This document shows, piece after piece, positions 1-25,190 of a DNA stretch of 25,190 bases (within the stretch, counting starts at the first letter, position 1; every line of letters starts with the position of its first letter). This stretch comes from a virus. Its lineage: Duplodnaviria > Caudoviricetes. The stretch covers positions 1 through 25,190 of IMG/VR virus record IMGVR_UViG_3300006930_000026. One strand, given 5' to 3'. Below the pieces are notes generated by a model. It was not told the DNA's origin. It saw nothing but the letters and a program-made list of their open reading frames with translations, and ran no database searches. Position numbers and translations under genes: made by a program.

Positions 1-667
1 CCTTTCCAGCTCCTACTGTATCCTTGGCCATGTAAACTGCTGGTCTTACCTTATTTCCACTAACTGAATCTGCTAGTGAACCGAATGTACAATCAAAGAA
101 CTGGGCGCTGTCTCCGTTAAGAACCAATTCTGCTGTAGTATCGCTGTCTAGATCAGTAGAATTATAGAACTCACAGTTGCTATATGAAGAATACTCTCCT
201 CCCTCTCCCACTGCAGCAATAGCCTGTGAAAGAGTGTTACCGGTAGAGAACTTTATATTGCTGAATGAGTTACCTACTCCGGTGTTCTTAAGCATGAATA
301 CGTCAGTAGTAGTAGCAGTCACTCCCATTGTTATTCTTGCTCTCTGGCCGTATTTACGCATTCCTACACCTAAGCCGACGATATGGCTCCTGCTCTTTGA
401 AAAATCTAACATCGAAGTTACTGCATTGCCGGTTGACGTTCCAGCAATCAGTATCATGTCCTGATTGTTAGTAGTGATCTTGCTGTTAGCCTCGGCCAAC
501 GTAGCCAAGGATGATGTACTAGTCAATCCGTCATTGGTGTCGCTACCATTTACGGGATCCACCCAATATACGTTACCGAACGTATAAATTCCGTAATTAG
601 CGATTTCGTTCTGAAGTATTTTGAATCCATATTTTAGACCTGGGATAAGGTCTCTTAAAAATTTCAT
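1..667 (-). CDS. Right-handed beta-helix-like virion protein following the capsid gene (3' truncated by window; absent from ORF track)
   Basis: ATG at 667, open to the window edge: MKFLRDLIPGLKYGFKILQNEIANYGIYTFGNVYWVDPVNGSDTNDG...; YWVDPVNGSDTNDG motif and Asn/Cys ladder segments (SNIKF, SNCEF, FDCTF) resemble pectate-lyase-like beta-helices. Confidence 0.7.
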   Translation of the reverse strand, partial: MKFLRDLIPGLKYGFKILQNEIANYGIYTFGNVYWVDPVNGSDTNDGLTSTSSLATLAEANSKITTNNQDMILIAGTSTGNAVTSMLDFSKSRSHIVGLGVGMRKYGQRARITMGVTATTTDVFMLKNTGVGNSFSNIKFSTGNTLSQAIAAVGEGGEYSSYSNCEFYNSTDLDSDTTAELVLNGDSAQFFDCTFGSLADSVSGNKVRPAVYMAKDTVGAGK

Positions 668-726
668 AACTTTGTATTTTTCCCTCTCCCGTAGTCTTTA
701 AGCTCGGGGTAAAAGGCTTATGTTAA

Positions 727-1773
727 TTATACGTTCGAGATATTGTATAGTCTTGACTGTCTCCTTGGAGCGTCTGTCCAGAACTGTCCAGCAAGGATGA
801 TACGGCCTACGAATGCCATCTGGTTGACTGGTTTTACCCATCCTGTCCAGTGGAATCCCATTCCTTTGATGGTGTTCTTATTGTAGTCGTTACCTTCGAA
901 CTGAGCGTCCTTGTACTGTACTGGTTGTGACTCTGGGAATCTCTCTAGTGCAGTGAAGTGGATGAATCTCTCATTCAAGAACAATAATTGTCCTGCTCCA
1001 GCGCTGTCTAGTGGGACTTTCCTGTCTGGAGTGATAGTGAATCCCTTGTACTCAAGACCTACGAATCCAGCTGTACCTACTAATCCTTTCTTTCTCTGTT
1101 CGATATCGTTAAGGGTGATATAGATCCTGTTCTTAGGTTCGATAAGCTGTTCATACAATGAGTAAGTGTTCCTGTCTGCTAATCCGATTGTAGGAACGAT
1201 AGTTCCATCAGATTGTCCGTTGTATTGAGTTGCCATCTTAGCTAAGGACAATGTACCAGAAGCATCTGTATAAACTGAATCCAATACTGGGTATGTTGTC
1301 CTGGACTGTCCACCGTATGTAGCGGCGTTACTACCGTCATCTATCATGTTTCCTAATCCATCGAAATCAAGTGATCCATTTCCTGTTCCGTCTCCGTATA
1401 GGATATCACCAATAGAGTCTGCCATATCCTGTCCTGAAGAAGTCATTTCTGCTTCTGCTAAGTCTAATATTCTGTCGTCATCAGTCAAGTTGACTGCCAT
1501 TTCTGTGAAAGGCAATGTTACATCGATCTGATAGAACTTAGGATAGAATACTAGATACTGTCTTGTGTTTACTGCTTGACTTGGTAATGCCTGAAATCCT
1601 GTGAAAGATGTGCCATTGGTGTTCTTAGATACCTTGATAGATTTCTTCAGGTATTCTCCCCTCCATTTCTCTGGATTCGTAAGGACAAGACTGGCTATCA
1701 CATTTTCCCTCAAGACATTATCAGTCACCTTTGGTAAAAGGTAATTGTTAGTTGTTGTGCTTAATCTTGACAT
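727..1773 (-). CDS. Major capsid protein (probable HK97 fold)
   Basis: 348 aa; follows portal and scaffold; LYGDGTGNGSLDFDGL and TYGGQSRTTY segments typical of phage coat proteins. Confidence 0.85.
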   Translation of the reverse strand: MSRLSTTTNNYLLPKVTDNVLRENVIASLVLTNPEKWRGEYLKKSIKVSKNTNGTSFTGFQALPSQAVNTRQYLVFYPKFYQIDVTLPFTEMAVNLTDDDRILDLAEAEMTSSGQDMADSIGDILYGDGTGNGSLDFDGLGNMIDDGSNAATYGGQSRTTYPVLDSVYTDASGTLSLAKMATQYNGQSDGTIVPTIGLADRNTYSLYEQLIEPKNRIYITLNDIEQRKKGLVGTAGFVGLEYKGFTITPDRKVPLDSAGAGQLLFLNERFIHFTALERFPESQPVQYKDAQFEGNDYNKNTIKGMGFHWTGWVKPVNQMAFVGRIILAGQFWTDAPRRQSRLYNISNV

Positions 1774-1777
1774 TTAT

Positions 1778-2530
1778 TTAGAAACCTCTCTCTTTCCAGT
1801 CTCCCCTCATTCGAGGATCGAATACAGGAATAGTATCCTTAGATGTAACCTTATTATGTCTTATTGTGACATCGGCTATCTTCTTCTTCTCATCGGATGT
1901 ATTGTCCTGCGGTGCTGGTGAGATTCGGTTCTTAAGATTTATTATTTTTCTGAAATCGTAACCTCCTTCTGGGAGTTTAGGAAGGGCATCTCCGAATTCA
2001 TCTGTGTAATCCAGGATGAATTTCATCAATTCGTTTTCCTCGAACTTGACACCTTCTTCCTTTATCTCATCGAGTTGCCTTCTGATTCCTTCTGCTATCT
2101 CTCTCTCTATCTGTGATTCATTCTCGGCTTCTTTTCGCATGTCTTCCAGTATCTCTTTCTTGATTGTTTCCTTATCAATCTGACTGGCCTGTGCGAACAC
2201 CTTGAATCCTTCGATAGACCTTTCATCGTTCCCGTATAGCTTTATCCACCAATCGGGAACACTTACTTCATCATCCTTGTTAGAATGATATGCCTCCTTC
2301 ATGGATTCTTCTAACTGGGATATCCTATCCCTAGCTTCTTTAAGCTCTTTTTGGTTATGAATCCATCTAGGGTGCTTATGGAAGGGAACTTCTTTGACTT
2401 CCTCTTTCTTTTCTGCCTCTGGTTTGGTATCAGGTTGCGACTCTGGTGGAGTTTGCTCTCCACTGTCATTTAAGGAATCCACTGGGGTTTCCTCTTTGAT
2501 GACATCCGCAAAAATGTTTTCTTCTGGCAT
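1778..2530 (-). CDS. Capsid scaffolding protein
   Basis: Acidic disordered N-terminus, VPFHKHPRW motif followed by coiled coil, directly upstream of capsid gene. Confidence 0.75.
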   Translation of the reverse strand: MPEENIFADVIKEETPVDSLNDSGEQTPPESQPDTKPEAEKKEEVKEVPFHKHPRWIHNQKELKEARDRISQLEESMKEAYHSNKDDEVSVPDWWIKLYGNDERSIEGFKVFAQASQIDKETIKKEILEDMRKEAENESQIEREIAEGIRRQLDEIKEEGVKFEENELMKFILDYTDEFGDALPKLPEGGYDFRKIINLKNRISPAPQDNTSDEKKKIADVTIRHNKVTSKDTIPVFDPRMRGDWKERGF

Positions 2531-2577
2531 AATTTAATCAGCTTTGATTATAGGCTCAAGATGTTAAGCCTTTTTAA

Positions 2578-2910
2578 TTAATAATTTACTGGTTTCCAAT
2601 CTTTACCATGGTCTTTCTTTTCTTCTTTTACAGGTTCGCTCTTCTCGTGCTTATCCATTGCCTTGAGAGCACCTGTGAGGTCACTAACAAACTCTGTAAA
2701 CGTCTTTAGTACTCCGTTCTCATACATATCCATTGACTCATTGAATATTCTCCTGGCCATACTACAGTGTTCTTTTAGTTCATCGTTATTCTGTCTGGCT
2801 AGAGAGTTCAATACTTTGTTGTCCGATTTTTTGGCCATCTTCTCTATTTCTTTTTTCATGGCCTTTTCTCTTTTTTCGTAATCTGACATGGTTTCTAATT
2901 CTTCAGACAT
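2578..2910 (-). CDS. Hypothetical charged helical protein in head module
   Basis: 110 aa ORF tightly packed in the operon. Confidence 0.7.
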   Translation of the reverse strand: MSEELETMSDYEKREKAMKKEIEKMAKKSDNKVLNSLARQNNDELKEHCSMARRIFNESMDMYENGVLKTFTEFVSDLTGALKAMDKHEKSEPVKEEKKDHGKDWKPVNY

Positions 2911-2911
2911 G

Positions 2912-3091
2912 TTATTTTTTTATCATTTTTCTTATATGCTTCATCTCCCTTTCGTGTTTCTTTTCTGCCGACCTACCTTTGGATGTTTCCTTACTTCCTT
3001 TCATATAACCTTTAGCATTCATTATCTTATAAGGAATATCTGACTTTGCTCCGTATTCCTTTTTCAGTTTTTCTTCTAAGAATTTAGGCAT
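2912..3091 (-). CDS. Small basic protein, 59 aa (below ORF-track cutoff)
   Basis: MPKFLEEKLKKEYGAKSDIPYKIMNAKGYMKGSKETSKGRSAEKKHEREMKHIRKMIKK; exactly fills the gap between portal stop and next start. Confidence 0.75.
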   Translation of the reverse strand: MPKFLEEKLKKEYGAKSDIPYKIMNAKGYMKGSKETSKGRSAEKKHEREMKHIRKMIKK

Positions 3092-3095
3092 ATGT

Positions 3096-4898
3096 TTATA
3101 TTGGATTCATTGGAACTGACTTTATAATGTCGCTCTCTTGCTGTTTTTCTGGCTGTGGCAATGGTTGGCCTGTTTCATTTCCTACTGCTCCCATTTCCAT
3201 TCCTGGCATTATTGTCGGCTGTATTCCTAAGTATTCTGCCATGTATCTCTGTGGGTCATTTTGGAATATCATCAGTTTCATAGCTCTTTCCTTAGGATTA
3301 GGGTCTTTCAATTTCTCATAAAGGCTCAATGGGTCGATTGCTTTTTTCTCCCATAATGCCATTGATTCATTGTAAGCTGATAGTTCGTCCTGTGGTATCA
3401 TTGATCCGTTCTGGACTGTTATCAATATCTTATCTTCTGTTATTTCATCTCTGGATAAGGTTATCATTTCAGTCGCATTGGCTTCTCCTATGTTCGCTAT
3501 CAAGTGAGGTGAATCGTAGTACACATATATCATCTGGAGCATGTGGTTGAATATCCTAGCGGCCGCTATCTCTAGGTATTCTGATACTCCTCCTCCTATC
3601 CTGCTTGAGTCCTGATTGCCTTCGATTATCTTTCCTCTGACTGTACTCTCTTTTCCTTCTTGGGCTGTTGATCCTGCTGCTCCGAATCGTGAGAATAATC
3701 TGTCTCGGCCATCATTCAATGTTGCAAATAATGAACTTGGCAATTGAGGTACATCCGGGAACATTATAGCGTCTCCGATTGCCATTCCTTCAGGGACTAC
3801 TACTGTCCTTCCCTCTCGTCTGGCTTGGGCTACCTGAGCGGCCTGTTCCTTGTTGAATGCCTGTTCACTGACTACACATCCTCCGTTTATTCCGTCAGCA
3901 TTCTTGTCTATCTGTTTCAATCGCTTGTTGATGTTGTCCTGATTGACTATTGATTGGGATATTAGGGAAGTGTCATCGGCTGGGTCTTCTCCTAAATCAA
4001 AGGTAGTCAGGAATACAAATGGCATCTTTGGTGAGGCGAAGTGATTCTTTCCTGGAATCATCTCCTGTATCTGTTCTCCGAATTCGTCCATCTTGAATGT
4101 CTCTTTGTCATAGTTCCAGTGAGGATTCTTGTATTTTCCTAGAATGATATCGTTTACCTTATAGAATATGTATTCATTGGTCCACCATTGAGTGTAGTTT
4201 ACTTTGCTTCCCATCTTTCCATCCACTAGATCTCTTATTTCTTTTTCTTTATTTGGGAATTTAAGGACTAGAGTAGAAGCTATATCATTCTGTAATACCC
4301 CTAAGAATTCTCCTTGATACTCTCCTTCTTCAATGCATGAATTTGGATCCATTATCAATTTTTTAGGATGGAGAGCTTTGACTACTATCTCGTTGTCTAT
4401 ACCGTCATATCCTAGTTGCCAGCAACCAACGAATCTCATTGTCCAGTGTCTCACTCCTTTTTTCAGTTTTGTCTTCAGGAAGTTGTAGTTTGACAAATAT
4501 GTAAGTGCTTTGTATATGCTTTTAGCCTGTTCTGTATCTTTGCATAATACTATCGGATCTGGGTTCTGCTGAGTAGCAAGCGGTATCATCGTTTCCACTG
4601 CTTCGAATATTATGTTGTCAGTGAGAGGTCTCTTGCTGTTATCGTATTCAGTATCAGGATATTGTCTTCCACGCCAGTATTTCTCGTTAGTACCACCTTC
4701 TTCGTGGATCCTTTTCTTTACATCTGAATTCCCATATACATGCTCCCATCTGCTTGCTAGTTGTAGTAAGTCTTCATCGCTTTTTTCAAGAGTAAGTTCG
4801 CTATAGCTTTCCACTACGCCTTCTTGATCATTAACCTTATTAGGTTTTGCCTTATTGGTTCCACCGAATAAGCTGAAAAATGAATCTGTAATTTTCAT
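3096..4898 (-). CDS. Portal protein (P22-like size and position)
   Basis: About 600 aa between terL and scaffold/capsid; NIIFEAVETMIP and QDNINKR segments; ATG at 4898 preferred over the track start at 4916, which lies inside a hairpin. Confidence 0.85.
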   Translation of the reverse strand: MKITDSFFSLFGGTNKAKPNKVNDQEGVVESYSELTLEKSDEDLLQLASRWEHVYGNSDVKKRIHEEGGTNEKYWRGRQYPDTEYDNSKRPLTDNIIFEAVETMIPLATQQNPDPIVLCKDTEQAKSIYKALTYLSNYNFLKTKLKKGVRHWTMRFVGCWQLGYDGIDNEIVVKALHPKKLIMDPNSCIEEGEYQGEFLGVLQNDIASTLVLKFPNKEKEIRDLVDGKMGSKVNYTQWWTNEYIFYKVNDIILGKYKNPHWNYDKETFKMDEFGEQIQEMIPGKNHFASPKMPFVFLTTFDLGEDPADDTSLISQSIVNQDNINKRLKQIDKNADGINGGCVVSEQAFNKEQAAQVAQARREGRTVVVPEGMAIGDAIMFPDVPQLPSSLFATLNDGRDRLFSRFGAAGSTAQEGKESTVRGKIIEGNQDSSRIGGGVSEYLEIAAARIFNHMLQMIYVYYDSPHLIANIGEANATEMITLSRDEITEDKILITVQNGSMIPQDELSAYNESMALWEKKAIDPLSLYEKLKDPNPKERAMKLMIFQNDPQRYMAEYLGIQPTIMPGMEMGAVGNETGQPLPQPEKQQESDIIKSVPMNPI

Positions 4899-4906
4899 AT
4901 AAAGAT

Positions 4907-4930
4907 AGGACATCACAGTCGTGATGCCCT
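4907..4930 (-). promoter_or_regulatory. RNA hairpin in portal 5' leader
   Basis: AGGGCATCAC-GACT-GTGATGTCCT, 10 bp with one G-U on the minus strand, ending 8 nt before the portal ATG. Confidence 0.6.
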
Positions 4931-4962
4931 TTTTCGTAAGTGGCTTTTATAATCTTTACTAT

Positions 4963-4990
4963 ATTATAGCTCCTAGGATATTTTTGTCAA
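4963..4990 (-). promoter_or_regulatory. Consensus sigma70 promoter for portal/head operon
   Basis: TTGACA (4990-4985), 16 nt spacer, TATAAT (4968-4963). Confidence 0.75.
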
Positions 4991-5212
4991 TCCTTTTTTC
5001 TCGATATCTTTCTCGTATAAGAACTCTTTTTTCTCTATGCTCTGGATGTCTCCATTGTCCTTGAAATTGATAGTCGCATTACCTCTATGGATATCGAAAA
5101 TGCCAGCTATTATCATGAACTTGAACTGTTTCCTATACTTCATTACTATGGTAAGCAGCTCAGCATCTTCCCTATTCAGTTCTATTTTAGTTGTATCTCC
5201 AATCTGACTCAT
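4973..5212 (-). CDS. Small hypothetical protein between terL and portal
   Basis: 79 aa overlapping terL end; GIFDIHRGNATINFKDNGDIQSIE beta-rich motif, loosely YezD/DUF2292-like. Confidence 0.65.
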   Translation of the reverse strand: MSQIGDTTKIELNREDAELLTIVMKYRKQFKFMIIAGIFDIHRGNATINFKDNGDIQSIEKKEFLYEKDIEKKGLTKIS

Positions 5213-6803
5213 ATTGTTTGTCTGGCATTATTAGTTCCATATTACCTTTTATATCTCTCCTCGGGGCTACTGGGATATCTATGTCCTTGTCATCTTTGGT
5301 TATATATCCCCCTCCTCCGCTGAACTTTGTCATTCCTACTCTCCAGAATACGGTGGCAAGAGCTTTGTGGTCTCGACCGTTCCTTACCCACTTCCTACGC
5401 TTGATCTGATTGGTTACCGGGTCTACTATATCCTTCCTAGTCAGGTTGTTCCAGTCTAGCCAGTATTCATACCAGTCGTTCTCTGTCCCGGATAATGGTA
5501 TGACTCCTTTGATGTACTCATCTACGCAGAGCTGGATGTATTTGTTTCTGTCCACTCTCACTTCAAACTTCTTGTTCCAAGTCGGGTCATCGTTGTTGTC
5601 TTCAGTCAAATAACATAGATAGACTCTTCCTTTCCATCGCTGGTGGAACTCTCTAGTCCCTATTAGGTCTCCTCCGGCATCGACTACTGCTATACACTTT
5701 GGATATCTCTGCATTATGATGTCCATTTCGTCCCATTTTTGCCCTTCTCCAGCGTAGTAAAGTCCATTAGTGTTGCCAAATACATAATCGAGGTTAAGTC
5801 CCGTATCTATGCCCAAAATAAGTCTGTCAGACTGTTTTAGTGCTGGTACTTTATCGCTACAATTATCAAGACACGCTTCCTTGCCTAATTTGTTGTTCTT
5901 TCCTACATAAGGCAATCCTAGTACCTTGTTGTAGAAGAAGTCCTCTGTGGTCTCTGTGTCATTGAACTTGTCTATGATCTCTTCTGCACTGACCCAAGGG
6001 GCCATTAGCAAGCTGATATGATATCCGGAGTATTTTGGGACTATTCTGTTACCGTCTTTGTCTCTAATAACTTTGGCTTTCCATTCCCCTATGGCCCTGT
6101 CCTTGTCTTTCAATTCTCCTCGGCACTTTTTGCAGACATAGATCTTCTTGTCTAGGTCTATGCTCATGTCCTTGGTCTTCTTCAAGCTCCAGGAGAGGTA
6201 TTGCTCGTGTCCACAATGATGACATTTGATGAACCATTCCTTCTGGTCCGATTGTCTCCATTCTACATCTACTCCGTAATTGTCGCTTGATGGATGGGAG
6301 AATGTATGCCTTTGCTTGAACTTACTGTGTTGCAACCTTGCTTGGTACTCTGCTACTACGTCCTGCTTCGAGCTGTCCTTTTCATCGTTGACCAGTCTGT
6401 CGGCTGTGACCATGATAGCTGCTTTCTTCGTAAAGGTTCCCCTGAAGTATATCATCGAGTTCCCTATCTGCTTCTGCTCGATACTGTCCTTGTCTTTCAC
6501 ATAATCGAGCAGGATTGGGTTCTGGGCTATGATACGGTTCACCTTACCTCCTACGAATACATTGACATCGCTGTCTGTCGGTAACGTGTATATGATATCC
6601 ATCTTATTATTCTTTGCGTCATAGAAGTTCTTTAGTATCTCTAGTGTTGATAATCCTGCTTGGGCTGGTTTAATTACTACAAGGTTTTGTGATTGATCGC
6701 AGTATATATCGAATAAGAATAAATGCTTAGTAAATTCTATCAGGTCTCCTTTCTCGTTTTTTATCTCATTAGAGAGTATCCAGTCTATTATTGATATTTC
6801 CAT
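5187..6803 (-). CDS. terL: Terminase large subunit (lambda gpA-like)
   Basis: Walker A-like IKPAQAGLST, Walker B LVNDE, CHHC/CKKC zinc motifs, nuclease GIDTG and C-terminal RDH. Confidence 0.92.
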   Translation of the reverse strand: MEISIIDWILSNEIKNEKGDLIEFTKHLFLFDIYCDQSQNLVVIKPAQAGLSTLEILKNFYDAKNNKMDIIYTLPTDSDVNVFVGGKVNRIIAQNPILLDYVKDKDSIEQKQIGNSMIYFRGTFTKKAAIMVTADRLVNDEKDSSKQDVVAEYQARLQHSKFKQRHTFSHPSSDNYGVDVEWRQSDQKEWFIKCHHCGHEQYLSWSLKKTKDMSIDLDKKIYVCKKCRGELKDKDRAIGEWKAKVIRDKDGNRIVPKYSGYHISLLMAPWVSAEEIIDKFNDTETTEDFFYNKVLGLPYVGKNNKLGKEACLDNCSDKVPALKQSDRLILGIDTGLNLDYVFGNTNGLYYAGEGQKWDEMDIIMQRYPKCIAVVDAGGDLIGTREFHQRWKGRVYLCYLTEDNNDDPTWNKKFEVRVDRNKYIQLCVDEYIKGVIPLSGTENDWYEYWLDWNNLTRKDIVDPVTNQIKRRKWVRNGRDHKALATVFWRVGMTKFSGGGGYITKDDKDIDIPVAPRRDIKGNMELIMPDKQYESDWRYN

Positions 6804-6815
6804 TAGATTTTAGTT

Positions 6816-7019
6816 TTAACATATTGGTCCATTAGGATTATATGGTGGACTGTATTGTTTATCATTTCTATCAGGTGATATATATAATTCTGTTTTTGAT
6901 ACAATCTTATAATCAAGATATTCAGCTCCTTTTAATAAATCTAATATTTCTGGTACTGTTGCACTATAAATTACAATTGTTTTTGATTCTGTGTTTATTT
7001 TGTAAGACATATCATTCAT
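6816..7019 (-). CDS. Hypothetical protein
   Basis: 67 aa AT-rich ORF between terS and terL. Confidence 0.6.
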   Translation of the reverse strand: MNDMSYKINTESKTIVIYSATVPEILDLLKGAEYLDYKIVSKTELYISPDRNDKQYSPPYNPNGPIC

Positions 7020-7467
7020 TTTTATTATTTATTCCTAACCATAAATTGGCAACTGCTTCCTCGGGTTCATCTCCACTACACTGAATAAATCCATCTTCAT
7101 CACTATCCCAAATAACTTTATGTCCGGCAGCAAACCAACCCTTTCCTTTCTCTCTATCAAATTGAGTTAATGCTCCAAACCTATCTCCAAATTCCTTAAT
7201 GAGTTCTTCTAGTGTTGGAATATAAACGATTAAATTTTTATGTTCTTGAACATATTCCCATGTAAAGTATTCTAACCTCATTGTTCTATCATTTTCTTCT
7301 TGATATGGGTATCCGTCGCTTCCATCTCCATTTTCTCTGAGTAAATGATATCCTCCATTATGGAAAAACTCTCTTTTACTTTCTACTTCTATAAGATCAT
7401 CTCTTTGTGAAAACCCTGCATCTTTTAGTTTTTTAGCTAGTTCGTAGTCCATATTATTCATTTTCAA
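7012..7467 (-). CDS. Conserved phage hypothetical protein (YELAKKLKDAGF...PTLEELI...PEEAVANLW type)
   Basis: Motif pattern recalled from uncharacterised phage proteins; likely start at MDYELAKK. Confidence 0.7.
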   Translation of the reverse strand: MKMNNMDYELAKKLKDAGFSQRDDLIEVESKREFFHNGGYHLLRENGDGSDGYPYQEENDRTMRLEYFTWEYVQEHKNLIVYIPTLEELIKEFGDRFGALTQFDREKGKGWFAAGHKVIWDSDEDGFIQCSGDEPEEAVANLWLGINNKNE

Positions 7468-7969
7468 TTTGTTTTATTATCTGCTTCTTCACTTCTTCAT
7501 CGTACATCTTCCTTATCTTCTCTAGCTGAGGATTGTCTTGCTTGATGTTCATATTGAGATTGATTGACTTTTCTGGGGCGTATTTGCCTTTCAGTTTATA
7601 AGCCATATCGAGAGCTGACTTGACTGCGTTAGTATCTACTCTTCCAGTATAAATGGCTTCTATCTTTCCAGTAGTGACATTATTCTTCAATATAACTTCT
7701 TCTTTGTTCAGAAGTTCAAGATGTTTCTGTGCTAATAATTCATCAGGGAGATAGTTTCCTAATATCTCTTGGTATGCTTTGCTCTCTGTCAGCTTCTTAG
7801 GATTGATAGCAGTTTTCTTGCTATATCCAGCCTCTCTCATCGCCTTAGAAACGTTTCCACCGTTTTCAACCAGTTTTATTATGGCTATCCTTTGCCTTAA
7901 TGATCCTCTCTTCTTTTTCTTCTCTTCTTTGAGAGCTGCCTTAGGTTTTGTTTTTCTTTCGGTTTTCAT
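7454..7969 (-). CDS. terS: Terminase small subunit
   Basis: N-terminal HTH NGGNVSKAMREAGYSKKTA, ALDMAYKLKG oligomerisation helix, upstream of terL. Confidence 0.8.
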   Translation of the reverse strand: MKTERKTKPKAALKEEKKKKRGSLRQRIAIIKLVENGGNVSKAMREAGYSKKTAINPKKLTESKAYQEILGNYLPDELLAQKHLELLNKEEVILKNNVTTGKIEAIYTGRVDTNAVKSALDMAYKLKGKYAPEKSINLNMNIKQDNPQLEKIRKMYDEEVKKQIIKQIENE

Positions 7970-7989
7970 TCTTATTCTTCTTTATTTAA

Positions 7990-8038
7990 TTAACTCATGC
8001 CGACTATCAGCGGGACCTGATAACCGGCGATGAACTAA
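7990..8038 (-). promoter_or_regulatory. Long intergenic RNA stem-loop (processing or regulatory site)
   Basis: TTAGTTCAT-C-GCCGGTTATCAG-GTCCCG-CTGATAGTCGGC-ATGAGTTAA; about 21 bp, four G-U pairs that work only on the minus strand, no U-tract. Confidence 0.7.
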
Positions 8039-8253
8039 CTACCTGATGAATATGCTACTTGAAGCCAATCATCTGCTAAGATGTCCTCCTGCAGTGGAGT
8101 CCATTCTTTCAGTTTGCCATCTGTATCAAGTAACATGATGACACTTTCTGCTTCTGGCGGGATCTTAATGGTAAGGTATTTCTCTCCTTTCCATACTTGT
8201 CTCCACACTTGCTTGTTTGTTTTTATTAATTCGAGTGCTTGGCTAAATGTCAT
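8035..8253 (-). CDS. tad2: DUF2829 / Tad2-like protein (candidate cyclic-nucleotide sponge)
   Basis: MTFSQALELIK-x3-VWRQVWKG start and WTPLQEDILADDW end match the DUF2829/Tad2 pattern. Confidence 0.75.
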   Translation of the reverse strand: MTFSQALELIKTNKQVWRQVWKGEKYLTIKIPPEAESVIMLLDTDGKLKEWTPLQEDILADDWLQVAYSSGS

Positions 8254-8265
8254 AGTGTTTTTTTA

Positions 8266-8553
8266 TTAATCTTTCCAAGTTAATGCTTTTACTGCCCACA
8301 TCTGAGCTGTTTGCATTTCGGTAATTGCCACTGAAGCAAGTCTCATTTGTTCTGGTGATTGGGTGTTCTTTCTTAGCATATCCATCTGATCTATTGCTCC
8401 TGCAAAAATTTCTTTGCAAACTTTAACTCCTTCATCTTGTGATGGATTAAAAGTTAACCCTACTGCCTTTTCTCCAAAAGAGAATTCTCTAAATCCTCCT
8501 GGAGATGGTTGACATGCTTCATATGGATCTATTGTTTTGTCTTCTTCTGCCAT
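8266..8553 (-). CDS. Acb2/Tad1-like helical hairpin protein (candidate cyclic-nucleotide sponge)
   Basis: 95 aa from MAEEDK; VGLTFNPS...K...IDQM helix and RLASVAITEMQTAQMWAVKALT resemble the Acb2 C-terminal helix pattern. Confidence 0.7.
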   Translation of the reverse strand: MAEEDKTIDPYEACQPSPGGFREFSFGEKAVGLTFNPSQDEGVKVCKEIFAGAIDQMDMLRKNTQSPEQMRLASVAITEMQTAQMWAVKALTWKD

Positions 8554-8575
8554 TGTTTTTTTATTTTTAATTTTA

Positions 8576-8821
8576 TTATTCTTTTGGTGGTTTAGGTCTT
8601 TTCTTATAAATTGTCTCTCCGTATACTTTGATGAAGTCTTCATTCCTGGTCCCGTTAGGATTCCATGCTTGGAGGATATCCCTTTCATGCACCTGCCTAT
8701 CCATCAGGAGTCTTCTTTCGAATTGTCCTGATAGAGAGGTTGGGTTACAATGTTCGCATGATTTCTCTCCATCGATGTATTGGAGCTTACTTACTTCTCG
8801 ACCGCATTTGCATTTGAACAT
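8576..8821 (-). CDS. Small zinc-ribbon protein
   Basis: CKCG...CEHC, then DILQ...NEDFIKVYG. Confidence 0.7.
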   Translation of the reverse strand: MFKCKCGREVSKLQYIDGEKSCEHCNPTSLSGQFERRLLMDRQVHERDILQAWNPNGTRNEDFIKVYGETIYKKRPKPPKE

Positions 8822-9165
8822 GAGCTTTTATATACTTTAATTCCTCTGAATAATAGATGTGGGAGTTTAGGATAGTTCCTTACTCCCATAATATCTCTTA
8901 AGGTATTATCGTATGCATTATAGACTTCTTCATCCATTATTATACAATCCACTTTTCCACTAGATTCTATTATCCTAGCCATTTCACAAATTCCTGGCCA
9001 TCTAGAAAAATGAACAATATTCACCCCTTCTTTTTCTATTGGTTCTTCTTTCTTTTCTAAAGAATTACAAAATCTTATTAGTTCATTAACTTTCTTTACT
9101 ATTTGAATTAATGGTTCTGCTTTTTTTGGATTATTACACCAAATAGTTTTTATTTCCTCTATCAT
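8791..9165 (-). CDS. Hypothetical protein
   Basis: 124 aa, starts immediately after groEL stop. Confidence 0.65.
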   Translation of the reverse strand: MIEEIKTIWCNNPKKAEPLIQIVKKVNELIRFCNSLEKKEEPIEKEGVNIVHFSRWPGICEMARIIESSGKVDCIIMDEEVYNAYDNTLRDIMGVRNYPKLPHLLFRGIKVYKSSCSNANAVEK

Positions 9166-9166
9166 A

Positions 9167-10696
9167 TTATTTCTGTTCTTCTACTTTATAAGCAATAGTT
9201 CCCTTGCTGGTGATGAATGTTGCAGCGAAGGATACGCTGTTCTCTATGGCACACCTTTCGACCTTTGTCGGGTCAATAATACCTCTCTCGATCATGTCGC
9301 AGTATTCGTCCTTGCTAGCGTCATATCCTTGGCCTTCTGGCATGTTCTTGATGATGTCGGTGTAGTCCTTGCCGCAGTTGTTGATGATTGTCTTTAGCGG
9401 AGCCTTGAGAGCTTCCTTGAGAATCTTCTCTCCGATGTCATTGTCTGATAGGGTCTGGCTTACTTTATAAAGGGTCATACCTCCGCCTGCTACTACTCCT
9501 TCTTCCTTGGCTGACCTGACAGCATTGACAGCGTCTTCTACCTTGTAATAAAGATATCTCATTTCTGTCTCTGTGCCTGCTCCGACCGATATGACTGCTA
9601 CTCCTCCATGGAGTCTTGCTATTCGCTTTTCTACTAAGTCGTACTCATTGTCGCTCTTTAGAGTCTTGAGCTGTTCTTTGAGTTCGGCAATCTTCTCTTC
9701 TGTCTTGGCTTTGCCTTTTCCTCCGGTGATTATAGTCTTATCCTTCTCGCAGATTATCTTGTCGGCCTTACCGAGGACATCCATAGTTAGGTCTGCTAGA
9801 TTGAATCCGGTGTCCTTTGATACCATGGTTGCTCCAGTGTATAAGGCGATATCCTCCAGGATTTCGTTCTTCTGGGAAGCTACTTTGATTATCAATCCAT
9901 TGAACATTCCTGTCTGCTTATTTGCAATGAATGTATTGATTACACTTGTATCTGCATCGGTGCAGAATATTACCAATTCCTTAATCGTGGCACAAGCTCT
10001 TTGAATGAAAGGCAATATCTCGGTAATAGTGCTTATCTTGTCCCCTACTACGAAACATGAGACATCCTCATAGATTGCTTTCTGACCGTTATTAGCCATG
10101 TATGGAGAAGCGTATCCTTTTGCTACTTCATATCCTTCGGTTATTTTTGATTCGATGAATGGAAACTTACCTTCTTCTACGCTGATTACTCCGTCTTCTC
10201 CTACTGCTTCGATAGTGTCGCAGATTATCTTTCCTATCTCTTCGCTTTCTGAAGATATTGAAGCGAGGTTAAGAAGCTCATCTTTTCCTTTGACTTCTCG
10301 GCTGATTTCCTTAAGTGATTTTATTGCTTTGATTTTGGCAGCTTCCAGTTTCCTTCTGATTTCCATTGGGTTCTCGCTGTACTTCGAAGCTTCCTCGATC
10401 AAGGCATGTGCTATGACGATTGATGTCGTAGTACCGTCTCCAGCCTGCTCGTTGGTCTTGCTAGCTACTTCCCTGATTACTTCTACCCCTTGATTCTCTA
10501 TCTCATCGTTAAGTTCTATGGCCTTGCAGATTGATACTCCGTCATTGGTAGTGATTGGTACTGAGAACCCCCTATCAAGAGTTATGTTCAATCCTTTCGG
10601 TCCTAGGGTGCTGGATACTAATTGATGGACTGTATCCATTCCTGTCTTCATTCTCTTCTTGTTATCGTCTCCGATTGATATTATTTTCCTGTTCAT
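9167..10696 (-). CDS. groEL: Phage-encoded group I chaperonin GroEL (Cpn60)
   Basis: STLGPKG, TNDGVSI, AGDGTTTS, RIARLHGGVAVI, VEDAVNA, EEGVVAGGG, GIIDPTKV motifs; 509 aa, no GGM tail. Confidence 0.96.
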   Translation of the reverse strand: MNRKIISIGDDNKKRMKTGMDTVHQLVSSTLGPKGLNITLDRGFSVPITTNDGVSICKAIELNDEIENQGVEVIREVASKTNEQAGDGTTTSIVIAHALIEEASKYSENPMEIRRKLEAAKIKAIKSLKEISREVKGKDELLNLASISSESEEIGKIICDTIEAVGEDGVISVEEGKFPFIESKITEGYEVAKGYASPYMANNGQKAIYEDVSCFVVGDKISTITEILPFIQRACATIKELVIFCTDADTSVINTFIANKQTGMFNGLIIKVASQKNEILEDIALYTGATMVSKDTGFNLADLTMDVLGKADKIICEKDKTIITGGKGKAKTEEKIAELKEQLKTLKSDNEYDLVEKRIARLHGGVAVISVGAGTETEMRYLYYKVEDAVNAVRSAKEEGVVAGGGMTLYKVSQTLSDNDIGEKILKEALKAPLKTIINNCGKDYTDIIKNMPEGQGYDASKDEYCDMIERGIIDPTKVERCAIENSVSFAATFITSKGTIAYKVEEQK

Positions 10697-10938
10697 AGTT
10701 TACAGATTAAAGTTTTATAATTAAGGAAGTAGTATTTCTTCCCCTCGATAGAATGCTCGATTGCCTTGTACTTATCGAATATGACTTGATCGCCATTTGC
10801 TACCTCTTTTACTTCATCTCCCACAGATATGACATTACCTGTCATTATCTGGGAGTCGCTCACATGGAATGATACGTTAGTATCTTCCTTTGATTCTATC
10901 TGGACGAATTCAGTTAATGCCTTCATTTTTTTCTTCAT
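10693..10938 (-). CDS. groES: Co-chaperonin GroES (Cpn10), divergent
   Basis: GNVISVG, VANGDQVIFDKY, IEGKKYYFL motifs; ATGA overlap with groEL. Confidence 0.85.
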   Translation of the reverse strand: MKKKMKALTEFVQIESKEDTNVSFHVSDSQIMTGNVISVGDEVKEVANGDQVIFDKYKAIEHSIEGKKYYFLNYKTLICKL

Positions 10939-11161
10939 TAGGTTGATTATTTACTATCTCTTTGAATATCTGTTCCCCGGATTTCTTCCTTTCTACTATG
11001 CTCAAGGCTGGGAATACCCCATTAGGTGTATATTGTAATCCTGGAACGATATCAAGTTCATAAGCATCCATTACTTCTTTAAGCTTATTCAAGAATTCCT
11101 GTATCCTTGGATTTGGTGTGCTTTGGTTTACTTGCTCTGGTGGTTTTATTTCTTCGCTCAT
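10910..11161 (-). CDS. Hypothetical protein
   Basis: 83 aa, coupled overlaps on both sides. Confidence 0.65.
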   Translation of the reverse strand: MSEEIKPPEQVNQSTPNPRIQEFLNKLKEVMDAYELDIVPGLQYTPNGVFPALSIVERKKSGEQIFKEIVNNQPNEEKNEGIN

Positions 11162-11379
11162 TTTATTTTTATATCTTTATCTTGATTATAATAATCTATA
11201 GTCGATTGCTCCTCTTCGGAATTAGCAGGTATAAATCCTTTTTTTATTTTTGGTTGGTATATCTTTTTTAGGCCATGTTCAATTTTATGGTTATCCCTTA
11301 TAAACAGCAAAACAAGGGTTGATATTCCAACCCCTGAGATTATCCCTAGTAAAAATGCGAATGTTATTTCGATAATCAT
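11158..11379 (-). CDS. Single-pass membrane protein
   Basis: N-terminal hydrophobic helix ITFAFLLGIISGVGISTLVLLFI. Confidence 0.65.
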   Translation of the reverse strand: MIIEITFAFLLGIISGVGISTLVLLFIRDNHKIEHGLKKIYQPKIKKGFIPANSEEEQSTIDYYNQDKDIKIK

Positions 11380-11412
11380 ATTGCTTTGATTAATTATACT
11401 ACTTTTTTTTAA

Positions 11413-11604
11413 TCATTTCAAGTCAATTAGATTGGCTATCGTTATGCATATTGATAGGATTAATAGAAGTATTATTATAAATATTAAGTGTATCCATATT
11501 GGTGCTAGTACCCACAACCATGGCCAGTCTATTATCCCTGTAAGCTTACATATCACGAAGCATACTGTCATTGTAGATGATATGATATATTCGTTAAATT
11601 CCAT
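11413..11604 (-). CDS. Small two-helix membrane protein of a common phage type
   Basis: KLTGIIDWPWLWVLAPIWI motif. Confidence 0.7.
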   Translation of the reverse strand: MEFNEYIISSTMTVCFVICKLTGIIDWPWLWVLAPIWIHLIFIIILLLILSICITIANLIDLK

Positions 11605-11608
11605 CTGT

Positions 11609-12028
11609 TTACATATTAACTATTAATCTTTCGACCTTTCTTAACTCAATATTCAATCCTTTGAATTCTTGTTTCTTCTTTTCTGGAATTTCTTTGTTAT
11701 ATACATATTCGTAATCACTTTCGATTCTAGCAATCTTCTGGCTATATTCCCTTATCAGTCGGTTCCTCCTTCGATATGCCACTATCTGGTCATGGATGTA
11801 CTGTTGATGTTGTTTCTTCTGTCTTTGTGGTGATAACCTATTCCACCTATCATCTGCTCTTCTGGTTGATCTGTTTCTTGGGTCGTCTTTATCATTATAC
11901 TTTATCTCGATATAAGGAGTGGGGTCTTTCTTGTAATTTACAGGAATCAGGAATATATCTTTCAAATTCCCGAACCTGTCTGTCACTGTCATCTTTACTT
12001 TTCTTGATTCCATTTGTTTTGTCTCCAT
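11609..12028 (-). CDS. Basic hypothetical protein
   Basis: 139 aa Arg/Lys-rich ORF in operon. Confidence 0.6.
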   Translation of the reverse strand: METKQMESRKVKMTVTDRFGNLKDIFLIPVNYKKDPTPYIEIKYNDKDDPRNRSTRRADDRWNRLSPQRQKKQHQQYIHDQIVAYRRRNRLIREYSQKIARIESDYEYVYNKEIPEKKKQEFKGLNIELRKVERLIVNM

Positions 12029-12258
12029 TTTTCTATAAATAAATTAATTGCTCCTATTATTACTACTACTACCATTGCCAATAATGTGATTGTAGTTATG
12101 GCAAATAATGACAAAATAGCTATATTAAATATCCAGTCTGCCGACCCCCATGGGATTATATACGATTCCCCATTACAGATATTATGCACTATATCGTTTC
12201 CTATGTTGGATACTTTCTGGATACAGTCCTTGGTTATTTCAATATTCTCTATGTTCAT
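11995..12258 (-). CDS. Membrane protein
   Basis: C-terminal hydrophobic segment; ATGA overlap with rep gene. Confidence 0.6.
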   Translation of the reverse strand: MNIENIEITKDCIQKVSNIGNDIVHNICNGESYIIPWGSADWIFNIAILSLFAITTITLLAMVVVVIIGAINLFIEKWRQNKWNQEK

Positions 12259-12935
12259 ACTTTTTCGTAAATTGGTTGCTTATAAATAGTCCCCTCTTTA
12301 GATATGTCCTTGAATCCGATGATCCTTCTTTCTTCTTTCTCATCGATGTACTTCAGGACTGTCTCGAGGGTAAATTTCTTAATGTATTCCAGTTTTTCCA
12401 GCTTCTTGATGGTCTTTATTATCTTTTCGTCACTATACCCCTCTAATAGGCTCGCTGGCTTGTAATGTCTCTTTTTAAGCGATTCATATATGGTCTTGGT
12501 CGGTATCGCTATTCCTTTCTCTCGAGCGAATATTCCTATTATGTGGATAGGTCTTTCATTGCTACCTATCATGTATTCTATGTAAGAAACTGGCTGTTTT
12601 TCCTCTGTGTCTCCTGTGTACTGTCTTATCAGTTCTTCTGTCTTCTCCAGGTTGACCCTGAAGTGGACTGTACATGGATGACCCATCCTTATGCTTTCTA
12701 ATACTCCTAATTTATTCCCTATCTTTCTGGCTGTCTCTTGTTCTCTTCTTGTCAGTCCCGTTTCCTCGAACACTTCCTCTCTTGTCTTGTGGATCCATCC
12801 TTCTTCATTCCTAGTCCTTGTTGACCAGTAGAAGAATTGTGACCACATTATAGCGAGGTTAGTCGAGCCGAATGCCTTCGCTATTATTGGGTGATAAGCT
12901 ATCGGCCTTTTTAATAGTTCTATTAGGATACTCAT
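12255..12935 (-). CDS. Phage replication initiator (N-terminal winged HTH, replisome-organiser type)
   Basis: RPIAYHP...SQFFYW...GWIHKT...EETGLTRREQETARK...HFRVN pattern of phage Rep N-domains. Confidence 0.75.
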   Translation of the reverse strand: MSILIELLKRPIAYHPIIAKAFGSTNLAIMWSQFFYWSTRTRNEEGWIHKTREEVFEETGLTRREQETARKIGNKLGVLESIRMGHPCTVHFRVNLEKTEELIRQYTGDTEEKQPVSYIEYMIGSNERPIHIIGIFAREKGIAIPTKTIYESLKKRHYKPASLLEGYSDEKIIKTIKKLEKLEYIKKFTLETVLKYIDEKEERRIIGFKDISKEGTIYKQPIYEKV

Positions 12936-12936
12936 G

Positions 12937-13395
12937 TTATTCTTCTAAGGCTTGCTCATATGGTTCTGGGATATATAATCCGTACTCACAAACATTCCCC
13001 GGAATATTAGCCCACATTCTTGCCCTACTACACATTGCTGCGAAGTCTCCACTAGACATATTGCTTGTGTTTCCAGCAACTTTTGTACCATCTGGCATTT
13101 CCTTGAAATTACCGATATTGATTTGGATCCACTGATGTATCCTATCATAAGCTTCTTCCCCTATCTCTCCTAATTCATCGGCAATACTTCCTACTATGAA
13201 CTTCCAATAGTAACCATTGAAATTAGTTTTTTCTCCTGGCTGTTTTGAAGTTCTCCTATTAAACTTCTTCCTCGGGCTTACCTCTATTTCTGTCCCTTCA
13301 GGAAAGCCTAGCAAGTAATTCCTTAATCTCATCGGGTCCTGGTATACTAATCCCCCGCTCCTCACTGATGCGTAGAATACCGGTTTTATCTTCAT
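12937..13395 (-). CDS. NinB/Orf-like recombination accessory protein
   Basis: RT-x-KQ...NGYYW, IHQW, TSNMSSGDF, WA...GLYIPEP; start moved to MKIKPV at 13395. Confidence 0.65.
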   Translation of the reverse strand: MKIKPVFYASVRSGGLVYQDPMRLRNYLLGFPEGTEIEVSPRKKFNRRTSKQPGEKTNFNGYYWKFIVGSIADELGEIGEEAYDRIHQWIQINIGNFKEMPDGTKVAGNTSNMSSGDFAAMCSRARMWANIPGNVCEYGLYIPEPYEQALEE

Positions 13396-13720
13396 TTTTA
13401 AGATTATATAACACTCTTCTAAATTCTCCACCCCAATCGACCTTTGGGTATTTGATTAAATCTTCAGGAGTGGCTCTCATTAATGATATCAGCTGATTGA
13501 TGTTCTTATTCAATCCTCCCCGTCCGAAGTATATTCCTAGTCCATGGTGGAACTCACATATAGGTATTATGGCCCACTTCTCGTTTATCTGTCTTCCTGC
13601 ATATATCCAGCAATGTTCCCATGTTATTATTCCTTGGCACTTTCCGTCACAGATTGCGCACTTCTCATAATAAGGATCTACGGACATCTCTCGCTTCATC
13701 TTTTCAGGTATCGGCCTCAT
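13298..13720 (-). CDS. Zinc-binding HNH/Ref-like nuclease
   Basis: CAIC...WEH...IPICEFHH. Confidence 0.65.
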   Translation of the reverse strand: MRPIPEKMKREMSVDPYYEKCAICDGKCQGIITWEHCWIYAGRQINEKWAIIPICEFHHGLGIYFGRGGLNKNINQLISLMRATPEDLIKYPKVDWGGEFRRVLYNLKNEDKTGILRISEERGISIPGPDEIKELLARLS

Positions 13721-13920
13721 CTTAATGGCAACTTCTCGGTCTGAGGCTTATTTGTTTCCTTCTGCTTCACTATCTTCACCGCATATTTTACATCCTTGAC
13801 CGTTTTCTCATTGAGGCCTAGGATCTCTTTAGCTTTCTGAATTGCCTCTACACTATCAGCTGCGAATGTTTCGACTTCTTGGATAGAAGTTATCTTGATA
13901 TAAAAGTGTTTTTCGTTCAT
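13717..13920 (-). CDS. Hypothetical protein
   Basis: 67 aa with ATGA overlaps at both ends. Confidence 0.65.
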   Translation of the reverse strand: MNEKHFYIKITSIQEVETFAADSVEAIQKAKEILGLNEKTVKDVKYAVKIVKQKETNKPQTEKLPLR

Positions 13921-14474
13921 ATTAAATTATTAATTAATTCTTCTATTCCTATCCATGCATCTTTTACCTTTGGATAAAGCTTTATAAAATCTTTTAAGGA
14001 CCTTGTAGTCTCAAATACATGTAATCCTCCAGTAAGTCCGCTATCGTCTCTAGGAAGCCAGTATAGCCATATTTTCTTAGGTAAATTTCCAGTAAGTAAC
14101 CATACAGCTAGAGCATAGAAAGTAAGTTGCTCATCTTTATCTACTTTTGCCTGAGTCCATGCAGTCTTTCCTGTCTTGTATTCATGAATAATAGGATCTT
14201 CGTCATATCCGTCAAGAATTGAGTAAATTGGTATTCCTTCCCAATCTACCAGTATCTTTTTTTCTCTCTCTAATGGCTTAGGTATGATATTTTTAGCAAG
14301 AGAGAAGAATTTTATATCGCTCTTCTCCTCTTTGCTTTCCATGAATTCTGCAAACTTCTTTCCTAGTCTTATTCCTGGATTATCTATTTTGAATCCATCA
14401 ATGTATATCCGCTTGTACTGGCCTGACCTATAAGCCTTATACTGAGAATATGATAGATATGGTTTTATTCGCAT
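13917..14474 (-). CDS. PD-(D/E)XK nuclease (RecB-like exonuclease)
   Basis: LSYSQ, ILDG, EYKTG, QLTFYA motifs; adjacent to ERF. Confidence 0.85.
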   Translation of the reverse strand: MRIKPYLSYSQYKAYRSGQYKRIYIDGFKIDNPGIRLGKKFAEFMESKEEKSDIKFFSLAKNIIPKPLEREKKILVDWEGIPIYSILDGYDEDPIIHEYKTGKTAWTQAKVDKDEQLTFYALAVWLLTGNLPKKIWLYWLPRDDSGLTGGLHVFETTRSLKDFIKLYPKVKDAWIGIEELINNLI

Positions 14475-15115
14475 ATCTCTTTCCTTCTTTCCTCTATTGT
14501 CCTTCTGATTACATTCCTTTGAGTTTCTGTATACCCTCTAGCTTCATCTATCCAATCCCAGAACTCATCTAGCTTACTTTCAGTCTTGGCTTTCTTTATA
14601 GTTTCGCATATCTCCAGGACTGTCTTTCCTCCCTTTTTTTCTTTGGTTGGCTGATTGTCTGGATCTATTGTATTTTCTGCTATATTAAAGAGATTCATTA
14701 ACATGTACCTCTTAGCATATGTCATAGTTCCTCCTGCATCTTGAATATCTGTAGCTCCTTGAATCTCTGCTTCAGGATAAATTGCAATAAAATTTCTCTT
14801 TTCCTTACTTTCATTGTCTATAACTTCTAGTCTACACTTGTAATCTTTGACTGTCTTTATTGTAGTCTTCTCTCTCTCTTTCTCTTTTTCTATAATGGTC
14901 TTTTCGTGAGTACCGCATGGAAGATGATGGAAGTATACAGTTATGCGATACTTTTTATAGAGAGGATTCAGAGCATTATTTATTTGTCCTGGCTGAAAAT
15001 ACTCGAATCCTTTGAAATTGTTTTTACCATCCTTCTGAGATAAATCAATATCATTACAAATTTCAACTATCTTCTCATCTATTGAAAGCATTGTAACCTT
15101 TTTTTCTTCTGCCAT
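14465..15115 (-). CDS. erf: ERF-family single-strand annealing protein
   Basis: QDAGGTMTYAKRYMLMNLFNI...DPD signature. Confidence 0.88.
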   Translation of the reverse strand: MAEEKKVTMLSIDEKIVEICNDIDLSQKDGKNNFKGFEYFQPGQINNALNPLYKKYRITVYFHHLPCGTHEKTIIEKEKEREKTTIKTVKDYKCRLEVIDNESKEKRNFIAIYPEAEIQGATDIQDAGGTMTYAKRYMLMNLFNIAENTIDPDNQPTKEKKGGKTVLEICETIKKAKTESKLDEFWDWIDEARGYTETQRNVIRRTIEERRKEICE

Positions 15116-15116
15116 A

Positions 15117-15707
15117 TTATTTGAATGTATTAACCACTATTTCTTCTTCTACTAATCTGCAACCAGCGACCTTGTATCCCGATTTCAGGGCTTCTTTAAT
15201 CTTTGATTCGTCTGGTACTAGGAAGTCTCTAGGAATAGCTACTAGATCATCTATTACCAATTTCTGGACTTTCCTCGTAGGTATAGCAGCAATCTTTTCC
15301 TCTACTCTTCCTACTGATTTTGTCGCTGTCTCAAAGCTTTCTCCTGATTCTATTCTTTTCTGGGCTTCAGCTTCCCTCTTTTTAGCTTCCTCTTGGAGTT
15401 TCTGATTGTATTTTAGGACTGACCCCTTCAGATATGTCTCGACTGTTGCTATCCTATCTTCGACCGGAGCAAAAACTGCCCTTGCATTCTTAAGTGCTTC
15501 ATTAAGAGGTTTAACTATGCTATCCTTTTGCTCCTGAACAAAATTCTTATATTCCTTTAGAGACTTAAGCATCTCCCCTGCCTTTTCGAATGTAGGCTGA
15601 CTATTTACTTTGAATCTGCAACTATCTTCTAGCTGGGTTGTCTTTTCTTCTGCTAATTCTATTGCCTGTTTCAATTCTACTTTCTTGGTTTCTTCTTTTT
15701 TTGCCAT
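15117..15707 (-). CDS. Gp157-like coiled-coil protein
   Basis: Long coiled coil ending IPRDFLVPDESKIKEALKSGYKVAGCRLVEE; next to ERF. Confidence 0.7.
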   Translation of the reverse strand: MAKKEETKKVELKQAIELAEEKTTQLEDSCRFKVNSQPTFEKAGEMLKSLKEYKNFVQEQKDSIVKPLNEALKNARAVFAPVEDRIATVETYLKGSVLKYNQKLQEEAKKREAEAQKRIESGESFETATKSVGRVEEKIAAIPTRKVQKLVIDDLVAIPRDFLVPDESKIKEALKSGYKVAGCRLVEEEIVVNTFK

Positions 15708-15723
15708 TTTATTTTTATTGTTA

Positions 15724-16059
15724 TTATTTATCTTCGCCGACCCCTAATTGTAATATCTTTGTGTCATTCTTGACTTCGAATACTTTTCCATGGTCTCTCG
15801 TGAAGACCTCTGTCTTCTTGCTTGCAAAATACTTTTTATTTTCGTATATGTATGCTAATACATCGTACTTCTTAGTATTTACTAGCTTGCTCAACTCCTT
15901 GTTAAGATCCGAATCGTCTTCTACAATCTTTACTCTGAACTTATTGTTAACGAGTAGATCATAGTCAGCATTGGGGGTTTCGTATTCCATGTCCCTGATA
16001 GTATACCCTCTTGGCCACAATCCATCTTTGATCTTATTTTTTATTTCTTTCTTGTTCAT
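15724..16059 (-). CDS. Hypothetical protein
   Basis: 111 aa ORF in operon. Confidence 0.65.
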   Translation of the reverse strand: MNKKEIKNKIKDGLWPRGYTIRDMEYETPNADYDLLVNNKFRVKIVEDDSDLNKELSKLVNTKKYDVLAYIYENKKYFASKKTEVFTRDHGKVFEVKNDTKILQLGVGEDK

Positions 16060-16073
16060 GCTCTTATCTTACT

Positions 16074-17573
16074 TTATCTTACATAATTTGTCAACTCTGA
16101 TATTTTCTTCATTACTTCTTTTTCCATAGAATTATCCTTGACTTCAACCACCTTTCCATCAAGTACCTGATCGGATATATCCTGCTTCTGGCTAAGGATA
16201 TCAAATATGTATTTCTCGATGGTGTCGTTACAAATATAGTAATAAATGAATACAGTGTCTTTTTGACCTATTCTATGAGCCCTATCCTCGGCCTGTCGAT
16301 GTTCTCCTGGAGACCATACCATGTCAGCAAATATCACTATTGCCGACTCAGTAAGGGTCAATCCTACTCCGCCGGCTTTGATGTTGGCGATGAATACCTT
16401 TGTCTCATCGTCTCCCTGGAACGAATCGACTGCTTGCTGTCTTTCTTCTTGGGTGTTCTCCCCCGTAAGTGATACGCACTTGATTCCTTCTTTCTCAATC
16501 AGTGCTTTTATAGTCCTAATGGTTTCAGTGTATTGGCTAAATATTATCACTTTCTTTTCTTGGTCTACCATATTGAGAGTATCTTCAGCTATTATTGATG
16601 TCTTAGAAAGACTGCATACCTGCTTCAGCTTATTGATCTCTATCAATTGTCTGGCATCGACTATATTGTCTATATTGTCATTGTTCTTGACTATATCTAA
16701 ATAACTATCCCAAGCGTTTTCGTATTCTTTCTTTTGTGCTGGAGTTAGTTCTATCTCTCGGACTTCTCTTATCTTCGGAGGTAGGTCAAGAATATCTTTT
16801 TTCCTTCTGATTATCCATCCCTCAAGTTCTTTTCTTAATTGATCGAGATTCTTTGCCCCTTTATAATCAGGAAATCTGAAATTGATAGGGAACTTATGTT
16901 CGTTACCATAATACTTGTAATAACTATCCTGACTGACTGTAAATTTCTTACCTGTCCTAGTATCGGTGATGTTGTACATCCATATCATATCGCAGTATTT
17001 TTTTGCGAATGTCATCTGATTTGCTCCGAGGGGATGACCGATTGCCTTTAATAAATTGAACATCTCAATTGGTTTATTCAATATTGGTGTTCCTGTAAGG
17101 GCATATATCGTGTCTACAGCCTTGCATAGACCTTTGAATGAGACTATACCTGATTTCTTCTTTGCTCTCCCTCCAATGACCGCTTTTGTCCTTATGGTGT
17201 TACCTTTGATGTAGTGGGCTTCGTCCAGAATAATAGAATCAAAGTCTATTTTCAATAATTCTTCGTAATGCTTCTCGAGAATGTCATAGTTTATTATATT
17301 CCACTTGCATTTGATTGGTCCATCTCTAATGATGTTAATTTCATCTTCTGGATATATTGATTCAATTTCTCTTTTCCAGTTTATCTTTAATGATGCTGGG
17401 CATATTATCAGAATTCTTTCTGATCCGCTTTCTCTGGAGGATACGATAGCTTGGAGAGTCTTACCTAGACCCATATCATCGGCCAAAATAAACCGTTGGT
17501 ATCCTACTGGGTTCTTTCCTGTTAAAAATATTACACCCTCTTCTTGATGCTTAAATAATTTTGGTCTTGTCAT
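16074..17573 (-). CDS. SNF2-family (SF2) helicase/ATPase
   Basis: LADDMGLGKT, DEAHYIK, LTGTP, IIFSQY, GGVGLTLT, QAEDRAHRIGQ; likely start MTRPKLFKHQ at 17573. Confidence 0.93.
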   Translation of the reverse strand: MTRPKLFKHQEEGVIFLTGKNPVGYQRFILADDMGLGKTLQAIVSSRESGSERILIICPASLKINWKREIESIYPEDEINIIRDGPIKCKWNIINYDILEKHYEELLKIDFDSIILDEAHYIKGNTIRTKAVIGGRAKKKSGIVSFKGLCKAVDTIYALTGTPILNKPIEMFNLLKAIGHPLGANQMTFAKKYCDMIWMYNITDTRTGKKFTVSQDSYYKYYGNEHKFPINFRFPDYKGAKNLDQLRKELEGWIIRRKKDILDLPPKIREVREIELTPAQKKEYENAWDSYLDIVKNNDNIDNIVDARQLIEINKLKQVCSLSKTSIIAEDTLNMVDQEKKVIIFSQYTETIRTIKALIEKEGIKCVSLTGENTQEERQQAVDSFQGDDETKVFIANIKAGGVGLTLTESAIVIFADMVWSPGEHRQAEDRAHRIGQKDTVFIYYYICNDTIEKYIFDILSQKQDISDQVLDGKVVEVKDNSMEKEVMKKISELTNYVR

Positions 17574-18036
17574 TTTTTTTGAATTGATTATTACCATTAG
17601 GGTTAAATACTTCACTCATCTTGATTAACTCTATAAGTTCAAGATTATTAATATCGTTATCAGTTTTTATTCCGTTCTTATGATGAATTACATATCCACT
17701 AGGAATATGTCCTTTATTTTTTATCCATACATATTTTTGCATTGTCATTCTTCCTTGATTTGGAACTGTGCCTCTTAAATATCCTCCTTTCATTATTGTA
17801 AATTTTATTCCATCTAACTCTATTAATCCACTTAACTTCTTAGTCCTTAATTCATAACCCCTAGATTTAAATAAATCATATACTGCTTGTCTTGATATTC
17901 TATAAAGTTTACCTATTTTTTGAAGAGAGTAACCATTTTTATATAAATCATACATTGCACTAATTTTGAGATTATTTTTTCTGTTAGGATGTTTATTGAA
18001 TCTAATCTCATATCCAGTGATAAAATCTATTTTCAT
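17551..18036 (-). CDS. HNH endonuclease with N-terminal HTH (homing-type)
   Basis: GYSLQKIG...SRQAVY HTH; IHHKNGIKTDNDINNL HNH_3-type motif. Confidence 0.85.
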   Translation of the reverse strand: MKIDFITGYEIRFNKHPNRKNNLKISAMYDLYKNGYSLQKIGKLYRISRQAVYDLFKSRGYELRTKKLSGLIELDGIKFTIMKGGYLRGTVPNQGRMTMQKYVWIKNKGHIPSGYVIHHKNGIKTDNDINNLELIELIKMSEVFNPNGNNQFKKNDKTKII

Positions 18037-18097
18037 TTTCTTATTAATTATTACCTAATAATACTGAAGTCTCATGAATATTTTTAAGTTGCTATTT

Positions 18098-18526
18098 TTA
18101 TTCTGGATTATGTCTATTCATTCTCTCTAAATTTACTACCCAATTATACCAAGCGACAAAATCCATCGCTTCCTTTTTTTTATCAAGAGAAAATATCAAT
18201 CTTCTGTCTGACACCGTTCCATCTGCCATATTATTACTATCAAACTCATACTTGTAATAAGCCTTCTTTCCTTTCTTATCCTCAATGAAACTTTCCTTCC
18301 TTGATACCAATATTCCTTTGCATATTTTCATGCAAGTACATAAAAATGGTTTATCGATAAAATAGTATTCCTTGCCTAATTCTAGCATAGGTAACCTTCC
18401 CTTTATTGATGGCATCGGAGATCTGTTTATTCTCAATGATTCAAAATCTACTTGCACTGCTTCTCCTCTTTCTGTTGTATCATTCATATGAAAAATACAA
18501 TTTTTAAAATATTCTACGTCTTTCAT
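18098..18526 (-). CDS. Hypothetical protein
   Basis: 142 aa, ATGA overlap. Confidence 0.65.
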   Translation of the reverse strand: MKDVEYFKNCIFHMNDTTERGEAVQVDFESLRINRSPMPSIKGRLPMLELGKEYYFIDKPFLCTCMKICKGILVSRKESFIEDKKGKKAYYKYEFDSNNMADGTVSDRRLIFSLDKKKEAMDFVAWYNWVVNLERMNRHNPE

Positions 18527-18717
18527 CTTCTTATTACCTGCGGATCAATAAAGAACACATTAGCTTCTTTGTCGTCTTTATCGATAGCCAGTTTTAATTT
18601 TTTATTCTTTTTTTCCTGCTCGTATTGTTCTCTTGTTCCTTCGAATATATAAGTCGGGACTTCCCACTTATTGTCAGGATTAAACTCCTGCTTATTTTGG
18701 TTGAATATTACTGACAT
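18523..18717 (-). CDS. Hypothetical protein
   Basis: 64 aa, tight packing. Confidence 0.6.
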   Translation of the reverse strand: MSVIFNQNKQEFNPDNKWEVPTYIFEGTREQYEQEKKNKKLKLAIDKDDKEANVFFIDPQVIRR

Positions 18718-18719
18718 GA

Positions 18720-19118
18720 TTAATGTTGTTTTCTTGAATTTTTAAGAGCTTCTCTAGGAGTATTTCCCCATGCAATACGCATTTCCATTCTCTTAGGAAT
18801 CCTTAATACTCTAATCTTATTAATGTCTGGAATAAGTAATACTTTGCATTCAAATGCTTCTCCTAGTGCTTTGGCTTGTTCATTGGTAATCTGATCGTTT
18901 TGGATAACTAAATGGTATTCTCCGTTAATTCCTAATGTTTTAATACTCTCTACTTCCATTCTTGCTATTCTTACTTCTTTGGCGAGTGTACTTTTTATTG
19001 CTTCTTTTAATTTAGCATTCCACCCACACTCTCTATTAAAAATAATATCAGTAACTTTTAATTCTAATTCTTCTGATACTCTGTCTAATCTCTTATCCAA
19101 GCTCTGTTGGTCTTCCAT
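18720..19118 (-). CDS. Hypothetical protein
   Basis: 132 aa, tight packing. Confidence 0.65.
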   Translation of the reverse strand: MEDQQSLDKRLDRVSEELELKVTDIIFNRECGWNAKLKEAIKSTLAKEVRIARMEVESIKTLGINGEYHLVIQNDQITNEQAKALGEAFECKVLLIPDINKIRVLRIPKRMEMRIAWGNTPREALKNSRKQH

Positions 19119-19123
19119 AGTTT

Positions 19124-19498
19124 TTATTTTAACCCATTAATTATAATCTTTTTATAAAATCCGGTATCATACTTCGCATACTCCTCTCCAAATAATACCC
19201 ATATCCCGAAATCGTTGCATTGTAACTCTTCGAACTCGCTCCATTCCTGATAAGGTCTTATGATAGCGTGGCATATCTCGTGAAGTACGGTTAGCTTCTC
19301 GTCAAATTCTGTTGTCCTGTCAGTATCTACGAATATCTGTTTGGTGTCTTCGTGTAAGCAACCGAATGAGCCGACTGGACAATGATTGAGGTATTGAGTT
19401 GTTGGTAGTCTTTGGATTGTTATATCGCTCATTATACTGGCTTGAGTTGGTGCGATCAAAAATAATGATAGTGCGATTGTTAATATTAGTTTTTTCAT
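19124..19498 (-). CDS. Exported HExxH zinc metallopeptidase-like protein (ImmA/IrrE-like core)
   Basis: Signal peptide MKKLILTIALSLFLIAPTQA; TVLHEICHA followed by EELQCNDF. Confidence 0.7.
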   Translation of the reverse strand: MKKLILTIALSLFLIAPTQASIMSDITIQRLPTTQYLNHCPVGSFGCLHEDTKQIFVDTDRTTEFDEKLTVLHEICHAIIRPYQEWSEFEELQCNDFGIWVLFGEEYAKYDTGFYKKIIINGLK

Positions 19499-19767
19499 AT
19501 CTCTATTCCTTTTAACTTTGCCTTATTAATTATCTCTTGGCGACACCCATTAAAATAAATAACCTTATTATTTTCTCCAAATGTATAATCTCCATCTGAG
19601 TTTGATACAAATTTTCTCTCGGCTGGCAACACCTCCCTTAGGAAGTCTTGTTTAACCTCTTTTTCAAACTCATTAACCATTACTGTCATAACATCTGTAT
19701 TTTCTACACTGTCTATGATTAATTTTCTTAGTTCTTCTTTGTTCATAAGTTTATTGTTGATTATCAA
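19495..19767 (-). CDS. Hypothetical protein
   Basis: About 83-90 aa, coupled overlap. Confidence 0.6.
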   Translation of the reverse strand: MIINNKLMNKEELRKLIIDSVENTDVMTVMVNEFEKEVKQDFLREVLPAERKFVSNSDGDYTFGENNKVIYFNGCRQEIINKAKLKGIEI

Positions 19768-19948
19768 AAGTTACCCTTGCAAAATTAAACATTCTTATCG
19801 TTTCTTTTTCTCTAATAATATCATAATACCATTTATCTCCCTCCCATTCCGAGAAATGCTCTATTATTTCTATTACTCCATACTCTCCAACGGTATATGT
19901 ATTATCCATTCCGTGGTCGTCTATGTATGTTAATGATTTTATTTTCAT
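19751..19948 (-). CDS. Small acidic beta-rich hypothetical protein
   Basis: YTVGEYGVIEIIEH...EGDKWYYDI. Confidence 0.65.
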   Translation of the reverse strand: MKIKSLTYIDDHGMDNTYTVGEYGVIEIIEHFSEWEGDKWYYDIIREKETIRMFNFARVTFDNQQ

Positions 19949-19961
19949 TGTAGTATGTTAT

Positions 19962-20138
19962 TTAATTCCTTATTCTTAGAATAAATTTAATCAATTTTAA
20001 TATCCAATTATCTTTACAGACAATAAAAGTGTTTCTTTCAATAGTGGAATTACTTTGACATTTTCCTATTGAATCATTCCAGAAATTTATAAGATCTTCT
20101 TCTGTTTCGAATATAAATAGTGAATTTTTTAATTCCAT
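19962..20138 (-). CDS. Hypothetical protein, 58 aa (below ORF-track cutoff)
   Basis: MELKNSLFIFETEEDLINFWNDS...LRIRN fills the gap between neighbours. Confidence 0.55.
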   Translation of the reverse strand: MELKNSLFIFETEEDLINFWNDSIGKCQSNSTIERNTFIVCKDNWILKLIKFILRIRN

Positions 20139-20153
20139 ATTATTGTAGTAATA

Positions 20154-20594
20154 TTAACTTAATAATGTTAACAGCTTATTAATTGTGTCCTCACTCTGGT
20201 CAGAGAGGGGTGTGTTTGGTAGCCAATTAATTATTATGTCTTCTAATTGAGGATTCATTCCAGCCTTTTTTAGACATATGCCATCTCCCCAAAATTCTAA
20301 TAATTTCTTGTTCCAAGCCACCAAACAATCTTCAAGATTAATATCACGACCTAGGATATCCCACCATATATCATTAGTAGTATTCTGCTTAATTTTATTA
20401 TCCTTAAAAGTATCGCTATAAAAAACACTACATTTAGTATAAAAAACTTTTACGCTACCATTTCCTGTTCCTCTTTCGTCGTTTATTACCTGTATTCCTT
20501 TTTCGCTATTATATATTCTACACCCAAATTTCAACTCCATTATCTCTGGCACTGCCTCCACAATTAATGTGGTCAGCTTTTGTAGGTTAGTCAT
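20154..20594 (-). CDS. Conserved phage hypothetical protein
   Basis: AVPEIMELKFGC...ILGRDINLEDCL...LSDQSEDTI pattern. Confidence 0.7.
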   Translation of the reverse strand: MTNLQKLTTLIVEAVPEIMELKFGCRIYNSEKGIQVINDERGTGNGSVKVFYTKCSVFYSDTFKDNKIKQNTTNDIWWDILGRDINLEDCLVAWNKKLLEFWGDGICLKKAGMNPQLEDIIINWLPNTPLSDQSEDTINKLLTLLS

Positions 20595-20778
20595 TTTTAA
20601 TAATTTCTGAATAAATCCAGAATCTTTTAAATCCAGATTGTTCTTTAACCTCTATATTTATTATTCTTTCATTATTTGGTATAAATTCTTTTATGGTATC
20701 TTCTAGAATTGAATGTATTTCATCAAAATCATTTCTCATCCAACTTTCACTCATTGTTAATTTTATTTCTCTAGTCAT
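20587..20778 (-). CDS. Hypothetical protein
   Basis: 63 aa, A-rich start context. Confidence 0.6.
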   Translation of the reverse strand: MTREIKLTMSESWMRNDFDEIHSILEDTIKEFIPNNERIINIEVKEQSGFKRFWIYSEIIKND

Positions 20779-20790
20779 TGTTTTTGTTTA

Positions 20791-21093
20791 TTATTTTAAT
20801 AAAGTTTCTAATGCAATCTTTATTGATGTTTCACTTTCTATTTCTTCTCTTGGAGTAAATCCTCCTCCTAAATCTTGACCTCTCTCTGATGCTTCAATAC
20901 AAACTTCTGCAATTTCAATCCTTTGCTTTAGTATATCCCTCCACTCCTTATCTTTTTCCTCTCTTGCCTTTTGGATTTCTTGGTAGATGAAGCTTTTTAT
21001 ATGAGGTATTGGTGCTATGGTATAATCTCCGATATCTGTTGGTCTAAACCTTCCATCAAATCTCTCCTCCCAAGTTTCTTTTTCTTGTGTCAT
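20791..21093 (-). CDS. Hypothetical protein
   Basis: WEERFD...IKSFI...AREE pattern; 100 aa. Confidence 0.65.
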   Translation of the reverse strand: MTQEKETWEERFDGRFRPTDIGDYTIAPIPHIKSFIYQEIQKAREEKDKEWRDILKQRIEIAEVCIEASERGQDLGGGFTPREEIESETSIKIALETLLK

Positions 21094-21097
21094 TTTC

Positions 21098-21373
21098 TTA
21101 AACCTTAATTACTTCTAATTCTTTCCCCAGGATCTTCGTTTTATAAGTTTTGTTTCCTCCTGGAACTATTTTTTCATCTATGGCCAGCGAGCCTTCGACA
21201 AATATGTTGTCTCCTACTTTTATCTTCCTGGCTCTATCGAGCAGCGATCCTCTGAACTCTGCTTGTATTCTTATCTCGTAACCTCCTACCGCCTTGATGT
21301 GTATCTTTACTTTACCGTCTCGCTCCTCTGTGTAGAATACATCTCCAGCGAATTCTATCCTGTTCTTATACAT
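21098..21373 (-). CDS. ssb: SSB/PriB-like OB-fold single-stranded DNA-binding protein
   Basis: NRIEFAG, IKVGDNIFVEGSL, YKTKILGKEL; start at MYKN. Confidence 0.65.
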   Translation of the reverse strand: MYKNRIEFAGDVFYTEERDGKVKIHIKAVGGYEIRIQAEFRGSLLDRARKIKVGDNIFVEGSLAIDEKIVPGGNKTYKTKILGKELEVIKV

Positions 21374-21560
21374 ACTTCCTGATAATGGCATATGCTCGCT
21401 GTATGTCCCTTATGTCATCGCTTATTAATGCAAACCCATTGGTGAATCCTACAAAATTTGATTCTCCATTCTTCTTCATGTCCATTATCTTATTTTCTAT
21501 ATAATGATACATTGTTATGCTATTAAATTCTTCTTTTAATATTGTTATCCTTATTTCCAT
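21366..21560 (-). CDS. Hypothetical protein
   Basis: 64 aa, tight packing. Confidence 0.55.
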   Translation of the reverse strand: MEIRITILKEEFNSITMYHYIENKIMDMKKNGESNFVGFTNGFALISDDIRDIQRAYAIIRKYV

Positions 21561-21561
21561 G

Positions 21562-21783
21562 TTAATTGAATAATCTTGATAATAATTCTTCTTGCTTCTT
21601 GCAGCCTTCTTCTAAGTCAGCAGGCTTGATTGTATGCAATATTTCTCTGATGGATTTTTTAGTTTCCTCTCTCCACTTATTCAATTCATTATTGCAATCG
21701 CAATCATGTCTTGGTCCTACGCAATATTTTTTCTTATGATTAGCAGGAAGTAGTCTCCCGCACTTGATACAATGTTTTTCCAT
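21562..21783 (-). CDS. Small zinc-finger protein
   Basis: CIKCG...KYC...CDC. Confidence 0.65.
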   Translation of the reverse strand: MEKHCIKCGRLLPANHKKKYCVGPRHDCDCNNELNKWREETKKSIREILHTIKPADLEEGCKKQEELLSRLFN

Positions 21784-21784
21784 A

Positions 21785-22006
21785 TTAATTAATATTACCC
21801 TTATAATATCCTTCTAGCTTTTCTCCCTTTCTCTTGAAAGCAGGTTCTTCGATACTTTCTTCTTGACATTCTTTGATGACATTCCTTAATTCATTAAGTG
21901 TTTTTGAAATCATGAGTGACGTTTTTTTCTTTTCGCTTTTTACTCCTAGATCATAGGATATCATTCCAGTTATTATCGCTATTAATATTGTTGTTAAGAT
22001 TTCCAT
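21785..22006 (-). CDS. Single-pass membrane protein
   Basis: N-terminal hydrophobic helix. Confidence 0.6.
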   Translation of the reverse strand: MEILTTILIAIITGMISYDLGVKSEKKKTSLMISKTLNELRNVIKECQEESIEEPAFKRKGEKLEGYYKGNIN

Positions 22007-22012
22007 AATTTT

Positions 22013-22141
22013 TTATTTTATTACTTCACCACTGAACGGTGTCCCACAACTATGCTCATTGTCCGAGCATGGATTCATGGGGTTACTTATTATGATTGCT
22101 AGTATTACAGCCACTAGCAAGGCTATTATAAATTTGCTCAT
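22013..22141 (-). CDS. 42-aa membrane-anchored peptide
   Basis: MSKFIIALLVAVILAIIISNPMNPCSDNEHSCGTPFSGEVIK. Confidence 0.55.
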   Translation of the reverse strand: MSKFIIALLVAVILAIIISNPMNPCSDNEHSCGTPFSGEVIK

Positions 22142-22153
22142 AGGTTTATGTTA

Positions 22154-22213
22154 TTATCTTTCCCCCATCTGCGGATGAGTATCTTCCTCGTCTCTGTCTT
22201 CGTCTTCCATCAT
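22154..22213 (-). CDS. 19-aa acidic peptide (tentative)
   Basis: MMEDEDRDEEDTHPQMGER, starts 4 nt after upstream stop, ends TAATAA. Confidence 0.4.
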   Translation of the reverse strand: MMEDEDRDEEDTHPQMGER

Positions 22214-22217
22214 GGTA

Positions 22218-22415
22218 TTATATTGCGAATAATCCATTATGAGGAATAAACTCATATCTCTTTCCATTAGCACTTTCTAATGTGTAAATATCTGGTAATC
22301 TATCTTTTTCTGAATTTATTGCTATTATCTTCAATCCTCTCATAAACCCTATATTTACTATTGATCCTATGTTCCAATCTTTATTTTTATTCAAGCAATT
22401 ATTTTGACTAATCAT
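22218..22415 (-). CDS. First early gene; small beta-rich hypothetical protein
   Basis: DWNIGSIVNIGF...PDIYTL...YEFIPHNGL. Confidence 0.7.
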   Translation of the reverse strand: MISQNNCLNKNKDWNIGSIVNIGFMRGLKIIAINSEKDRLPDIYTLESANGKRYEFIPHNGLFAI

Positions 22416-22432
22416 GGTTTTATTCTTTAATC

Positions 22433-22534
22433 GGAGGAAGCCAGACTTTGATGTTAGACTTCCTCCTGTTTTTTATTTACCAGGGAGTGGATTGAAGTTA
22501 TTTTCATAACTTAGTACACCACCATCTCCCTCGT
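22433..22534 (-). ncRNA. Structured 5' leader of early transcript
   Basis: Three helices: AGGGAG(A)TGG/CCACTCCCT, AAGTTAT-GAAA-ATAACTT, GGAGGAAGTC/GGCTTCCTCC. Confidence 0.55.
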
Positions 22535-22540
22535 GTTTTA

Positions 22541-22569
22541 ATCTTACTCTATCTTACAGAATTTGTCAA
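22541..22569 (-). promoter_or_regulatory. Sigma70 early promoter
   Basis: TTGACA (22569-22564), 17 nt, TAAGAT (22546-22541). Confidence 0.75.
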
Positions 22570-22593
22570 ATATAATTTTGTCCCCAGCTTCAG

Positions 22594-22632
22594 CTCTGTT
22601 GTATTCTATGTAGTAATCTATGTACATATATA
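22594..22632. repeat. AT-rich short repeats, candidate DNA unwinding element
   Basis: Minus strand TATATATGT-ACATAGATT-ACT-ACATAGAAT-ACA-ACAGAG. Confidence 0.5.
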
Positions 22633-22701
22633 GGTTGGGCGGAAACGTACCAACTGGTTGGGCGGAAACGTACCAACTGGTTGGGCGGAAACGTACCAAC
22701 T
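22633..22701. repeat. Three perfect tandem 23-bp repeats (candidate iterons)
   Basis: GGTTGGGCGGAAACGTACCAACT x3, each an imperfect palindrome (GTTGG...CCAAC). Confidence 0.92.
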
Positions 22702-22742
22702 GTATCCACAGATATCCACCATCAATCCACACCTTTTCCACA
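22702..22742 (+). promoter_or_regulatory. Four phased DnaA-box-like 9-mers
   Basis: GTATCCACA 22702, ATATCCACC 22712, CAATCCACA 22723, TTTTCCACA 22734 (last fits TTWTNCACA); spacing 10, 11, 11 bp. Confidence 0.6.
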
Positions 22743-22744
22743 AC

Positions 22745-22766
22745 AAAAATCCCCCGAGCGGGGGAT
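22745..22766 (-). terminator. Intrinsic terminator
   Basis: ATCCCCC-GCTC-GGGGGAT then TTTTGTTG on the minus strand. Confidence 0.85.
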
Positions 22767-22807
22767 AAATGGCCGGCAAAGTAAAGAATAACCAAGAAAC
22801 TCTGCCT
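22745..22807 (-). ncRNA. Candidate small RNA of about 63 nt
   Basis: Own promoter, 5' hairpin GGCAGAGT/ACTTTGCC with 16-nt pyrimidine-rich loop, then terminator; no ORF within. Confidence 0.6.
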
Positions 22808-22812
22808 ATCTA

Positions 22813-22841
22813 ATTCTAACATAAAAAGAAGGGCGTATCAA
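22813..22841 (-). promoter_or_regulatory. Sigma70 promoter for the small RNA
   Basis: TTGATA (22841-22836), 17 nt, TAGAAT (22818-22813) with extended TG. Confidence 0.65.
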
Positions 22842-22848
22842 TTGCCCT
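22823..22848 (-). terminator. Weak intrinsic terminator after HNH cassette
   Basis: AGGGC-AATTGATAC-GCCCT followed by TCTTTTT. Confidence 0.45.
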
Positions 22849-23008
22849 AATCACTCCAGATGACCCTGTCCCAGTATGGACTTTGTCCCATATAACCTTG
22901 TCTCATGCTTGATTCCATTGCTTTGATATGTGTCCGGATTTTCTGGATTATCCGTTCCATTTTCTCAAGTTCTGCGTCCATTTTTTCTTGTATTTCTTCC
23001 TGATTCAT
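22847..23008 (-). CDS. 53-aa helical protein overlapping HNH gene end (below ORF-track cutoff)
   Basis: MNQEEIQEKMDAELEKMERIIQKIRTHIKAMESSMRQGYMGQSPYWDRVIWSD; GAGGA upstream. Confidence 0.5.
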   Translation of the reverse strand: MNQEEIQEKMDAELEKMERIIQKIRTHIKAMESSMRQGYMGQSPYWDRVIWSD

Positions 23009-23228
23009 TCTGATTCCTCATAAGTTCGTTCATTGCCTGTTTCCCTAGGTTTGGGTACTGCCTAAGGATTTCATTTTCTTTTCTCGATACGATAGCCTCT
23101 ACTTTATCATGGCATCTACGACAAAGCAGTATGATGTCATCATTCTCTCCCCATACAAATCTCTTGTGGACATGGTGGCGAGTCAATGAAGTCCATCGAT
23201 GGCAACAAGGACATTCTCCTGTTCTCAT
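22965..23228 (-). CDS. Minimal HNH endonuclease
   Basis: CPCC...LTRHHV...LLCRRCHDKV. Confidence 0.8.
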   Translation of the reverse strand: MRTGECPCCHRWTSLTRHHVHKRFVWGENDDIILLCRRCHDKVEAIVSRKENEILRQYPNLGKQAMNELMRNQNESGRNTRKNGRRT

Positions 23229-23251
23229 CTGATCACCAAGGTACTGGCTCT

Positions 23252-23260
23252 ATTATACCA
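23252..23260 (-). promoter_or_regulatory. Extended -10 promoter for HNH cassette
   Basis: TGGTATAAT about 23 nt upstream of HNH ATG. Confidence 0.55.
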
Positions 23261-23261
23261 C

Positions 23262-23289
23262 AAAACACAAAAAACAGGTAGCCCTGTTT
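23262..23289 (-). terminator. Intrinsic terminator of lysis/late operon
   Basis: AAACAGG-GCTA-CCTGTTT then TTTGTGTTTT. Confidence 0.6.
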
Positions 23290-23327
23290 GATGTGAATAA
23301 TAATAAATAAAATGCTCTTTTATAATA

Positions 23328-23513
23328 TCATTTGACATTAGTACTGTCAATACTCGCCTGTCCATCCTTTTTCCCGAAGTAATATGATACTACTATGAAA
23401 CATAAACTGATGAAGTCCTTCGAATCGGTTATTCCTTGATAGGTGAATACCAATAATCCCAATATCATGGCCAGAAGGACTAATTTTGTGACACTATTAA
23501 ATATTTGATTCAT
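23328..23513 (-). CDS. Probable holin (two TM helices)
   Basis: Two hydrophobic helices, IVVSYYFGKK, ATGA overlap with endolysin. Confidence 0.7.
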   Translation of the reverse strand: MNQIFNSVTKLVLLAMILGLLVFTYQGITDSKDFISLCFIVVSYYFGKKDGQASIDSTNVK

Positions 23514-24007
23514 AATCTATATCCTGTAAAATTTTGTATATAGCTTCCAATACTTGTCCCGTATGCATCGACCTTGTTCTCTCCTGCTTGCAGGAACTTC
23601 TTGACATTTCCTATTCCTCCTAAATGGGATCCTGCCACTAATCCGGATACATCGATGTATATCCCATTGATGTTTTTTCCCAGATAATCATATAGGTTCT
23701 TCTCGATGTATGATTTCAGGTTTTCTACATGCCATTTGAATACTTTGTCCTGAAGACAGGGATTGTTGAGGAATATTTCCTCCGAGTATCCGTTCATCCA
23801 TTTATATTTTCCTTCCACTTTCTCGACTATACCATAGTCGCATAGCCTGGCCATACCGAACTGCCATCTTCCTAAATAACCTAATGTATTCTTGATCAGG
23901 TAATTGTTTCCTGATTCCCGCTTGCCAAGATCATTCTTGAAGTCTTCGAAGTTCTTTTTAGATACAGCCCTTAGGATAGTCTTTAATAATTGTGTTCTTA
24001 TTTCCAT
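23510..24007 (-). CDS. Endolysin, lysozyme/lytic transglycosylase-like fold
   Basis: RESGNNY catalytic Glu motif, GYLGRWQFG, AGSHLGGIGNV, DAYGTS. Confidence 0.8.
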   Translation of the reverse strand: MEIRTQLLKTILRAVSKKNFEDFKNDLGKRESGNNYLIKNTLGYLGRWQFGMARLCDYGIVEKVEGKYKWMNGYSEEIFLNNPCLQDKVFKWHVENLKSYIEKNLYDYLGKNINGIYIDVSGLVAGSHLGGIGNVKKFLQAGENKVDAYGTSIGSYIQNFTGYRL

Positions 24008-24261
24008 ATTTTTGATATATCAATTCCTCCTAATAACCACATGAATATTCCAGTAATAAATGCTGATATAGCTCCAAGAATAGTTGCCTTTCCTTTGATT
24101 ATAGCATTTTCTTGTTCTAGACCGCATATCCGTTTATCGTGTTGAGTAAACATTATCCTATCTTGTTCGAATTTTTTCTCATTACTGTCTTGGACAGATT
24201 TTATCCTTTCATCTATCCTGGCTAACATTACGAATATTTCTCTTTCTTCTTTCTCTGTCAT
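23998..24261 (-). CDS. Holin-associated / XhlA-like membrane protein
   Basis: LARIDER coiled coil, HDKRI-x-LE, C-terminal TM helix; upstream of endolysin. Confidence 0.65.
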   Translation of the reverse strand: MTEKEEREIFVMLARIDERIKSVQDSNEKKFEQDRIMFTQHDKRICGLEQENAIIKGKATILGAISAFITGIFMWLLGGIDISKIWK

Positions 24262-24280
24262 GTTCGGATTATTAGATTTA

Positions 24281-25189
24281 TTATCGACCTTTAAACTTTC
24301 TTATATATCTCAGTTCTGGATTGAGTTTTACCTCTTTCTGTGGTATGATAGGAGCTATGTTAGAACTATTGCTCATCGTCGTATTAGCAGCACTAGTCGG
24401 TGCTTTCACTGACTGATTTGCTTGTTCTAATTTTCTCACTATTTCGGCCTTTGTCGGGACTATCTTTATCTCTTTAGGTGTCTGTATGGCTCCTTTCATC
24501 AGCTTTCCATGTACTCCTCGAGCAACCTCTGATCCTACATAAGTGCCTACTGGTCCTGCATGGGATCCTATCATTCCTCCGATAGTCTGGGCGAAGTACC
24601 CTCCTAGTTTGCCTTTTTTAACCGTAGATTTGCCTAGCTGGACTAGGAAGTCTCTCGTTGTGTATAATTCCTCCAATTCTCTGTTTATGCCTCTTAGGTT
24701 GCCTTTTTCGGCTTCTGGTAGCGTTTTTTCTACTGCCTTATAGATATTATCCTTTGAAACTCTAGCTACTAGCTTATCTGTTATCTGGGCGTCTGGATTA
24801 TCCCAGTTGGCGATACCGTATTTTGCGTTCTTTATGTCATCTAAAGCTATAAGGTCTATTTTACCGTCTTTGACGTATTCTTTCTTGTACCTCTTGAGGT
24901 CTGATATGACCCTGCTTAATTTAGAGTTGTATCCAGCACCTTCAGCCTTGTACTTTTTTAGGTTTTCAAGTATCTCATTTTGAAACTGTTTGAAGTCTAT
25001 CTCAGCATTGTTTTGTTCGATATAAGTCCTCTCTGTCTTGGCTATAGGGGTTATATCTTCTTTCAATCTGGTCAAAGCATCATATGAGTCTATTTTACCA
25101 TCTGGATTGACTTTAGGGACATATCTGTCGTTTTCAGCTATCCTTTTGACTACATCTACCTTTTTACTCTTTGCATTAGAGAATACATT
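24281..25189 (-). CDS. C-terminal part of a probable virion/DNA-ejection protein (5' truncated)
   Basis: Frame stays open to window edge (NVFSNAKSKKVDVV...); helical body with Gly-zipper IGGMIGSHAGPVGTYVG. Confidence 0.55.
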   Translation of the reverse strand, partial: NVFSNAKSKKVDVVKRIAENDRYVPKVNPDGKIDSYDALTRLKEDITPIAKTERTYIEQNNAEIDFKQFQNEILENLKKYKAEGAGYNSKLSRVISDLKRYKKEYVKDGKIDLIALDDIKNAKYGIANWDNPDAQITDKLVARVSKDNIYKAVEKTLPEAEKGNLRGINRELEELYTTRDFLVQLGKSTVKKGKLGGYFAQTIGGMIGSHAGPVGTYVGSEVARGVHGKLMKGAIQTPKEIKIVPTKAEIVRKLEQANQSVKAPTSAANTTMSNSSNIAPIIPQKEVKLNPELRYIRKFKGR

Positions 25190-25190
25190 T

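Follow-up and report, generated by a model that had tools for sequence, protein, structure and literature searches.

The control region of this phage genome contains a promoter, a stem-loop and a terminator in close succession, which raises the question of whether the unit makes a functional RNA and what such an RNA would act on. An earlier note had proposed a trans-acting RNA that represses several key phage genes at A-rich starts without Shine-Dalgarno (SD) sequences, in the place of a protein repressor. We examined this proposal in the whole stretch of DNA available (25 190 nt, hereafter the window), a linear phage record with an estimated completeness of ∼64%, so that 36% of the genome is absent.

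The genes with a family match are all on the minus strand, in the order lysis genes, HNH gene, 53-aa gene, control region, small early genes, SNF2 helicase, Gp157/Gam-like, ERF, exonuclease, O-like rep, GroES/EL, Acb2/Tad1- and Tad2-like, terminase, portal and capsid. The starts are A-rich, and an SD-like 4-mer precedes only 6 of 51. Since a TM7 phage (30.5% identity) is among the two best matches of the capsid in deposited phages, the host is likely a member of the Patescibacteria (CPR). The rep gene was found to have no relative in viral contigs. Positions 8035-8553 and 9167-10938 hold adjoining Tad2-like and Acb2/Tad1-like anti-defence genes and a GroEL/GroES pair, and GroEL was also found in at least four of the capsid relatives. 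The first early gene is followed by two small ORFs that carry no annotation (22000-22216, minus strand), one for an acidic peptide of ∼19 aa and the other for a ∼45-aa protein whose N-terminus is hydrophobic. Just upstream of rep, a promoter-like site (13395-13430, minus strand) sets the start at ATG 13395, a possible leaderless unit, and the portal gene is preceded by a perfect consensus promoter and a leader hairpin (4899-4990, minus strand).

The putative RNA gene has the anatomy previously described for it (Table 1): the TTGATA-17-TAGAAT promoter, the start at the first base of an 8-bp stem and the terminator behind the stem-loop were all found in place. The promoter, predicted from its consensus match, agrees with the consensus at 10 of 12 positions and carries the TG extension, and its -35 hexamer sits within the loop of the hairpin that would terminate the upstream HNH/53-aa cassette. 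The predicted start, G22806, lies 7 nt below the -10 element and is the first base of the stem (22806-22799 paired with 22782-22775). One G-U pair in this stem favours the minus strand, and the terminator has no U tail on the plus strand. The whole unit folds at a z score of -3.5 and is located 180 nt upstream of the early promoter. Promoter, 5' stem and terminator together occurred in none of 1000 dinucleotide shuffles of 22416-23330 and in none of 60 shuffles of the whole window, by criteria set after the element had been seen. Promoter plus terminator alone appeared in 2 of 1000 shuffles of 22416-23330, and promoter-like matches alone were at chance density in the region (19 versus 20.6). 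A 92-aa frame overlapping the RNA had no family match; a 14-codon plus-strand frame over the hairpin was set aside, as no promoter was seen for it and the G-U pair favours the minus strand. The promoter consensus, the stem at the predicted start, the open loop, the terminator and the complementarity described below are all features of the DNA itself. With an independent promoter, an intrinsic terminator and no coding frame, the unit shares these sequence characters with trans-acting antisense small RNAs, and its predicted anatomy speaks well for a stand-alone small-RNA gene whose product exposes a U-rich loop.

Table 1. Coordinates of the small-RNA cassette, its surroundings and the predicted pairing sites in the window
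Feature	Position	Strand	Details
Intrinsic-terminator-like hairpin ending the upstream HNH/53-aa cassette	22823..22848	-	sequence and fold
Sigma70-type promoter of the RNA (predicted)	22813..22841	-	TTGATA 22841-22836, 17 nt, TG-extended TAGAAT 22818-22813
Predicted ∼62-nt small RNA	22745..22806	-	start predicted at G22806; 3' end in U tail near 22745-22741
5' hairpin	22775..22806	-	8-bp stem, 16-nt U-rich open loop 22798-22783; z -2.8 alone
Single-stranded linker (8 nt)	22767..22774	-	predicted to take part in pairing with the Gp157-like start
Intrinsic terminator of the RNA	22745..22766	-	7-bp stem (22766-22749) and U tail
Four tandem DnaA-box-like motifs	22701..22742	+	immediately beyond the RNA terminator
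Three identical 23-bp tandem repeats	22633..22702		internally palindromic; AT-rich stretch follows
Early promoter	22541..22569	-	TTGACA-17-TAAGAT; duplicated at 16094-16066
Early leader with two hairpins	22433..22534	-	z -5.6
Weak predicted site at first early gene (65 aa)	22412..22429	-	before and over AUG
Alternative second pairing site, -35..-25 of Gp157-like gene	15732..15742	-	11 pairs, RNA nt 26-36
Gp157/Mu Gam-like gene	15117..15707	-	PHROG 253 E 8e-7; Pfam PF05565 E 1.6e-5, below its cut-off
Main predicted target, +2..+27 of Gp157/Gam-like gene	15681..15706	-	23 colinear pairs with RNA nt 8-33
Weak predicted site before rep (O-like) AUG	12936..12945	-	loop match, cofolding
Secondary predicted site before terS-like gene	7972..8004	-	8-nt loop match and GUCGGC at -35

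When the whole RNA was folded with start regions, its pairing with the start of the Gp157-like gene comprised 10 + 6 + 7 pairs, with one G-U at the AUG, and reached well past the 10 nt noted earlier. A two-part clamp was obtained as an alternative, in which RNA nt 26-36 pair upstream of the gene (Table 1). This start ranked first among 624 genome-wide windows (-19.7) and among 53 starts (-20.3, followed by -15.3 and -8.7), and it remained first in narrower windows (-15.5 versus -9). Ensemble binding gave -20.6 kcal/mol for the Gp157-like start, -14.3 for terS and -8.9 or weaker for the others; with the structure of the target included, the first early gene reached -6.8 and rep -4.9 kcal/mol. 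In a loop-only, accessibility-weighted ranking the Gp157-like start again came first, and the top three sites were all at +6..+30 of starts. A search of the PDB with the Gp157-like protein returned nothing better than E 0.18.

The significance of this target varies with the window and the null model. Shuffles that keep the stem matched the best value in 1/170 cases for the -40..+40 window, 11/219 for -12..+35 and 8/226 for -25..+30. Starts from 15 other phage records, called mechanically and including some near-duplicates, equalled it in 0/552, 2/554 and 1/556 cases (best-of-53 P 0, 0.18 and 0.09); 4 of 563 such starts were at or below -15, with a site of -18.0 held by L122 and L128. The top-scoring local antisense alignment of the window is also that of the Gp157-like site (P 0.035 when compared among starts, 0.14 genome-wide), a score equalled by 5 of 27 foreign pieces with the identical L184 left out. 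By unconstrained duplex energy P was 0.09, and three sites in coding regions were stronger. Complementarity of seed and start thus ranged over P 0.006-0.05 against structure-keeping shuffles, 0-0.18 against foreign starts and 0.09-0.14 in two other tests, all nominal, uncorrected values for a target singled out after many tests. Among the best 52 of 76 homologues, the target codons and the N-terminus of the Gp157-like protein vary. We regard the Gp157-like start as a suggestive, not an established, antisense target; the calculations give modest support to antisense action on a phage start region, with one main target rather than four.

Our leading interpretation, to which we give a probability of about 45%, is that the RNA is an antisense small RNA aimed mainly at the Gp157/Gam-like start and hence at the recombination module, and not a demonstrated master repressor. 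Host sigma70 polymerase would transcribe the cassette into a stable 62-base RNA, whose U-rich open loop would pair first with +10..+27 of the A-rich, unstructured Gp157-like message. The 8-bp stem would then open and the pairing would extend as far as +2 or, alternatively, take in -35..-25, and so clamp the start. Ribosome loading would likely be blocked at the head of the run of recombination genes, with terS, the first early gene and rep as weaker side targets at most. This closely packed run consists of Gp157, ERF, exonuclease and two small genes: a 16-nt leader gap of its own precedes the Gp157-like start, ERF begins 1 nt past the Gp157-like stop and the next three genes overlap. Because the genes behind the Gp157-like start abut or overlap, a block there would likely lower the whole recombination run. 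Proteins of the Gam-like kind attach to the ends of linear DNA and can be a burden to the host. A precedent for small-RNA action on SD-less starts is GibS, as described in the accessible part of PMC7366714.

A more elaborate version of this mechanism, which we consider distinctly unlikely, is that a small RNA of a CPR phage clamps SD-less starts from both sides and shuts down the Gp157-ERF-exonuclease module together with terS during a plasmid-like carrier state. The loop would lie at or just inside the start, and the GC-rich stem-linker would bind a GUCGG-type element ∼35 nt upstream. GUCGGC does occur at -34 of the Gp157-like gene and at -35 of terS, the two best targets. Across 548 foreign starts, from 15 related phage records, GGUCG shows enrichment at -50..-31 (16 in two bins versus ∼2-3 per bin elsewhere). 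GGTCG upstream of starts is possibly a host-type translation or leader signal. Within the window, GGTCG was observed within 60 nt of six starts (24289, 23573, 15742, 15171, 13442 and 11636).

The RNA is an orphan. Rfam gave no match in the window at E ≤ 1 and merely unrelated, sub-threshold matches at E ≤ 10, and blastn against phages and plasmids returned short chance matches only. No RNA homologue was found in viral contigs with the exact 19-nt loop pattern, no copy was detected in DNA searches of 15 and 5 related records, and a one-sequence covariance model run over 640 kb and 17 records found no homologue (best foreign E 0.83). Relatives of the lysozyme, HNH, first-gene and capsid proteins were 36-72% identical, copies of the same phage aside, and the RNA was absent at the loci examined. 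Among 24 first-early-gene loci, 19 were checked, five being omitted as duplicates or too short, and none of the 19 showed the RNA. A loose promoter-stem pattern yielded ∼14 000 stretches and was non-discriminating, and a scan of the relatives for U-rich hairpins gave no clear own-target pattern, with an ORF filter that also dropped the window's own hairpin. TIGR guide RNAs have CCA and UG boxes around two 8-12-nt spacers and are arrayed beside a Nop-domain gene, according to the accessible part of PMC12045711; this identity was rejected, as the locus has no CCA inside the stem and a single unit, and no Nop or IS110 family was found among the 54 ORFs.

We next consider a stable RNA that has no phage mRNA target, whether it is left over from a tRNA-type cassette, serves as a decoy for a protein or is directed at host messages, and whose matches to the phage are compositional. 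This explanation, which we judge unlikely, draws on the relatives: three of them carry tRNA genes that score in Rfam beside a small HNH-type gene, which is an orthologue of the window's HNH gene in L187 and L185 and a similar gene in L177. In records G018 and G017 a shared stand-alone promoter-terminator unit encloses a tRNA (G018) or short hairpins only (G017), and the 5' stem with the GCCA that follows it is, in our reading, loosely acceptor-stem-like. Most of the set-level target statistics given below are also at chance. However, ARAGORN detected no tRNA in the window and Rfam none even at E 10, so that a tRNA or tRNA-derived identity was rejected for want of a cloverleaf or model match; the covariance model of the RNA found nothing in the tRNA-type cassettes of the relatives; and the 23-pair fit to one start is left unexplained. 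Separately, the capsid relatives L177 (4240-4470, minus strand) and L178 (3235-3350, plus strand) have a stand-alone promoter and terminator in common, where one holds a degenerate tRNA and a hairpin whose loop shares an 8-mer with the RNA and the other short hairpins only.

The proposal that the RNA acts on the first early gene, rep, terS and Gp157 together, as P4 CI and P1 c4 do in RNA-based control and in place of a protein repressor, is in our view very doubtful. All four loop matches exist, at 22420-22429 (10 nt), 12936-12944 (9 nt), 7972-7979 (8 nt) and 15681-15690 (10 nt), but as a set they do not exceed chance. The first 40 nt of the RNA have 37 matches of at least 8 nt in the window, and starts with such a match number 5/52 (six of the start coordinates being a few bases off), compared with 4.9 in mononucleotide and 5.8 in dinucleotide shuffles (400 each); the set is at chance level because the starts are A-rich. 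A shared 8-mer stands before 3/51 starts versus 6/551 foreign ones (P 0.21-0.28), with P 0.06-0.28 upstream of starts and 0.06-0.78 across all settings. Matches of at least 10 nt show a modest excess, which we count in favour of the antisense interpretation above: all three lie in start windows (3/53 starts versus 0/315 gene interiors, and 2/563 foreign starts), an excess with P 0.01-0.04 against mononucleotide and 0.05-0.09 against dinucleotide shuffles. The AAGAA richness of this genome (12.7 versus 7.0 per kb in starts) accounts for part of this excess, and an unrelated U-rich stretch at 23294-23314 also has 10-nt matches, over two start codons.

The match at the first early gene had P 0.003-0.04 on bare pairing and 0.013-0.19 with accessibility, and the binding energies of this gene and rep are low, as given above. 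The value for the terS-like site was reached only with a 40-nt upstream window. The combined score of the top three cofolded targets had P 0.047 in the wide window and was unremarkable in narrow ones (65/219 and 55/226). Of the proposed repressor of SD-less A-rich starts, the action on the Gp157-like start retains modest support, whereas the multi-start set does not.

The idea that the RNA replaces a protein repressor is also unsupported. It is correct that no integrase or repressor family was matched among the 54 ORFs scanned, although in a record that is only 64% complete, and the duplicated early promoter points to control at the DNA level. Its two copies (22531-22582 and 16056-16107) are 79% identical over 52 nt and share an 18-nt repeat-bearing match with an identical spacer, which is expected 0.29 times by chance. 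A tandem TAAGAT repeat covers the -10 element in both copies and is likely, from its sequence, a shared operator; the duplication with an identical repeat-bearing spacer suggests that a protein regulator acts on both and that the RNA would be a second layer. The copy at 16094-16066 precedes a 111-aa gene at 16059, one gene upstream of the Gp157-like gene; this gene is likely leaderless, its ATG coinciding with the predicted start of transcription. Neither the 111-aa nor the 65-aa protein was identified as a regulator in atlas look-ups. The second hairpin of the early leader reads as a plus-strand terminator with a U tract and would stop antisense transcription. On the minus strand at 23272-23350, overlapping the end of the holin-like gene, we observed the best promoter match of the region (11/12, TG). 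A U-rich stretch and a terminator come after it, and together these could specify a second RNA of ∼45 nt; beyond this terminator an extended -10 element precedes the HNH gene.

The surroundings of the cassette suggest a further explanation, that a short transcript running toward the DnaA-box and repeat region serves to tune or insulate the early promoter or an origin, with the sequence of the RNA being incidental. The terminator abuts the four DnaA-like boxes, which bring 4 of the 16 plus-strand TCCAC[AC] sites together within 37 bp, and these are followed by the three 23-bp repeats, likely origin iterons or operators, and the AT-rich stretch. As rep has no repeats of 10-12 nt inside the gene, the region 22600-22742 may be the origin, 10 kb from rep. 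The promoter of lambda OOP likewise matters for replication while its RNA is no primer, according to the accessible part of PMC12197685. This role is nonetheless very unlikely: the upstream cassette already has its own terminator, the placement of a GC-rich stem precisely at +1 suggests that the RNA itself is under selection, and DnaA-like boxes occur in 7 of 19 related loci without such a cassette. Specifically, TTATCCACA was found exactly within 160 nt upstream in 7 of 19 first-early-gene loci, and as a variant in one; as these RNA-less loci have it before the first early promoter, the boxes may be promoter elements and not an origin. The TTATCCACA box was observed just upstream of the first early promoter in L143, L144, L147-L150 and L162 (∼85-155 nt above the first-gene match) and in L123 (6813), and in L147-L149 an ORF for a basic protein of 46-53 aa terminates next to it and could encode a small repressor. 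Finally, that the unit is inert or unexpressed, its promoter and hairpin being leftovers, accords with the lack of detected conservation and the chance density of promoter-like matches but is most improbable given that every element is intact and no shuffle reproduced the joint arrangement.

Among known systems, the sar RNA of phage P22 is encoded opposite its target with perfect complementarity; unlike it, the window RNA has a predicted target 7 kb off, imperfectly matched, SD-less and belonging to a recombination gene. The two are alike in size and, by prediction for the window RNA, in pairing to block initiation of one phage gene: sar (68/69 nt) represses the antirepressor gene ant by blocking translation initiation, as the accessible part of PMC12197685 describes. 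P1/P7 c4 and P4 CI similarly display an antisense sequence in a loop and act in trans on phage messages, P4 CI being processed from a primary transcript and pairing with the flanking seqA and seqC to cause termination (accessible parts of PMC12197685 and PMC4825925). The comparison drawn earlier with these two RNAs fails on Rfam and on architecture, since the window RNA has, by sequence, a promoter and a terminator to itself rather than being processed out of the leader of the target operon. Two flanking complementary sites were sought within 22416-23330, where the only match of at least 8 nt was 22420-22429, which binds weakly; membership of the c4/CI group was rejected on these grounds.

GibS of Bacteroides thetaiotaomicron resembles the window RNA in having an AU-rich single-stranded seed that is predicted to lie over start regions in an SD-less lineage, but it is, in the accessible part of PMC7366714, a conserved host small RNA with tested metabolic targets, whereas the window RNA is an orphan of phage origin and has a hairpin loop. 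Lambda OOP (77 nt) is also a short promoter-to-terminator RNA with a promoter linked to replication control, and it is cis-antisense to cII (PMC12197685, accessible part), while the strand opposite the window RNA carries no gene apart from the 14-codon frame. In a search mostly limited to the open-access literature, we found no paper describing a base-pairing small RNA of a CPR phage. If the preferred interpretation of an antisense RNA against the Gp157/Gam-like start is true, this locus would provide a small RNA that acts by base pairing in a phage whose host probably belongs to the CPR, would show antisense control operating on starts without an SD sequence, and would mean that a phage restrains its own DNA-end-binding and recombination genes through RNA.
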